From a virus: a stretch of 64,000 nucleotides of DNA. The notes beneath the pieces are model-generated. The model saw only the letters and a program-made list of their open reading frames with translations, did not search any database and was not told the DNA's origin. Shown here one piece after another: positions 1 through 64,000 of this stretch. The DNA lies in IMG/VR virus record IMGVR_UViG_3300031730_000003, positions 3,108-67,107 of that record; one strand, given 5' to 3'. Each line of letters starts with the position of its first letter. Within the stretch, counting starts at the first letter, position 1. The position numbers and the translations under genes are program-made.

Positions 1-3000
1 CATGGCCTTGATCTCTCGGCCGAAGTCGCCCGGGTTGGTGAACAGGCGCTTGAAGCCGTCCATGTCCCGGATGAAGGCGCCACGCTGGTCGGCGTTGTGG
101 AAGCCGTCCATCTGGATCCGGCCGCCGGCGGTGTTCAGCGCCTGCACCATCTTGCGCGCCTCGGGGGGCAACATCGCTGGATCACCGAGATACCAGTTCC
201 GCAGCTTGGCGCCCTTGATGATCGTGGGGACGGTGCCGGTGACGAGGTTGATGCCTGGCACCATGCCGATGGCAGCGTGCCCGAGGCCGGCGGCGGCTTC
301 CTTGATGTTGCCCTTCGCCGCGCCGGCCACGGCCTGGTCGATGCCGCGCGCAGCGGCGCTGATCATGGTGTCAGCCGTGACGAAGGTGGCGTGGAAGCCG
401 GAGAGGCCAAGCTGCGCCATGTTCAGCGCGTTGCCGACCTGCCGGATGGTGTCGTAGATCGGGCTGCGGCCGGCGAGCCCCTGCGAGACGTAGTTGTTGA
501 AGACCCGGGCGACCGGCTCGGGGGCGTAGTAGGCGCCGGGGGCTGCCGGGCCCTTGGCCGTGGGCAGGCGCGGCTGGAACAGCCGGTCTTCCAGCTTCTC
601 CCAGCCGGCCGACTTAGCGGCGCTTTCCTGGCTGTGTGGCACCCAGGCCGCCATGTGGCTCTGCTTGATGGCCTCGCCCAGCGTGGTGCCGTGGTAGAAC
701 TTCTGCATCTCAAGCAGTTTCAGGAACTGCATGCGCACCGGATTCGTGGTCACCGGGATGAGCCCGGCATCCATGGCTTCCTTCAGCGTGGCGAAGGTGC
801 GCTGCTTCAGGAAAGCACCGGAGCCTGAAATGGGCGCCTTGGCCTGCATGGCGGCGTACTGCTGGCGCAGCTTGTCGCGGAGTTCCGGCGGCGTCAGCGG
901 CGCCTCGCCGCGGCTCCACTCGTCATAGTTGCTGTATGCCCGACCCATGTAGTCGGCATTGGCTTCCCGCAGAAGCGGCCGGTCGATCAGGCGGCCAAGC
1001 TGCTGGATTTTCGCGGTCCAGCCGTCGAGTTCCTTGCGGGTGCCGTCGACGACGCGCTGCAACTCTGGATTGGCCTGGGGCTGGCGCGTCTCGGCCTTGT
1101 GCCAGACGTCAAGCTGCTCGGCCTCTGGTAGCCGGTCGATCTCGCGCACCAGCTTGTCGAGCGCATGGCCGGTCTTGGCGGCCGACTGCGCGCGCTCGGC
1201 GGCGCTGCGGCGGACCACGGCTTCCATGGCGTCGGCACCGGGCCGGGACGTCGGGCTGAGCCAGCGCTGGAGGTTGTCGACCACGTCCTTGGCGAGGTTC
1301 TTGCGCTCGGTCGCCAGGGGAAGCCGGCCCTGGTTGCGGGCGGCGAACAGCGCGTCGTCCTCGGGTTCCCGGGCGGACTGCTTCGCCGGCTCCTCGGGGG
1401 CCGCGCGGGGTCCTTCCGGCACGCCTTCCTGCCCCTCGCGTTCGCCATGCAGCAAAGACCGGAACACGTCGTCGCTGGTGCGGAAGCCCTGACCACGCAG
1501 GGCCTGACCGACGCCGACCACGAAGTTGCGCATGTTGCGGGCCGCGCGCAGCACCGCCGGCGGCTCCTTCATGCCGTAGGACAGGGCTTCCTCGGCCAGC
1601 CGGGCGACTGCTTCCTCGCGCAGGATGGCGCGATCGGCCTTGGGATAGGCCTTCTTCAGCGCCGCCTCGTTCTCCGGCTTCTTCAGCCAGCGCTCGGCGG
1701 CGAGGTTCAGTGCCTTGTGCTCGGCCGGCGTCAGCAGCCCAAGCTTTGGGTCGACCAGGGCGTGGATCACCTCGTGGAACAGCTTCAGCGGCACTTCGCC
1801 GGGCGGCGTGTCCATGGCGAATTCGATGAGGCCCCTGCGGTAGGAGGCGTCCGCGCCGCCATCCAGCAGCCGGTCGACCAGCTTCAGCCCGACGCGCGGC
1901 GGCAGCCCGACGTAGCGCATGAAGGCCTGCATCGTGCGGTAGAGCAGTTCCCGCGCCTGCTTCACTTCCTCTGGCTGGCCCTTGGACTGCGCCGCGGCGT
2001 GCTCCTCGGCCACCTTAGCCTCCCGCGCCGCGAACATCGCCTCCTGACCCTTCGGCGCATCGCCGCGCAGGCTCCGCATGATCTCCGTCGGGTCGCTGAT
2101 CGTGTGGCCTTCGAGGATCGCCGGCCGCTGCTTCTGGGCCCGTGCCGCGTACTCGGCCAGGAAGTCCGCCACCGGCTTGCGCCCGGCCGGCTGGCGCATG
2201 CCATCGTCGCGGAAGAAGTTGCGCAGGATGCCCACAGCCTCGGCGCTGACCGGCGGCTTCTCGAAGTCCACCTGCGACAGCACATCCTTCACCGACCGCC
2301 CCAGGCGTCGTGCCTCGGCCAGTGTCTCGACGGCTTCGACCAATGGGCGCGTGATGTCCAGGCTGCGCGGGATGTCGCCACGCTCGGCGGCGGCGCGAAG
2401 CTGGGCCCAGGAGCCGGCCATGTCCTGCATGGCGCCGGCGACCGCCTTCATGCCCTCGCTTTCGGAATTGAGGAACCGGTTCAGCACCGCGCCGGCCTCA
2501 TCGCCATAGGCGTGCGCCATGACGGCACGGGAGATGCGGTCGGCCCCGTCGGGCGATAGGTTGCCATTGGCGTCGACCATGCGACCGCGCTCGGTGGCCG
2601 GCAGCGCAGCCATGAAAGCCCGCACGAAGCCCCTGTTGCTCGCCGAGGTGGCAGAGGTGCCTTCCCACAGGTTCATGGCCTGGGCAGCCCTTGTGGCGTC
2701 CGCACGGGCCGCTTCAGCCGGGGACATGGCCATGTTGGTACGGTCATTGGCCTCGATCGCGAAGACCGGCCGTTGCTCCGGCGCCAAGTCGCTGACACGA
2801 CGCGACACCAGCACCGGGTTCTGCAGGCCGGCCGTGTCGTAGCCCTGGCTTTCCAGCCACGCCATGTAGGCGTCGCGCTTCGGGCGCAGCGCCGGATCGG
2901 TGAGGACTCTGGTGAGCGCCATGACGCGGCCATTGCCGGACTCGACGGCGCCGTCCGGCCCGATGATGGGCGCACCGGTAGTGACGTCGGGGCCCGGCGC

Positions 3001-4860
3001 GAGCAGTTCCGGCCGGAGGTTGCCGGCGATCTCCTGGACCTGGGCCTGCGAGGCGGCCTGCGAGCGGTCCCGCGGCTGGAGCTCGGCCGGGTAGGCTGGG
3101 TTCACGCGCCCGTCGGGGTGGTTGCTGGGCACGAGTTGCGACAGGTCGACCAGTTCCGGGCGCAGGGTGATCTCGGCGCCGGACGGAGTGAAGGCGCGGA
3201 ATGGCTCGGCGGCTTCCGGTTGACTCGGAGCTCCTTCGCGTTGACTAACCGCGTCCTCCGGTTGACTAAGTGGCGTTTCCGGTTGACTCGGCACCTCGGC
3301 CCGGGGCGGCGGTGCGGTCGATACCCCAGCCTTGCGGGCCGCCATGTCCTCGGCGCTGATGGGCCGACCGATTGCCTCGATCTCAGCCGTCTGTATGCGC
3401 TGCGCCTCGCGCGGGCCGACGCCGTCAACCTGCTGGATTTCGGCCAGGGTGCGGATGCGAGTGGGGGCGGGTGGGATAGTCGGTTCCGGCGGGGCTGAAA
3501 CCTGGACTTCAGGCGCGGCCGCAGCTGGCGGTTGGCTGATTTCTGCGGTGGGAGGGATGGTAGCGGGCGGGGCTGAAACGGTCGGTTCCGCGGGCGGAGT
3601 TTCGACCTCTGGGACCTTCAGCTCGGGCTGCTGCTGGTGCGTGCCGGCGGCGATGTCGTCCAGCACGTTCAGCGCCGAGCGCATCGCGGGCGGCTCGCCG
3701 CCGGGAGCGGGAGGTGGCGGGGACTCTGCTGACGGCGGCGGTGGCGGCTCGGGCTGCTTGCCCTGCGCGATGTCCGCCAGCACCTGCTGCGCCCGGGCGA
3801 GTTCCCGCGTGTTCGCATCCGCCATGGGCGCCACCGCGCGCCGGGCGCCTTCGGTGACACCATGGGCGACAGTGCCGCCGAGTGGGATCAGCGCACCGAG
3901 GAAGGCGCCTTCCATCGTCGCATCAGCCACACCCTGTGTCAGCGGGCGTTCAGGGTCGAAGGTCTGCTGGGCCACGTAGTTGTCAGCGAATTTTCCCAAC
4001 GCCGTGAGGCTGCCGAACTCGATGCCCCCCTTGGTCAGATTCACCAGCGTGTTGGCAAAAGGCTCGCGGAAGGCCGCCGGGATACGGCCGAAAACACGGG
4101 CGACTGGCAGGCTCATGATACCTGCCTGTGCGGTCGCATTGGCCATCGCCGCCGACACCGCTTGTTCCTCTGGCACGCCTTTGGCCCGGGCCTGCTCCAG
4201 CGTCCCTGCGTAAGTCTGCGGCCAGATGACCGCCGACGCGCCGAGTGCCGCGCCTGCTGGGCCGCCGGCTGCACCGCCGATGATCATGGTCGGGAGTGCC
4301 GTTACAAGACTGCCGGCCGACCGCGCTACCCCTGTCCCGAAACCTTCCTGCGTGGGGGAAACGGGGTTGTCCTGCTGCACGTTGGCGGAAATGTCGCGCC
4401 CGGCCTCCATCAGCGCATTCGGCGGGGCTGTCGCCGCTTCCTGCCGCAGCCCGGCGATCTTGGCGCGAAGCTCGGCGCGACGCTCTGGGCTCGCGCCTTG
4501 GTACTGGATGATCTGGGGCGGAGTGGCCAGCGGATTGGGAGCGCGCTCGCCGCGGTCTACTCGGTCCATCATCTCCAGCAGGCTGGTGGCTGCGCGATTG
4601 CCGAGGCCTCGCGGGATTTCCCCGACGCCTTGAACCGCCTGCCCTACGCCACCGACAGCGCCCTGAATGGCCGCATTTGCCAACGCCCCAGCATAGGACT
4701 GGTCGCTGGTATCGGCTGGCTCGTCCGGGAGCGTCTCAGCCTGCGCAACCTTGGTGGCGAACGGATCTCCCTGCACCGGCTCGAACTTCCAGCCGCCACT
4801 CCCTCCCGCCGGCGGTGCCTTGAACGGGTCGCCTTCTACGGGAACGAGGTTCCATGCCAT
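1..4860 (-). CDS. Large polyvalent protein / internal virion (ejection) protein, >1620 aa, runs off the left edge; DdrB-like ParB domain plus HExxH metallopeptidase-like domain
   Basis: ATG at 4860 just after the stop of the upstream gene (MAWNLVPVEGDPF...). Absent from the ORF track, which lists no minus-strand ORF in this frame, consistent with no stop inside the window. Manual translation gives GAPIIGPDGAVESGNGRVMAL (~2915-2975) and LFHEVIH...REEAVAR (~1600-1780). Confidence 0.85.
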   Translation of the reverse strand, partial: MAWNLVPVEGDPFKAPPAGGSGGWKFEPVQGDPFATKVAQAETLPDEPADTSDQSYAGALANAAIQGAVGGVGQAVQGVGEIPRGLGNRAATSLLEMMDRVDRGERAPNPLATPPQIIQYQGASPERRAELRAKIAGLRQEAATAPPNALMEAGRDISANVQQDNPVSPTQEGFGTGVARSAGSLVTALPTMIIGGAAGGPAGAALGASAVIWPQTYAGTLEQARAKGVPEEQAVSAAMANATAQAGIMSLPVARVFGRIPAAFREPFANTLVNLTKGGIEFGSLTALGKFADNYVAQQTFDPERPLTQGVADATMEGAFLGALIPLGGTVAHGVTEGARRAVAPMADANTRELARAQQVLADIAQGKQPEPPPPPSAESPPPPAPGGEPPAMRSALNVLDDIAAGTHQQQPELKVPEVETPPAEPTVSAPPATIPPTAEISQPPAAAAPEVQVSAPPEPTIPPAPTRIRTLAEIQQVDGVGPREAQRIQTAEIEAIGRPISAEDMAARKAGVSTAPPPRAEVPSQPETPLSQPEDAVSQREGAPSQPEAAEPFRAFTPSGAEITLRPELVDLSQLVPSNHPDGRVNPAYPAELQPRDRSQAASQAQVQEIAGNLRPELLAPGPDVTTGAPIIGPDGAVESGNGRVMALTRVLTDPALRPKRDAYMAWLESQGYDTAGLQNPVLVSRRVSDLAPEQRPVFAIEANDRTNMAMSPAEAARADATRAAQAMNLWEGTSATSASNRGFVRAFMAALPATERGRMVDANGNLSPDGADRISRAVMAHAYGDEAGAVLNRFLNSESEGMKAVAGAMQDMAGSWAQLRAAAERGDIPRSLDITRPLVEAVETLAEARRLGRSVKDVLSQVDFEKPPVSAEAVGILRNFFRDDGMRQPAGRKPVADFLAEYAARAQKQRPAILEGHTISDPTEIMRSLRGDAPKGQEAMFAAREAKVAEEHAAAQSKGQPEEVKQARELLYRTMQAFMRYVGLPPRVGLKLVDRLLDGGADASYRRGLIEFAMDTPPGEVPLKLFHEVIHALVDPKLGLLTPAEHKALNLAAERWLKKPENEAALKKAYPKADRAILREEAVARLAEEALSYGMKEPPAVLRAARNMRNFVVGVGQALRGQGFRTSDDVFRSLLHGEREGQEGVPEGPRAAPEEPAKQSAREPEDDALFAARNQGRLPLATERKNLAKDVVDNLQRWLSPTSRPGADAMEAVVRRSAAERAQSAAKTGHALDKLVREIDRLPEAEQLDVWHKAETRQPQANPELQRVVDGTRKELDGWTAKIQQLGRLIDRPLLREANADYMGRAYSNYDEWSRGEAPLTPPELRDKLRQQYAAMQAKAPISGSGAFLKQRTFATLKEAMDAGLIPVTTNPVRMQFLKLLEMQKFYHGTTLGEAIKQSHMAAWVPHSQESAAKSAGWEKLEDRLFQPRLPTAKGPAAPGAYYAPEPVARVFNNYVSQGLAGRSPIYDTIRQVGNALNMAQLGLSGFHATFVTADTMISAAARGIDQAVAGAAKGNIKEAAAGLGHAAIGMVPGINLVTGTVPTIIKGAKLRNWYLGDPAMLPPEARKMVQALNTAGGRIQMDGFHNADQRGAFIRDMDGFKRLFTNPGDFGREIKAM
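3214..3297. repeat. Four imperfect 21-bp tandem repeats with invariant GTTGACT core (encode SQPE/SQRE heptads)
   Basis: ttccggttgact at 3214, ttcgcgttgact at 3235, ctccggttgact at 3256, ttccggttgact at 3277. Confidence 0.85.
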
Positions 4861-4861
4861 T

Positions 4862-7800
4862 TCACGGTCCGGTCTGAACAGCCTTCAGCCAGCCACCCTT
4901 ACCATCCGGCACGAACCAGTCGCCAGCGCCATTCTGGCGCGCACCGGCGGGGAGCCCGGCTGGCGCATTCGCGGCCGGAGGTGGCGCGGCACCGGCTGGC
5001 GCTGCGCTACGGGCATTGGCCTGCGCGCCGCCGGTGATCGTCCGCGCACCCTTGATCGCCTCGTCGACGCTCTTGCCGGCACCGATCAGGGAGCGCGTGG
5101 TCGCCAGCTCCTGGTCGGTCATGCCCTTGATGACCTTCTGCTGGTCGTTGGTCACGGCGCGGTTGAAGCGGTCGCGCGCCAGGGCGATCGTGTCCTGCCG
5201 AGCCGCCAATTGGGCCGTCTGGTACTCGTTCATCGGCCTGGCGCCGACCCGCACACCGGTGGCATGCACGCCAGTCTTGTCGGCGACGATCGCGTTGCCC
5301 TCGTCGTCCGTGCCGATGTAGTTCGGCCGCCCTGCCTGTTCCTCCATGACCTGGTTGTGCCGCTGCGTCTCGCCTAGGTGGCCGCCGGAGATCGCAAGCT
5401 GCTTGTTCTGGTGGTCGATCTGCGCCGCCAGCTTCTCCGCTGCCTGCTGCGCCGACGCGGCGCGCCACTCGCGCTGCATCTGCACGGCGTCCTTGCGGGC
5501 CTGGACCGCCTCGCGCCGCACGGCATTCTGAGCGGCGATCTGCTTCTGCTGCTGCAGATCGGTCAGCCCGGCCATGGCCCCGGCGCCGATGTTGGTCAGC
5601 GCGTGCGGCGACTTGCCTGCGGCCATGGCAAAGCCGGCCTTGGCAACCGAGAGCCATGGGTCTGCCTTGAGCATTGGGTCCTCGGTCGCCGCCGGCGTCC
5701 AGCCACCACCGCTTGTGCCATCGCCCCCGTCAGGTGCGCCGGGCGGGACTGGCGGTGGTGGCGGGATGCCCATGTTGGGGCCGGCGGCAGCCCCCAAGCC
5801 GCCGCCCTGCGGGGCCATGCCAGGCCCTGTTGCCGCAGCCAAGCCGCCGCTGGGAGCCTGCCATGGCGCCTCGCCGCGGGGATCGGTGGAAATGCCGACG
5901 GGAGTTCCGCTGACGTCGATCACGGAGGAATTGTCGCCGGTGTCGGGGGGCATCTGGTCGATCGGATCGGCAAAGTCCGGCGTATTGCCGCTGACGAGAC
6001 CGGGATCTAGGTCGCCCCACGGTGTCGTCGGGAGAAGGCCGCCAGCATCGCGGTGCAGCGGGCCGCCGCGGCGCATGCCGCGTGCCTCGGCTGTGGCGTC
6101 GCCCTGCGCGCCGATATCTGGCCCACCACCGAGACCGCCGCCGTTATCCCCTCCGCTCAGCGAGTTCGTCGCACCGCCGGTGATGTCGCCCATGGGACCG
6201 CTCATGCCGCCGACGCCGCCAGCCAGGCCAGCCATGGCGCCGGTGCCGAAGCCTCCTGCACCGACGTCGGGGTTAACCTCGATCTCCTTGCCGCTAAGGC
6301 CGTCGACGCTGCTAGAGGTCGAAGTCGGGGTGCCGAACAAATCCTTGATGGCACTGATCGCGGCCTTGCTGGGCGATCCCGTCTTGCCATTGGAAGCCGC
6401 CAAGGCGCCGACGAAGCCTGCCGCCCCTAGCGGACCGCCGAAGACTGCCCCAAGGCCACTGGCTACAGCGCTGGCAAAATCACCGAAGTTGGAGACGGAC
6501 CCGTTGAAGCCCTGGTCCGTGGCGCCGGCACCGCCGTTGCTGCCAGACTCGGTCCGTGCCGCAACGCCGGTGGCGTCGAGGCCGCCGGTGCCAGCCCCCC
6601 CTGTCGTGCTGCCCGACGGATTGAAGTCCACCGTGGGGAAGTTGTACGACACGGGCGGCGGCGCATTCCAACCGGGAACCTGGGAATTCAGATAGTCCTG
6701 CGTCGAATTGCCACCGTCGGTGCCGGTGCGCAGCATCGGTACACCGATGCCGCCCGCGTAGCTCGACGGATTGACGGTCACCAGCGGGCTCGACGGCAGA
6801 GAGCCGCCGGCGGCGCGGCGCACGCGATGGCCCGGGAACGGGATCAGGATACCGCGGGGCTCGTCCGGCACGGCGCCGCCACGCTTCGAGAACAGGTTCG
6901 TCAGCCAGCCATTCGATCCGAAGCCGCCGGTGCCCCCAATCAGGCCTGTAGCGCCAAGCGCGAGGCCCCCAAGCTGCGAAACGGTGCTTGGTGCCGGCGC
7001 GCTGGTGGAACTCGTGCCGCCGGAGGCGCCCCCGAGCCCGGTGCCGATGCCGCTCAGCCAGGATGTGGTCTGGAACGGGTAGGCCTGCTGCGCCTGCCAC
7101 TGGTAGTACGGCACGTTCAGGCCGGCTTGCGCCTGCTGCTGCTGGGTGGCGCCAGAGGAGGCCAGTGCGTTGGCGCCGGCCAGCGAGCTCGTCAGCGCCT
7201 GATTGCCAAGCGCGGACATGCCGTAGCCGGTCTGCAGTCCGAGGCCGGCTTGTGTCGTCGCCGCGCCGAGGGCCTGGCCGCCGAGGCCGGCAATCCCCGC
7301 TCCAGCGCCCTGCTGAAGCTGTGCCTGTTGGCCGGCAGCGCCGAGGGCTTGGTTGCCCAGCGCCGTGTAGCCCTGCGCGCCCTGGAGCGCCAACGCTCGG
7401 CTCTGCGCATCGGCGCTGAGATTGACGCCCTGCTGCTGGTTGAACTCGTTCAGCGCCTGGCTATAGCCCTGATTGTAGAGCCCGGCGATCACCGGCGCTT
7501 GAGCGGTCTGCTGCTGCCCGGCCAGCACCGCCTTCGCGATGCCAGCCCGGTCGCCGCCCCAGGCGCCCTTCGAGATCAGGTTGCCGGTCAGGTCATTCTG
7601 CTGCTGCGCATTGGTGTTGTTGAACTGCGCCTGCGTGGCGTTGACCACGCTGTTGGTATAGGGGCTCGCGTACTGGTTCACCGCATTCGCCGAGAAGCCC
7701 GCCGGCGTGATCGCTGCTGACCCCGAACCGAAGCCGCTGGCGGCCTGCGTCTGCCACGGCGAGACGGTTCCGGTGAGGTCGGTGTTGCCCGACGCGTTGA

Positions 7801-8104
7801 AGTAGCTGCCGGCTGCGTTCGTGAACGGCGACAGCGTCGACCCCAGCGGGGCGTTCGCCTTGTCGTAGTAGCTGGCCGCGGAGTTGATGTATGGCGCCGC
7901 GATGCCTTGGCTATCGCGCACCTGCTGCATTGCCTGCAACTGGTCTGGCGACAGATCGGCCACCATCTGGCCGCCATATTGGGTGTACGGCGTAGCCGCG
8001 ACCGTCTGGGCGCGCGAGAAGATGTTCTTGTAGGCGTCCAGGAAGGCCTGGTTGGGCTGGGACGACGTCGTGGTTGTGTCAGTCCCCTTGCTGCTGCTGC
8101 CCAT
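4862..8104 (-). CDS. DNA transfer / ejection protein (Gly/Ala/Gln-rich, P22 pilot-protein-like)
   Basis: 1080 aa. N-terminus MGSSSKG..TTT..PYTQYGGQMVADLSPDQ, then NQYASPYTNSVVNAT, GAWGGDRAGIA and QQAYPFQ, typical of podoviral ejection proteins. Follows the GNAT gene. Confidence 0.75.
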   Translation of the reverse strand: MGSSSKGTDTTTTSSQPNQAFLDAYKNIFSRAQTVAATPYTQYGGQMVADLSPDQLQAMQQVRDSQGIAAPYINSAASYYDKANAPLGSTLSPFTNAAGSYFNASGNTDLTGTVSPWQTQAASGFGSGSAAITPAGFSANAVNQYASPYTNSVVNATQAQFNNTNAQQQNDLTGNLISKGAWGGDRAGIAKAVLAGQQQTAQAPVIAGLYNQGYSQALNEFNQQQGVNLSADAQSRALALQGAQGYTALGNQALGAAGQQAQLQQGAGAGIAGLGGQALGAATTQAGLGLQTGYGMSALGNQALTSSLAGANALASSGATQQQQAQAGLNVPYYQWQAQQAYPFQTTSWLSGIGTGLGGASGGTSSTSAPAPSTVSQLGGLALGATGLIGGTGGFGSNGWLTNLFSKRGGAVPDEPRGILIPFPGHRVRRAAGGSLPSSPLVTVNPSSYAGGIGVPMLRTGTDGGNSTQDYLNSQVPGWNAPPPVSYNFPTVDFNPSGSTTGGAGTGGLDATGVAARTESGSNGGAGATDQGFNGSVSNFGDFASAVASGLGAVFGGPLGAAGFVGALAASNGKTGSPSKAAISAIKDLFGTPTSTSSSVDGLSGKEIEVNPDVGAGGFGTGAMAGLAGGVGGMSGPMGDITGGATNSLSGGDNGGGLGGGPDIGAQGDATAEARGMRRGGPLHRDAGGLLPTTPWGDLDPGLVSGNTPDFADPIDQMPPDTGDNSSVIDVSGTPVGISTDPRGEAPWQAPSGGLAAATGPGMAPQGGGLGAAAGPNMGIPPPPPVPPGAPDGGDGTSGGGWTPAATEDPMLKADPWLSVAKAGFAMAAGKSPHALTNIGAGAMAGLTDLQQQKQIAAQNAVRREAVQARKDAVQMQREWRAASAQQAAEKLAAQIDHQNKQLAISGGHLGETQRHNQVMEEQAGRPNYIGTDDEGNAIVADKTGVHATGVRVGARPMNEYQTAQLAARQDTIALARDRFNRAVTNDQQKVIKGMTDQELATTRSLIGAGKSVDEAIKGARTITGGAQANARSAAPAGAAPPPAANAPAGLPAGARQNGAGDWFVPDGKGGWLKAVQTGP

Positions 8105-8107
8105 GCG

Positions 8108-8761
8108 TCAGCCCCCCGGGGGTTTCGGATAGATGAAAAAGGCGCCCGTCGGATTGCCGAACCGACGCCACATGCGCGCCTTCCGCTCAGCGCCATCGAC
8201 GTTCAGCACGCTGGTCATGAGGTAGATGCGATAGCCGAAGCCGCGCGTCCACTCGTCTGACACCCAATTCGCGAACTGCAACAGCCGGCGACCGAAGGCG
8301 GTGTGGCGATAGGCCGGGTCGACGAAGGAGGCCACCTCTCCGATATGACGCGCCTCGCTCCACCACCATTGCCGCGGCACCAGCACAATGTAGGCCGCCA
8401 GCCGGTTCGGCTCCTTGGCGGGGATCACGCCCACGATGCCGTCCTCCCGCTGCAGGCTTGGCCGCACTGCTGCGACAAGTCGATCTTCGCTGATCGGCGC
8501 GACGCCGGCGGCGCCGACCTCCTGAAGCTCCATCCGCATCAGCCGCAGGATTTCTGACTCGTCGGACTGCACGCCGATCTTGACTTCGGCGGGATACTCG
8601 AAGGGTCCGTTGATGGGCTCCTGTGGGCCGGCGTCCGCCAGCATCAGCCGCAGTGCCTTTCGGCCGGCGCGAAGGTCGCCGTTGCCGAGGTGAGCCAGTT
8701 GCTCGTCCGTGACCACGTAGCCGCCGGGCCCCTCGGGGAGCCGCTTCACCGCGGCGCTCAT
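8108..8761 (-). CDS. GNAT-fold acetyltransferase-like virion-module protein
   Basis: QWWWSEARHIGEVASFVDPAYRHTAFGRRLLQFA resembles GNAT motif A; usual position ahead of ejection genes. Confidence 0.7.
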   Translation of the reverse strand: MSAAVKRLPEGPGGYVVTDEQLAHLGNGDLRAGRKALRLMLADAGPQEPINGPFEYPAEVKIGVQSDESEILRLMRMELQEVGAAGVAPISEDRLVAAVRPSLQREDGIVGVIPAKEPNRLAAYIVLVPRQWWWSEARHIGEVASFVDPAYRHTAFGRRLLQFANWVSDEWTRGFGYRIYLMTSVLNVDGAERKARMWRRFGNPTGAFFIYPKPPGG

Positions 8762-9405
8762 GACTTCTTCGGCCCGGGCAGCTTGCGCATCGTGTCGGCA
8801 GTCTTCTTGCGGATATGGAGCACGAAGGCGTCGAGGATCTCGTGACCCTTCTTCATGTTGCCGGACCCCAGCGCCCGTACGTCAGCAGGGCTGACCACGT
8901 ACTCCCCGCCGGCGGCGATGATCGGGACGGGCTTCGGCACCCCGCCGCCGCGCGCCTCGTGCAGCACGCCGGGCGCCCGCGGCATCCCACGCTGCGCCAT
9001 TGCTGGCGCCGAGGTGCCCCACGGACCGCTGCGCAGCGCCAGGTCCAGGTGCTTGGCGCCGGCCAGCGTGTTGCCCTCGCCCAGTCCCGAGACGACGTCT
9101 GCCGGGATGACGTAGGAGCCGCCGGGCGGCGACATCTCGATCTTGTCGGTGCGGCCCGGTATGTTGGAGTGGATGAGGCCAGACGGGATTTGCTCGCCGC
9201 CGGCCTCGCGCCTGATAAAGGTCGGCACGGGAGGGGCGCCGCCGGTGGCGAAGGATGCCGCTGCGATGCCACCGCCGGCAGCGTGGCTGGAACGCTGTAC
9301 TCGATAGGCCGCCGCGAGACTTTGCGCCTGCGGGTGACCGGCCTTCATCATTTCAGCGACGTTGCTGCTGAAGGCATCTTTCGAGGCGCTGTGGATTAGC
9401 GGCAT
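8758..9405 (-). CDS. Conserved phage virion-module protein (xxGG-motif protein)
   Basis: MPL..S..AFSSNVAEMMKAGHPQAQSLAAAY N-terminus; PGRTD...GSYVIPADVVSGLGEGN...GGEYVVSP. Confidence 0.7.
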   Translation of the reverse strand: MPLIHSASKDAFSSNVAEMMKAGHPQAQSLAAAYRVQRSSHAAGGGIAAASFATGGAPPVPTFIRREAGGEQIPSGLIHSNIPGRTDKIEMSPPGGSYVIPADVVSGLGEGNTLAGAKHLDLALRSGPWGTSAPAMAQRGMPRAPGVLHEARGGGVPKPVPIIAAGGEYVVSPADVRALGSGNMKKGHEILDAFVLHIRKKTADTMRKLPGPKKS

Positions 9406-9432
9406 CGGCCATCTCCGGGGCGAACCGGCCGC

Positions 9433-9462
9433 AATCTACAGGACAGCGGCGCGAATTTGCTA
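9433..9462 (-). promoter_or_regulatory. Possible sigma70-type promoter for the ejection-protein genes
   Basis: TAGCAA-N18-TAGATT in the 9406-9482 intergenic gap. Confidence 0.3.
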
Positions 9463-9482
9463 GGGGTTGCGTCTCGGCGCCG

Positions 9483-9974
9483 TCACGTCCCCACATCTTG
9501 CAGCCACGTCGCGAGGCCAGCCACCCAGGTCAGACGCAGCACTTCCTTGGCGCCGACGCCGTTCAGATTGACCACTGTCGCGCCAGTGCCGTCGATGTTG
9601 GCGGTCACAGAAACCGTGCCGGCGCCGTAGCGCTTCACCGCAAGCTGGTGGCCGTCGGTCGTGCCGGCCGCCAAAGTCATAGCCACTGGAATGGCCGAAT
9701 TCACCAGTGCGAGGCTGTCCGTGACAGCGATGGCGCCGGCGGCGGTGTAGGTGGTGGTGATCGGCAGCGGCACGTCGCCCTGCGTCAGCACGACCACGCC
9801 AGTGCGCCCCGCGACGGATAGCACGGGCCCGGCCACCGAGACCGCTGTGATTGCCGCGGCGATGGCTTCAAGCTGGGCGAGGATGCGCCCCTGCAGCTTC
9901 ACCAGTTGCTGGAGAGGGTCGGCGACCTGCGTGAGCGAGGTGCCTGGGGCAGCCGGGTTGCCGAAGCCGCTCAT
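9483..9974 (-). CDS. Hypothetical tail-associated protein
   Basis: ATGA overlap with the upstream gene; VLSVAGRTGVVVLT fibre-type repeat. Confidence 0.65.
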   Translation of the reverse strand: MSGFGNPAAPGTSLTQVADPLQQLVKLQGRILAQLEAIAAAITAVSVAGPVLSVAGRTGVVVLTQGDVPLPITTTYTAAGAIAVTDSLALVNSAIPVAMTLAAGTTDGHQLAVKRYGAGTVSVTANIDGTGATVVNLNGVGAKEVLRLTWVAGLATWLQDVGT

Positions 9975-11956
9975 GCCTTGCCGTCCGGCCGCACGTCCAG
10001 GCGAACCGCGCCCATGCGCCACATTGAGCCCAGATCGTCACTGCTGAACACGAAGCGGAACTGGCGAGCCCGGATGCCAGGGTTCACGTACTCGATGCTG
10101 GGCGTGAAGATGTATGGGCCATAGGCCACCTCCGGTTCGTTCGGGTAGTCCTGGCCATAGATCGTGAGGTTGACCGCGGGTGTGCCGGCCAGCCAGTTGA
10201 AGTCTGGCACGACCCTGTCCATGAACCAGTACTGCTCGCCATCAGTGACGTCGAGATCGCCGCTGCCGATGCTGACGCTCATTGGCGTGCCGTCGGCGTC
10301 AGTCCCGATGTTGTGCTGCTGGACCAAGCCCGACGAGTCGGTGCCGATCGGGGCGCCCAGCGGGGAGTGGTCGATCCAGGCAGTGCGCTCCAGCCAGCCG
10401 TAATCCCAGAGGTTGTCGACGTAGTTCCATTTTACGAAGGCCATCTCCCCGCTTGTGGTCGGGAAGAAGATGGCGACCTCGTGGTAGGTGCTGTCGGTGG
10501 CAGCAAACACTTCGCCAAGCTGACTCTGGTCAAGATTGTCGTAGAAGAAGTCCCACACCGGGCAATCCATCGGCTGCACGCCGCCGCCGGCGTAGATGAA
10601 GAAGCTGTGCAAGCCGGGCCAAAAGACGCCGGCGCTGATCGTCGCCACCGCCCGTGCCGCGAGCAGCCCGCAATTGGCCCCCGCCTCGTTGATCGAGAAG
10701 ATGCCTGGGGTGCCCGAGTAGAACATCGAATAGAGGGAGGTGTCGGTCCACACCAGCGCGCCAAGGCCGCTGCCGCGAGCGCCCACGATCCGCGAGCCCT
10801 TGGTCAACTGGAAGCTGCCGGCCTGGTTGCTAGCGCTCGCCGTCCACACCGTGAAGTCGGCGACGTCGCTCCAGCGCAACAGCATGGGGTACTGCGTGCC
10901 GAGCACCTCTGCGCCGAGCGCCACCAGGATCTGCGCCTGCGAGAAGACGAAGATGCCGTTGTTCATGGTCGGCGCCGTGCCGATCAGCGTCAGCGGCACC
11001 GTCGGATCGGGGGGCGCCCAATAATAGATGCCGCCGCCCGTGTAGTTGGCGACGAGATCCTCGCCCCATTGGTCGAAGAACCATTGCCGCATCGGGGCGG
11101 TCAACTGCGCGCTGTTGCCCAGGCCGTAGTCGCCGGCGCCATAGTCCCCCACGCCATAGCCTGACAGGGCAGTGTTGACCGCGTAGCCGCTCGCCAGCAG
11201 GTACTGGATACGGACATTGCCGCCGTTCTCGGAGCCCGATGTCGTCGAGCCGGCCAGCGAGCCGCCGGTGATGTTGAAGGTGTTCGCCGAGAGCACCGTG
11301 ACCGCGTAATCGCCGAAGATGACGATGGTAGCCACCGTGGTGGAGACCTTGACGCTGAAGGTGCTTGCGTTGGTCAGGCCGTGGTTGGCCAGTGTCACCA
11401 GGATCGTGGCCGAGCCGTTGGTGGTATTGAACAGCGGCACCGCGCCGGCATTGGCGACGGTGGAGGTCGCGTTGCTGGCCGCGGTGATCTGGTAAGCGGT
11501 GCCGCTGATCGACGCCGTGACGATGTAGTAGCCCTCGAGCACCAGGCCGCCGATGGCCACCGGAGTGAGGATGTTGATCCAATCCCCGACGGCCGGGCTG
11601 TGCGCGGCATCCACGATCGTCACCAGGGGGGAACTGATCGTCGTCGAGAAATTCACGGCCACGTTGGTGGTGGCCGCGATCGGCGTGATGTCGTAGAGCG
11701 TGCCGCCGATCATCAGGTAGACGCGCTGCTCGGTACCGAGCGCGAGGTAGGGATTGCCCTGGTAGTCCGCCCAGCCGAACAGGCCGCGGCAGGTGCCCAC
11801 GAAGGGCGTGTCATTCATGTGCTGCCAGCCGGCGTATTTCTGCGGCTGCTTGTTCAGCCACCGGATCAACTGGCTGGTCGACCAGCCCGTCGAGTTCAGG
11901 GTGGTGGTCTTGGTGGTGTCGATGCCCGGCTGAAGCGCGAGGCGGCGGAGCGACAT
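9971..11956 (-). CDS. Tail hub / head-stabilisation protein (P22 gp10-like nozzle)
   Basis: 661 aa from ATG 11956. Beta-rich, with LLRWSD..DFTVW.....NQAGSFQL..GSRIV, WDYGWLERTAWID and a C-terminal WRMGAVRLDVRPDG. Confidence 0.8.
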   Translation of the reverse strand: MSLRRLALQPGIDTTKTTTLNSTGWSTSQLIRWLNKQPQKYAGWQHMNDTPFVGTCRGLFGWADYQGNPYLALGTEQRVYLMIGGTLYDITPIAATTNVAVNFSTTISSPLVTIVDAAHSPAVGDWINILTPVAIGGLVLEGYYIVTASISGTAYQITAASNATSTVANAGAVPLFNTTNGSATILVTLANHGLTNASTFSVKVSTTVATIVIFGDYAVTVLSANTFNITGGSLAGSTTSGSENGGNVRIQYLLASGYAVNTALSGYGVGDYGAGDYGLGNSAQLTAPMRQWFFDQWGEDLVANYTGGGIYYWAPPDPTVPLTLIGTAPTMNNGIFVFSQAQILVALGAEVLGTQYPMLLRWSDVADFTVWTASASNQAGSFQLTKGSRIVGARGSGLGALVWTDTSLYSMFYSGTPGIFSINEAGANCGLLAARAVATISAGVFWPGLHSFFIYAGGGVQPMDCPVWDFFYDNLDQSQLGEVFAATDSTYHEVAIFFPTTSGEMAFVKWNYVDNLWDYGWLERTAWIDHSPLGAPIGTDSSGLVQQHNIGTDADGTPMSVSIGSGDLDVTDGEQYWFMDRVVPDFNWLAGTPAVNLTIYGQDYPNEPEVAYGPYIFTPSIEYVNPGIRARQFRFVFSSDDLGSMWRMGAVRLDVRPDGKA

Positions 11957-11957
11957 T

Positions 11958-12704
11958 TCATGCCCTCGGCAGCGCGGCAACGGGCGCTGGCGCCATGGTC
12001 TGCCAGCCGGCCGACTGCGACTTCTTGCGGGCCTCCTCGACCGCCGCTCCCTTCTTGAGGTCGTTGTACTGCGTCACCCAGGTGGTGGCGCCAGGTGCAT
12101 CCTCGGCCAGCGCGCTCCAGTTCTGCTTGATCGCGTTCCAATAGATCATCGCCGCCACGACGTAGAGGTCCGGCAGGTTCAGGGTCAGGAAGTTCGAGGT
12201 GTTCGTACTGGAGAGCGGCGTCGGGCGCACCGTGCCGTAGAATTCGATCTGGTAGGCAGCGTCCGGCACCGGGCCGAGCACAAAGGTGCTGTCGTCCTGC
12301 GGCGCGACATAGGTCGGCAGGCCGCGGCTCGCGACGGTCATGCTGCCCCAGGCAAAATTGATGAAGTCGCGCGAGGCTGGCAGCAGCGGGGTGCGGGTGG
12401 AATTGCTGGCGTTCGGCGCCGAGCCCGCGGGCGAGATCACCGCAAGGCTCTCCGCCACGATCATGCTGGCCGGCTTGGCCACGGTGCGCGTGCCGGCGGC
12501 GCAGGTGCTGGTGGCCGTTGTGTAGGCGGCCAGGAAATTGAGGTCGGGGTCGCGCAGCAGGCGGAGCTCGGCGAAGCTGATGGACTCGCTAAGCGCGGTG
12601 TTCAGCCGGTCGGTGGTGAAGGGCGTGGCGGAAGCGGCCCCGGTCGCCGAAAGGGGCGTCGGATAGAGGTCGCCGATCCAGGTAGTGTATTCGGACCAGA
12701 TCAT
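11958..12704 (-). CDS. Head-tail adaptor protein
   Basis: ATG 12704 overlaps the upstream stop. ISFAELRLLRD...GLPTY...LGPVPDAAYQIEFY...LSSTNTSNFLT..LPDLY. Confidence 0.7.
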   Translation of the reverse strand: MIWSEYTTWIGDLYPTPLSATGAASATPFTTDRLNTALSESISFAELRLLRDPDLNFLAAYTTATSTCAAGTRTVAKPASMIVAESLAVISPAGSAPNASNSTRTPLLPASRDFINFAWGSMTVASRGLPTYVAPQDDSTFVLGPVPDAAYQIEFYGTVRPTPLSSTNTSNFLTLNLPDLYVVAAMIYWNAIKQNWSALAEDAPGATTWVTQYNDLKKGAAVEEARKKSQSAGWQTMAPAPVAALPRA

Positions 12705-13414
12705 GACAGCACCGGCTCCAGACCGGCCATGATCACAAGCCCGGCGGTCGACTGGATCGCATTGGCGAAGTTCACCGCAAGACGGTCTCCGGCGACCATG
12801 TGGACGGTGTTGAACGTCGCCAAAAGCGCCGTCTGGAGGGTATTCGCCGTGGCATTCAGGTTGAAGCTGCTGCCCATGATCGAGGTCCCGCCGCCGGGCG
12901 CCGTTGTGCCGGTGTCCTTGGTTACCGTCAGCGTGCTGGTGCCACCGGCGGCCACCGAGAATATGCAGCGCAGCGACTTCACCCGCATGGGCCGATACGC
13001 CATGAAGAAGGACCGGGCAGTGGCCGCCGGAGTCCCCGTGAAATAGAAGATCGCCGGGATCAGATTGGCGTCGCCGGCAAGAAACAATTCCCCGTCGTTG
13101 GCGGCGGAAGATCCTGCGCCGGGATCCAGGTAGACGCTTCCTCCAAACGTGCCGTTCGACCCGCCAGCAACGTGTGTGTTGCCGCCAAAGCCGGTCGCCG
13201 CCCCGTCGCGGCCTGTTACGTTGAGTGCGGCAGCGGCGCCCAGGATGCCGTCTACCACGGGGGTCCCGAAGGTCGGGTCCAGGCCTGAGCCAAGGATGTC
13301 GCCCACTGTCGCACTGGTGGTCAGCGTCTGGCCATTGCGGACCTGAAAGAGCGTGACGATGTCCGCCAAGGAGATCGGCAGCGTCGGCGCGTTGTATTGG
13401 TTGCCTTGGGCCAT
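12701..13414 (-). CDS. Hypothetical virion protein
   Basis: 237 aa, Thr/Gly/Ala-rich, within the structural operon. Confidence 0.65.
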   Translation of the reverse strand: MAQGNQYNAPTLPISLADIVTLFQVRNGQTLTTSATVGDILGSGLDPTFGTPVVDGILGAAAALNVTGRDGAATGFGGNTHVAGGSNGTFGGSVYLDPGAGSSAANDGELFLAGDANLIPAIFYFTGTPAATARSFFMAYRPMRVKSLRCIFSVAAGGTSTLTVTKDTGTTAPGGGTSIMGSSFNLNATANTLQTALLATFNTVHMVAGDRLAVNFANAIQSTAGLVIMAGLEPVLS

Positions 13415-13423
13415 CAGGCGCTC

Positions 13424-13789
13424 CTAGCCGGGCGGCGTGGGAATGAAGCCGGTGTCCATGATAGGCGCCCACTTCGTGTCCTGGATAGGATCGCCGTTCG
13501 TATCGCTGATCACCAGGGAATAGTCGGATGCTGTCAGGAAGTCCGGCCGCGGCTGGCTGACCGGAATCGGGTCAGGGGGGAGGATGATGGTGCGCAACTG
13601 CTCCTGCGGGACGTCAAGGCAGATGTCGCATACCAGGAAGCCGGTGTCGGTGATCTTGGTGCCGTACCACTGCTTCTCGGCATAGAGGTCAGAGCGCAGA
13701 TACTCAAATCCGCACGTGTCACAGATAGCGAATGCGGATGGCGCCGTGGCATCAACGCGGGCCCGGCCATGGCGGTTGGGGATGGCCAT
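13424..13789 (-). CDS. Conserved Cys-rich neck-region protein
   Basis: AFAICDTCGF...LVCDICLD.PQEQL...PDPIPV..PRP. Confidence 0.75.
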   Translation of the reverse strand: MAIPNRHGRARVDATAPSAFAICDTCGFEYLRSDLYAEKQWYGTKITDTGFLVCDICLDVPQEQLRTIILPPDPIPVSQPRPDFLTASDYSLVISDTNGDPIQDTKWAPIMDTGFIPTPPG

Positions 13790-14518
13790 CTACTTGCGCC
13801 AGTAGTTGCTCAGGTTCGGCACGATGGTGATCGGCGCGAGTTCGGTGTCGGCATCGCGCGCCCGCACCCAGGCCGCGTCGCGCTCTATCTTCAGGTCGTC
13901 CTTGATCTTCAGCCACGTCTCGATCTCGGTGAACTTCGAGCCGACGTCGTAGGCAAGTTCGAGCACTGCGGCCTTGAGGAAGTAGTTCGGCAGGTTCGGC
14001 GTCTGGCCGTTCGAGGCTGCCACGTCCTGCACCGGCCGCATGTAGTTGAACTTGACGTCGCAGTTCGGGCTGCTGGTCGTGTCCTGGCTGGGCACCTGGT
14101 ACAGCGTCACGTTCGGCGCGATGGTGCGCTCGAACCAGTACTGCGTCGGGCTGCCCTGCTGCTTCTTGTTCGGGATCTCGGCGTACTGGTCGCGCGTGAT
14201 CGGGATCAGGATGCGGTCGGTGGTGCCGTTGCCGGCGCCGGCGTCGACCGCCCACCACATGTCGAGGAGCAGGACGCAGTTGGTCGGCAGCGCGTAGCTG
14301 GCCGTGCCGATGACCACGCCCAGGAGGTTGTCCTTCGAGATCGTCCAGAGGTTCGGGCCCTTGTTGGACCAGTCCTGCAGGATGAGGTTGAAGGAGCGCA
14401 TGGCCGAGATCATGAACTCGGTGGTGATCGCGGCCGGTCGGATGCGCGCACGCTCGAAGGCGTCCAGGACCATGTCGCCGGCGGAGAGCGAGAAATTGTA
14501 GGTGCCGCTGGAAGTGAT
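13790..14518 (-). CDS. Head-tail connector (P22 gp4-like adaptor); probable ATC start at 14518, first ATG at 14473
   Basis: AGGAGG-N6-ATC, then TSSGTYNFSLSAGDMVLDAFER; WSNKGPNLWT; ITRDQYAEIPNK..QGSPTQYWF. Confidence 0.75.
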   Translation of the reverse strand: MTSSGTYNFSLSAGDMVLDAFERARIRPAAITTEFMISAMRSFNLILQDWSNKGPNLWTISKDNLLGVVIGTASYALPTNCVLLLDMWWAVDAGAGNGTTDRILIPITRDQYAEIPNKKQQGSPTQYWFERTIAPNVTLYQVPSQDTTSSPNCDVKFNYMRPVQDVAASNGQTPNLPNYFLKAAVLELAYDVGSKFTEIETWLKIKDDLKIERDAAWVRARDADTELAPITIVPNLSNYWRK

Positions 14519-14548
14519 GGCCGGCCTCCTGACGCTGGCCGGAGCGTG

Positions 14549-15073
14549 CTACCCGCGGCCGATGCCCGGGAACTTAGCGTGGACCTTCCGGCGAATGGTA
14601 GTCTGTTCGGCCGGGCTCGCATTCTGCGCGGCCCTGGCCAGCGCGTTGCGAGCGTGAGAGGCGTCAGGGATCGGATAGCTGCCCGACCCCTTGCCGCCGC
14701 TGCCCGAGCCATGCCCGGGCAGTGCGAAATCCGAATCGGGGAGTTTCCGACGCGCCTCTGCGGTCAGTCGCCCCCCGCGTGCTCGGTCGTGTTCGGTGTC
14801 GTCGCCGCCTTTGCCGCGGGCGGTCGTCGCCGGCACGCCGCCGGACTCGTACGGCTGGCCCTTCATGTTGCCCGCGCCGCTGAGCGGCGAACTCGGCGTC
14901 ATGCGGCCACCACGGGCCCGCTTGTCGAGCCGGCCGCCGGACTTCATGCCGCCGACCGCCCCGCCGTGCTTGTAGGCCTGCGGGCCCTTCATCGCCATCG
15001 GGGGAATGCTGCCGCCGTCCGCGCGCTTCTTGCCCTTGCCGTGCCCCGGATGGCCGCCGGTCTTGCCCTTCAT
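14549..15073 (-). CDS. Basic xxGG-repeat protein with C-terminal DUF6582-like motif
   Basis: RBS CAGGAG; repeated K/R/A-x-GG; LTAEARRKLPDSDFALPG...YPIPDASHARNALARAAQ. Confidence 0.7.
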   Translation of the reverse strand: MKGKTGGHPGHGKGKKRADGGSIPPMAMKGPQAYKHGGAVGGMKSGGRLDKRARGGRMTPSSPLSGAGNMKGQPYESGGVPATTARGKGGDDTEHDRARGGRLTAEARRKLPDSDFALPGHGSGSGGKGSGSYPIPDASHARNALARAAQNASPAEQTTIRRKVHAKFPGIGRG

Positions 15074-15122
15074 CTGCCGTCTCCTGGCTGCGGCCACACT
15101 CGGCGGTGGTGGCGTCCCGTCG

Positions 15123-15788
15123 TCAACCTTGCACAATGCCGGCTTGTATCGCCTTCAGCGTGGCAGTTCCAGCACCGGCCGTGATCGTAACCCGGAAGGC
15201 GAAGCAGGGGCGCTCGAATGAGCCCTCCGCGTTGCCCGTGACGCCCGTCATGGTCGGCAGCTGCCACACGGTAGGGGGCACGCTGCTGAGCGGCTCAACG
15301 GTGGTTCCCCATGGCGTCAGCACCCAATTCGGGTCGTCGTACGTGTAGTCGACCTGCGACGTCGTGCCGCTGTTCTCAAGCGTGACCGTCAGGTTGAAGG
15401 GGGTGATCTCGCGCGTGGGGAACAGCCAGGGGCCGCTCGCCACTGCGTTGGTGCCCACCGTGAGCGCGCCGGCCGCGGCGCCGCTGATGGCGATCCGGCT
15501 GACCGTCAGGAAGTCGGCCAGCGTGTAGACCGTGGTGGCGTTCGGGCCGGTCAGGATTTCGACCTGCGCGTTGCCGTTCCGGTCGGTCCCCGTGATGGTG
15601 AAGGTCCGGTTGGAGATGTCGGCGGCCGACGTGATGGCCACCCGGCGCGCGGGCGTCAGCGTCGCCACGCCGACGGTCGCCAGCGAGCCCGTGATCGTGA
15701 GGTTGCCGGCAGCCCCCGGCGTCTGCGAGAGCGAAATCGCGTTGGCGCTCCCGGCGGCGATCGTGATGGGGCAGACGATCGGGTTCAT
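15123..15788 (-). CDS. Hypothetical virion protein
   Basis: ATG 15788 (MNPIVCPIT...); RRVAITS..D..RTFTITGTD..G....E.LTGPNATTV. Confidence 0.7.
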   Translation of the reverse strand: MNPIVCPITIAAGSANAISLSQTPGAAGNLTITGSLATVGVATLTPARRVAITSAADISNRTFTITGTDRNGNAQVEILTGPNATTVYTLADFLTVSRIAISGAAAGALTVGTNAVASGPWLFPTREITPFNLTVTLENSGTTSQVDYTYDDPNWVLTPWGTTVEPLSSVPPTVWQLPTMTGVTGNAEGSFERPCFAFRVTITAGAGTATLKAIQAGIVQG

Positions 15789-15792
15789 GGCA

Positions 15793-17085
15793 TCAACCCA
15801 GGTTCTGGGTGACCCCGTACAGCGACACCGCATTCGCCTGCGTGGCCTTGGTGGCGCTGTTGACCCCCACGGCGGTCTCCATGAGCAGGAAGCGCCCCGT
15901 GACTGCGGTGCCAGATGCGGCGCCGTTGGAGGCGCTGGCGCCGATGCCCGTGCCGCCGCCGGCGGCGCCGGTCTGGATCGTGCCGCGCGTGTCACCAGTG
16001 GTGGTTGTCGCCGGCGAGGTGCCGACCGGCGCCGTGTAGCCCTGCGAGGACGTCATCAGCGCGCCGGCCCAGCAGACTTTGCTGTCCTCCCACACGCCGG
16101 TGCGGGCGTGGAAGCCGAACACGTCCGAGGTGCCGACCGAGTAGGTGTAGGTGGCCTCGGTGACCGACGGCGTGACCGTCTGGATCGCCTTGAACGCCTT
16201 CACGCCATAGGCGACCAGGGCCGAGCCCGGCGTGATGGTGATCGCCTCGCTCATCGGCACGCCGTAGACGTCCCAGCCGACCACGGTGAAGACGTTGGTG
16301 GCTGCGCTGGCGTTGTTGGCGGTGATCGACACGCCGCGGGCGATGGCCTGGCGCGGATCCAGCATCAGGCCAGTGCCGGCGCCGAGGAACGGCATGTGCG
16401 CCGTCGGCACGAACGAAGTGCCGCTGCCGTCCTGCGGCAGCCACAGGTTGCCGGTGCCGCACTGCGCCGAGGATTTGGTGGCGAGCGGAACATTGTTCGC
16501 ATCGACCGTAATGGTGGTCGCGCTGGCGATCGTGGCAACGGAGGTCAAGAGCGCTGTCGTGCCGCCGGAATCGCCCGCCGTGGCAATCACAAGCGGCATG
16601 CCGACGGTGAAGGCGGTGGAGTCGGCGACGGTGACAGTGGCACTGCCTGCCGTGGTGGCCACGTAGGCGAACCCGAAATCCAGCACAATATGGGCGGTGA
16701 CCACGGCGTCGCCCCCGGGCATGCCGTTGAACGGCACCCATGGGATGTTCCTGGCGATGCCGGCGGAGACCACGGCCAGCGTCATGGCGGTGCTGGCGAC
16801 CGTGTTGGCCGCCGCTGCGATCTTGGCGGCGCCAAGCGCGATCGGAATGGCGCCCACCGAGCGGATGTTGGCGATCGAGTAGAGGCCCTGGAAGGAGCCG
16901 CCGCGGCCCTGCATGCGGTCCGGCAGCGCGACGATGCGCGGGTCCGGCAGGAAGATGCCCTGGTAGATGCCGCTCGGGCCGGCGTCAGGGTCGTAGTCGG
17001 GGACCGGGCTGCCGCCGAGCGACGCGGGCAGGTTGCCCATCGACCCGATGACATTGAATGGCCCGGTGACGTTCGTCGTACCCAT
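15793..17085 (-). CDS. Virion structural protein downstream of capsid (decoration or fibre)
   Basis: 430 aa, beta-rich; VVGWDVYGVPMSEAIT...KAFKAI...SVGTSDVFGF. Confidence 0.7.
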   Translation of the reverse strand: MGTTNVTGPFNVIGSMGNLPASLGGSPVPDYDPDAGPSGIYQGIFLPDPRIVALPDRMQGRGGSFQGLYSIANIRSVGAIPIALGAAKIAAAANTVASTAMTLAVVSAGIARNIPWVPFNGMPGGDAVVTAHIVLDFGFAYVATTAGSATVTVADSTAFTVGMPLVIATAGDSGGTTALLTSVATIASATTITVDANNVPLATKSSAQCGTGNLWLPQDGSGTSFVPTAHMPFLGAGTGLMLDPRQAIARGVSITANNASAATNVFTVVGWDVYGVPMSEAITITPGSALVAYGVKAFKAIQTVTPSVTEATYTYSVGTSDVFGFHARTGVWEDSKVCWAGALMTSSQGYTAPVGTSPATTTTGDTRGTIQTGAAGGGTGIGASASNGAASGTAVTGRFLLMETAVGVNSATKATQANAVSLYGVTQNLG

Positions 17086-17122
17086 CAGATCACCCCTTCA
17101 GGTGCGAGGCTCGGAAGACGGC

Positions 17123-18031
17123 TCAGTTGGTGGGGAAGGTGCCCCAGCCCGCGCGCCAGTCGTCGTAGCCGAGGTAGTAGCGCTCGTAGCCCTTCACCAT
17201 CAGGTTGTCGGTGGTGAAGTCCACGTGCATGGACGACTCGAACGGCGTGCGGGTCAGGTGGATGAAGCCGCCCTGGTCGCTCAGCACGAACCAGGCATAG
17301 GGGCTGGTGAGGTACTGGTTGACGATGTAGCCGTCGCGGAAGTCGTCGTTCTCCTTCATGGAGGCGATGTCGTTGTTCGCCGTGCCGGGCCGCAGGTGGG
17401 CTTCGGAGAGGCGCTTGGCGATGTGGCGGAGTTCCAGCGGCACCAGGAGCAGCCGGGCCTGCGCGCCGACCTGGAGGCCGGCGTTGTCGCGGAAGCGGCG
17501 GATCTGGTTGGCGGCCAGCATCAGGCTCGATTCGGAAAGCTGGATCTGGTTGGTGGGCGTGTTCTGCACCGAGTAGCCGTCGACCGGGTGGGCGGTGCTG
17601 AACAGGGCCACGCCGTCGCCGCCGTTCGCGGCGTTGTAGGTGTTGCCGGTGTTGAAGACGTCCGCGGCCACGATCTCCTTGAACTGCTTGAAGGACTTCA
17701 GCAGGCCGAGGTTGGTCGGGTTGAAGGCGGACTTGTAGAGGTTGTCGTCGAGCGCCTCGCGGGTGAAGACGTAGCCGAGGCCGACGGCGATGTGTGTGTG
17801 TGTGTAGGCATAGCGCTGGCCCGCACCCTGATCGAAATAGGTCTGCTGGCCCTGGCCCTTGAGGGCGGGCAGCGGCAGGTAGCGCATGGACAGCGTGCGC
17901 TCGGTCTGCATGTCGGAGTTGCCAGTGGCGAACAGCTTCGGCCAGACGGCTGGGACCTCTGCGTAGTCGCCCTTGAGCTTGCGGACGCCCGGCAGCAGCA
18001 GCCCCGGAATTTGACTCGTCGAAACGGGCAT
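17123..18031 (-). CDS. Major capsid protein (HK97 fold, Mu gpT-like)
   Basis: LLLPG...GLGYVFTREALDDNLY...GGDGVALFSTAHP...LLVPLEL...LRPGTANND...YLTSPYAWF...DFTTDNLMVKGYERY..GYDDWR. Confidence 0.88.
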   Translation of the reverse strand: MPVSTSQIPGLLLPGVRKLKGDYAEVPAVWPKLFATGNSDMQTERTLSMRYLPLPALKGQGQQTYFDQGAGQRYAYTHTHIAVGLGYVFTREALDDNLYKSAFNPTNLGLLKSFKQFKEIVAADVFNTGNTYNAANGGDGVALFSTAHPVDGYSVQNTPTNQIQLSESSLMLAANQIRRFRDNAGLQVGAQARLLLVPLELRHIAKRLSEAHLRPGTANNDIASMKENDDFRDGYIVNQYLTSPYAWFVLSDQGGFIHLTRTPFESSMHVDFTTDNLMVKGYERYYLGYDDWRAGWGTFPTN

Positions 18032-18044
18032 GGTGCCTACTCCC

Positions 18045-18677
18045 TCAGATGCCGAGCGCGGTCGTGAGCTCGGAAGTGTTGAGCTTCACGAGGGCGTAGT
18101 TGTTGGCGTTTGCGGCCAGGATTTGGCTGGCCAGAGACGCCGTCGGATCGGTCCCCCCCAGCGCCTGTTGCGAAGTGCCGACGATGCGCAGCGGGAGCGT
18201 GGCGGTGACGGCCACAGAGGAATAGAGGAGACCCATCCGACTGAGCCCGGTCGCTGTGTTGGCGCCGCTCGTGTTGGTGATCTCGGCGTTCAGGCCGCGG
18301 TCCGTGGCGTAGAGGACGGGGCCGCCGCTGGCCTGGATCGAGAAGACCATCCAGGGATCGTCGTAGATCCAGCACGCGACGTCGCTGGCGGCGGATTCGG
18401 TGCCCGCCCAGAACTGCTTGTTGACGGACTGCTGCAGCACCGTGTCGTAGTACGGGCCGGCGAGTCCGGCGAACACGCCGAGCACATGGGCGGTGCCGGC
18501 CGTGTAGATGTTGACGTAGCCCTGCTGGGACGACGCGCCCGTGATGACAAGATCGCCGAGCCCGATCGCGGTCGCGTACCCCTGCTTGATGTAGTAGAGG
18601 TTCGCCCCGAAATTTGGTCCGTTCTGCTGCTGCGAGCGGACCGGCGTGAGGCCGAAGGGCGCGTATGCCGTCGTCAT
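18045..18677 (-). CDS. Capsid decoration / cement protein
   Basis: MTTAYAPFGLTPV...IGLGDLV...LGVFAG...YDDP; immediately upstream of the capsid gene. Confidence 0.7.
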   Translation of the reverse strand: MTTAYAPFGLTPVRSQQQNGPNFGANLYYIKQGYATAIGLGDLVITGASSQQGYVNIYTAGTAHVLGVFAGLAGPYYDTVLQQSVNKQFWAGTESAASDVACWIYDDPWMVFSIQASGGPVLYATDRGLNAEITNTSGANTATGLSRMGLLYSSVAVTATLPLRIVGTSQQALGGTDPTASLASQILAANANNYALVKLNTSELTTALGI

Positions 18678-18776
18678 GTGGGGAAGCCCCAACCTGGGCG
18701 GAGGCTCCCCGCGATACGCGGCTGAGTTTTGCGCCGATTGATGCGACCCCAGCGATGCGCTCGGGGAGACGGCCGG

Positions 18777-18806
18777 ACGCTATGCGGGATGTTTGTCGCG
18801 CGTCAA
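18777..18806 (-). promoter_or_regulatory. Promoter for the capsid operon
   Basis: TTGACG-N18-TAGCGT in a 170-bp intergenic region. Confidence 0.55.
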
Positions 18807-18849
18807 GCGGTTATTCCGAAAATTGGACAAACCACCTGGCGCGGAACGC

Positions 18850-19095
18850 TCAGACTGCTTCGTAGGTGGCTTCGAAGATATCCGGCTTGCAGGGATAGAA
18901 CTCTCCCTTGATGCCCTTGATGATCCAATCGCCGGCGCCGGCTGTCATGGTGCCTTCAAGCGTCGGGATGCAGATCGTGGGCGCCAAGGCGGGAGGGTCG
19001 AATGCAGTCGGACAAAAGGCCAAGCACTCGGCGTCATTCTTGCCGGTGAATTGCACCGCTTCTATCATAACGGGTTTTTTGCGAAACCGCGGCAC
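18850..19095 (-). CDS. Conserved small phage protein (PGDYG-like family)
   Basis: GTG start with GAGG RBS; RKKPVMIEAVQF...TLEGTM....GDWIIKGIKGEFYPCKPDIFEATYE. Confidence 0.8.
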   Translation of the reverse strand: MPRFRKKPVMIEAVQFTGKNDAECLAFCPTAFDPPALAPTICIPTLEGTMTAGAGDWIIKGIKGEFYPCKPDIFEATYEAV

Positions 19096-19096
19096 G

Positions 19097-19696
19097 TCAG
19101 ACCTCCTTCGCCACGTCCGGCATGCTGACGACGCGCTCGTTCTGGTAGTCGGTCGTGACGCGCTTGAGCGGGCCAGGATCGCCGGCGAGCGCCGCCGCCA
19201 TGCGCGCCTGCTTCTGCTCGTTCGCCTTGTTCTCCAACTCGCGCCGCGCCGCGATCGACAGTTCAAGCCGGCGCACGTACAGCCTGCTGCCCATGCGGTC
19301 GATGGTGTCCATCTTGATGCCGTTCGGCAGCATTTCGGGCGCGAGCGCAGCGGGAAGTGGCTTCCAGCCGGCCTCGGCGGTCTGCACCAGCACGCCAGGA
19401 TCGACCGGCTCGTTGAAGATTTTCACCGTGATCCACTGGAAGTCGAAGCCCGGCAGCCGGGAATAGACCACCTTCGGGATCTCGAAGTCGCCGTCGACCA
19501 GCGTTTCCGTGGCGCGGCGCGTGGCGGTGGCGGCGGTGGAGAGGAATTCCTCAAGCAGGTCGGCATCGACGCCGTCGGCGGCCTCACGGGCAAGCGGCGA
19601 GCGCGCGTTGCGGGCATCTGCGTCGGCAGAGTCCGTGCCGGGTTTGCCGCGGGCAGCGCGGCTGGCGGGGATGGTGATCTCGGTGGGGTCGCTCAT
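19097..19696 (-). CDS. Conserved head-module hypothetical protein
   Basis: ATG 19696 with AAGGA RBS; PGFDFQW...GWKP. Confidence 0.7.
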   Translation of the reverse strand: MSDPTEITIPASRAARGKPGTDSADADARNARSPLAREAADGVDADLLEEFLSTAATATRRATETLVDGDFEIPKVVYSRLPGFDFQWITVKIFNEPVDPGVLVQTAEAGWKPLPAALAPEMLPNGIKMDTIDRMGSRLYVRRLELSIAARRELENKANEQKQARMAAALAGDPGPLKRVTTDYQNERVVSMPDVAKEV

Positions 19697-19707
19697 GGTG
19701 TGTTCCT

Positions 19708-20619
19708 TCAGCGATACGTCGCGCCGTCGCCGCCGCCGAACAGGCCGGTGGGGCGTCCGTCGCGCTTGGCCGCAATGATCTCGGCCTGGTCCTTGAGGTA
19801 GGCGTCGTACTTCATGCCGTTCCAGTCGGCCGCCGTTTTGAGGTCGCTGACCTCCACGCCGAGCGCGCGGGCGATGTCGGACTCGGTCAGTTGCGTGGTG
19901 CGTGCGCCGCCGCCGTCGCCGCCGCGGGCGGGCGAAGCTGCCGTCGAGGATGCGGGGCGGCGGGTCTGGGTCACTGCGGGCCTCGGGGTGCTGGTTGTGT
20001 CGGGGAACTCCCGTGCAAGGCGGCTTTCGACGAAGGCGAAGTATTCGGGCGTGTCCACCGATTTGCCCTGCGCGACCCACCGGTGGTGAGCCGCGAGCGC
20101 CTCGGTGTGGTACTCCTGGTCGGTGTTGAAGCGCGGGTGCGCGTCGATCCACTGCTTTGCCGCCGGGGTGATCTGGGGACCGTCGTTCTCGCGCTGGGGC
20201 TGCTTGGCCGCCGTCTCGCGCTGACCCTTCAGCCAGTCGCGCTCGCGCTCCGCCAGCTTCTTGTCGGCCAGGGCGTCCTGCAGCGCCGCGTCGGCGGTGT
20301 CCTCGGCGTCTGGATCGCCGGCGTCCCGGGCGGCGCGGCGCGCGGCGCGGGCCTCGTTCACCCGGGACTCGTAGCCGCCGATCTTGGCCTCGATCGCCTG
20401 CTCGTGGGCGCTGGCGACGCTCGTGCGTGCCGTGCTCTCGGCCTCGGCGGCGCGTTTCTCGGCGGCGAGGCGGCCGGCGCGCTCCTGGTCGACCTGCCGG
20501 CGGGCGTCCTCGACGGCCTGTGTCGGGTCCGGCCGCTCGCCATCCTGGGTCTCCTCGCCGTTCAGCGAGCCGGAAATGACCGCGTCGTCCGGGAGGACGT
20601 TGGTGTCGGACTCAGCCAT
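19708..20619 (-). CDS. Scaffolding protein
   Basis: Acidic coiled coil, AKQWIDAHPRF...TPEYFAFVESRL...LTE...ARALGV; lies between portal and capsid. Confidence 0.75.
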   Translation of the reverse strand: MAESDTNVLPDDAVISGSLNGEETQDGERPDPTQAVEDARRQVDQERAGRLAAEKRAAEAESTARTSVASAHEQAIEAKIGGYESRVNEARAARRAARDAGDPDAEDTADAALQDALADKKLAERERDWLKGQRETAAKQPQRENDGPQITPAAKQWIDAHPRFNTDQEYHTEALAAHHRWVAQGKSVDTPEYFAFVESRLAREFPDTTSTPRPAVTQTRRPASSTAASPARGGDGGGARTTQLTESDIARALGVEVSDLKTAADWNGMKYDAYLKDQAEIIAAKRDGRPTGLFGGGDGATYR

Positions 20620-20830
20620 GGAGTGCTTCCTCCAGCAGCGTCTTGGTGACGCGGGAAATGTGGTCGCGATCGAGGACGGCGGGGTCGATGGCGGCGAGCG
20701 CGGCGCGGGCCGCGGCGGCGAGCGATGGGTCGGTGCCGATCTCCGCCTTGAGCGCGGTGCGCGCGGCGCGCTGCGGGCTGCTGCTCATCGCCTCGGGCAT
20801 GCAGGCGCGCAGGTGTGTGGCGAGGTCCAT
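20612..20830 (-). CDS. Hypothetical protein
   Basis: 72 aa, coupled to both neighbours. Confidence 0.55.
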   Translation of the reverse strand: MDLATHLRACMPEAMSSSPQRAARTALKAEIGTDPSLAAAARAALAAIDPAVLDRDHISRVTKTLLEEALHG

Positions 20831-20831
20831 G

Positions 20832-21326
20832 TCAGACCAGCATCAGCGGATCGTCGACACGCCCATAGAGGTCCGCCGCGTAGACCAACCGGCAGGGCCA
20901 GCCCTTGTCACGGATGGCCGGGAAGTCCTTGGCGATGGCCGGGCTGGTCTTGGCGCCTTCGCCCTTCACGTTCAGATCGAATGCCTGGCTGGCGCTATGG
21001 AATACCCAATCGCCGACGCGCGGGGGGCGGGCGCCCCATGGATTCGGCAAGTGCTTCATGTCGTGGTCGCGCTCCATGACGGAGGTCGCGGTCGGCCCCA
21101 TCTTGAGGATCAGCACCACCTTGCCCTGGTAGAGGTCTTCCTTCTGCAGGCCCGGCATGATGATGCCCCCCTGCGTCGTCTCCCCTCGGAGGTAGATGCC
21201 GACCAGGATCTGCTGGCCGAAAACCTCGATGCCGGAGAGGTCACCCACTGACCGGCGGATTTCGGCGCCGATGTCGACCGTGGGTTTCATGTCGTGAAGC
21301 ATACCCGTCGTTGCGACCGAGCTCAT
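20832..21326 (-). CDS. GroES-like co-chaperonin
   Basis: VFGQQILV....ETTQGGIIMP...GKVVLILKMGPTA...VGDWV. Confidence 0.75.
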   Translation of the reverse strand: MSSVATTGMLHDMKPTVDIGAEIRRSVGDLSGIEVFGQQILVGIYLRGETTQGGIIMPGLQKEDLYQGKVVLILKMGPTATSVMERDHDMKHLPNPWGARPPRVGDWVFHSASQAFDLNVKGEGAKTSPAIAKDFPAIRDKGWPCRLVYAADLYGRVDDPLMLV

Positions 21327-21330
21327 GCTT

Positions 21331-21519
21331 TTACCTTTGCGAGTTCAATGCCTTAACCAGTTCGTCGAGCACGGTGCGTGCCTCGTCGATGCCTCTGACC
21401 TTCCCTTGCGTCTCGCGGAATTCATTCCCGTCGGATTGCAGGAGGAGGCTTTCCATGTGCCTGTGGCGTGCTTCCTGCAGCTTCTCCCTGAGACGTTCAA
21501 CCAGTTCGTGTGGGTTCAC
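21331..21519 (-). CDS. Small conserved head-module protein
   Basis: 62 aa, helical; FRETQGKVRGIDEA. Confidence 0.7.
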   Translation of the reverse strand: MNPHELVERLREKLQEARHRHMESLLLQSDGNEFRETQGKVRGIDEARTVLDELVKALNSQR

Positions 21520-22454
21520 GGCTGCCCGAGCCGCGCCTTGTCGAGCCGGCCCTGCGCGGAGCCGGCGCCGGCCGTCATGTGTGGGATGGTACCCCCGCGC
21601 TTCATGGGCGGCGCGCCGGGCGGCCGGCCCATCATCGGGGGCGGTCCACCGGGCCCGGCACCCGGCGGCATGGGCGGAGGTCCACCGGCGCCTGGGGGCG
21701 GCATCGGCGGCCCGCCGGCGCCGGGCGGCGGGGCCCCGGGGGGACCACCAGCACCAGCGATCTTCTTCGCCACGGCCGCAGCGCCCAGCTTCGCACCGGC
21801 AGCTAGGCCCTGCTGCTGGCCGAGTTGCTTTGCCTGCTCCTGCCCGCCGGCATTGACCAGGATGTTGACCTTGGGGGCGCGCTTCACCTTGCCGCCGCGC
21901 TTGAAGCCTTCGTAGTTCGCGCGCGCGTGCGCGATATCATCACCCTCGACGAACTTCCCAGGCTTCGCCCCTCGGTCCGCTGCTCTGGCGCGGTTGAATT
22001 CCTCTTTCTGCGCGGGCGTCAGATCATTGAAAGACCTTGATGCTATGGCAGCCAGCGCGCTCTGATATCGCTGACGCGCCGCTGGTCCTTGATCCGATTT
22101 CTCCCATGCGTCGTCCAGGTCGTCGTTCCCGGTCCGGCCGCCGCTGGCCCTGAACTGAGCCCCGTCATTCTTGCTGACCGCTGCCTTGGTCGCTCCGGTG
22201 ATGTCCCTGTTCTGCGAGGCGTCGCCGCGCGGGCGCTTGTCCAGCCGGGCGGTCGCCTTGCTGCCGGCCACGGCGCCGCCGGACTTCAGCTTCGGCTTGT
22301 CCTCCTTGTCCTCGGCCTTCTTGATCATGGACGAGATCAGCTTCTTGTCCTGGGCCTCATCATCATGGACCGCGCCGCCGCGCTTGTAGCCGCAGCGGTT
22401 GAGCATGGCATCGGCCCGCCCGGTCTGCGCACGTCGAATGGAAGCTACGCCCAT
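21516..22454 (-). CDS. Pro/Gly-rich xxGG-repeat protein
   Basis: ATG 22454 with GAGGTGG RBS; KRGGAVHDDEAQDKKLI; poly-Pro C-terminal region ending GAGSAQGRLDK. Confidence 0.75.
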   Translation of the reverse strand: MGVASIRRAQTGRADAMLNRCGYKRGGAVHDDEAQDKKLISSMIKKAEDKEDKPKLKSGGAVAGSKATARLDKRPRGDASQNRDITGATKAAVSKNDGAQFRASGGRTGNDDLDDAWEKSDQGPAARQRYQSALAAIASRSFNDLTPAQKEEFNRARAADRGAKPGKFVEGDDIAHARANYEGFKRGGKVKRAPKVNILVNAGGQEQAKQLGQQQGLAAGAKLGAAAVAKKIAGAGGPPGAPPPGAGGPPMPPPGAGGPPPMPPGAGPGGPPPMMGRPPGAPPMKRGGTIPHMTAGAGSAQGRLDKARLGQP

Positions 22455-22572
22455 GGTCCACCTCGCCGGGTCAAGCCCTGAAGCCCGCATATAGGCACCG
22501 AACGGCCACGCTCCGCAACAGGTTGGGTATTGCGCCGGCGGGGCGACCGTGGCTATGGTCGGTTTGAACGCA

Positions 22573-22598
22573 GAAAGGCCCCCCGAAGGGAGCCTTTC
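22573..22598 (-). terminator. Rho-independent terminator-like hairpin
   Basis: GAAAGGCTCCC-TTCG-GGGGGCCTTTC, followed by TGCGTT on the minus strand. Confidence 0.65.
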
Positions 22599-22734
22599 GC
22601 GGACTGACGAGGTTGGAAGCCTCTGAAAGTCCGTGGCCACCTGTCGTTGGGGAAGGTGGCCGCCGGTAGAGAGCATATGCTCGCGCCTTCATGCATTCAA
22701 TCCCTGGCGTCACTCCTCTCATGGAGTTGCCCGG

Positions 22735-23256
22735 ATGGCTAAAAAGACCCTGCAAGACCTACAGAAACAGATCGAGAAACTGGAGGGCCGCCAGGAAACT
22801 GAGTGGAACTCCAACCGCGCCAGCATGATCCGCTATCTCAAGGTGAACATGATGCGGACCGCCGGCGTCACCGACTCCACTACGGTACGCTGGACCGGAG
22901 CGCCCAAGAAGGAGAAGGCGCCGAAGGTCAAAGCCGCTGCCGCGCCCAAGCCTGCCAGCGGCCTGAAGGACGCCATCGCGGAGTTCTACGATTCCTGGGA
23001 CTGGAAGACGCTCCGCTACGTCGTGCTCAAGGAGCGCGGGCGGAAGTGCGAATGCTGCAACCTCTCAGCCGACGACGGTGCCGTGATGAACGTCGATCAC
23101 GTCAAGCCGATCCGGCTGCACTGGGACCTTCGGCTGGTGAAATCCAACCTTCAGGTGTTGTGCAAGGACTGCAATATGGGGAAGGGTAGCTGGGATCAGA
23201 CAGATTGGCGGCAAGGCACTGAGTTCCCCATGCAGCAGGACGGGCGATCGACATGA
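22735..23256 (+). CDS. HNH endonuclease, opposite strand to the structural operon
   Basis: GGAG RBS; FYDSWDWKTLRY.VL...CECC...VDHVKP...NLQVLCKDCNMGK. Confidence 0.9.
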   Translation: MAKKTLQDLQKQIEKLEGRQETEWNSNRASMIRYLKVNMMRTAGVTDSTTVRWTGAPKKEKAPKVKAAAAPKPASGLKDAIAEFYDSWDWKTLRYVVLKERGRKCECCNLSADDGAVMNVDHVKPIRLHWDLRLVKSNLQVLCKDCNMGKGSWDQTDWRQGTEFPMQQDGRST

Positions 23257-23456
23257 ACGGCACCCACTTCCCCTACCACATGGACGGCCTGGAATTCGCG
23301 TGGCTGATGCTCCAGGGCCTTGTGATCGGCTGCTTCTGGACGTCGATGGTCGTCGTGGTGCCGGCGGCGGTGCTGGCGTTCAGCGAGTGGGCGCGTTCAG
23401 CTTGGCTTCGCTGGCGCGGGCGGGTTCATGGCGGCGATGCGGTCCGTCTCCGCTGA
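23253..23456 (+). CDS. Small membrane protein
   Basis: ATGA-coupled to the HNH gene; hydrophobic stretch; 3' end overlaps the portal 3' end. Confidence 0.45.
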   Translation: MNGTHFPYHMDGLEFAWLMLQGLVIGCFWTSMVVVVPAAVLAFSEWARSAWLRWRGRVHGGDAVRLR

Positions 23457-25763
23457 GTGCCGGTCGACCGAGTGCCTGTGGAACTGGTCGTGCGCGGCCA
23501 GGCCGGTGGTGACGACTCGGTTCGCGTGCTCCAGGGTCTGCTCCGCAGCGTCGTGCGCTGCAACGCGCTGGGCCCGGATTTCCTCGATGTAGAGCCGCCA
23601 GGCCTCGATCTGCTCCTGGATCGTGGCGATGCGCTCGCGGCTGGCGTTTTCGGCCTTCTTGGCCTCCATGTTCATCTGGATTTCGAGCATGCGCAGCTGC
23701 ATTTCGGCGCTGGCCTGGGCGGCTTTGCGCTGGCTCTCGGCTTCCTTCTGCTGGATCGCTGCCATCTTGGCGGGATCCGGCTGCGGACCCTGCTGCGGCG
23801 GCGCGAACGAGCTCTGGTCGAAGCCGATGCCGATGATGCGCATCACCTTGGACGCGACCCACTTCGGGCTCAGCACGCCGGGCTGCGAGGACGCCATCTG
23901 AAGCAGCCCCACGGCCTGCATGATGCGGTGCACGTGGCTGGGCACGTTCGGGTCGCTGGCGGGCACCAGGGTCTTCGAGGCGAGTTCCTCCGCCTGCTCC
24001 CACTTGCGCGCCGGGTTCTTGGCGAAGCGGCTCAGCGCGCTCGGGTCCTCGATAAACAGTTCGTGAAGTAGCAGGAATTCCTCGGCCTGGGAGGCGTGCA
24101 GGCCTTTGTGCACGGCGCTCATGACCTGCTTTGCCTGCTCGATGCCGACCAGCGCCGAGCCGACGGGGATGTCAGCGCGTCCTTCGCCAATGGGCACGTC
24201 GGCCTCGCCGACCATTTTCTGGGACTTGTCCGCCAGCAGTTCCATGATCTGGACCAGCACTGCCGACGGGTCCTTGTAGGGCAGCGGCAGCACGGCATCG
24301 CCGATCGGCTTGCCCAAGGTGTCGATTTCCTGGCCCTGGCCGGGATTGACCACCATGTCGGTGTTGACCTGCCGAGCCATGCCCTTGGCGATCAGGAAGC
24401 CCGGGAAGGACGCGAACATGCCGGCGTCGAGCAACATCTGCAGGCAGGCGGTCAGGGCGCGCTGGGCATTCCCCAGGATGTGCAGGTAGCCGTAGTAATA
24501 GAATCCCATGCCGGGCACGAGGCCGTACATGACGTAGCGCTGCCGCGGCGCCATGAGTTCGTCGTCCTCGCGCCAGTTGCGCCTGATTTCGAGGACCTTG
24601 CGGCTGGTCTTGTCGATGGTGATGCGATACGGCAGCGGCAGCGCGGTGCGGTCCCAGCGGTCGGGCGCCTCGGCGTCGCCGCCGTCCCAATCTTCGCTTT
24701 CCTCCTCGTGCTCGAAGCCGACCAGGTCGAGTTCGGTGTAGCATTCGTAGATGGTGTGCGGGATGTCGCGCGGCTCCTGCGAGGTGCCGTCGATGCCCTC
24801 GGCCGCGTCGATGGTCTGCTTGGCGTCGTTGAATTCCTGCACCGGCTGGGTGAGGTCGACGTTGCGCCAGTGACCGGAGACCTGCAGTCGCTTGACCACG
24901 GGCTGCCGCATTTCGATGCGCTCGGTGATGCGGCCGGCGTCCGACATGGCGGTGCTGTCGGGGCTGATGATGAGGTTGAGGCCCTTCACCCATTGGCTGA
25001 CCGGCCGTTTCTTGATCGGGCAGTGGAAGACCTTGCGGAACTCGGTGCCGGTCGGGCCCAGACTGAACAGCATGCGGCTGTAGTCCTGGTAGTAGGAGCG
25101 ATCCACCACCGTGAGGTAGTGGTTCATGTCCTTCTCCAGCGCCTCGGCGATCTCGCTGCGGCCGACGACCGGCGGGGCTGGATCGTCCCCTTCGATGAGC
25201 TCGGGACCGCCATTGTGGCCCGCGCCCGGGGCGCCGGCGGCCGAGTCTGGCGTGATCTGCACCGGCGCCGGCTCGTCATCGCGCACCTTGACGGGGCCAG
25301 CCGCGGGCAGCAGTTCCGGCAGCGCCTTGGACCAGAAGCCGATGGCGGCGTCCATGATCAGCGGGTAGCCGACATTGGCCACCCGGCCGGCGGAACCGAC
25401 CTTGGGGCTGGCGTCCTCCAGCTTGACGCCCATAAGTTCGACGACCTTGGCGACGTTGCTTTCCCAGACCGCGCGGGAGGCGATATCCATCTCGATGCCC
25501 TGCAGCAGCCTGGCTGAGATACCGGAAAGGTCGGTCTCGTCCATGTGTTCGGCGAGATTGTCGTCGAAGCTGCCGCGCAGGTGGTTGGGCAGCGCCGGGT
25601 CAGGCACGTCGCGCGGCTTGCTGACGGAGGCCTCGCCTTCCGGGCTGATCGAAATGACACGTTCGGCCTCGCGTTGCGCCTGGATCGGCAAGCGCTCCCC
25701 GACGGTGTTCGGGTCTTCCCGGAGACCGGTGGGGAACGGGATCGCTGCGAGGCCGCCTGACAT
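23397..25763 (-). CDS. Portal protein (P22-like, with C-terminal helical barrel)
   Basis: 788 aa downstream of TerL. FDDNLAEHMD...ELLPAAGPVK...DMNHYLT...PLPYRITID....VLEIRRNW...PGMGFY.YG..H..GN...LPLPYKDPS. Confidence 0.9.
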   Translation of the reverse strand: MSGGLAAIPFPTGLREDPNTVGERLPIQAQREAERVISISPEGEASVSKPRDVPDPALPNHLRGSFDDNLAEHMDETDLSGISARLLQGIEMDIASRAVWESNVAKVVELMGVKLEDASPKVGSAGRVANVGYPLIMDAAIGFWSKALPELLPAAGPVKVRDDEPAPVQITPDSAAGAPGAGHNGGPELIEGDDPAPPVVGRSEIAEALEKDMNHYLTVVDRSYYQDYSRMLFSLGPTGTEFRKVFHCPIKKRPVSQWVKGLNLIISPDSTAMSDAGRITERIEMRQPVVKRLQVSGHWRNVDLTQPVQEFNDAKQTIDAAEGIDGTSQEPRDIPHTIYECYTELDLVGFEHEEESEDWDGGDAEAPDRWDRTALPLPYRITIDKTSRKVLEIRRNWREDDELMAPRQRYVMYGLVPGMGFYYYGYLHILGNAQRALTACLQMLLDAGMFASFPGFLIAKGMARQVNTDMVVNPGQGQEIDTLGKPIGDAVLPLPYKDPSAVLVQIMELLADKSQKMVGEADVPIGEGRADIPVGSALVGIEQAKQVMSAVHKGLHASQAEEFLLLHELFIEDPSALSRFAKNPARKWEQAEELASKTLVPASDPNVPSHVHRIMQAVGLLQMASSQPGVLSPKWVASKVMRIIGIGFDQSSFAPPQQGPQPDPAKMAAIQQKEAESQRKAAQASAEMQLRMLEIQMNMEAKKAENASRERIATIQEQIEAWRLYIEEIRAQRVAAHDAAEQTLEHANRVVTTGLAAHDQFHRHSVDRHSAETDRIAAMNPPAPAKPS

Positions 25764-25972
25764 TATCTGACCCTCCTGAACGAGGCGGCTAGATGTTTCT
25801 CTGCTGCCATTTCTTCGGGGCTTCCTGGTTCAAAGGTGCCCATGCGAATGATGACAGGGGACTCGTCGGGCGCCACTGCCATCCGATGCTTCTGATTCCG
25901 CTCAACCTCGAAAATGACGTCGTGGAGAGGAGCCGGAGAGAGAGGGCGCCGACCTTTAGAATAACGCTCCAT
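25763..25972 (-). CDS. Hypothetical protein
   Basis: TGATG coupling to the upstream gene; 69 aa. Confidence 0.5.
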   Translation of the reverse strand: MERYSKGRRPLSPAPLHDVIFEVERNQKHRMAVAPDESPVIIRMGTFEPGSPEEMAAEKHLAASFRRVR

Positions 25973-26214
25973 CAGGTTGCCCTTTCCAGAACGCCGCCCG
26001 GAGCCAGCTTGGTCGGCAGGTATTCGTCCAGCCATTGCCGCCAGGCTGCTTTGGATGTCTCTGTCGGCGCATTGTCGGCATTGCCGATCACCACGATCAG
26101 GTCGAACCTATGCCCCATGCACGCGCCAAAGATTGGCATCACGTGGGCTGGCGCGAACAGTTTGCGCGCCATGGGGAACACCAAAGGGTCGACAACGATG
26201 CAAACCTCTGCCAT
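25972..26214 (-). CDS. Hypothetical protein
   Basis: 80 aa, coupled to neighbours. Confidence 0.55.
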   Translation of the reverse strand: MAEVCIVVDPLVFPMARKLFAPAHVMPIFGACMGHRFDLIVVIGNADNAPTETSKAAWRQWLDEYLPTKLAPGGVLERAT

Positions 26215-26558
26215 CAGGTTTCGCCTTCAACGTCGATGAGTTGCGGCTCGCCGCGGGAATCTCTGTCCTGGGGCTGCAGCAGCTGGCCACGGGTGATCTT
26301 CGAGACGTCGAAGCTGACCGGCGCCGGCTCGGGGGCGCGACCCAGCACGTGCTCGCCACACCAGTAGTCGTTTGGGACCTGGACGGGGAAGGTGTTGATC
26401 AGCGGCGTAGGTGGCCGGCCGGCGAGCGTCGGTGGGGCCAGGCCGGTCATGATCGGCACCGGCGGAAAGCGCCGGCACATGCCGCCCCCTTCGGCGATGC
26501 GCACGAAGAAGCGGCAGGAGGCGCACTCGGGAGCGGCGGCGGGCTCGATGTCGGCCAT
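26214..26558 (-). CDS. Cys-rich (metal-binding) phage protein
   Basis: CASCRFF...GMCRRFPP...FP....DYWCGEH. Confidence 0.7.
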   Translation of the reverse strand: MADIEPAAAPECASCRFFVRIAEGGGMCRRFPPVPIMTGLAPPTLAGRPPTPLINTFPVQVPNDYWCGEHVLGRAPEPAPVSFDVSKITRGQLLQPQDRDSRGEPQLIDVEGET

Positions 26559-26580
26559 GCTCTGGTTTTTCCTTTGTGGC

Positions 26581-27327
26581 TCAGAACGACGAAAGCGGCG
26601 TTCGGGCCCAATTATTCGGGCCGGTGCACACGTAGAAATAGTTCACATCCCACGTGATGTCGCCGGCAGATCCAGGAGACGTCGATGTCGCGGGCGGCAC
26701 TGCGGATATGTTGAATTGCACCAGGCTTGAGACGCGATCGACCTCGACTGCGAACTGAGCCGCCCCGCCGATCAGCATGGCCAGTTTGTTGAGAGCGCGG
26801 TCGTAAGTCAGAAAGTCGGTCGCATCGAAAGCGATGATAGGATCGCCGGCAGAAATAACGATGTAAAAATTGTCATCTATCTCAAACTCCGGGGCCACCA
26901 CGCGGTCACGGGTAGCAATCGGCACACCGATGACGTTGGTCCCGTCGCAGTAGGTCCAGTACCAGAACCCGTCCGCCGGCAGCGTGATCGTGGTGCCAGC
27001 GCCAGTGGTCAGTACGACGCTGCTGCTGTCGCTCGTGGCATTGGCGAACAGGCCCAGCTTCGGCACGCTCGGTACCGTCACCGTGCAGGTGCCACCCGGC
27101 GTGCCGGTGAACTTGATGATCTGATTGCGCGCCTGGTCGGCCGCGCCATTGGCCGTGGTCAGGCTCTGCGTCAGGCCCGTCAGCGCCACGCTGGACAGCC
27201 CGGTGATTGCCGCCTCGATCAGCGTCATGTCGGCATTCAGGATGCCGCCCCAGACATTCCGCACCGCCGGATTTCCCGGAACCGGCTCGCCCAGCCGCAG
27301 CGAAGTCGTGTAATTCGTGCCAGACAT
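26581..27327 (-). CDS. Short tail-fibre anchor / adaptor protein
   Basis: N-terminus YTTSLRL..P..G....WGGILN....LIEAAITG...DQARN.II.FTG is a podoviral fibre-attachment type. C-terminal motif G..GDITWD.NYFYVC...NNWAR..L. Confidence 0.7.
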   Translation of the reverse strand: MSGTNYTTSLRLGEPVPGNPAVRNVWGGILNADMTLIEAAITGLSSVALTGLTQSLTTANGAADQARNQIIKFTGTPGGTCTVTVPSVPKLGLFANATSDSSSVVLTTGAGTTITLPADGFWYWTYCDGTNVIGVPIATRDRVVAPEFEIDDNFYIVISAGDPIIAFDATDFLTYDRALNKLAMLIGGAAQFAVEVDRVSSLVQFNISAVPPATSTSPGSAGDITWDVNYFYVCTGPNNWARTPLSSF

Positions 27328-27336
27328 GGCGCTTTC

Positions 27337-28887
27337 CTAGACGTTGTACAGAGGCTTTCTCACGCCACGGTAACGCTTCCGCTCCTGATCTTCAAACTCA
27401 ACCTCCTCGCGGAGCAGGGCCTGCCCGTTGTCGCGCAGGAACCGGATGGCCTGTGAGACCGTGTCGGTCAGGTCGTCGTGGCGCGCTTTCGGGAAGGTCG
27501 ACACCTCCTCGATGACCATGTCCGCGAACTCGCGGTCCGGCGCCCAGATCAGGCCCTCGGCAAAGATCGCATCCGTCGAGCGTAGTCGGCCGACCTTGTC
27601 CCCCTTCGGGATGATGGTCAGCGTCCGCCAGTCCCGCCGGCCGAAGATGCGCACGATCTCACTCGCCACGTGCGCACCGGAGGCCTTGTCCTCGATCAGC
27701 AGGTGGTCGACCTTGTGCTCGCGGCATAGCGCGCCGATCTCCTGCGTCGTCTCGTGCGTCGTCGCCCGGCCCCGCCAGGCGAACTTGAGCATGAAGTTCA
27801 GCCGGTCACCCCGCATGAAGGCGCCCCAGATCGTCATGGCGTTGTAGCTGTTGCGGGCGATGTCGGCTCCCGAGTTGGCGAGGTCGCAGGAGGCAACGAT
27901 GAAGTTGAAGTCGGGGAAGGCCGGCTGGTCCCACAGCCGCCACCACTCGGACTTGATGATGCCGCCGCCGCGGGGGCTCGGGATCTGCTGGAACTGCGAC
28001 GCCACGGCGAATGGACCCATGGTGCGCTCCTCGCGCGCCACGGTGACCTCTGGGAAGCGGGCATCCCAATAGAGCTCGCCATCTTCCGTGCGGGGATCCT
28101 CCCAGCCGATCTCGGTCGTGCAGTGCCGGTCGGGGTCATAGCGCATGGGGATGCAGAGGTGCACCCAGCCATCGGGGTTGGCCAGGATGGCGCCGCTGAT
28201 GTCGTCGCTGTGGACGCGCTGCATGATGACGATGAAGACCGACTTGACCGGATCGTTCACGCGGGTCGGGATGACCTCGTTCCACCACTGCAAGGCGGTC
28301 TCGCGGACCAGTTGAGAGTCGGCGGACTGGATACTGTGCGGATCGTCAATGAGCAGGTAGTCGCCGCGCTCGCCGGTGGCCATGCCGGTGACCGACGATG
28401 CGATGCGCCAGCCCATTGAAAGGGTGTCGAATCTTTCAGAGCTATCGATCTTCGGGTTGACCTGGACGATGTGGCCCCAGAGGCGCTGGTATTCGGCGCT
28501 GCCGATGATGGTGCGGCAGCGGCGCAGGTCGCGAATCGTTAGCGTTTCAGAATATGCGAAGGTCAGGAAGCGGTGGTCCGGCCGCTCTTTCGGGCCCCAG
28601 AGCCACGCCGGGAAGAACACGCTCACGATCAGGCTCTTGGCCGCGCCCGGCGGCACGTTGATGAGCAGGCGCGTGATGCGTCCGTCGACGGTGGCTTCGA
28701 GGTGCTCGCACAGGGCCTCGATGTGCCAGCCTTCGACGAACTCGCGGCCGGGCTCAAGCAGGGACCAGAAGTGGCGGATGAAATCGAGCAGGCTGCGCCT
28801 TTGTGCCTCGCGCAGCAGTTCGTCACGCAGCCCGGTCATGTCCTGGCCAGCGATGGCCTGCGCGAGAACGGCGAGATCGGTGCTCAT
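27337..28887 (-). CDS. terL: Terminase large subunit
   Basis: Walker A LLINVPPGAAKS, Walker B LLIDDPH, coupling motif IMQR; nuclease motifs SCDLA, IEDKASG, HDDLTD. Confidence 0.95.
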   Translation of the reverse strand: MSTDLAVLAQAIAGQDMTGLRDELLREAQRRSLLDFIRHFWSLLEPGREFVEGWHIEALCEHLEATVDGRITRLLINVPPGAAKSLIVSVFFPAWLWGPKERPDHRFLTFAYSETLTIRDLRRCRTIIGSAEYQRLWGHIVQVNPKIDSSERFDTLSMGWRIASSVTGMATGERGDYLLIDDPHSIQSADSQLVRETALQWWNEVIPTRVNDPVKSVFIVIMQRVHSDDISGAILANPDGWVHLCIPMRYDPDRHCTTEIGWEDPRTEDGELYWDARFPEVTVAREERTMGPFAVASQFQQIPSPRGGGIIKSEWWRLWDQPAFPDFNFIVASCDLANSGADIARNSYNAMTIWGAFMRGDRLNFMLKFAWRGRATTHETTQEIGALCREHKVDHLLIEDKASGAHVASEIVRIFGRRDWRTLTIIPKGDKVGRLRSTDAIFAEGLIWAPDREFADMVIEEVSTFPKARHDDLTDTVSQAIRFLRDNGQALLREEVEFEDQERKRYRGVRKPLYNV

Positions 28888-29040
28888 GCTCTATCCTCGC
28901 CCGCCGCGGCTCTGGACTTCAAGGTCCCCTCGGCCCCGCGAACGAATCGCAGCCGGGCCTTGGGGCGGTAGCGGTTTGTCCTGGCTCTCGCGCAAAGATG
29001 CCGATTCGATGTGCCAAGGCCATGGGGCCGCTGCCGGTGG

Positions 29041-29220
29041 TTACCTGAGAGGCACGTATGCCTTGCGTACATGAATTTGGCAGTACGGCCTGCCGTCGGC
29101 GCTTTCGGCTCCGCAGAACCTGAAGCTCGGGGTGCCCGGCTCGCCGAACGGCCACTGGCCGGGCCGCTTCACGACGGCGGGCTGCGGCGGCCGGGGCGGG
29201 GGCTTCGGCGTCTTGGCCAT
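29041..29220 (-). CDS. Mini GcrA-like protein (C-terminal domain only)
   Basis: GGAG RBS; QWPFGEPGTPSFRFCG......PYCQIH..KAY matches the GcrA C-terminal motif. Confidence 0.75.
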   Translation of the reverse strand: MAKTPKPPPRPPQPAVVKRPGQWPFGEPGTPSFRFCGAESADGRPYCQIHVRKAYVPLR

Positions 29221-29244
29221 GACCTCTGCTCCGGCCTGCACGAG

Positions 29245-29481
29245 CTAGTCCGCGGCGTCGCGGGCCGGCGTGACCGGCTCGACGACGACGGGCTTGCGGG
29301 GCTTGGACTCGGCGCGCAGGGCAACGCAGGTCACGGTCGCCTTGGCGCTGGTGATGTCGTGCGCGGTCATGGCGGCCTCGAAGTCGACCAGGAGGGGATC
29401 GAGCTTGGCGATTAGGCGGGACTGCTCGCGCTTGTCGTCGGTTGCGGGGATGGTGATGGCGATGCGGATTTCGGAGGGCAT
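29245..29481 (-). CDS. Hypothetical protein
   Basis: 78 aa, AAAGG RBS. Confidence 0.6.
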   Translation of the reverse strand: MPSEIRIAITIPATDDKREQSRLIAKLDPLLVDFEAAMTAHDITSAKATVTCVALRAESKPRKPVVVEPVTPARDAAD

Positions 29482-29498
29482 GTTGGGCCTTTCGGTGT

Positions 29499-29894
29499 TC
29501 AGACGGTGTGGGTGCCTTCGACGCCTCAGCGCATGCGGGCGAGGGTGCGCTGCTGCAGCCAGTGCATCACCTCCTCGATATGCGTCAGGGCGCAGGCATT
29601 TTCCTTGCAGGAGAACGGTCCATTCTGAAAGGACCGCAGCCGGTCTGCGACGATGGCGAGGAGGACTTCCTGCGTGACGCCATTCACGCCAGCCTCTGGT
29701 ATCGTCCCGTTTTGGAACAGGACGACAAGCGGTTCGCCTTGCAGATCGTCGACATCGGATGGATTGGTGGAGACGTCGAAGCCGCCAACCACGTAGCGGT
29801 GGTTCGCACCGCCGGCTCCAGGCTGATCAGTGGCTTCGATGGTGAGTTTGTCATTCGCCGGGTTGACGATGTGCTCGGTTAGGGCGCGGGGCAT
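29499..29894 (-). CDS. tad1: Tad1 (Acb2/Tad1-family) anti-defence sponge with an in-frame TGA at 29526-29528; ORF as written is 29526-29894
   Basis: PGAGGANHRY...FQNG......NGVTQEVLLAIVADRLRSFQNGPFSCKENACALTHIEE..HWL..R; after the TGA the frame continues GVEGTHTV*. Confidence 0.85.
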
Positions 29895-30124
29895 GGCGTT
29901 TCCTTCAGGGTTGGTGGGGCAGGCGCCCCGGGCGTTGGGCACGATCCTGGCGCGCGTTCCAGCGGTGGATCGCGACCAGCATGAGGATGGCGAGCACCGG
30001 CATGAGCACCAGGCCGGCCACGATGGCGGTGTCGGTCACGGCCGGCCGAACACGAAGCGCCGGCGCGCGGGCGACGTCGGGCTCGACCAGGCAGTGAAGA
30101 CGAGCGCGAGGAGGGCACGGCGGG

Positions 30125-30343
30125 TCATGCCTTTACCACCCAGCGCTCGAACTCGTCAGGTTGCCCGCGGTTGACGACCTCGACTGTCGCGCAGCGGCGA
30201 AGGTCGTCCCGCATCACGGAACCGCCACGCAGGAAAGCATGGACCACGCGCTGCTGGGCAGTCATGAAGGCGAGCGCGCCAGCGGCATCGAATGGCGGGT
30301 TGATGCGCACCTCGCTGTAGCCGGCGATCTGCTGCGTGATCAT
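30125..30343 (-). CDS. Hypothetical protein
   Basis: ATGA coupling, 72 aa. Confidence 0.55.
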   Translation of the reverse strand: MITQQIAGYSEVRINPPFDAAGALAFMTAQQRVVHAFLRGGSVMRDDLRRCATVEVVNRGQPDEFERWVVKA

Positions 30344-30588
30344 GCCTTCGCCTCCCAAAGCGAGCCCTTTGGCCCGCACATGCCGAGGTGGGTCTGGCGC
30401 TGCACGGCGCAGCGATGGATGCCTCGCTGGAGCTCCTCGCCGGTGACCAAGTCGTAGACCGGCCCGTTGAGTTGCGGCGCGGTGCAGTAGTGCTCGATGC
30501 CGGATCCCAGGCTGCTGCGCACCGGCACGACCTGCTGCACGGAGTTGCACCAGCGGCAGTTGATGCAAAAGGGAGGCCTGTCGCTCAC
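30340..30588 (-). CDS. Cys-rich Zn-binding protein (paralog of 42182-42427)
   Basis: CINCRW...CTAPQ...DLVTG...CAVQRQ...CGPKG..W. Confidence 0.7.
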   Translation of the reverse strand: MSDRPPFCINCRWCNSVQQVVPVRSSLGSGIEHYCTAPQLNGPVYDLVTGEELQRGIHRCAVQRQTHLGMCGPKGSLWEAKA

Positions 30589-31130
30589 CGGGGCAGCGCG
30601 CCTTGCGGCGTGAATGGCCAGAGCTTCGGTGGGAAAAGCGGGTCGAACCCGATGACATCTGAAGCCTTCGCAGCGAGCACGGGGTTCAACTGCTCGACCT
30701 GGATCTCGCCAGCGCCCCCCTCAGTGTGCACCATGGCCAACCGCACCGCCTCCTTGGCGCTTGCACCCGCGGCCAGGGCACCGAGCATGAACGCCTCGGC
30801 GGCGCCGAGCACGTGGTACGGCGCTTGTAATGCGAAGGGCAGCCACTCCTCGTCGTAGCGTGTCACGCCGCCGTCGGCATGGACAATCAGCGCCTGGAAG
30901 CCATCGCCGGCCTTGACCGCCTCGCGCTCGCCTTTCCCGCCGGCTTCCAGCCATTCATGGAACCTCGCGATCACACCGGAAGCACCAGCGCAGACGACCA
31001 GCGCGCCAGCCATCAGCGGGGAGTTCAAGCGCCTGATCTTCTTGTTGTGGCCGGTTATGACGCGGCCGCCGGCGCCCCAGGTCGCACTATCGGCGGCCAC
31101 CACTCCGTCTCGATACGCCACCAGCGTCAT
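30585..31130 (-). CDS. Ntn-hydrolase (HslV / proteasome beta-like) protein
   Basis: GGAGG RBS; M-T-LVAYRDGVVAADS N-terminal Thr nucleophile pattern; LGAA..FMLGAL.AGASAKEAV. Confidence 0.75.
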   Translation of the reverse strand: MTLVAYRDGVVAADSATWGAGGRVITGHNKKIRRLNSPLMAGALVVCAGASGVIARFHEWLEAGGKGEREAVKAGDGFQALIVHADGGVTRYDEEWLPFALQAPYHVLGAAEAFMLGALAAGASAKEAVRLAMVHTEGGAGEIQVEQLNPVLAAKASDVIGFDPLFPPKLWPFTPQGALPR

Positions 31131-31155
31131 GCCTGCCTCCACCAATTGCTGTGGA

Positions 31156-31184
31156 AACTTACGCGCAAAAGTTGACAGCCGCAA
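31156..31184 (-). promoter_or_regulatory. Promoter for the Ntn-hydrolase to Tad1 operon
   Basis: TTGCGG-N17-TAAGTT, directly after a terminator. Confidence 0.55.
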
Positions 31185-31194
31185 GCCGTGCGCA

Positions 31195-31237
31195 AAGAAA
31201 AACCCCCGGCGCGGATTGAACCACGGCCCCGGGGGCT
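31195..31237 (-). terminator. Rho-independent terminator
   Basis: CCCCCGG / CCGGGGG stem plus TTTTTCTTT. Confidence 0.75.
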
Positions 31238-31292
31238 GCCAAGCGGCAAAGTCTGATAGATGAGGAAACATGCGCCGTTCACACGACCGCGA
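31195..31292 (-). ncRNA. Candidate suhB/alpha-r8 (MmgR)-like small RNA
   Basis: Intergenic, with upstream CTTGACG (-35 at 31319-31324). Core TTTCCTCATCTATCAGACTT followed by a GC terminator CCCCCGG...CCGGGGG-TTTTTCTTT. Confidence 0.45.
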
Positions 31293-31320
31293 GCACTCAG
31301 CGCCGTGCCGGCGTGGCGCG

Positions 31321-31500
31321 TCAAGCAGTTTGCGTGGCGTCGCCCTTCTTCCCCTTGGTGCCCTTGTCGTCGGGGGCCGGCGCCGCGGCAGCTTCGAGGG
31401 CAGCAACGCGCGCTTCGAGCGCAGCGACATGCTCGTGCACCCAGACTGCCACGGCCTGCACGCCATGGTCAGCAAACTCTGGCAGTTCGATTCCCGGCAT
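31321..31500 (-). CDS. Small hypothetical protein (59 aa, below the ORF-track cutoff)
   Basis: CAGGAG RBS; MPGIELPEFADHGVQAVAVWVHEHVAALEARVAALEAAA...TA*. Confidence 0.65.
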   Translation of the reverse strand: MPGIELPEFADHGVQAVAVWVHEHVAALEARVAALEAAAAPAPDDKGTKGKKGDATQTA

Positions 31501-31687
31501 CTCGGTCTCCTGTTGAGCGCCGTCGCACTGCGCGCCAGCGGTACTCGGTTCGGCTTATACCCCAGGCGGCCAGGCAGTTGCGAACGGTCTGTGGCGCGCA
31601 GCCGAGGTGGCCGGCGATGCGCCCGAGCGGCCATTTGCCGCGGTAGCGCCAAAGCACATAGGCCTGTTCATCGGCCGTCAACCTCAT
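31469..31687 (-). CDS. Helix-turn-helix protein
   Basis: ATGA coupling; WPLGRIAGHLGCAPQTVRNCL. Confidence 0.65.
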   Translation of the reverse strand: MRLTADEQAYVLWRYRGKWPLGRIAGHLGCAPQTVRNCLAAWGISRTEYRWRAVRRRSTGDRDAGNRTARVC

Positions 31688-31887
31688 CCTCGATGCTCGC
31701 CGGCGATCCGGTAGACCTCCTCCAGAGCCGCGCGCTTCATGGCGTTCCAGCCAGCCGCGCCGAATCGCTCTTGCCAGCGCGCGCTGACGCCTTCCCACAA
31801 CTGCCTGTACGGCGGCCACTCTGCCATGAGGCGATCGTGCCTCAGTTCGAGATCAGCCTCTCTCATGTCTGGTCCGGGCGTCGGCAT
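31684..31887 (-). CDS. Hypothetical protein
   Basis: 67 aa, in operon. Confidence 0.5.
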   Translation of the reverse strand: MPTPGPDMREADLELRHDRLMAEWPPYRQLWEGVSARWQERFGAAGWNAMKRAALEEVYRIAGEHRG

Positions 31888-31904
31888 GCTGTGCAGCGTA
31901 CCTA

Positions 31905-32621
31905 TTATATACTGTGGGTCGGCGCGGGCCGCCCGACGACGATGGTGAAACCCTGGATCGCCGCCGCCTGCAGGATCTGCTGCAGCGCTTCAGGTGCGCC
32001 GCTGCTGACGGAGGGACGCAGCGGCAATGGGCACGATTGCCCTTGCTCGTCGACGACGCGAAGGAGCGCGATGCCCAAGGCGCCGGCCGCCGCGTGGGCG
32101 CGCTCGTGCGAGATGAACACCGTCTTCAGCGCCTTCTCAGGAGCGCGCTCGTCGTCGGCGTGCACCCAGGAAGTGCTCATGTGCGCCACGGGAGGCTCCG
32201 GCTCCGGCACGATCGACTGCCCGGCCCGCAGCCGGCTCAGTTCGTCGGCGGTCAGAATGCCGTCGGCGTAGGCAGCGCGCCCCTGCGAGTTCACGCCAGG
32301 ATCGAGGCGCCAATCGTAGGTCACACGCCGAAATGACGTGCCGAAGATCAAGGCGTCGTGGATGTGCTGCTCGTCCGATTTCTCGGCAGGCTCATGCAGG
32401 TCGAACAGGCTTGTGGCCGCCTCATGCCGCCAGTACGCCGCCCACCACGCCGGGAAGTCGTCCTTGCTCACAGAGGACCGGCTGGCGATGCGGGCGTCGA
32501 GCTCGGCTCGGTCGCGCCTGGCACGCACTAGGCGCTCATGAGCCCGGTCGCGGGCCCACTTCTCCGGGCAATATTCGTAGTCGAAGTCGTGGTGCGACTG
32601 GCAGGTAGGGCACCACATCAT
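31905..32621 (-). CDS. Hypothetical protein with N-terminal Zn-knuckle
   Basis: ATGA coupling; WCPTCQSHH...YCP. Confidence 0.55.
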   Translation of the reverse strand: MMWCPTCQSHHDFDYEYCPEKWARDRAHERLVRARRDRAELDARIASRSSVSKDDFPAWWAAYWRHEAATSLFDLHEPAEKSDEQHIHDALIFGTSFRRVTYDWRLDPGVNSQGRAAYADGILTADELSRLRAGQSIVPEPEPPVAHMSTSWVHADDERAPEKALKTVFISHERAHAAAGALGIALLRVVDEQGQSCPLPLRPSVSSGAPEALQQILQAAAIQGFTIVVGRPAPTHSI

Positions 32622-32842
32622 GCCGCGCTCTCCTTCCGCCGCTGCAGTGCCTGCACATTCGCCAGCGTCAGTAGCACGGCCTCCATCACCGAAATCTCCT
32701 CGGCGGCCTGGCGCTCGGTCATCTTCCCGTTCTCGACCCACCGCGGGTACACCCGCCGGCGCATGCTGAGTTCCCGCCGCACCGCTTCCACCTGCCGCTC
32801 GAGCGAAACGCTGTCGGGCAGGCCGCCGAACAGGTCGCTCAT
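32618..32842 (-). CDS. Conserved phage hypothetical protein
   Basis: QVEAVRRELSMRRRVYPRWVENGKMT...EISVMEAVL. Confidence 0.75.
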   Translation of the reverse strand: MSDLFGGLPDSVSLERQVEAVRRELSMRRRVYPRWVENGKMTERQAAEEISVMEAVLLTLANVQALQRRKESAA

Positions 32843-33111
32843 GCCGGCACGCCCCGGCTCAGCACCATCACGCGCACATCGTCCAGCCACGTCCAAGGCC
32901 GCAGTGCATTCTCGGCCGTCGGCGCCGCATCGGCCACGCGCCACACGAACGCGATCTTGTCCTGGTGCCAATACCACGGCTTGCCCTCCCCACTCAGCGC
33001 AATCGACGTGTAATCGCCCCAGATCGGCGTGCCTGGCGTCGGTTCATGCCAAGGCCGCCAGCCCATCATCGAGCAGCACAGCGCCGTCAGAGCCTCGTGG
33101 CGCGGGCTCAT
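32839..33111 (-). CDS. Hypothetical protein
   Basis: ATGA-coupled, 90 aa. Confidence 0.55.
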   Translation of the reverse strand: MSPRHEALTALCCSMMGWRPWHEPTPGTPIWGDYTSIALSGEGKPWYWHQDKIAFVWRVADAAPTAENALRPWTWLDDVRVMVLSRGVPA

Positions 33112-33416
33112 GTCGGAAGCCCAGCCGCGAGCCGGTTCCGCTCAGCGTCCGTGAGCTCGCGCTGCTGACTCGGAACAGAGCACGGCGCCATGCCAGCCAG
33201 CCGCGTGAGTTGCTCGGGCGTGAGCGCGGTCTGCTCTCCAAGATTGCCGCCCCGCGCTTCCACGAGGCTTTTCCAGTCCTGCGTCACCACGTAGCCAGGG
33301 TGCAGCAGCAGCAGCGCCGCAGCCTTCACCGCCGGGTCCTTCGTCTCGTGCGCGATCTTCAGCGCCTCAAGCGCCTGGGCCGGCGTCAGCCGAGGCTCGG
33401 CGTGAACGATCTCCAT
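33108..33416 (-). CDS. Hypothetical protein
   Basis: CAGGAG RBS at 33424-33429. Confidence 0.6.
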   Translation of the reverse strand: MEIVHAEPRLTPAQALEALKIAHETKDPAVKAAALLLLHPGYVVTQDWKSLVEARGGNLGEQTALTPEQLTRLAGMAPCSVPSQQRELTDAERNRLAAGLPT

Positions 33417-33425
33417 GCTCAACTC

Positions 33426-33469
33426 CTGTCCAATATCGTGTAAACATCTTCACACGAAACGCTGGACAG
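33426..33469. promoter_or_regulatory. Imperfect palindrome overlapping a putative promoter and the RBS
   Basis: CTGTCCA..TCGTGTAAA / TTCACACGA..TGGACAG; TTGCGC-N17-GAAGAT on the minus strand. Confidence 0.45.
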
Positions 33470-33620
33470 CGCAACGCCGCCGTGCCATGAAAACAGCGCT
33501 GCCGGCGAGTTAGCTCGTGATCGCCGCCTATCCCGCGAGGTCATCGGGGCAGCTGGAGGCGCGGCGGGGCGCTCGACACCACCCTCCCCCAGGAGGTCGG
33601 GCGCCCTAGCCCCGCACAGC

Positions 33621-33645
33621 AAAACGGGCCGCCGAAGCAGCCCGT
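33621..33645 (-). terminator. Rho-independent terminator
   Basis: ACGGGCTGC-TTCG-GCGGCCCGT-TTT downstream of the 33675 stop. Confidence 0.75.
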
Positions 33646-33674
33646 CTTACCCCCAGACGCAGCCCCCGTGACGT

Positions 33675-34241
33675 TCAGGCAGCGAGCGCAGACAAAGCAG
33701 CAAGCTGCGCAGCGCTCGCCGGAGCAGAACCGTCAGAAGCAGAAACCAGCGCCGTGGCAATCGCGCCAGCCAGCATCGCCTTGCTGATCTGCGGCGACAC
33801 GCCATCGCCAAGCGCCACAATCACCTGCAGCTGAACATCCGTGGCGCCAGCATCACGGGCCGACTGGATGGCGGCAGCGAATGCAGCAGGATCGACATTC
33901 ACCGGCGGAGCAGTCGGGTCGTCGCTTTTCAGCGTCGTCGACATGCCGCGGATCCGGCTGATCAGGTCGTCGAATGCCGCAGCATCCCCCGTGGACAAGG
34001 TCCCCTGCGCCGCTATGGCGTCCTTCAGCTGCTGCATTTCCGTCGCGATATCGGTACTCAGATCACCGAGAGCAGAAAGAACCTCCGCAATCTTGGAGCC
34101 AACAGTTGCCGACATTTCGATTATCCTCCTGATGATGACGTGCTGGTGCTCATGAACAAGCCCGAGAAGACCGTCAATGCCCGCCAGCCGATCAAGTATC
34201 AGCCCGAGCAGTTGCCGCTCGCTCATCTGATCGCGGTGCAT
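33675..34241 (-). CDS. Hypothetical helical protein
   Basis: GGGAGGG RBS before ATG 34241; alternative start at 34115. Confidence 0.6.
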   Translation of the reverse strand: MHRDQMSERQLLGLILDRLAGIDGLLGLVHEHQHVIIRRIIEMSATVGSKIAEVLSALGDLSTDIATEMQQLKDAIAAQGTLSTGDAAAFDDLISRIRGMSTTLKSDDPTAPPVNVDPAAFAAAIQSARDAGATDVQLQVIVALGDGVSPQISKAMLAGAIATALVSASDGSAPASAAQLAALSALAA

Positions 34242-34362
34242 CGAACCCTCCCATCCTTGGGCCGCACCCTTTAACCACGCCACCACCCCGCTGAGCAGCC
34301 CGCGAACCACCAATCCCACCTTCGTGATCACCCAACCACCGCAAACGCTCACCACATTGTGA

Positions 34363-34662
34363 TCAGCGAGAGCCCGCCGGAACACCCTCAATCGCCCGCA
34401 CAGCAGCCTCCCAACCATCCTCGCCGCGCCAAATCGGAGCCGGCCCACGCGAATCGTCCGCCGCCCGATACACCACAAAGTTCCGCAAAGCCCCGCTCGC
34501 GCCGAACCGCCACCGCACCGGGTGGACCAAATCGTTCAACTCAAACAGCCGATGCGGACCGTCCTCAGCACCGCGGTGATCGTCCACCCACGTCTCACAG
34601 CGTGCCGGAGGAACAGGCACACCACGGGCCTCACACGCCGATCGCATCACCTCGTCGATCAT
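34363..34662 (-). CDS. Hypothetical protein
   Basis: ORF in operon orientation. Confidence 0.45.
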   Translation of the reverse strand: MIDEVMRSACEARGVPVPPARCETWVDDHRGAEDGPHRLFELNDLVHPVRWRFGASGALRNFVVYRAADDSRGPAPIWRGEDGWEAAVRAIEGVPAGSR

Positions 34663-34998
34663 CAAAACCCCCAATTTCCCGCAAATTTTCGGCGCCAAGC
34701 TGTACGCACACCACAGGTCCGTTCGTCTCAACGCACGAGACGCGATCTCCAGTTTTCATGGCGCGCGCCGCAGACGGCATACGAGAAATTGGAGCCGGCC
34801 AGGGGGGGCTGCCGGGGGTCGCGTGCGCATCCATGCCCGCCCTGACCCGCCGGCCTCGGCCTGACCAACTCGGATCGCATCGGCCGGCCGCGCAATCGCC
34901 TCGCCGTATGTGATCACCACACTGTACAGTCAGCGCACCGCGTTCAAACGGTCGTTTGCTGATGCAGTGCGACATTGGACAGCCGCACTATCAACGAC

Positions 34999-35535
34999 TT
35001 AGCTCGCCGATCCGTCGATGGTGGGTGGTTCGTCCGATGCTGGCTCTGGTGCTGGCACGAATGCGCCGCTGTCCAGGATCGCCCGGAGCGCGGCCAGCTG
35101 GTCGGCACTGAGGCGGGCCAGATCCAGGGTCATGGCGGGCGGTGCGGTGGGAACGAGCTCGGTCACCTTCCCGGCGCCTCGGTCGAGCACGGCTTGAGCG
35201 GCGACGACGCGGACGCGGCCGTCTTCGGTCGGATCGGACATGATGGCGATCAGGGCTTCCATCGCTTCGACCGTCTTGCTGGCGGCCAACTGCCGCATCG
35301 CCGTGACTTTGCCCTGCTTCCCGGTCGGGTTGCCGGACTGCCCTGGCTGCCACATCCGCAGGTTCTCGATCCGACCACTGCGCGCGCCTGTGGGCGCAAT
35401 CGGCCCCGGCACACTGTCAGCGGCCTCCTCGCTTGTGGTGACCGAGCGACCATTGACCGCGTTTGAGCCGTCCTGTTGACCGTACGCGGCCTGATCATTG
35501 ACTGGCGGGTGTTCGGCCTGGAGGGCGGCTGACAT
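34999..35535 (-). CDS. Terminase small subunit-like protein (DUF5681 motif)
   Basis: ENLRMWQPGQSGNPTG...AMEALIAIM.....RVRVVAAQAVLDRGAGK...DLARLSADQLAAL. Confidence 0.75.
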   Translation of the reverse strand: MSAALQAEHPPVNDQAAYGQQDGSNAVNGRSVTTSEEAADSVPGPIAPTGARSGRIENLRMWQPGQSGNPTGKQGKVTAMRQLAASKTVEAMEALIAIMSDPTEDGRVRVVAAQAVLDRGAGKVTELVPTAPPAMTLDLARLSADQLAALRAILDSGAFVPAPEPASDEPPTIDGSAS

Positions 35536-35676
35536 GGGCTGTACGACCCCTTGATTGACCGGGGGACCCTATTGCGGTGGAGGGCGGTGCTGCAACCTCA
35601 GAGCGTGGTTGGCGTCTAGCGCCTTTGCCCTGCACCTTTCATCGCGCTGCGCTTCGCTTAGACCGCGCGGCGGATT

Positions 35677-36168
35677 TCAGTGCTTTGATTGTGCCCCCTT
35701 CCTACGTTTCCCCCGCTGCTTCGGTGGTTTGCGGGTTTGGAGTTCGGTTGCGGCTGCGTCTCGCATGTGGCGGAGGAGAGCCGGGGCGCCTTTGCGGTGG
35801 GCGTCGATGCGATGCTCGGGTGAGTTCAGGATGGCGAGGAGTTCATCGTAGGAGCGGGCTTTGACGAGTTGTCGGGCTACAACCTCGGGATCGTCTGGCC
35901 TGAGTGCGTGAGGATCGAGGAGGCGGGTTGGCGGTGGTGTGATTTGGTTCGGGTCTGGTTGGCCACGCAGATTGAGAGCGCGCTGGATCCAGAGGCTACC
36001 TGTCCGGTTGATGCCGGGCCTGTATGCATTGATGAGCCACCGAATAGCGCGTCGGATGCGCCACACTTCCCAATTGGCCGGGATTGGATTGGGCTTGGTT
36101 TGCTGGTCGATGCGATCGGCAGCGAGGGAGAGAAGGGCGCGCGGGATTTTCAAGACACAGTTCCCCAT
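35677..36168 (-). CDS. Hypothetical protein (start uncertain)
   Basis: Long ORF upstream of TerS with a basic C-terminus. Confidence 0.45.
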   Translation of the reverse strand: MGNCVLKIPRALLSLAADRIDQQTKPNPIPANWEVWRIRRAIRWLINAYRPGINRTGSLWIQRALNLRGQPDPNQITPPPTRLLDPHALRPDDPEVVARQLVKARSYDELLAILNSPEHRIDAHRKGAPALLRHMRDAAATELQTRKPPKQRGKRRKGAQSKH

Positions 36169-36371
36169 TGAAGCGAGAGGGAAACGCGCCCCAGGCGGCC
36201 TTCGGTTTGACGGGCGGGGCCACATTCGGAGGAGCATGTCACCATGCCGACCTGTCCGCGCCGCTGGTTCCACAGCCGGTTGGTCCCGTCTAACCTAGAA
36301 CCCCTGGCTGTTAGCTTATCGGAGTGACTACCGACGCGGCTTGACTTCCGGGCCTGCCAGCCCTTAATAAC

Positions 36372-36460
36372 GTCCGCGCCGGACGATTTAGGGCCGCTTG
36401 GGTTCCGCCAGCAGCCTAAAAGGAAGCCCCACCAGATGCAAGTCTGGTGGGGTTTCTCAT
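36372..36460 (+). ncRNA. Candidate ~90-nt three-hairpin sRNA
   Basis: TTGACT(36341)-N17/18-TTAATA/TAATAA upstream; hairpins CGTCC..GGACG and TTTAGG..CCTAAA, then a terminator. Confidence 0.35.
36418..36460. terminator. Bidirectional terminator
   Basis: GAAGCCCCACCAGA-TGCAAG-TCTGGTGGGGTTTC with T-rich tails on both strands. Confidence 0.8.
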
Positions 36461-36497
36461 TCTAGAGCCCAGCTTGCGCCGGGCCTGAGAGCTTGGG

Positions 36498-38675
36498 CTA
36501 GCGGTGCGCGGCCTTGAGCCTTCTGACGTGGCGACGCCAGCCTTTGGAGCGGCGAGGCATGCCCGGCCAGCGCTTGGGATCTGCGATGCGAGAGAACTGG
36601 AAGGGCGTGGTACCGGGCTCCGGGTTGGGCACGCGCGTCACCTTAAACCACTCGACGTGCGAGAAGGACGGGCCCACGGCGAAATCCATGGCCGCGAAGG
36701 GCTCCGGCGTCTCGTTCACAGCCATTGGAGCACGTCCGCTTCGAGCAACTCGGCGATGTCGGAAAGGTGCGCAGCGGTGCAGGGCTGGAGTTGCAAGCGG
36801 CTGTAGATGTCGCGGCGCGTGCGCTGATCGGCGCCGGCGAGTTGTTGAATGGCTTGGCCGAGCGCGTTGTCCTTTGTGCGGCCTGCGCCGTAGAGCTTGG
36901 GCCAGGAGTAGCCATCGTCTAGGACCGCCACGAAGCCGGCCGGAGCCTCGCCGAGCGCGTGCACGACTGCGGACTGGCAGGGCTTGAGGAAGCAGGAGCA
37001 CAGGGCTTCCGAGTGGCGCAACTCGGCGCAGGCATTGCGGACCGACTGAATGGACGCGCTCACGTGCGCAACCCCAGAGCGGCGCGGCGATCTGCTTCGG
37101 TGAGCACCTTGTTGCACGCGTGGAGGACGTCCCAGGCTGAGCGCGGCACGTCGACGGTCCACATGATGCCGTAGCGGCGGCAGAGGTCGCGGAAAGCTTC
37201 AATGGCCTGCTGCTTGGTCATGCCACGAGCTCCCGGACGATTTTGAATTGCGGCGTGAGCCCGTAGTCCCAGGCTTCGAGCTCCGCCGTGCGCAGGAGCC
37301 GGGCCTTGTGTTCGTCGGCCTCGGCCTTTGTCTCGTGCGTGCCCTGCACCAGCCAGCCGCACGCTTCGCAGGATCCTTGCCGGGCGAGCCACGCGTTGAA
37401 GCGATAGACCACGTATTCATGCTGGCCGCTCATGCTGCAATTTCCTTTGCGAGAATGCGGCGCATACGGTGCGCGTCGCCAGCGATGCCACCATGGTTGC
37501 GCAGCGAGCGCACCAGATCGGCCCGCCACGTGTCGAAATGCGCTTCCAAGGCCGCGATAGCGCCGGCCCGGTCAGTATGCCACGTGCAGCGATTGGAGCC
37601 CCACACGGGCGAGACACCGACGGCGAGCACATGCTTGCCATCCTGGCTGGCGGTTGGTGAGTCGGCATAGTCGAGGAAATAGCCGACGCACACCTTGACC
37701 GGCCAATGCGGCATGGTGAGCCACGCGCGATCGGACGCGGCCGGGTTGGCGCGGTCCCACACTGGCGCGCTCATGCTGCGGAATCCTGATTGGAGGCGTG
37801 GTGCGGGGTCGCGGTTTCAACCCAGCCTCGGCCGACGACGTACCACCCGCCGCGCAAGACCTCGGGACTCTGGCGCAGCGGGTCATCCGCCGCGATCACG
37901 CCATAACGGGCCGGATTCGCTTCAAGGTGGGCCCAGCTTTTGAGGTGTTCGGCGAGGCGCCAAGCGTTGAAGGCATCCAGGAGATCCTGCGACACAGGCT
38001 TGTGGCTGTGATGATAGCGCAGGAGGTTCACGCCGTGCGGCGCATCCTGCCGACCCTGCTCGTTGAGGTGCTGCATGTAGTAAGGTTCGAGCGAATGAAT
38101 GGAGGCGTACTCCATTTCCGCCTGCTGCTGACCATCGAATACCTTGAAGTAGACGTGGCCCATGCCGGAGCACGTCCACGCGAACCGATAGGCGTTCACG
38201 CGAGGACGCTCCCGAGTGCGCCGAGCATGGCGGCGGCTTTGTCGAGGGTGTGGAGCGCGACGAGCTCGTTGGCTTCGGCAGCGGCATCCTTGGCGGCTTG
38301 CGCGATGATGTCGAGCCCGCGCGCGTATTGCGTGGTGCTGATAAACTCGGGGGGCTCGCGGCCCGTGAGGTAGCGCCGGTCGAGCGCGTCGGTTGCGGTT
38401 TCGACCCAGGCTTCGATGCGGCGTTCCGGGAGGGGCATGACGGTTTCCTTTCAAGCGGCAGCGTATTCGATGGTGGGCAACACACCCTGAAATTCTGTTT
38501 CGATCTTTGTGCACGGGTGCAGGCCATGCAGCCGCTTGAAATGCCGAGCCGCGCGCATGCGACCCTGTTTTGCAAGGGTAGCGTCATCCATGAGCACGCC
38601 ATCCTTGAGGGGCAGCGCGATATCATCGGCGATCTTGCCATACCGGCAGACGAACCATGCGACTTGAGCGGTCAT
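36498..38675 (-). other. Leftward array of 8 small coupled hypothetical genes: 38451-38675, 38196-38438, 37771-38199, 37430-37774, 37218-37433, 37060-37221, 36716-37063, 36498-36725
   Basis: Mostly ATGA/GTGA overlaps, from the promoter at ~38750 to the terminator at ~36440; no family recognised. Confidence 0.7.
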
Positions 38676-38732
38676 TGGCGGTTTCCTTGGGCCGGCCATG
38701 ATCGCCCTATGCGATCCCATCCCGGCGAGCGC

Positions 38733-38799
38733 ACCCTGGCACACGGTCAACGATTGGTCAATAATAATAGTTGACCGATTACGCACGCTGTGCCAACGT
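38733..38799. promoter_or_regulatory. Back-to-back near-symmetric promoter pair
   Basis: Minus strand TTGACC-AATCGTTGACCGTGTGC-CAGGGT; plus strand TTGACC-GATTACGCACGCTGTGC-CAACGT; separated by TAATAATAG. Confidence 0.7.
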
Positions 38800-41226
38800 C
38801 CTGCTACCGGCACAGACCGGCCAACAGAGGAACAGGCAAATGCAAGCAATGCTTTCAATAGTTCAGGCGCAGTACGAGACGCGGCCGGGCAGCCACACAA
38901 TGGAGACTTCACGTTTCCTCATTGGTGCAGGCGCAGAGCATCCCGCGCGGCACGTCGAGGTGAAGACCTTGGACGGGCTCCGTGCGCAAGTTGGCAGCTA
39001 TGGCACCGAAGTTGCCGCCGCACTGCCCGACCTATCCTTTCGTGTCTATGTGCGAGTGGCGAAGGGATCGCGGAAGTTGCCGGGATTCGATGCGATGGAG
39101 CGCGCCGACTACTTCGGCGGCAAGGCTTGGATGCGCACCGTAGCGCGGGAGGTCTGAGCCATGCGCAACCATTCCGACCCCACCGACTGGCTTCCGATTG
39201 CGAGCACGAAGGACAACCGGCGCGTGCGGCTTGAGCGGAGGACGGCACAGCGCCGCGCCCGCTGGGCCGCAAAGCAGGGGCGGAGGGTTGCGCAGTGAGC
39301 AAACGCAGCCCCGAATACATGGCAGCCTATCAGGCGCATGCAGTCACTGTGCCCGAGCTCCACCGCTTGGAGAAGATGGAAGCCGACGGCGAACTGAGCC
39401 CGGCCGACAAGTCCGAGCTTCAGGCCCTGCGCCTCTACCGCGCGGCGATCTGGCGGCGCATTTCGGCGAACGCCTGACGCACACGGCAGGGGCGTTGCGG
39501 CGCCCCTCTCGCGTGCGCCAGTGCACGGCAACAACGAGGAACGGCAAATGACCCGCTTCACCCTGACGATCGACTGCGACAACGCCGCGTTCATTGAGAC
39601 GGAATACAGCCGCGACGAGGAACTGAAGCGGATCATTCGCAAAGCGCTGGTCGACCTGGACTATGAGAACGAAGGTATGTGTCTGGACATCAACGGCAAC
39701 CGCGTGGGCGAATGGCGCATCAGCGAAGGGGAGGGCTGAGCGATGAGCACCACCCTTCCGCGCGTCCTGCAGCCCAAGGACAAGGACTACGCCTTGCGCA
39801 TGCCAGACGGCCCGCTGTTCAGCGTCACCGCGGCCCTGGTGCGCTTGGGCGTGCCTGCCCATGGCAAGCCGCCGCACGACTGGCACGACACGAGCGACCG
39901 CTGGCTTGTCGTGGTGAAGGTGCAGCCGGCCGCGACACAGCCCGCCGTGGGCATGATGGAGTTCGATTACTGGACGGGCGTGGGCAATCGTGCCCACCCA
40001 GGCTGGCCGCCGGTCGAGCGGGGCCTGAAGCCCGGCACCGTCGCGCAGCACGAGCAGGAGGAGCGCAAGGTGCCCGTGCACCCTGACCTGCGCTCGATCC
40101 TGACCTGCATTTGCAGCGATTGGGATACGGCCGTGCAACTGCCGCCGGGCGATGCCGAGGCGATGGACTACTTGCAAGACGAGTTTGGCAACGAGCAGAA
40201 GGCTTCGGACCTGCTGCGGCTGGTGCAGGCCCTGCGCACCATGCAGCGCAAGGTTGAGACGATGCTGCGCGGCGCCAACGTCAAGCCTGCTGACTTCGCG
40301 GCCTGGTGCGCGGAGCTCGACGCATGAGCGCCATACGCTGCCTGCGCGCGATGCCTGGCGCCCCGCACGTCTGGCACGTGCGCGGGCGTGCGCGGGCCGG
40401 AGGCGGGCGCACGAGCGTTTGCGTCTACACGGCCGCGCCGCTGCAGCCGCGAGCCTGGGCGGACGCCTGGGCGGACCACTCGACGTGGCTCGACATCAAG
40501 CAGGTGCTGTACGTTGGCGAGGGCGTGGCATGAGCGAGCACACACGCGAGACGATGCCGCCGGTGCCTCCTGGCATGGTGCGTCTGGCCAACTATGGGAC
40601 AATCACCCCGGGCCTATATGCCGATATCACCCCGCTTGAGCAGGGGACAGGCGATCTGCACGGCTGCCCCATCGTGCGCCTTCAGCATATCACGCGCGGC
40701 TATGTGGTGGCCGGATCCTGCTGCCGCTGGGATGAGGCGTGTTGGTCCGTGCAGTGGGACGACAACAGCAACAACACCACGCACGGCAAGCGGTTCAAGA
40801 TCGAGCACGAGGCCGAGGCGCGGGCATATTATGCCAAGCTGACGGACCCCCAGGCGGTGAGCGCGCGGCGCCAGCATGACGCGATGATGGAAGACACCGT
40901 CTACGCGCCAGCCCGTGCGGAGCGTGCGGCGCGGTTGGCAGCCCATGCCGAGGAGGAGCGGGCACGCAAGGATGCGCGTCGGCGCGCACGGAGGATCGCG
41001 GCATGACGGCGCGCGAGTGGCTCAACGTGCTGGCGATCCTCAACAGCATCGACGAGGTTCCAGGGATGCCGGTTCCTTCGATGGCACCGCCGGGCGAGGG
41101 GCGCGCCTATATCGCAGCACAGCAGCGTCGGTTTCGTCGCGATCCTGTCGCCTACTTGCGCGGCGCATCGGATGCCGAGGAAATTGCGATCTGGGCCGAG
41201 GTTGAGCGTCGGCTGGCGGGTGGAGC

Positions 41227-41400
41227 ATGATGACCGCCGAGCGAGACATATTCGGCGAGGCGCCCCGACGCTGGGAATATCAGGCCGGCAAGCGCGCGTT
41301 CGCTGCGGGAATCCCCTTCGATGCAGATCGGCCGGCGCCGTGGCAGTGGGGATGGGAAGATGCGCGCGATGCAACCGCCCAGCCGGAGCTTGACCTGTGA
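41227..41400 (+). CDS. Ribosome-modulation-factor-like small protein (57 aa, not in the ORF track)
   Basis: EYQAGKRAFAAG......PWQWGWEDA; coupled on both sides. Confidence 0.5.
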   Translation: MMTAERDIFGEAPRRWEYQAGKRAFAAGIPFDADRPAPWQWGWEDARDATAQPELDL

Positions 41401-41690
41401 TCGCGTGCACCCGCTGCGGCGGCGAGTGGGCGACCGATCCGCGGCGCGGCGTGCGCTGCCCCGTGGTGTCGTGCGCGAGCGAGCCCGGCGAGGCGTGTTG
41501 GCGCCCGCCCACGGCCCGGCACCCTGCGGCCTACCTCGCATCAGTCCACGCCGAGCGAGAGGCCCAGGCGGTCAAATGCGGCCTCCTGCGAGCCTGTCCC
41601 GCGCTGACCTGGTCGAACCGCCACGAAATGCGCGCCGCCTACCACTGCGACGACCCGGCGCCGCGCGGCTACCAGCTTCCCCTGCTTTGA
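41397..41690 (+). CDS. Zinc-finger protein
   Basis: CTRC...CPVVSCASEPGEAC...VHAER. Confidence 0.65.
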   Translation: MIACTRCGGEWATDPRRGVRCPVVSCASEPGEACWRPPTARHPAAYLASVHAEREAQAVKCGLLRACPALTWSNRHEMRAAYHCDDPAPRGYQLPLL

Positions 41691-42181
41691 AAGGAACCCC
41701 ATGCAAGTCGTAGTCACCCTGGACCTGGCCGCACTCAGCGCCGGCATCCCAGCACACGAGGCCGCAAGCCGCATGCTGCGCGAGCTCTGCGCCCGCATGA
41801 TGGCCGACGAGGAGATCGACCCGCAGCGCCTGCGCATCACCAACGGCGCGGGCGTGGACCTGGCCACCGTGGCGCTGCACGAGCCGGCGCGCATCCTCGT
41901 CGGCGACGAGGTGCACATCAAGCGGCGGGGCGCGGCGTGGCCGGGCGAGGAGCGCGCATGAGCCGGCGCCAGCGCCCCAACTTCCTGCGCAGCATCACCG
42001 CGGCGCACATCAACGGCGAGGACGCACTCTCCGTGCGGACCCCGCTGCTGACGATCTCGGTGCGGCGAGGGCTCACGGGAACAATAACCGTCGCTGTGCA
42101 GCCCCACGGAGACGACGTGGAGATGACGTTCCGTGCCGACGGCGACGCGGTCCTGGTCACGGCCGGGCCGAAGGAGGCGGC

Positions 42182-42427
42182 ATGACCTTCACCGGAGAAT
42201 ATCCGCCCGAACCTTCGCCCGCTCCGGTCAAACTGTGCTGGGACTGCAAATGGCGAAGCCGGTGGCTGGCCAAATGCCGCGCGCCGCAAAATATGGACAT
42301 CGACCTTGTGACCGGCTTGCCAGTGCCCCGCGTGGTCTTTTGCGCCAATCAACGGCAGGCCACGGATTACACCAAAAATCCCTTGCTATGCGGCCCTGAA
42401 GGCAAGTGGTGGATGCCCCGCAAATGA
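42182..42427 (+). CDS. Cys-rich Zn-binding protein (paralog of 30340-30588)
   Basis: CWDCKW...CRAPQ...DLVTG...CANQRQ...CGPEGKWW. Confidence 0.7.
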   Translation: MTFTGEYPPEPSPAPVKLCWDCKWRSRWLAKCRAPQNMDIDLVTGLPVPRVVFCANQRQATDYTKNPLLCGPEGKWWMPRK

Positions 42428-43451
42428 CCCGCACCACGCCACTCACGCCCGAAGAACTGGCGCGTATGGCGCAGCTATGCCGCATCATCGAGACCCTGTT
42501 CCTGCCAAGCGCCTGGTATCTCCAGGAACAGTTGCTCGACATGCGCTCAATCGCGGCCGAGTTGCGCCGCATGTTCAACCTCCCGGAGGACCCATGGAAT
42601 TCGCCGAACTGATCACCTACAAACTCGGCCAGCGCGGCGCCGAGATCGTGCTGCGCGACGGGCTCCAAGCCGTGCCGATCGGACACTTCAGCCCCGGCGC
42701 CGATTGCGCAGCCCACGCGCAGAAGATCGTCCCCGAGATCCTGCCCGCGCTCGCGCTGCTCGACAGCCTCGTGGTCGAGGTCGACATGACCTACCCGGCC
42801 AAGAAGCTGACCGAACTGGCGATCGACTGGCCGGACCTGCACAACATCGTCAAGGAGGCGCGGGCGCTGCTGAAGCGGGCGGGGGCGGCATGAGCCAGCG
42901 TTCCCGAGAGATCGATGCCCTTATCAGCAAAATGCGCCGGGGGATTCGAGCCGAACCCGCGGCCGGCGTAGTGATTGGTACGCTGCACATCCACGACGGC
43001 ACTGTGGATATCGCCGTGGGGGCAGAAGGGTTTTCGCCGATGCATTGGGTGGCCCTCGGCGATGCCGCCCTGGAATGGGCCCATAAGCGCCTAGCGGCCC
43101 TGCCAGGAGACAATCGCGACCACCTGATGATGATTGAGCGGGCGCGGACTGCTCTCGATTTCGAGGAGTACACGCGCCAATGATCCTCACCCTGGACCGC
43201 ACCGCCGGCACGATCTGCGGCGGAGGCGTCGTGGCGCAGGTCTATCTGGACGGCGAGCCTATCGTGAACTGGTGCCGGCAAGCCCTGGTCGAAGGCTACG
43301 AACTCCACGGCCGCACGCTCGAGATGTGGGACCGCGGCTGCGACATGGGCGCCAACTACCGGCGTGACTACGGCATCCTGTGCCTGACGGTGCAGGACGC
43401 CCAGCGCTTCATGAGCCCGGCGCCGAAGCCGAAGAAGGGGAGGAAGAAGGC

Positions 43452-44165
43452 ATGACCGACCGGCCGATCATATTCAGCGGGCCGATGGTCCAAGCCCTGC
43501 TCGCCGGCAGGAAAGGCATGACGCGGCGGTTGCTGAAGCCGCAGCCTCACAAGCCGGATCAAGATATGGCTGGGTGCCGGTGGCGGTTCACGTCCGGCTA
43601 CAAGACCACGAAGGCCAATCCTCCATGGATGGAAGCTGTGCGGCCTGCCGTCTATGGGAACGAGATTGTCGTCGCGCCGCGTCGCGTTCCCGCTCGGATC
43701 GGCGACCGCCTCTGGGTGCGCGAGCAATTCGTTTTCCAGCAATGGCACGGCAAGTTCGTGGGCATCGACTACTGCTCCGACAGCGGCTCGCCTTACCTCA
43801 CCTACCGCATCCCGCCGGCAGGCGCACAGATCAAGCTCAGCACGCGCCACGAGAAAAAGCAGCCCTCCATCCATATGCCGCGCTGGGCCAGCCGCCTGAC
43901 CCTCACCGTGACTGGCGTGAAGGTGGAGCGGTTGCAGGAGATCAGCCGGGCTGATGCGATTGCCGAAGGGTTGTCATTGGCAAGCGCAAATATTGAGGAA
44001 TTCTTCCGGTGGCCCGCGCCGCACGCTGCACATCTATGGCTCTCTCCTATCGCTGCCTATGAGTGGCTTTGGAACTCCCTCCACGGCCCCGACGCATGGG
44101 CAGCCAACCCGTGGGTGGTGGCCGTCGCCTTCAGCGTCGAGAGGAAGAACATCGATGGCTCGTGA
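43452..44165 (+). CDS. ASCH/PUA-like conserved phage protein
   Basis: RPIIFSGPMVQALLAGRK.MTRR...GDRLWVRE...PSIHMPRWASRLTL....VERLQEIS..DAIAEG...WAANPWV. Confidence 0.8.
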   Translation: MTDRPIIFSGPMVQALLAGRKGMTRRLLKPQPHKPDQDMAGCRWRFTSGYKTTKANPPWMEAVRPAVYGNEIVVAPRRVPARIGDRLWVREQFVFQQWHGKFVGIDYCSDSGSPYLTYRIPPAGAQIKLSTRHEKKQPSIHMPRWASRLTLTVTGVKVERLQEISRADAIAEGLSLASANIEEFFRWPAPHAAHLWLSPIAAYEWLWNSLHGPDAWAANPWVVAVAFSVERKNIDGS

Positions 44166-44544
44166 CGTGCTGACCGCCGAGCGCCTGGCCGCGCGCATGA
44201 CCAGGGCGGGGGGCCTCGCGTGGCCACTACCCCCTGGCGCAGCCCTGGACGAGCCCACAGCCGTCCTCATGGCCCAGGCCGCCATATTCCACCTGACCGG
44301 AGAGGAAGGGCCTGTACGGGCTCCACAGCGCCGCGGAAAGCCATGCACCACCCACAACTTCGACCTGCTCAAGCCCGGCCAGTTCTACCGCATGGAAATG
44401 CCCGAGGAAGTGCATCTGCGCCGGCGGGCAGCGAACTCGCTCAAGGCGTCCGCCTCCCGCTTCGCCAAGCAGCACGGCTGGAAGATCCGAACCTACCGAG
44501 ACCGGGAGGAGCCCAGCTTCTACCGCGTCGAGCGCGTCGAGTAG
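44155..44544 (+). CDS. Hypothetical protein (possible DNA-binding)
   Basis: ATG 44155; converges on the helicase stop. Confidence 0.55.
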   Translation: MARDVLTAERLAARMTRAGGLAWPLPPGAALDEPTAVLMAQAAIFHLTGEEGPVRAPQRRGKPCTTHNFDLLKPGQFYRMEMPEEVHLRRRAANSLKASASRFAKQHGWKIRTYRDREEPSFYRVERVE

Positions 44545-44545
44545 C

Positions 44546-46357
44546 CTAGTCGTTCCACCGCCGCTGCTCGTGAGTGTCGGCGATCTCCTCAAGGATCGCT
44601 GCACTCCGGTAGCGGCCAGTGTCAGGGTCATAGGACAGTTCAGCCACGGCACCGCGCCGCGCCCAGCGCGTGAATCTGGCTTTGCGCACCAGGATTTGCG
44701 TGGTGTGCTCTGGGCTGTAGACCACGATTCCCAGATCCGCCTTGTTGTTCCACATAGCCCCGCCGCTGATGTCGTACATGGTGGGGGCTTCCACCTTCAT
44801 GCCAGGCTTGAGTGGGCGCATGTTAATCGGGTGTACTACCAGCCAGATATTGACCCCATGCCGCATAGCAAATGCCTTCAGCCGTTGAAGGGATCGGCCG
44901 ATATACTCGGATTCGGTTAGGTTGCCACGCTCGTGGTCAAGCTCGTTCCAGGGGTCGATTTGCAGATCCGTGATGCCATCGCGAAGCACGGATATCCGCG
45001 CCATCTGCAGAACCCAGTCCAGGGTCGGCGACACATCTTCCGAGTCTGCGGAGAACAACTTTAACCGCGGCTTGAGCCAGGTGGCTGCCGTGCGGACCTC
45101 ATGGTCAGTCATGCCTGGATGGCCGTTCCCTGGCCAGAACTTCTTGCCCGTCCACGTCTCGGCGAATTGCGCCACGAATTGCTCCCACGGCTGCATTTCG
45201 GGCGAGAATATCGCGAACTTCCGGTTGTGCTCGCTCATCAGGTGGATGGCGATGAACTTTAGCCACGAACTTTTGCCGTGCGTCGGCATGCCCGTGACAA
45301 TTATCAGTTTGCCCTCGGCGGGGAACCGCAACTCCCTGTCGGTGGCGATCGCGCCAGTGGTCAATGTTGCCGGCGGTTGACCATGGCGCATGGCCAGCAA
45401 CTTGTCCGCATCGATGCTGTGGATCCCTTCGATGGGGTAAGGCTCGGCAGCCTCGACGGCAGCCTGCACCCCGGCCTGCCCGTGCTTGCGGAGCGTGTCA
45501 CAAGCGTCCTTGCAGTCCTCTGGCCATGACACCAGCCAGCACCGGTGGCGTCCCATGCGTCGAGCCAATTCCTCACGCAGCACCGCGCCCGGCCCATCCA
45601 TGTCTCCCGCCAACACGAACTTGCGGACCTTCGACAACAGATCGGAATGCGTGCGCAGCGCGTCGAACCGCTTGTCATCCTCGCGTCGCGGATCGTCTTC
45701 CTCCCGGAGCTCGGCCGGCGCACCGTTGGCGAGCGTCACGGTCTGCGGATACCCGGATTCGTGCATGGCCATGCAGTCCGCCTCGCCTTCGACCCACCAC
45801 ACCACATCCGGCTCTGCCACCGCGTCGACGTTGAACAGCGAGGCAAGCGGGTTTTTCTCCTGAATGAACTGCTTGGTCGCGCTGCGGTATTTCCGGTTCA
45901 CCAGCCGGCCGCCGACGAGATATGGGAACACAAGCGCCGCCTGGTCGCCATCGGATCCGGGAAACCAGTGCCGAGTCATGTAGCAGCCGAAAGCCTCGAC
46001 GGTTTCCCGGCTGATCCCACGCTGGGCGAAGAAGGCGAACATCGTCTCTGGCACGGCGCGAGCCGTAGGTGCGTGCTCGGGGGGCGCGGAGGGAGGATCA
46101 ACGCGCTGCGGTGCGCGTGGGGATCGCGTTCCGGTCGAAGTGCGGCGACCCTCGGTCCAGGCGCATTCGATGTTGCGGTGGCACTTGGCCACAAACCCCT
46201 CGCCGTCCGTGTCGATCGTCACAGACAGGCTCAGCTCCTTTGTGCGGCCGCCGCCGCATTTCGGGCAGCGCAGTTTCTCGCTGTGCCCCGCCCGCATCGA
46301 CTTCAACCGGATACCCAGATCCGCCAGCAGCCCGGGTAGGTCGCTATCACCCGACAT
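44546..46357 (-). CDS. T7 gp4 / Twinkle-like primase-helicase
   Basis: Zn finger CPKC..CH....C; TOPRIM VEGEADC and LAGDMDGPG; Walker A VTGMPTHGKS; IDPWNE; LVVHP; YDISGGA.W.NKAD. Confidence 0.93.
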   Translation of the reverse strand: MSGDSDLPGLLADLGIRLKSMRAGHSEKLRCPKCGGGRTKELSLSVTIDTDGEGFVAKCHRNIECAWTEGRRTSTGTRSPRAPQRVDPPSAPPEHAPTARAVPETMFAFFAQRGISRETVEAFGCYMTRHWFPGSDGDQAALVFPYLVGGRLVNRKYRSATKQFIQEKNPLASLFNVDAVAEPDVVWWVEGEADCMAMHESGYPQTVTLANGAPAELREEDDPRREDDKRFDALRTHSDLLSKVRKFVLAGDMDGPGAVLREELARRMGRHRCWLVSWPEDCKDACDTLRKHGQAGVQAAVEAAEPYPIEGIHSIDADKLLAMRHGQPPATLTTGAIATDRELRFPAEGKLIIVTGMPTHGKSSWLKFIAIHLMSEHNRKFAIFSPEMQPWEQFVAQFAETWTGKKFWPGNGHPGMTDHEVRTAATWLKPRLKLFSADSEDVSPTLDWVLQMARISVLRDGITDLQIDPWNELDHERGNLTESEYIGRSLQRLKAFAMRHGVNIWLVVHPINMRPLKPGMKVEAPTMYDISGGAMWNNKADLGIVVYSPEHTTQILVRKARFTRWARRGAVAELSYDPDTGRYRSAAILEEIADTHEQRRWND

Positions 46358-47210
46358 GGCAATTCTCCGGTAGGCGCATAATCCGGCCATGGCCCGCTTC
46401 GACCCATGCCTCGTGTTCGGGCGTCGACCAGCGCGGTTCCGGCAGGGCGCGAACAACCTCGGGGGCCCGGCCGAAATAGCGAGGGTCGCAGGTACGGACC
46501 GTGGCCGTCTGCTGGAGGGGAAGCTCCGCCTTCCACCGCCCCTGGTTGAGCCACGTGGTCGGCATCGGGATGTATTTCGGCTCATCTCGATTGAACGGGT
46601 AGCGCTTTACACCGCTCAGCAACTCCTCGGGGGTCGCTCCAGCCTTGATCGCTGCGGCGTAGGATTTGCGGGCAGCGTCCTTCGCGTCCTTCCTCGGATA
46701 GAAGGGCCACCACTCGTCGAAATCGATCTGTCCCCCGGAGGGGGATTTAGGGGGACTCTTTCTTTCTGCTTCTGCTTCTGCTTCTTGGACTATTAGGGTC
46801 CCTATATGGTGATTGCCATTTAACCTATTAGGTCCTCCAGAATGCGATGTGTTTTCAGTATCTTGGTCCCAACGCTTTTTCACGGATTTCCGACCTTTTT
46901 CCGAGGCAGCAGCGTCTCGCATCATGCGTCGAGATTGTATTCCTCCGGCGCGAGATCGCTCGAACACCCCCTGATTCTCCAACTCATCGAGTAGGGATTG
47001 GACCTCGGTTTCGGCGCCGCCGACCACCCGCGCCAACTGCCCGGCGGTGGGGATCTTGCCCCCTATCAGCACGTGACCGTACGGCTTGGCAAAGTGCGCG
47101 AGGCAGATCAGCCGCATCCACAAACCCTGCGCGGCAAGGCTGCATGACCTCAGTGCTGGGTCGTCACTCCAATCCTGGGGCCAGAACTTCATCCACCGGT
47201 GAGCGGTCAT
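46347..47210 (-). CDS. Replication initiator (lambda O-like replisome organiser)
   Basis: WMKFWPQDW..DPALRSCSLAAQGLWMRLICL; EAEAEAE linker; FDEWW..YPRK..K..A...Y; IPMPTTWLNQGRW. Confidence 0.85.
   Translation of the reverse strand: MTAHRWMKFWPQDWSDDPALRSCSLAAQGLWMRLICLAHFAKPYGHVLIGGKIPTAGQLARVVGGAETEVQSLLDELENQGVFERSRAGGIQSRRMMRDAAASEKGRKSVKKRWDQDTENTSHSGGPNRLNGNHHIGTLIVQEAEAEAERKSPPKSPSGGQIDFDEWWPFYPRKDAKDAARKSYAAAIKAGATPEELLSGVKRYPFNRDEPKYIPMPTTWLNQGRWKAELPLQQTATVRTCDPRYFGRAPEVVRALPEPRWSTPEHEAWVEAGHGRIMRLPENCHVG
46790..46836. other. Possible replication origin iterons inside the initiator gene
   Basis: AT-richer linker with CTATTAGG twice and CCTATATGG; lambdoid origins sit in this position. 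Confidence 0.4.
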
Positions 47211-47722
47211 GCCGGCGGTTTCCATTGGACGGTGTTTGTCGCCTCTGCCCACAGGGCATTGGCATGCTCGACAAACCCTTTGGGCGGCGTCTCCCACCCC
47301 TCTCTGAAGCATGTCACCCCATCTGAGAATCGATGCCCTAGAGACGGCTTTAGCCAGCCCGTCACCGCGTCTTCTGCCTCGTGATCGGCATCTCCGTACC
47401 AGCCGATCGGGGCATAGCCATGCGCAGCGGGAGGTGGTGCGACTCCGACAAGAAGGATACGGGCGCTGACGACCCCGCCAGGCCGCGCCGCCTTCCACAT
47501 TTTCTCGAATGTCTCATAGTCGAAGGCGTCAATAGGCTTGACCTCTACCAGGATCTTAAACTCCGGCAGGAGGAAGTCTGGCGACCATAAGCCCAAGTCG
47601 AAGGGCTCGTACTCGTGCTCCCAGCCCAGCGCATCGAAGAAGGCCGCCCACCGCGCTTCCAAGCGGCTGCGATACATGCGTCCGCGGTAGAGGGTCGGGA
47701 TCGCTGCGATGGTGTATTTCAT
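47207..47722 (-). CDS. PD-(D/E)XK nuclease-like protein
   Basis: YRSRLEARWAAFFD.LGW..EYEP.....W.PDF.....LVEVKP. Confidence 0.75.
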   Translation of the reverse strand: MKYTIAAIPTLYRGRMYRSRLEARWAAFFDALGWEHEYEPFDLGLWSPDFLLPEFKILVEVKPIDAFDYETFEKMWKAARPGGVVSARILLVGVAPPPAAHGYAPIGWYGDADHEAEDAVTGWLKPSLGHRFSDGVTCFREGWETPPKGFVEHANALWAEATNTVQWKPPA

Positions 47723-47943
47723 GCCACCGTTCCATCGAGCATGAGTGCGGTCAACTGTCGTAATTGTTGACCAGTGCCGGTGGATTCCTCCATGGCTTCG
47801 TAGTAGCCAGGACGGCTTTCCTGCAGCCAAACGATGAACGCGACAGCAAATTGGCGCCTCGCTTCGCACATCTGGTCATATCGTGAAGGGGGAACGGCCT
47901 TGCCATTACCGTCGGACGCAACTAGGTTGTCGTCGCTAGTCAT
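47719..47943 (-). CDS. Hypothetical protein
   Basis: GGAG RBS; ATGA coupling. Confidence 0.5.
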   Translation of the reverse strand: MTSDDNLVASDGNGKAVPPSRYDQMCEARRQFAVAFIVWLQESRPGYYEAMEESTGTGQQLRQLTALMLDGTVA

Positions 47944-48007
47944 CGCGAAACTCCACTTCGTTGATGAGCCTACTCCCCGAGGAGCCAACCTCGGTCAGTT
48001 ACAGAGC

Positions 48008-48036
48008 AGCCGCCTTTCGCCGGGGCGGCTGTTTCT
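48008..48036. terminator. Terminator-like hairpin
   Basis: CAGCCGCC..GGCGGCTG-TTTCT. Confidence 0.5.
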
Positions 48037-48048
48037 GCGTCTGGAACC

Positions 48049-48309
48049 TTACCGCCGTGACAGATGTGTGTCTAGCGCTCTCCGCATTGCCCGCCCACGC
48101 GGCCCCAGGTGCGCCTGCCGCAGCCCGCGCTCGAAGCTCATGGCCACCAGCCCAGCGCCCGGGAAGCGCACCCACAGCGCCCGTATCAGCGCCTCCATGG
48201 GCGGGCCGGTGATCGGGCGGAAGGACCCGTCCTCGGGCAGCCAGCGGACCAGGGCGACCTCGTTGGGTGTCAGGGAGCGGAGCTCGGCGGGGATGTCAGC
48301 GGCGAGCAC
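48049..48309 (-). CDS. Hypothetical protein
   Basis: GTG directly after the RuvC stop. Confidence 0.5.
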   Translation of the reverse strand: MLAADIPAELRSLTPNEVALVRWLPEDGSFRPITGPPMEALIRALWVRFPGAGLVAMSFERGLRQAHLGPRGRAMRRALDTHLSRR

Positions 48310-48885
48310 CTATGCTGCCTTCCCCCACTGCAGGTCCGCCAGCCGGTGCCGACGATCGTGCTCGAGCAGAACCATGGCGTCCGCCACGTCGTCGCGCCTG
48401 TCCCCCGCCGGCAGCCAGCCCTTGCGGATCGCCCAGGCCAGCGCCTCGGCCTTGGTCGCCTTGGTCGCAGTCTTGCGGATGATCTTCCCGGCGCTGTCCC
48501 GCTGGTGGAAGCGGCCGCGGCCAAGGATGGCGGCGCGCGCCTGGGACTCGTTGTAGTCGACCGCCTGGATCCCATGGTTGCCGGCCACGACGTTGACCAG
48601 GAAGCTCAGCCCGAAGGAGGACCGCAGGCTGGTCTGCAGCACGGTCGCGTTGCCCTTCTCGTCCTTCTTCGCCACCGCCGTCGCCGGCACCCACACGATG
48701 CGGTCGGGCCGGTGCGCCGTCACCAGGTCGTCCAGCGTGTTGAATGCGGCCACGCCCAGCGCGTTCAGATCGGCGATGCCAGGGAGCGCCACCAGCCCGC
48801 ACGCCGGAGCATGGTCGCGCAGCCCCGCACAAGCCCAGCCAAGCCGCCTGGCCGTCAGGTCGACAGCGAGGGTGCGGGCGCTCAG
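48310..48885 (-). CDS. RuvC-like Holliday junction resolvase; probable CTG start at 48885
   Basis: TLAVDL....GWA lies upstream of the ORF-track start; HRPDRI; ATKAEA..WA...GW.....DDVADA. Confidence 0.7.
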   Translation of the reverse strand: MSARTLAVDLTARRLGWACAGLRDHAPACGLVALPGIADLNALGVAAFNTLDDLVTAHRPDRIVWVPATAVAKKDEKGNATVLQTSLRSSFGLSFLVNVVAGNHGIQAVDYNESQARAAILGRGRFHQRDSAGKIIRKTATKATKAEALAWAIRKGWLPAGDRRDDVADAMVLLEHDRRHRLADLQWGKAA

Positions 48886-49436
48886 GCTGCGGCCTCAGCG
48901 GCCCTCTGGCGGCCTCCACGGGGCTTCGCGTCGGCCTGTTTGACCGGGGGCTCGCCGAACTCCACGCCGTATTCGACCCAGCCGTTTTGCCAGGACACGT
49001 ACTCCGCATCGCCCGGCGTGTGCGGGTTCAGCGATGCCAGGCCGCCCGCCTTGCAGCAGTCGTAGCCGTGGCAGAACGCCCGCGCCTCCAGCATCGCCTG
49101 CTCAGCCAGCGCCGTGCTCGGCGCCACCTGCTCCGGCATGTCCATCAGCGCGCCCTGCGGCTGCTCGTCCGTGCCGGCCTTCCAAAGCTGGATGCGCTCG
49201 TAGCCCGCCATCTTCGCCAGCGACGCGTAGTGCGCCTCCCGCGTCTCGTCCGGCAGCTTCGCCATCTTGCGGATCTCGGCGACCGCCGAAGCCGGCTCGC
49301 CTGCGTCCGTCGCCCGCTTCAGCGCCGCGCGGATCTTCCCGACCGCCGTGTCCTTGATCCGCGTCTGCTCCGCGCAGATCGCCATGATCTCGTAGTACTC
49401 CTCGCGCTTCAGGCCGTTCGATTGGGCGTCAGGCAT
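48882..49436 (-). CDS. GapR/DUF2312-like protein with C-terminal RMF-like motif
   Basis: Helical N-terminus KIRAALKRATDAG....VAEIRKMAKL....RE; C-terminus AFCHGY....GG....NPH.PG......WQNGW. Confidence 0.55.
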   Translation of the reverse strand: MPDAQSNGLKREEYYEIMAICAEQTRIKDTAVGKIRAALKRATDAGEPASAVAEIRKMAKLPDETREAHYASLAKMAGYERIQLWKAGTDEQPQGALMDMPEQVAPSTALAEQAMLEARAFCHGYDCCKAGGLASLNPHTPGDAEYVSWQNGWVEYGVEFGEPPVKQADAKPRGGRQRAAEAAA

Positions 49437-49722
49437 GCTGTTGATTCCTTGTGGGTTTGGATTGGCGTCTTTCGATCCGCACGGCATGATCGGCCGCCAC
49501 GCGAGCGGCTTCGGTTGCCTTCATGGCTTCGAGCGTGACGCCCTCCAACCCTCGCTTTGCCGCCGCCTTCGCGATGGCCTCGAAGTGCGCCACAGGAATG
49601 CGGTTGCGGTTTTCCCAAGCGTTGACGGTCGTATACTTGGTTTCCCCTCCCAGGTCGTCGACCAGCATCTGCCTAGTGGGCCAGGCGCGGAGGAACCAAA
49701 CGAAGCTTCGCAACTCTGTCAT
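49429..49722 (-). CDS. Cro-like HTH regulator (probably leaderless)
   Basis: WPTRQMLVDDLG...YTTVNAWENRNRIP..HF..I..AA..RGL; first gene of the replication operon. Confidence 0.75.
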   Translation of the reverse strand: MTELRSFVWFLRAWPTRQMLVDDLGGETKYTTVNAWENRNRIPVAHFEAIAKAAAKRGLEGVTLEAMKATEAARVAADHAVRIERRQSKPTRNQQHA

Positions 49723-49728
49723 GTGCAA

Positions 49729-49799
49729 ATGCTCGCACGATTTTCTACGGATATCAAGCATGCCTTGCGGGGCGCGTAATTCCGTGTATAATTTCGTGC
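49729..49799. promoter_or_regulatory. Divergent promoters with operator-like repeats
   Basis: Minus strand TTGATA-N17-GAGCAT-N6-ATG; plus strand TTGCGG-N16-TATAAT; repeats AAATCGTG, AATTCCGTG, AATTTCGTG. Confidence 0.65.
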
Positions 49800-49894
49800 A
49801 GAACCAGCCGACAGGAGAGAGAAATGGCCGCCGTCATCGCGTGCCGGCGCATCTACTTCCACATCCAGGCGCTGAAGCAGAAGGAACCGACCGC

Positions 49895-50848
49895 ATGAGC
49901 GAGAAGCAGGACTGGAAATCTGGGGATTGGGCGGCGGTGCGGATCGTCCGTTTCCCTGCCAGCAACCCGCAATTGGTGGAGATCGAGCGGCCGGGCAAAC
50001 CGACAGTGTTGATGTTCGTGGACAGCCTTCACCCGCTGCCGGCCATGGCGGCGGAGGATGTGGGGGTGATCGAGGCGGCTGAGGCTTGGGCAACGATATG
50101 GTTCCCAAACCCCAATTCCCACCTGATTGGCCTTGTGCCGGAGGTGGCTGACCTACTCGCCGCCGTCCGCGCCCGCGCCAAGACGAAGGAGCCCCCGCAC
50201 CCGATCTGCGACCATCCCACGATCTATAACGCCGGGTTCTGCTGCGGCAACACGCCGTGCACGGCTACTGACGGCATGCCCCCCTACGGCATTGACCTCT
50301 CCAACGACGGCTCGGGGCCGGACGTGGAGACGGACGTGGAGAAACCGAAGTTCAAGATCGGCGATCACGTATGGGACGCATTCAAAATGGAAGGCGTCGT
50401 GGAAGAGATCGCAACCTCCGGAGAGCTTGGAGTCCGTTGGCTCAATGGTGGCATGTCTTGGCGCTCACAGCGTAATTTGGCAAACGTTCCGACATCCCCA
50501 GACGCACCAGACCCCACCAATTCCGCCCCGGCGCCGGACGTGGAGGCGCTGCGGGAGAAGGTGGTGGAGGCGGCACGGAAAATTCGGACCACGTATAAGT
50601 CCCCGTCCAGTGACTATGTGGACGAATGGCAGCCTCTGTTCATGGCCACCGACGCCCTGAACGCCGCCCTCACGCCGGCGCCCGTCGATCGCGTGGTGGA
50701 GCTGCGGGAGGCGGTTGGCCGGCTGATCCAATACGCCGAGCGCGTCGAGCACGAGAGCAAGGTTGTCGAGCATTACGACATGGCAGCGCATGCTCGGGAC
50801 GCCATCACCCGCGCCGAAGCAGCCCTCTCCGCGTTGGGGGACCGGTGA
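49895..50848 (+). CDS. Hypothetical multi-domain protein
   Basis: AAGGA RBS; KFKIGDHV SH3/KOW-like segment. Confidence 0.65.
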   Translation: MSEKQDWKSGDWAAVRIVRFPASNPQLVEIERPGKPTVLMFVDSLHPLPAMAAEDVGVIEAAEAWATIWFPNPNSHLIGLVPEVADLLAAVRARAKTKEPPHPICDHPTIYNAGFCCGNTPCTATDGMPPYGIDLSNDGSGPDVETDVEKPKFKIGDHVWDAFKMEGVVEEIATSGELGVRWLNGGMSWRSQRNLANVPTSPDAPDPTNSAPAPDVEALREKVVEAARKIRTTYKSPSSDYVDEWQPLFMATDALNAALTPAPVDRVVELREAVGRLIQYAERVEHESKVVEHYDMAAHARDAITRAEAALSALGDR

Positions 50849-51606
50849 TGGCCAACGAAGTCGCCAAGACGCAGGAAGGGGCTGTCGCCGCGCCGGACTC
50901 CATGATGAACTTCATCGCCATGGCGCTGGAGAACCCTGCGATCGACGCGGGCAAGCTGAAGGCCCTACTCGACATGCAGCGCGAAGTGATCGGTGACCAA
51001 GCCAAGGTTGCCTTCAATCAGGCGCTGCACGAGGCCCAGGCTGAGATGCCGCGCGTGAAGAAGACCGGCATGGTCACCCTCGGCGACAAGAAGGGTGGAT
51101 ACGCCTTCGCGACATGGGCCGACATGGACACCGCGTTGCGTCCTCTGCTGGACAAATACGGCTTCACGCTGTCGTTCGACATGACCGCCAAGGAAGGCGG
51201 GGGCGCCGTTGTTACGGGCACCCTCACGCATGTGGCTGGGCACGGCAAGTCGGTCTCTCTGCCGCTTGCGCTGGACACTGGCCCCGGTCGCAACAACCTC
51301 CAGGCCATGGGCAGCACCCTCAGCTATGGCAAGCGCTACTGCGCGGAGATGCTGTTCAACATTGTCCGGGAAGGTGCCGATGATGACGGCAAGCTCGGCG
51401 GCACGAAGTTCATCACCGCCGACCAGGTCGCCGAACTCGACGCGCTGCTGAAGGAGGTCGGGCGCGAGGAGGGGCCGTTCCTGGACCGGCTGTTCTCCGG
51501 CGCCGTCCGGTCCTTTGAGGAGGTCGAAGTCGGGGGCGCCTTCATGGCAGCCAAGAGCACGCTCGAAGCCATCCGCGGCCAGCAGCAAAAGAAGGCAGCC
51601 ACCTGA
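50848..51606 (+). CDS. erf: ERF-family ssDNA-annealing recombinase
   Basis: FNQAL..AQAEMP.VKK....YAFATWADM...LRPLL.KYGF.LSF...LQAMGSTLSYGKRY...DDDG. Confidence 0.88.
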   Translation: MANEVAKTQEGAVAAPDSMMNFIAMALENPAIDAGKLKALLDMQREVIGDQAKVAFNQALHEAQAEMPRVKKTGMVTLGDKKGGYAFATWADMDTALRPLLDKYGFTLSFDMTAKEGGGAVVTGTLTHVAGHGKSVSLPLALDTGPGRNNLQAMGSTLSYGKRYCAEMLFNIVREGADDDGKLGGTKFITADQVAELDALLKEVGREEGPFLDRLFSGAVRSFEEVEVGGAFMAAKSTLEAIRGQQQKKAAT

Positions 51607-52379
51607 TGCCCGTCATCGATTGGAAGCTTCAGCAGGGCAGCCTCGAATGGTACAAAGCGCGGGCCGGCATTCCCACGGCGTCTGAATTCGATTCGGTTTT
51701 GACCCCCAAGACCGAAAAGCTCTCCGAGAGCAGGCACAAATATGCGGCCCGCCTGATCTGCGAGCGGCTGCTGAAGTGGCAGGCCGACAGCCTCGACAAG
51801 ATCCAGCACATCGCCGACGGCAAGGAGAACGAGCCCATTGCGGTCGCCCGGCTTGAACTCGTGCACGACATCGAGACGCTGCCGGTCGGGTTCATCCGCA
51901 CCAACGATCTGCGGTTCGGCGCCAGTCCTGATCGGGTGTCCTCGGTCAGCGCCGATCTGCTGCGAGTCGGAATCGTGATCGAGGCGAAGTCCCCCACGAT
52001 CCCGAAGCAGATGGAATACCTGCTGTTCGGCCACGACGCGGAATATCGCTGCCAGGTCGCCGGCCAGCTTCTGGTGGCCGAAGCCGACAAGGCGATCTTC
52101 CACTCCTACAACCCGCGCATGCCGGACTACACCGTCGAGACCGGCCGCGACGAGCCCTTCATCGCCAAGCTGAAGGACGCCCTGGAGCGCTTCTCGGACG
52201 AACTGGAGGCCCTGGAGGTCAAGGCGCGGTCCCTGGGGCTCTATCAGGCCTTTGAGGCCCTGGCGACGCCTCTGGACGCTGAGCGGGCCGATCTGCTGAG
52301 CGCTGCCGAGCTCGACGAGTTCCTGGATGGTGACGGGCAGCCGATGAGCTTCGGCGAGGCCCGGATGAGAGGAGGCTGA
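51606..52379 (+). CDS. YqaJ / lambda-exonuclease family
   Basis: QQGSLEW..ARAGIPTAS...G.ENEP.A...GASPD...IEAKSP...Y.CQV.GQL. Confidence 0.9.
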   Translation: MPVIDWKLQQGSLEWYKARAGIPTASEFDSVLTPKTEKLSESRHKYAARLICERLLKWQADSLDKIQHIADGKENEPIAVARLELVHDIETLPVGFIRTNDLRFGASPDRVSSVSADLLRVGIVIEAKSPTIPKQMEYLLFGHDAEYRCQVAGQLLVAEADKAIFHSYNPRMPDYTVETGRDEPFIAKLKDALERFSDELEALEVKARSLGLYQAFEALATPLDAERADLLSAAELDEFLDGDGQPMSFGEARMRGG

Positions 52380-52717
52380 GATGCACCCCTTAGAAACCGC
52401 CGCCCGCCTAGCCGCCAGCGCCAAGGACGCGCCGGAGTTGAACCGCGATGACGTGCCGCCCAGCTTTGCGCGCGGCGTCGCCGAAGCGGCGGCGTGGATC
52501 GAGGCGCAGATCCGGATGGTGCCGGTGGAGGACGAGTTCCAGCGGGGCGTGCGGGCTGGGTTGGAGGCGGCGGCGAAGGCGTTCGACGGCTTCCGTTTCC
52601 ACAAGGACACGATGGAACTCGTCAGATGCGGCCGCGCAAACGTGCTGATGATCGTGCCACGCGAGGCGAGGGCGCAGGTTCAAGCCGCCATCCGCACCCT
52701 CTCCCCCGACGCTGTGA

Positions 52718-53173
52718 CCGATGGAGGTGGGGATGTCTGAGTTCATGTGCCAACGTTGCGAGGACAGCGGTTACATCACCGTCCGCAACACCTTCCCCAT
52801 GTCCTATGTCGGACCCGGTTCTCCGCCTGATTACGCGACCGGGGTATGCGAGGCAAAATGCACGGCATGCCGGTTTCCATTTCGTCAGCATCAGGAAGAT
52901 AAGGGAGACGAATAATGACCGAAAGCGCATGGCTTATCGAGGCGCCAGGGCAGTTCTATTTGCGCGCCGGGCAGGTCGGGCATTCATGGGAGTTCAAGTG
53001 GACCGACGACGCCAACCAAGCACTGCGGTTTGCCTCGCAGCAGCAGGCCGACGCTACCATGATGGCGGTCCGTCAATTGAGTCCAGCGCTCTTTGATTTC
53101 GCACGCACCTTGCGAGACGCGCATGCAATCGAACACGGCTTCCTCACCACCACTGCCGATGGAGGTGGGGATG
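52718..53173 (+). repeat. Exact 18-bp direct repeat CCGATGGAGGTGGGGATG at 52718-52735 and 53156-53173
   Basis: Read directly; each copy is RBS plus start codon at a gene junction. Confidence 0.9.
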
Positions 53174-53523
53174 GCCGGTGATCCGAGGTTGGGAATCATC
53201 AAGAGCTACTGCCGAGACCGAACGTTTGAGGTATTCTCGAACGATTGGTGGCTGGGCTTGCTCGGGGTGCTGGATGTCCATGCGTGGGTGGTCGCCGCCT
53301 CCCCACCGGCGCAGGGAGGAGTGGTGGTCAGGGTCGCGCTCAGCATGACGCCAGGCGGCCAATGGGACGCGGTGGGGTCAAGCGCGTTCAGCGACGAAGA
53401 GGCTTTGAGAGAACTGCGCAACTATATGCCTGATAGTGCCGTCGTCGTGGGATGGCTCAATGCTCCGGTAGTGCCGCCGGGACCAATCGAGATCCCCGCC
53501 AGCGTGTCGGCGGGAGAGGGAAC

Positions 53524-53829
53524 ATGACGGACCATTTCCGCATCTCTGGTCCGGCGGTGATCAGCTTCAGCGGTGGACGGACGAGCGCCTACATGCTGCA
53601 CCGCGCCCTCAAGAGCACGATCGCAGCGCCCGGTGATCTTGGCTTCGGTCCGCGCGCGGTAATGGCATGCCATGAATCTGACGACGCTCATTGTATCGGA
53701 TGGCTGGTCAACCAACTCGGCCCCGGCAACAACATCGGTCTGCGCATACTGATGATGTCCTGCGAGAACGCCAGGGCGATCAAGCTCCGCGGCGAACAGC
53801 ACGAGACATTCGAGGATACGTTGCCATGA
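53524..53829 (+). pseudogene. Chimeric remnant: PAPS-reductase-like N-terminus fused to an unrelated phage protein C-terminus
   Basis: PP-loop VISFSGGRTSAYML, followed after only ~28 aa by STIA.PG...MACHE...HCIGWL.NQLG.GNNI.LR. Confidence 0.6.
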
Positions 53830-55976
53830 CCAAAGCCTGCGAGCCGGCGGACACGGCGATGGATGGGTGCGGGCCACCCCAACATCTGCGCGGCGCGGAC
53901 ACCATGCACTACGTGCAATGCCGCAATCGCGATCCGGAAATTTCTCGCTGGATACCGGACTACGCCGACACGCCCGAGGGCGGCTTCTGGTGGCATGGGC
54001 GTCGAGATGTGTCGCCTCGCATGATGGCCGATTGGGGTTATCGCTACATCTGCGCAGTCCCCTCCCCGGCCGAACTGGCTGCCCTGGTGCGGGCGGCTCG
54101 GGCGGCAAAGCAATGGCAAGAACGCCGTGTATCTGGCCAAGTCGCTACGTTCCACTCAACGATCGACGATCTCGTATTGGCCGATCTCAACACCGCCCTC
54201 CAGCCCTTCGAAGGAGTTGCCGATGTCTGATCGTAGCGCACTGCTGGCGTTGGCTGCGCGGGCGGAAGCGGGTGGGGATGCGGCGCTTTCCAGGGATGTT
54301 TGGATCATGCTGGGGTGGCGTGAAAAGAAGGCACACAACGGCTGGATTCCGCCGGAAAGACCGCAACAAGTCCGAGACTTGGTATGGGGCCCCCGCCCCA
54401 ATCTTCAAACCTCGCTCGACGCGCAGGCGGAGTTGCCGGGGCGGATCAGGTCCGTGATGAACTGCGCGCCAGCTTCACCTGGGTCATGGATTGCATGGGC
54501 TGCTACTAGCGCGAACGCGGAAGGACTTCCCGCGTCTGCCCCGACCGAATCGCTGGCAAGGCTCGGGGCACTTCTCCGCGCCCTGGCCGCAGCCAAGGAG
54601 GACGGGGATGGAGAGTGACGGAATTCCAGTGCATCCGGTGCAGACCGGCTTTCGAGGCGGCCAAGCGCCTCAGTCGGTCACGCTACGGGCGTATGAGGTC
54701 TACAGCGAGATATACAGCCCGCAGCCGGCCATGATTGAGGACGGCTGCCGGGGCGGCTTCAGCACTGGAGAACTGGTCGCGTTCCTCTACGCGAGGTCGT
54801 TCCCCAAGGCTGAATGGCGCAGGCGATTTGATGAGGCCGTGCGCGGAATGAAAGGATTTGGCCGCCATGCCTGACCCCACCCTCTCCAGCGCATCGGAAC
54901 GCAGCCGACAGGACGATCCATCAGTCTGGTCGTACGAAGAAGCGCTGGAACATGCGCGTAGGGCCATCTACGACGACGGCCGCGGCATGATCGGAGCAAA
55001 CCGGAACTACCTCGCCTATCGCGTGGCTAGGGCGTTGCAGGAGGCTCAGCGCGCTTCCCTACGAGCGAGGGCGCAGGGATGAGCGGGGATCAGGGGCCGC
55101 GTCGGCCGCAGACCATGGAATACTCAATGGCAACCATGGCGTTGGTCGCTGGTCTGGCCATGTCCGGCGCCCCCATGGGCCGCCGCTTGAAGCAAGCCCG
55201 CCTACGCAGGAAGGCCAAGACGCCAGCGCAGATCGCCCGCAAGGCCAAGCAGGTCGCCCAGCGCAAGGCCCGTAAGATCACGAGGCAGAACCCATGACCG
55301 CCCGCCGCGCAGCACTTCGCCGGCTGCTGGAGGATTGGGAGGCGGGCATCGCTACGATTGTGTTTGAAAGCGAGATCGCGGAGGCGTCTGAATTGGTGCT
55401 GGCCGGGATCGTCAAATCTACCGGCGTTCGCACGATGCGGTTAACAGATGCCGGCCTCGCGCTCGCGCGGCGGGACGAGGGAGGGGCGGGATGACCTGGG
55501 CCAAGATCAACATCAACGACAAGATGCGATTCCAACTGACAGAGCGCGGCAAGAAAATCTGGCTGGATTACTGGCGTCCATATACCGGAGGCGAGGAACC
55601 GACCTTGCCGCAAGAAACTGACGGCTGGTGCTCGGGACAGATGTGGTCGGTGATGTCCGTGTTCGGCCCGCACTTTTCCTGCGGCGCGGATATCCCGATC
55701 AAGACGGAGATTCTGGTCGAAGTCCCCACCCCCTCGGCCGACGCCGATGGGTGAGCGGGAGGTGGGGCTAGGGACGACTGTGCGGCAGATATCTCACCCG
55801 CACGACGTTGGCTTCGTGGAATGCATAAGCCGATGCGGCGAGATCGCCATCGTGAAGTTGGACGGCCGGCATATCAGCACGCCATACCCGATATCTGACC
55901 TGGAATCCTGGAACCGCCGCGCTGGCACCCATGAGTAACCCCAACCCGTTGCGCGTGGTGGTGTGTGGAGGGGCGG

Positions 55977-56489
55977 ATGGGTGAGCGTCGCTTCCGCATC
56001 TCGTGGATACCGCTTCGTGAGGCGAACCGCTTTATCGGGCTGCACCATCGCCATCACGTGCCGAGCCAAGGCGGAATCGTCGCCCTGGGGTGCTGGGAAG
56101 GACAGCGCTTGGTTGGCGTCGGCGTGATCGGGCGCCCGGTGTCGCGGAAGCTCCAGGAACAAGGGCATTGCGAGATCGTGCGCAGCTGCGTGCTGGATGA
56201 CATTCTTCCGTCCGGGCAGCATGCGGCTTGCGCGGCGTCCGGGCTGTTAGGGCGTCTGCGCCGCCTGGCTGGCTCTCTCGGGTTCGTCCACGTCGTCACT
56301 TACACGCTTCCAGAAGAAAGCGGCGCAAGCCTGACGGCATCGGGTTGGAAGCAAGACGACGCGCTGTTCGGCGGCGGAGATTGGAGCGTGTCGTCCAGAC
56401 CTCGCGCAGAATCCCGTCACCCAACAGCGCCTAAGCGCCGGTGGTGGCGCGAAACAGGCGCGCAACCGGAGTTGAAGATAGATGCCTGA
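55977..56489 (+). CDS. XF1762-family GNAT/Mom-like protein
   Basis: LREANRFI..HHRHH....G...LVGV..IGRPVSR...EI.R.C...S.L.G...R....LGF...VTYTL.EESGASL.ASGW...KRRW. Confidence 0.8.
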   Translation: MGERRFRISWIPLREANRFIGLHHRHHVPSQGGIVALGCWEGQRLVGVGVIGRPVSRKLQEQGHCEIVRSCVLDDILPSGQHAACAASGLLGRLRRLAGSLGFVHVVTYTLPEESGASLTASGWKQDDALFGGGDWSVSSRPRAESRHPTAPKRRWWRETGAQPELKIDA

Positions 56490-56667
56490 TTCTAAGGAAG
56501 ATGACGGCGAATGCCCGAACTGCGGCGGAGAAGGTCTCGTGTGGGGGTGCTTCGAGGATAGCTGTTCCTGCACCGATGACGACGGGCTTGGATGCTCGCC
56601 AGCTCGATGCGATTGGTGCCAGCCGCCCCACCCCACCGCCTCCGGGGTGACGGGGAGGGAGGAGTAG
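56482..56667 (+). CDS. Small Cys-rich (DnaJ Zn-finger-like) protein
   Basis: CPNCGGEG...CFEDSC.C....C...CDWC. Confidence 0.6.
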   Translation: MPDSKEDDGECPNCGGEGLVWGCFEDSCSCTDDDGLGCSPARCDWCQPPHPTASGVTGREE

Positions 56668-56682
56668 GATGAGCGGCGCCTA

Positions 56683-57027
56683 CTATCTTCCGCGCCCCAA
56701 TGCTGGCAGCACGACCGCCGTTGCCATCGACACCGCCGCCGTAATCCCAAGCCATACCACCTGAAGGACATACAGAGGCTCGTAGATCGTGACGATGTCC
56801 AGCACGTGCGACCCGGCGCAGCACAGGATGAACGCCACGAACAGCCATGTGCCGGCGCGACTGCTACCGCCACGCCAGAGCCCGAACGCCAGTTGCAGCG
56901 GGATCAGCACATAGGCCACCGCGATTACGCCGTTTGCGATGACGGTAGGGGTGACGAGATTGGCTTGCCACAACAGGCAGAAACCATGGGGCGTCAGGCC
57001 AGACGGCGTGAACAAAGCCTCTAGCAT
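56683..57027 (-). CDS. Stand-alone ETR1-type ethylene-binding-domain-like membrane protein (3 TM)
   Basis: PHGFCLLW; IAVAYVLIPLQL; FVAFILCCAGSHVL; ITAAVSMATAVVL match the three EBD helices, including C-x3-H. Confidence 0.85.
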   Translation of the reverse strand: MLEALFTPSGLTPHGFCLLWQANLVTPTVIANGVIAVAYVLIPLQLAFGLWRGGSSRAGTWLFVAFILCCAGSHVLDIVTIYEPLYVLQVVWLGITAAVSMATAVVLPALGRGR

Positions 57028-57407
57028 CGGTCGTCATCCCGGAGTTCGACGTTATAGGCGCCCATGACCAAGCCGAGACCGTCGCCCGTGATGGTGATCC
57101 AGCGCAACTCGCGGGTATCGGTGATGGACCTCCGGGGGCGCAGGCAATATCGGGTGACCTTGACCACGTTTTGGCCAGGCCGCACCTCATCCAGCCGCCG
57201 GCCTGCCCGCGCCCCTGAGTCAGTCGGGATCGCCTCGTAGAACGCCGAGGACTGGACGTAGGGCACGTATGGCGTCGGCAGGAAGACGCGCTCCACCGTG
57301 GTCACGTAGCCCGTGCCACCGATCGCCAGCGCCGAGCCCGCGAACATGGCGATCCGGCGCACCAGCGGGCTCAAAAAAGGGGGCTTGGCGGTCGCTACGG
57401 AGGGCAT
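57021..57407 (-). CDS. Single-TM membrane protein in the lysis cassette
   Basis: N-terminal TM IAMFAGSALAIGGTGYV; overlaps the EBD gene by 7 nt. Confidence 0.6.
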   Translation of the reverse strand: MPSVATAKPPFLSPLVRRIAMFAGSALAIGGTGYVTTVERVFLPTPYVPYVQSSAFYEAIPTDSGARAGRRLDEVRPGQNVVKVTRYCLRPRRSITDTRELRWITITGDGLGLVMGAYNVELRDDDRC

Positions 57408-57434
57408 GGGGAAGGGTAGGGCGGCGCCGACATG

Positions 57435-57965
57435 CTAGACGAACAACCCTTGCGCCTGCCAGTACATGGACAGGAACCCCTCCAGCGCCTCCGCATCCGG
57501 TTCCGCGGCAGCCGAACCCCGCACCCACTCCTTTTGGTAGGCGCGGGCCAGGTCGGTTGGGGTGCGGATGGTCATCGTCACCACCAGATGCGTCGTGCCG
57601 CCAACGAACAGCCCGCGCGACTGCACGCGGTTGCAGAGGAACGCGAGGCAGTCACCAGCGTCCGCGAACGCCACGAACCGCCGCGTCTTCCCCGTGCCGT
57701 TCTCCGGCAGCACGACGGTCCCGGCGAACAGGTGTGTCAGTTCAGGCGGCCAGCGCGAGCCATCGGCCTGCACCCCGGCATAGTTGTTGTTGACGCCGGA
57801 GCGCCCGTTGCTGCTCTCGTTCCTGAAGATGATGTAGGCGGTGCGCTGAACCTCTGCCAGAGCGTCCACCGCCCGCAGCGCGTCGATCGCGTCGGGCATG
57901 GCGACGGTGGTGCGGGCAAACAGTACCTCCGGCAATTCAGGGTAGGCGTTCGGAACGGCCGACAC
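57435..57965 (-). CDS. Putative endolysin (lysozyme-like, GH73-related)
   Basis: IFRNESSNG...NNNYAGVQA...RRFVAF; lies in the lysis cassette. Confidence 0.6.
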   Translation of the reverse strand: MSAVPNAYPELPEVLFARTTVAMPDAIDALRAVDALAEVQRTAYIIFRNESSNGRSGVNNNYAGVQADGSRWPPELTHLFAGTVVLPENGTGKTRRFVAFADAGDCLAFLCNRVQSRGLFVGGTTHLVVTMTIRTPTDLARAYQKEWVRGSAAAEPDAEALEGFLSMYWQAQGLFV

Positions 57966-57985
57966 CGCAGCGGGCGCCGGCCGGG

Positions 57986-58174
57986 CTATTCCCCCGAGGC
58001 TGGCGTCGCCTCCTGGAGTTTGGCGTGGGCGGCATCGAGCGCGGTGTCGATGGCGGCCGTCTGCTCGGGGGTGGCGCCGCCTTTGAGCGCCGCAATCTCG
58101 GTGCTGGCGAGGGTGATCAGTTGCGGGGCCTCCTGAAGGGCGAGCATCAGGAGTTGGAGGGTGATGGGGTCCAT
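57986..58174 (-). CDS. Small lysis-cassette protein
   Basis: TAGGA RBS; amphipathic, 62 aa. Confidence 0.6.
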   Translation of the reverse strand: MDPITLQLLMLALQEAPQLITLASTEIAALKGGATPEQTAAIDTALDAAHAKLQEATPASGE

Positions 58175-58184
58175 GGGTTGGGTC

Positions 58185-58424
58185 CTACGACGGAATGTAT
58201 GAGGGGCTGGCAGGAAGCCGGGATTCGATCGCTTCAAGCCGATCAAGAATCTGCTTCAGCAGCACGTCTTTGGCTGGATCGACGCAATCACGCTGACCGG
58301 TTTTACGGTCGAACTCCTGTGCCTTTCGGTACCAATCCACGAACGGCCGCAAATCCTGTGCCGGCCACTGTGGCACAGGGCCGAGCCGCATAGCGTAGTC
58401 GGATACAACGCTACTCGCGCACAT
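58185..58424 (-). CDS. Hypothetical protein
   Basis: AGGAGG RBS; MCASSVVSDY...A.EFD..TGQ.DC.DP.K. Confidence 0.65.
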   Translation of the reverse strand: MCASSVVSDYAMRLGPVPQWPAQDLRPFVDWYRKAQEFDRKTGQRDCVDPAKDVLLKQILDRLEAIESRLPASPSYIPS

Positions 58425-58433
58425 TGCGGCCTC

Positions 58434-58739
58434 CTACTTCTTCACCGGGATCAGCGTCACCAGCCGCGCCACCAGCGCCGACGCATCGGCAGCCGAGAGC
58501 TTGCCATCGGACATGGATTTCACGCCGTCGTAGGCGACCTGGTCGGCCGTCTTGATCTGCGCCGACACCGACGCGTCGCTGCACAGGCGCCCCGTAGGCT
58601 GCGGGCACAGCGGCAGTTGCACATAGATGGTCGCCGCCGTCTCGGCAGCCGTCAGGGCAACCTTGGTGGCGTTGACGGCGGTGGGGTCGGCACCGCACGC
58701 AGCGAGCAGCAGCGCGCCGGCGAGGAGGAGGGGTTTCAT
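58434..58739 (-). CDS. Lipoprotein (spanin candidate)
   Basis: Lipobox MKPLLLAGALLLAA-C. Confidence 0.7.
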   Translation of the reverse strand: MKPLLLAGALLLAACGADPTAVNATKVALTAAETAATIYVQLPLCPQPTGRLCSDASVSAQIKTADQVAYDGVKSMSDGKLSAADASALVARLVTLIPVKK

Positions 58740-59122
58740 GGGGTGGGTCCTTGGGTTGTGGAGGTCGGCAAGATCGAGGCGATCGGCGCCTTGGTCACAT
58801 AGCGCATGACATACGACCCGGCCCATGCCCCGACGAGCCCGGCGATGCCCGCCACGAGGTTGATCGTGTCGGGGGTCAGGCAGTTCGCCGCCACGACAGT
58901 CACCGAGCATGCGAGCCCGTACTTTGTGGCCAGCAGCCCGATCAGGCCAGCGAGCGCGGTGCCCCACGGCGTCTTGCTGTAGGCGAGAGGTTTCCCGATC
59001 AGTTGCTCGGCCAGAGCAGGATCGACCGCCTTCAGGCCCGTGATGAGGCTCTGAGCGTCCTGGGCGACTGCGATGGCTGCGGTGGCGGCAGGTGTCGTCA
59101 GGTTGGCTGGGGTGTCGGTCAT
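58736..59122 (-). CDS. Holin candidate (2 TM)
   Basis: SKTPWGTALAGLIGLLA...LVAGIAGLVGAWAG...R.VT..PI. Confidence 0.6.
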   Translation of the reverse strand: MTDTPANLTTPAATAAIAVAQDAQSLITGLKAVDPALAEQLIGKPLAYSKTPWGTALAGLIGLLATKYGLACSVTVVAANCLTPDTINLVAGIAGLVGAWAGSYVMRYVTKAPIASILPTSTTQGPTP

Positions 59123-59138
59123 GGCGGCTCCTACGGGC

Positions 59139-59327
59139 TCACAGAAGGGCGCACAGGGCAGGGGCGCCATACCAGGCCGCTACCCACCCGACTGCCGCCA
59201 GAGCCAGCCCTACGAGGCTCCAGCGGTTCGGACGCCACATCAGCGGCGGCTCATCCAGGCCGATACCATCGCGCTCCGCGAAGCCAGCCATCTCCTCCGC
59301 GGCGTAGACTGGAATCGGCTCGGCCAT
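59139..59327 (-). CDS. Small membrane protein
   Basis: GAGG RBS; C-terminal TM. Confidence 0.5.
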   Translation of the reverse strand: MAEPIPVYAAEEMAGFAERDGIGLDEPPLMWRPNRWSLVGLALAAVGWVAAWYGAPALCALL

Positions 59328-59335
59328 TTCGTGCC

Positions 59336-59731
59336 TCACTTTCCAAGCAGCCTGATGACTGTCCACTTGAGCGCGTCTGGCACGAAAGGTGCAAGCACAG
59401 ACCACGCCGTGATGCCCAGGATCGCCAGCACGCTCGCCCATTTGGTCGCGCCGGCGTGCCAGGCCGAGAACTCCTGCACCGGGCTCTTGAGGCTTTCCAC
59501 GGTCCGGCGCAGTTCGGACAGCCCCGTCTCCAGGCGCTCGCGTTGCATATCCGATGCGTCCGCTCGCGCGCTGAGACGACGATCCATGTTTTCGAGGGTG
59601 TCCCGGAGGTCCCGCACGTCCTCGTCCCGCTGCTTGGCGCTCACTATCAGCGCCTCCATGGAGCCTACCAGCCGACCGACGTCCTGCCGGAGCGCCCCAA
59701 GCTGGGCGAGAGTTTCTCTGGCCTCGCTCAT
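59336..59731 (-). CDS. Coiled-coil protein with C-terminal TM (lysis-associated)
   Basis: Heptad repeats followed by WASVLAILGITAWSVL. Confidence 0.7.
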   Translation of the reverse strand: MSEARETLAQLGALRQDVGRLVGSMEALIVSAKQRDEDVRDLRDTLENMDRRLSARADASDMQRERLETGLSELRRTVESLKSPVQEFSAWHAGATKWASVLAILGITAWSVLAPFVPDALKWTVIRLLGK

Positions 59732-59851
59732 GATAGCGTCCTCACGATGAAGTTACTCGTCAATTATTCTGAGCGCCTTGAGTAACGCTCCATGACCCAG
59801 GCCGGGGACGCTCCAACGAATCCGCTCAGCCGCCTCAAGGCTTCAGGCACG

Positions 59852-62113
59852 TCACGGTCCGCACTGCCAGTACATCGTGGCCCCCGCCATATCGGCTGAG
59901 AACGCCGCCACCAGCGTTGTCGTGCTGGTCGATGTGACCGCCGCCGTGATGGCCGAACTGCTGATGTTGATCGTGCAGAACGGCGCATAGGACAGCGTCG
60001 CCGGGAAGGTCACGGTGCAGCCTGTCGCCACGGTCGGAATGACGACGCTGCCGCGCTGCCAGGAGGCGTTGGTGGCCACGGTGGGCGAGCCCGATCCGCA
60101 AGATGTGACGGTAGGCGCCCGCGTCGTCGGGATTTTGTCCCAGGCGTTCACCCCCTGCATCAGCAGGCCGGCGCTGGTCGAGCTATCCGTGAGCGAGGCG
60201 GCCCCGACTGTCGAAACGCTGCCATTGCCAGAGACATTGTGCCGCCCGGCAGAGCCCGCAATGTTCATGGCGAAGGAGCACGTCTTGAGCGTGTTGCCCG
60301 TGATATCGGCGATGTAGCTGGCCGCGCCGGTCGAGTTGATGCCGTAGATGGTGCTGGTCGTCGTGCGGTTGCAGGCGATGGTATTGCCGGAGATCGTCGC
60401 GAGCCCGGCCCCACCAGCCCCGACATTTACCCCGGTATAGGTGCCGACCGTGGACGACTTGCCGTAGTTCAGGATTTCGTTGCCGGTCACCGTCAGCGTG
60501 GTAATGCCGGTTCCTGTGATCGACACCACCGAACCCAGCGCGAAGCTGACCTTGGTGCCCGTGATCAGCAAGGACGAGGTGGCGGCCTGGGTGGCGAGAT
60601 TGAAGACCGCCCTGGTGAGGGACGTATCGAAATTGTTCGTGCTGTAGATCTCGCCGCCGGTCCATGCCGTGGTGACGATGGAGGCCGTCGATCCTTCGAC
60701 AGACAGCGGGGTCAACGTCTGATCGAAATTCACTCCGGTGATCGTCGAGACATTGATGGTCCCGCTGAGCACGCGAAGGCCATAGGCCATTCCGTTGACG
60801 CCCATGCCGACCAGCGTAATGCCGTCCATCGTGGTCTTCGTGCCGGCCGCGATGTCGATGTGGATGAACTCGCCCGATGTCGCTGTATAGCGCGCCAAGT
60901 TCGCCGGCCCCGCTACAGCGCCGCCGTCGAACCCGCCCGGGCCAAAGTAGTTGCGCGGCCCGACCATGAAAAAGTCGGCCTGCCCGTTGGCGAAGCTGAA
61001 GCACTTGTCCACGCAATAAGCATCGATGTTGTCGAAAAAGACGCGGCCCCAGCCGTTGCCGGCCCCCGTCAGGACGTTCCAGCCATTCCAGGCATTGGCA
61101 ATCCTGAAGTTCTGGAAGCTGTCGTTGACGAATTGCGCGCTCTCGAACAGGGCCGGAAAGGTGATCGGCGTGACGGTGCTGTTATCCTGCTCGGGATAGT
61201 AGACATTCAGCCCGTCCCAACTCACGCCTGACATGCCGTTGAAGGTGGCCGAGGTCTTGTTGGAGATCACCAACCATGAGCCATTGCCGACGAAGGGGTA
61301 GTTGAAGCCAGTTTTGCCGGTGCCCTCGATGGCGATGCTGTTCAGGGCAATCGCCGTCGTGGCGCTCGCCAGCCAATAGCCGCCGGCCGGGAAGATCAAC
61401 TTCTTGCCCGCAGCCCCCGTCACCGCTGCCGTGATCGCTGCCGTGTCGTCCGTCCCGTAGAGGAAGCGCCCGGCCGCCTGATACCCTACCGTGGTGAAAG
61501 TCGCGCCCGTGCCACCGCCGCCCGTCGTGGCGGAACCCGAAGGCGGAACAACGGTGCACACGCCCGCCGTCACCATCGACAGCACGGCTGTGACCACGTT
61601 GCCCGCCACAGTCACGCTGATCTGCGGCTGTGTCGTGCACGTGCCTCCGGTGATGGTGAGGGTCTGCGTGCCGTTGGTGTAGCCAGATCCAGCCGCCAAC
61701 ACGGTGGGGCAAGATGCCGGCGAACAGTAGATGCCGGACTGCGGCGTCGCTACCGAAGCCGCCTGCGACAGGGTCACGCTGGTGGCGCTGATATAGGCGG
61801 AGATGGTGCCGAACTGCGGGATATTCGCCGCACCGGAGCCTTGCAGGTAGTAGGATTTCCCAACGTCCGCCGCGGTGAATGAGGCTGCGGCGCAGGTGAG
61901 CGTCGTGCCGGCGGCGGATATCGAGCAGGACGAAACGCCGGTTGTGTCGCCTTTTGCCAAATATGGATAGGCTTTGACGTTGATCGTGCCGGCAGCATTG
62001 AATGCCGGAGGATTGCCCTCCACTACGAGGCCGCCGCCTAAATAGGTGCTGCTCCATGCCGGTGACGCTAGGAATATCAGCGCCGCGACGAGCCAGCCTA
62101 AACGGTTGCGCAT
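59852..62113 (-). CDS. Tail-spike-like beta-helix protein with N-terminal signal peptide
   Basis: INVKAYPYLAKGD...TDDTAAITAA....LIFPAGGY (pectate-lyase-3-like start) with right-handed beta-helix repeats; N-terminus MRNRLGWLVAALIFLASPAWS. Confidence 0.8.
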   Translation of the reverse strand: MRNRLGWLVAALIFLASPAWSSTYLGGGLVVEGNPPAFNAAGTINVKAYPYLAKGDTTGVSSCSISAAGTTLTCAAASFTAADVGKSYYLQGSGAANIPQFGTISAYISATSVTLSQAASVATPQSGIYCSPASCPTVLAAGSGYTNGTQTLTITGGTCTTQPQISVTVAGNVVTAVLSMVTAGVCTVVPPSGSATTGGGGTGATFTTVGYQAAGRFLYGTDDTAAITAAVTGAAGKKLIFPAGGYWLASATTAIALNSIAIEGTGKTGFNYPFVGNGSWLVISNKTSATFNGMSGVSWDGLNVYYPEQDNSTVTPITFPALFESAQFVNDSFQNFRIANAWNGWNVLTGAGNGWGRVFFDNIDAYCVDKCFSFANGQADFFMVGPRNYFGPGGFDGGAVAGPANLARYTATSGEFIHIDIAAGTKTTMDGITLVGMGVNGMAYGLRVLSGTINVSTITGVNFDQTLTPLSVEGSTASIVTTAWTGGEIYSTNNFDTSLTRAVFNLATQAATSSLLITGTKVSFALGSVVSITGTGITTLTVTGNEILNYGKSSTVGTYTGVNVGAGGAGLATISGNTIACNRTTTSTIYGINSTGAASYIADITGNTLKTCSFAMNIAGSAGRHNVSGNGSVSTVGAASLTDSSTSAGLLMQGVNAWDKIPTTRAPTVTSCGSGSPTVATNASWQRGSVVIPTVATGCTVTFPATLSYAPFCTINISSSAITAAVTSTSTTTLVAAFSADMAGATMYWQCGP

Positions 62114-62739
62114 CACCGGAATCCCACACCCGCGTTCAGTGGCAGTGTTTCCGTGAGTGTCACGAAGCTATCTCCTGTCGCGCCGGAATTGGCCCGGTTG
62201 TAGGTGAAAGAGCAGGTGAATCCCCCACCCATTGTTCCGATATTGGTGATGAAGGGTTCGATCACGAGCCGATCTCCTTTCACGAACGCAGTGCTCGTCG
62301 GCGCTCCCGTGTAGTTCTGCGCCACCGCCCCTGTGGTCATTTCGGTTCCCTTATCCAGCGTGGCGAACAGGGTCTTGGTCCCGTCGGCCTGAAGCCTGGA
62401 CAGCTTGACTCGAAGCCCAGCGTTGGCGCTTGCAGAGCTTTCCGCAGTCCAGATGTTGATCGTGACGGTACCGGCGATTGTGATAGCCCCCGTGAAGGGG
62501 CGAGAGGCGAAGGAAATCGTCGCGCCGCCGGCGGTCGTGGTCCACTGGATATCTGTGCCGCTGCCGGCGGTGTTCACCGTGGCGGTGAGGATCGAGCCAG
62601 CTACCTTGTAGCGCCCGGCGAGATTGTATCCAGTGAAGCCGGCCCCGGTGTCCTGAAGGAACAGCGTCGTTTGCGCGGCCGCGGGGCCGCAGAACCCAAA
62701 GAGAAGCCCGGCAACCAGCAAGAGCACGGCGCGGATCAT
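62113..62739 (-). CDS. Beta-sandwich protein with signal peptide
   Basis: MIRAVLLLVAGLLFGFCGPAAA-Q; Thr-rich. Confidence 0.7.
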   Translation of the reverse strand: MIRAVLLLVAGLLFGFCGPAAAQTTLFLQDTGAGFTGYNLAGRYKVAGSILTATVNTAGSGTDIQWTTTAGGATISFASRPFTGAITIAGTVTINIWTAESSASANAGLRVKLSRLQADGTKTLFATLDKGTEMTTGAVAQNYTGAPTSTAFVKGDRLVIEPFITNIGTMGGGFTCSFTYNRANSGATGDSFVTLTETLPLNAGVGFR

Positions 62740-62741
62740 GC

Positions 62742-63665
62742 TCAGTTGACCTTCGCGCTCAACGCCAGTTCGAGCACCGTTCCTGACACCGCCGTGATCT
62801 TCAGCCACACCCATTGCCCTGAAGCTGGCGAGGCGGCGTTGAAGGATGTCGTAGCCTGCGCGGTCGTCGTGCCGGTCGTCGTGGTGCCGCCAGTGACAAC
62901 CTCCGTGCCTGCGGCCGAGCGATCAGCGTTGAACCTGATGGTCCAGGTGACGGAAGGCGATGAGCTTCCGCGCAGCACCGCGTCGAGTTCGGTGAAGGTC
63001 GTGGTCGCCGCGGTGTAGAACAGGGTGTACTCGTCGTTGACCGCAGGGTTCTGGACGCTGATGCCTTTCGGCACCGGTTGCGCCCAGGTTGCATCGCCCC
63101 GCCACACGGTGGCCTGCGAAGCGCTCGTGCCGCTGTTCAGGTTCCCAACGGGAAGGTTGCCGGTGACGTCAGCGGTGAGAGAAACCGCCGCGAAGGTCGG
63201 ATCGCCCGCCGCCGCGCCGTGCAGCACCGTCGTTGACGTGCCAAGGCTGCCCATGGGCACTGGCGTGGCGGCTGCCCCGCGCCCAAGCATCAAGGCGTGA
63301 TTGGTCATCAGCACAGACGAGGCAAGAGTGCCCGTGGCCGTGTAGCCGGGAATGCCTCCGCTCGTGCCAGCGGTCAGGCCGGTGCCTCCCACAGCCACGC
63401 CAAGGGTGGAGCAGCCCGCAGCAACCCCGGCGGCGCCTGTGCCGCAATACGGCACCGTGGAGGCCACCGACGGGAGCGCGGTCTGCACCCCGGCCGTGCT
63501 GGCGAGGGTGGTAACTCCTGTCGGAAACGTGGGTGTGCTGTCCGCTGTGATCGTGAGCGCCAGCTTGCCGGGGCCGACGAGCGTGACAGCGCCGCCGAGG
63601 AATGTCGTAGCAGTCGCACCCCCGACAAGGAGCGCCGCTGCGGCTAGCCAGCCGATACGGCGCAT
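62742..63665 (-). CDS. Fibre-like protein with signal peptide
   Basis: [19 protein letters not shown]; fibre repeats [41 protein letters not shown]. Confidence 0.75.
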
Positions 63666-64000
63666 CACCGACGCACCCCATTGATGGCCTTGGCGAAGAG
63701 GTGGACCATGCTCTGCTGAAACTCGTTATCCGGGTAATCGGAACGATTGTGCACGCCGTCCCAAGAAGCTGCCGTGACGCACATCCGAACCGGTGCTGCA
63801 TAGGTTCCATTGTCGATTTGCGTATTGGAGGCCGTGTCGGCAACGGAGTCCGCGAGGCCGGCAGCGCCGCCAAGTCCCGTTGTGGAGTTCCAACCTGTCC
63901 GAATCCAGTCGTTGAAACCCTGGTTAACCGTAGCCCTTCCGTCGTTCTGCCACCCGCAAAGGGTCGTCCTCGTGGCCATCACAATCCTAACATTTGAACC
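63665..64000 (-). CDS. C-terminal part of an SGNH-hydrolase-like protein (start beyond the window)
   Basis: FNDWIR...D.A.....WDGVH, resembling the SGNH block V motif; GTGA overlap with the next gene. Confidence 0.5.

Follow-up and report, generated by a model that had tools for sequence, protein, structure and literature searches.

Work on the ethylene-binding domain (EBD) has until now treated it as the input part of receptors found in plants, cyanobacteria and a few proteobacteria. Among phage proteins, class I holins of the lambda S105 type are small, with three transmembrane (TM) helices, an N-out/C-in orientation and a short charged C-terminal tail; P2 LysA is a non-essential accessory protein of lysis timing; and lambda bor, which lies after Rz/Rz1, is a moron at the end of the late operon. 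In the receptor ETR1, Cys65 and His69 of helix 2 hold Cu(I), and the Asp25-Lys91 pair couples binding to output, passing the signal to helix 3 (PMC10266040). The same study reports an equivalent of Asp25 in 93.55% of 1,221 EBDs, with Asn as a natural variant at this position (3.67%) that lowers ethylene affinity in ETR1 (PMC10266040).

We find a version of this domain reduced to the sensor part in the window, the whole 64,000-nt stretch that was analysed, which is phage DNA. The domain is encoded by a minus-strand ORF that begins with ATG and has a coding-like composition (GC of 0.62/0.48/0.77 per codon position). Its 114-aa product contains three hydrophobic segments in a hydropathy scan (residues 24-42, 58-76 and 85-103) and matches the Pfam family ETR1_N (PF25487) at 65.8 bits (E 4.2e-18, gathering cut-off 27), with residues 24-109 aligned to profile positions 2-89 of 97; the same search repeated on the whole record gave 66.3 bits. 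A sequence-only reading of this locus had proposed a 114-aa, three-TM ORF that overlaps its upstream gene and carries an ETR1-type domain with a PHGxCxLW lead-in and no output domain. Indeed, every phage peptide string given in that reading occurs in the translation, among them the lead-in as PHGFCLLW (PHGFC); the minus-strand sequence ATGCTAG contains both the ATG of the ETR1_N gene (57027-57025) and the overlapping TAG stop (57023-57021) of the ORF upstream; and the protein lacks a GAF, PAS, kinase or GGDEF output and ends 14 residues past the helix-3 Ser (S100) with a short, basic tail (GRGR). A PDB sequence search with the 114-aa protein returned no match. We regard the ORF, with high confidence, as encoding a genuine ETR1_N domain protein that stands alone.

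The residues that define the copper site are all retained. In a family alignment of 165 ETR1_N proteins, the columns of Y39, F66, I67, C70 and H74 are invariant (165/165), and those of I42 and P43 are nearly so (158/165 and 150/165); every family-invariant residue is kept in the 114-aa protein, including the copper-ligand pair C70/H74 of helix 2. The positions that had been named as conserved from the letters fall on these invariant or near-invariant columns, and the two substitutions reported with them, D25 to N and K91 to L, correspond to N32 and L93. The Asp25 column holds D in 112 and N in 45 of the 165 proteins, and the Lys91 column holds K in 112. Thus, the protein is homologous over all three helices to the EBDs of Arabidopsis ETR1, Synechocystis SynEtr1 and Azospirillum AzoEtr1 and shares with them the helix-2 Cys/His and all other invariant columns, but it differs from these receptors in its missing output domain, in Asn for Asp25 and Leu for Lys91, and in being encoded by a phage, beside lysis genes.

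The stand-alone form is shared with relatives. A total of 4185 representative proteins match at E<=1e-3, in alignments that cover their N-terminal 100-110 residues. The window protein, P0002, P0169 and P0003 are 68-83% identical, and each stops 14-21 residues past the conserved helix-3 Ser; the three relatives end 19-21 residues beyond helix 3. The nearest 60 complete homologues from JGI metagenomes all carry tails, of 123-1064 aa, and the nearest fused homologues (about 50% identity) have the architectures ETR1_N-PAS-HisKA-HATPase and ETR1_N-PAS-GGDEF-EAL. Fused homologues score 102-137 bits against the Pfam profile, compared to 65.8 bits for the window protein. A scan of genome contigs yielded only two distant fused or longer homologues (624 and 301 aa), and a search of viral contigs with the single 114-aa protein found no relative. 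One viral contig (L011) was picked up by the exact DNA pattern for PHGFCLLW; this was a chance match, in a record without ETR1_N. At least 204 short proteins (62-282 aa) match ETR1_N at E<=1e-8, some of them partial or with HisKA/PAS matches.

In a tree of the domain, 13 of 18 phage copies group with short proteins in two clades, one of 12 members (support 0.88) and one of 23 members (clade B, with a weak support of 0.12); none of the 116 fused proteins falls in either clade. The Asp25 equivalent is D in 9/35 members of these short clades versus 90/116 fused proteins, and the Lys91 equivalent is K or R in 6/35 members versus K in 89/116 fused proteins. We rejected the idea that only stand-alone proteins have lost the Asp/Lys pair: 19 of 110 sampled long proteins have Asn together with a non-basic residue. 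The dN/dS of ETR1_N in two other phage lineages is 0.08-0.28, in agreement with the purifying selection (dN/dS<1) that had been set as a check, and neither a lack of a profile match nor an occurrence as unconserved random fragments, either of which would have spoken against the proposal, was observed. As judged from these comparisons, the ETR1_N protein of the window is no fragment but a conserved form that stands alone, one member of a distinct short subfamily found in phage genomes.

The gene lies at the end of a region with lysis-type genes (Table 1), as the last gene on the late strand and two genes after the probable endolysin, which is where it had been placed relative to a putative endolysin by the sequence-only reading. 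The 176-aa protein has no sequence match in Pfam, PHROG, NCBIfam or PDB, nor was any found by tblastn against GenBank phages, and its assignment comes from structure prediction and from an Atlas search. Its AF2 model (pLDDT 86.1) has GH73 domains (FlgJ, Auto) as all of its top five Foldseek hits (best E 8.7e-3) and aligns with VIA-align Z scores of 9.2 (3fi7), 8.7 (7qfu) and 8.1 (3vwo); 27 of 30 matches in an Atlas search lie in Glucosaminidase clusters, and E50, in the motif FRNE, is invariant among 8 relatives. The protein is probably a GH73-like peptidoglycan hydrolase that serves as the endolysin.

Table 1. Genes at the end of the late strand of the window
Feature	Coordinates	Strand	Description
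ETR1_N membrane protein	56683..57027	-	last gene of late strand, 3' end of late operon
p128	57021..57407	-	128 aa; N-terminal Ala/Gly-rich hydrophobic helix, then ~90 residues
probable endolysin	57435..57965	-	176 aa, predicted GH73/lysozyme-like fold (AF2, Foldseek, VIA-align)
small conserved ORF	57986..58174	-	~62 aa from internal Met, no TM
79-aa ORF	58185..58424	-	phrog_10166 (function unknown), E 3e-11
probable lipoprotein	58434..58739	-	~101 aa from internal Met, signal peptide ending in lipobox-like AAC
membrane protein	58736..59170	-	144 aa; one clear and one weaker hydrophobic segment
coiled-coil protein	59336..59731	-	131 aa, C-terminal TM
tail-fibre-like protein	59852..62116	-	754 aa, pectin-lyase-type, phrog_32881, E 1.4e-7

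Upstream of the endolysin, the probable lipoprotein, whose start overlaps the stop of the 144-aa gene and which is 53% identical to a lipoprotein ORF of L003 (a viral contig that shares the endolysin family), is an o-spanin-like candidate, and the 144-aa protein, which has a weak match to phrog_29088 (E 0.0085), may be a holin or a spanin partner. The small conserved ORF resembles by eye, in position and sequence, a 75-aa ORF that precedes the L003 endolysin; tblastn at E<=1e-3 gave no link between the two. The 131-aa protein has only sub-threshold coiled-coil matches, such as TIGR03495 LysB at E 0.0038, far below the cut-off. With the 754-aa gene the structural module ends, and the lysis region follows downstream of it. 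Pfam searches with ten ORFs from the regions at 30-41 kb, 49 kb and 62 kb returned no match. The large terminase of the record is less than 40% identical to that of any cultured phage, and therefore we assigned no host.

The overlap of stop and start codons suggests that ETR1_N translation is coupled to that of p128, a protein with no match in Pfam, PHROG or NCBIfam and of no known family. The p128 family has two invariant Cys, C88 and C128, and its relatives include P0167/P0170 (78-79% identity) and P0168/P0171 (60%). Two of the relatives, from NCBI, lie on contigs of 1496 and 1071 bp, the same sizes as the contigs of P0169 and P0002, and because of this match the ETR1_N relatives each appear to travel with a p128 relative. 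A hydropathy scan at a threshold of 1.6 called no TM segment in p128, and its low-confidence AF2 model (pLDDT 40.7) has a helix at residues 14-28. A complex prediction of ETR1_N with p128, run without controls, scored 0.00, which counts neither for nor against binding.

The two genes form an accessory cassette in a variable slot after the GH73-like endolysin. None of seven viral contigs with a related endolysin carries ETR1_N, p128 is likewise absent from loci L003-L009 of the contigs that share this endolysin family, and in L003 the slot after the endolysin is occupied by an unrelated 593-aa ORF. The ETR1_N-p128 pair is thus accessory.

To our sequence-only predecessor no phage example of the domain was known, a statement that stood for the literature, in which we found no paper on a phage ETR1_N, but not for the databases: an ETR1_N is present without annotation in 8 GenBank records of Maribacter phages Molly and Colly and in 17 IMG/VR contigs. 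In 16 of these 17 contigs the tail is no longer than 72 aa, which leaves no room for an output domain, and none of 8 viral ETR1_N ORFs scanned had a PHROG match. The Molly/Colly protein, gp065 (YP_010357114, a hypothetical protein; ETR1_N at 60.9 bits), resembles the window protein in keeping the Cys/His pair, in having Asn at the Asp25 position, in being coupled to an upstream gene (with one TM) and in adjoining an endolysin gene. It differs in being 289 aa long and ending in a 165-residue part of unknown fold, and in its position, 4 nt upstream of an Amidase_3 endolysin, whereas the window gene is downstream of a GH73-like one; the two proteins are about 32% identical. No usable match came from searching the Atlas with the last 164 residues of gp065. 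The Molly paper lists an amidase as the only lysis gene, and the word 'ethylene' occurs 0 times in its main text (PMC8776804).

The expectation that stand-alone homologues would stay next to lysis genes held for part of the records. Nine of the 19 records, representing 5 lineages and 4 hydrolase types, have a peptidoglycan hydrolase within about 2 kb of ETR1_N, but in another 9/19 none was found within that distance. In addition to Molly, L099 has a GH108 endolysin directly after ETR1_N, L106-L110 have GH108 1.5-1.7 kb upstream, separated from ETR1_N by spanin-like and 2-TM genes, and L111 has a Phage_lysozyme2 gene one gene downstream. Profiles of Amidase_2, GH19, Peptidase_M15_4, SLT, Phage_lysozyme2 and the endolysin family of the window found nothing in L095-L097 and L100-L105, and these nine records are uninformative on adjacency, with the exception of L095, a fused form whose sole lysozyme match is 97 kb from ETR1_N. 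In L098, the sole GH108 match is at the other end of the linear contig. A second recurrent feature is an overlap between the ETR1_N start and the stop of the membrane-protein gene before it, seen in six lineages (the window, L107, L111, L099, L098 and Molly). These records describe a new form of the domain, a conserved phage protein without output, repeatedly found beside wall-cutting enzymes and repeatedly coupled to a second membrane protein.

We favour a role in lysis because similar genes adjoin cell-wall-cutting enzymes in other phages, and we tentatively propose, at a probability of roughly 0.45, that the 114-aa protein is a lysis-associated membrane regulator or a holin-like protein. 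The protein would insert in the inner membrane in an N-out/C-in orientation, as suggested by its basic loop 1 and C-terminal tail, and would presumably dimerise and bind Cu(I) like other family members. As the Asp25-Lys91 relay and the output domain are lost, it would work by contacting other membrane proteins, most likely exerting a holin-like or antiholin-like control of when the endolysin reaches the wall, and through its copper site the moment of lysis may respond to copper, redox state or a small unsaturated ligand. The protein has traits of a holin in that it is small, has three TM segments and a charged C-terminus and is encoded two genes downstream of a GH73-like hydrolase. With class I holins and accessory proteins such as P2 LysA it shares the small size, three TM segments, a probable N-out/C-in orientation, a short charged tail and a place in the lysis region, and with P2 LysA also non-essentiality among relatives; it differs from them in lacking any holin-family similarity (no match in Pfam, PHROGs or NCBIfam) and in its conserved residues of a putative metal site. 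If it acts in lysis, it would represent a new holin/antiholin-type family built on a metal-cofactor sensor fold. A question open to direct test is whether copper, redox state or a gaseous signal governs when phages lyse their hosts, and the cultured Maribacter phage Molly is suited to such work.

Several observations weigh against a lysis role. Relatives can lyse their hosts without the gene, since 0/7 contigs with the same endolysin family carry it, and both in the window and in L107, which has a 75-aa, 2-TM holin-like ORF of its own, ETR1_N follows an apparently complete set of lysis-type genes. The slot after the lysis genes is the classic place for a moron, and a plain hole-former would not need strictly retained copper-site residues. 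The lack of holin-family similarity, the 9/19 records with no hydrolase found within about 2 kb and the support of 0.12 for clade B also count against it.

The first alternative, which we consider unlikely, is that the gene is a moron for host takeover, encoding a dominant-negative decoy that pairs in the membrane with full-length ETR1_N kinases or diguanylate cyclases of the host, and that the poisoned or biased signalling alters biofilm, motility or surface receptors while the phage infects the cell or persists as a lysogen. Like lambda bor, the gene is last on the late strand after the lysis genes and is missing from relatives that share its neighbours; this variable slot, with its unrelated ORF in L003, fits such a role, as do the kinase and GGDEF-EAL architectures of the nearest fused homologues. 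Receptors of this kind control biofilm and root colonisation in Azospirillum (PMC11819568), and the only run with this DNA, which may be the source sample and not independent evidence, is labelled root metagenome; no RNA sequencing run with this DNA was among the runs listed. Similarly, group II phages carry integrases, and integrases lie just beyond ETR1_N in L107 and L109. However, the 13 phage copies in the two short clades form old groups apart from all 116 fused proteins and are not nested in host receptor lineages. No integrase or resolvase was found in the window's record (85% complete), and Molly is listed with 0 integrases (PMC8776804); its ETR1_N gene is wedged between a membrane-protein gene and the endolysin gene. 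The window gene also differs from bor in lacking a detected promoter or terminator of its own: a consensus scan of 55800-59400, a weak test in a phage of 66% GC, found no sigma-70-like promoter, and the sole terminator-like site was inside the endolysin gene. Its composition is like that of its neighbours (GC3 0.77 versus 0.79-0.86 in most late-strand ORFs nearby, with two lower at 0.64 and 0.76). In other phages the same domain is encoded inside, not after, the lysis genes, and a decoy would not be expected to recur beside four kinds of hydrolase.

A second alternative, to which we give a similarly low standing, is that the protein is another kind of membrane accessory, forming a two-protein complex with its coupled partner and acting, for example, in superinfection exclusion, in protection of the envelope of the infected cell or in periplasmic Cu(I) handling, with lysis not its target. 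Such a complex would fit the coupling, seen in six lineages, to a single-pass or membrane protein encoded upstream, the strict retention of the copper-site residues, the conserved Cys pairs in the partner families, which are compatible with a periplasmic domain, and the purifying selection on both partner and ETR1_N in group II (dN/dS of the partner gene, 0.10-0.21). Yet beyond the chemistry of the domain nothing points to exclusion or copper handling, and the adjacency to hydrolases is left unexplained. The p128 family and the group II partner family share no detectable homology (hhalign probability 0.3), only a similar architecture, which weakens the case for one conserved complex.

A stronger form of the lysis reading, that short ETR1_N proteins are a widespread and hitherto unrecognised phage lysis family in which the Cu(I) site gates a holin or antiholin activity and so sets the time of lysis, is in our judgement improbable; the gating signal would be copper, redox state or a small unsaturated molecule, ethylene or another, and, if this were true, the sensor domain of plant and bacterial ethylene receptors would share ancestry with a phage lysis module.

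Finally, it is very improbable that the gene is a non-functional remnant, a captured and decaying 5' piece of a host sensor-kinase gene: its Pfam score is below those of fused homologues and its relay residues are lost, but its frame is intact and coding-like, its stop position is common to relatives at 68-83% identity, all invariant residues are kept, its partner is co-conserved, and ETR1_N is under purifying selection in the two other phage lineages. Short ETR1_N-only proteins in bacterial genomes should be annotated with caution, as they may be prophage lysis-region genes and not broken receptors.

The 114-residue ORF that carries the ETR1_N domain starts with ATG, and its GC content by codon position (0.62/0.48/0.77) is as expected of true genes in this sequence of 66% GC; a hydropathy scan finds three hydrophobic segments in its product (residues 24-42, 58-76 and 85-103). 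The sequence-only reading took this product for an ETR1-type sensor domain, and indeed it matches Pfam ETR1_N (PF25487; E 4.2e-18), scoring 65.8 bits where the cut-off is 27 (66.3 bits in a second run). A sequence search against solved structures gave no match. Exhaustive phmmer searching retrieved 4185 representative proteins at E≤1e-3, of which 534 reached E≤1e-10, and the alignment nearly always lay within their first 100-115 residues. In an HMM alignment of 165 phmmer-matched proteins, C17, Y39, F66, I67, C70 and H74 are invariant and P13 and H14 occur in 163 of the 165; the window protein has all of these. C70 and H74 are the equivalents of the helix-2 Cys and His that are reported to hold Cu(I) in ETR1 (PMC10266040), and thus the Cu ligands are retained, as had been claimed.

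The two substitutions named in the same reading, at the positions of ETR1 Asp25 and Lys91, are also borne out; position 32 of the window protein is Asn and position 93 is Leu, in columns that hold Asp and Lys, respectively, in 112 of the 165 proteins each. Among 1,221 domains, Asp25 is reported in 93.55% and Asn in 3.67%, and the Asp25Asn change is reported to reduce ethylene affinity (PMC10266040). Coupling of Asp25 to Lys91, described as transmitting the signal to helix 3 of ETR1 (PMC10266040), agrees with co-variation between the Asp column of helix 1 and the Lys column of helix 3 across 164 bacterial and phage proteins, in which the pair is Asp/Lys in 104 and Asn/non-basic in 34. Phage copies with Asp mostly retain Arg or Lys, as in IMG/VR contigs L107, L098 and L104.

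The window protein is an ETR1_N member without an output domain, and both its short form and its copper-site residues are conserved. Relatives P0002 and P0169 (81-83% identity) and P0003 (68%) stop at almost the same point, consistent with the earlier claim that no output part follows the domain. The best 80 JGI metagenome loci from a search with the lineage alignment (39-51% identity) include no stand-alone form; 60 reach a stop codon with C-terminal tails of 123-1064 aa and 20 run off the contig. The closest fused proteins, those with a long C-terminal output part, have architectures such as ETR1_N-PAS-HisKA-HATPase and ETR1_N-PAS-GGDEF-EAL. Short ETR1_N-only proteins are also present on long bacterial contigs, for example a hypothetical protein of 172 aa from Bradyrhizobium, whose contig is 443 kb long, and at least 204 sequences between 62 and 282 aa reach E≤1e-8.

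We placed 281 domain sequences in a FastTree (LG) tree: 18 from phages, 116 with tails >100 aa, 104 with tails ≤40 aa and 43 with tails in between. Two clades take in 13 of the 18 phage copies: the first, of 12 sequences (support 0.88), comprises the group II phages, L105, Molly and 4 short proteins, and the second, of 23 (support 0.12), comprises 18 short proteins together with the window lineage, L099 and group I. None of the 116 fused proteins falls in either clade, in a sample biased by the choice of long proteins for similarity to the window protein and of short ones partly from a length-restricted search. All 35 sequences of the two clades keep C70, H74, Y39, F66, I67 and S100. The Asp25 column is Asp in 9 of the 35 versus 90 of the 116 fused proteins, and the Lys91 column is Lys or Arg in 6 of the 35 versus Lys in 89 of the 116. 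The Asn/non-basic pair is not exclusive to short proteins, as it is seen in 19 of 110 long ones.

The window covers positions 3108-67107 of an IMG/VR virus record, which is linear, 67,107 bases long and 85% complete (CheckV), and PHROGs matches in the window include large terminase, portal, major head, virion protein, ejection protein, primase/helicase and exonuclease. The late strand ends at the ETR1_N gene and converges on a plus-strand unit, with 15 bp between the stops. That unit encodes a Mom-family protein (PF25680, E 1.3e-6, barely above the cut-off), overlapped by a 61-aa Cys-rich ORF (CPNC...C...C...C).

Gene order around the ETR1_N gene, in window positions
Feature	Position	Strand	Place
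Tail-fibre-like gene, 754 aa		minus	precedes the lysis-region genes
Coiled-coil/TM protein	59336-59731	minus	first after the tail-fibre-like gene
144-aa membrane protein		minus	second
Lipoprotein gene, start overlapping preceding stop		minus	third
Two small ORFs		minus	fourth and fifth
176-aa protein	57435-57965	minus	sixth
128-aa ORF	57021-57407	minus	seventh
ETR1_N ORF	56683-57027	minus	eighth, last of late strand
Mom-family gene and 61-aa ORF	55965-56667	plus	convergent

The 176-aa protein has no family match in Pfam, PHROGs or NCBIfam. Its structural model (pLDDT 86.1) has GH73 domains as the top five Foldseek hits (best E 8.7e-3, none at 1e-3) and VIA-align Z scores of 9.2 for Auto, 8.7 for AtlA and 8.1 for a Sphingomonas FlgJ-type hydrolase; the 18 VIA-align rows ranked just below are lysozyme-like wall hydrolases too, and Glucosaminidase clusters hold 27 of its 30 Atlas look-alikes. 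Judged from this model, the protein is probably an endolysin, in keeping with the putative endolysin that the sequence-only reading put two genes before ETR1_N. The genes upstream of it include holin and spanin candidates. As that reading also noted, the ETR1_N gene overlaps the 128-aa ORF; its start codon runs into the stop codon of that ORF (ATGCTAG on the minus strand).

The ETR1_N gene is accessory and is paired with this upstream gene. Relatives of the 176-aa hydrolase occur in seven viral contigs (40-68% identity), and none of these seven records encodes ETR1_N, with Molly as the positive control. By tblastn, the hydrolase is the one cassette protein found in 7/7; the lipoprotein and an early protein match in L003, and nothing else matches. 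The genome of L003, the closest related phage, is complete (71 kb, terminal repeats present); its slot after the hydrolase is taken by a 593-aa ORF (about 6535-8087, plus strand), whose product by eye resembles a right-handed beta-helix (pectin-lyase-like) protein. A look-alike of the coiled-coil/C-terminal-TM protein, seen by eye at L003 3765-4697 (minus strand) with no tblastn match at E≤1e-3, lies on the strand opposite the L003 endolysin, which suggests that the segment between tail fibre and lysis genes is inverted relative to the window. The 128-aa protein has relatives in two clusters only, at 78-79% (NCBI) and 60% (Logan) identity. The contigs that carry the two NCBI relatives measure 1496 and 1071 bp, both sizes matched by the P0169 and P0002 contigs; judged from these lengths, the two genes very probably stay together.

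Three different ETR1_N proteins, each used as a tblastn query against 50,697 phage records of GenBank, found the domain in Maribacter phages Molly and Colly only (8 records). Molly gp065 (289 aa, ETR1_N at 60.9 bits) has a start that overlaps the stop of gp064, a protein with one TM segment and a coiled coil, and the Amidase_3 endolysin gp066 begins 4 nt past its end. The amidase is reported as the sole listed lysis gene of Molly, with no integrase, and the word ethylene does not occur in the main text of the Molly/Colly paper (PMC8776804). Scanning IMG/VR with an alignment built from typical members of the family turned up 17 contigs, all above the Pfam cut-off (55-126 bits), six at least 90% complete and one with terminal repeats. 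The earlier statement that no described phage example was known stands for the literature, in which, judged from listings and abstracts, no paper describing a phage-encoded ethylene-binding domain was found, but not for sequence records.

Tails past the ETR1_N match measure 10-36 aa in 13 of these contigs and 48-72 aa in 3, so that stand-alone homologues make up 16 of the 17. The exception, L095 (5971-7086; 371 aa, 126 bits), is a fused protein with a 244-aa tail resembling a kinase dimerisation region, in a viral record of 279 kb with a CheckV completeness of 100%. The dN/dS ratio, proposed earlier as a check, is below 1 in two other phage lineages (0.08-0.28 for ETR1_N, with many dS values saturated and the least saturated pairs at 0.21-0.28). 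Group II partner genes give 0.10-0.21, again with many dS values saturated; these partners are 30-95% identical among themselves, with no detectable relation to the 128-aa protein of the window. In the window and Molly, and in L107, L111, L099 and L098, the start of ETR1_N is overlapped by a membrane-protein gene that lies upstream. From simple ORF calls, tail proteins lie upstream of ETR1_N in L098, L099, L100, L109 and L111, and integrases lie beyond it on the opposite strand in L107 and L109.

Placement of ETR1_N next to peptidoglycan hydrolases is recurrent. Using eight hydrolase profiles, we found GH108 1.5-1.7 kb upstream in L106-L110 and immediately downstream in L099, and Phage_lysozyme2 one gene downstream in L111. 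With the window and Molly included, a hydrolase is near in 9 of 19 records (5 lineages, 4 hydrolase types); L098, with GH108 at the other end of a linear contig, is not counted as near. The proposed check on whether homologues stay beside lysis genes comes out positive for these nine; of the other nine records, eight have no hydrolase by any of the eight profiles, and in the ninth, L095, the lysozyme is 97 kb from ETR1_N. The lysis region of L107 (group II, 4100-5529) has, in order, a GH108+PG_binding_3 endolysin with a C-terminal hydrophobic anchor, an Rz-like gene overlapped out of frame by a lipoprotein ORF in the manner of Rz/Rz1, and an ORF for a 75-aa protein with 2 TM segments; a 155-aa anchored two-Cys protein and then ETR1_N follow.

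The main rival to a function in lysis is that the ETR1_N gene is a moron or decoy. Its end-of-operon position in the window and in group II fits this, as does the root metagenome label of the sole public run (DNA) listed for window 56400-58400, although that run is flagged as a possible source sample and carries no independent weight. We favour a lysis-associated role, in which the short protein would act as a holin-like component or timing regulator, because its gene recurs near hydrolases of four types, is found both before and after the hydrolase, and is present in a phage recorded without an integrase. The ETR1_N protein itself would insert in the membrane N-out/C-in, dimerise, bind Cu(I) and work via membrane partners.

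In group I (L100 7419-8523, and L101), ETR1_N is followed a few genes downstream, on the same strand, by the genes of two proteins with a PAS domain (about 180-200 aa each), one identified by Pfam (PAS, E 2e-12) and the other by eye; the short ETR1_N and PAS proteins could be a split sensor.
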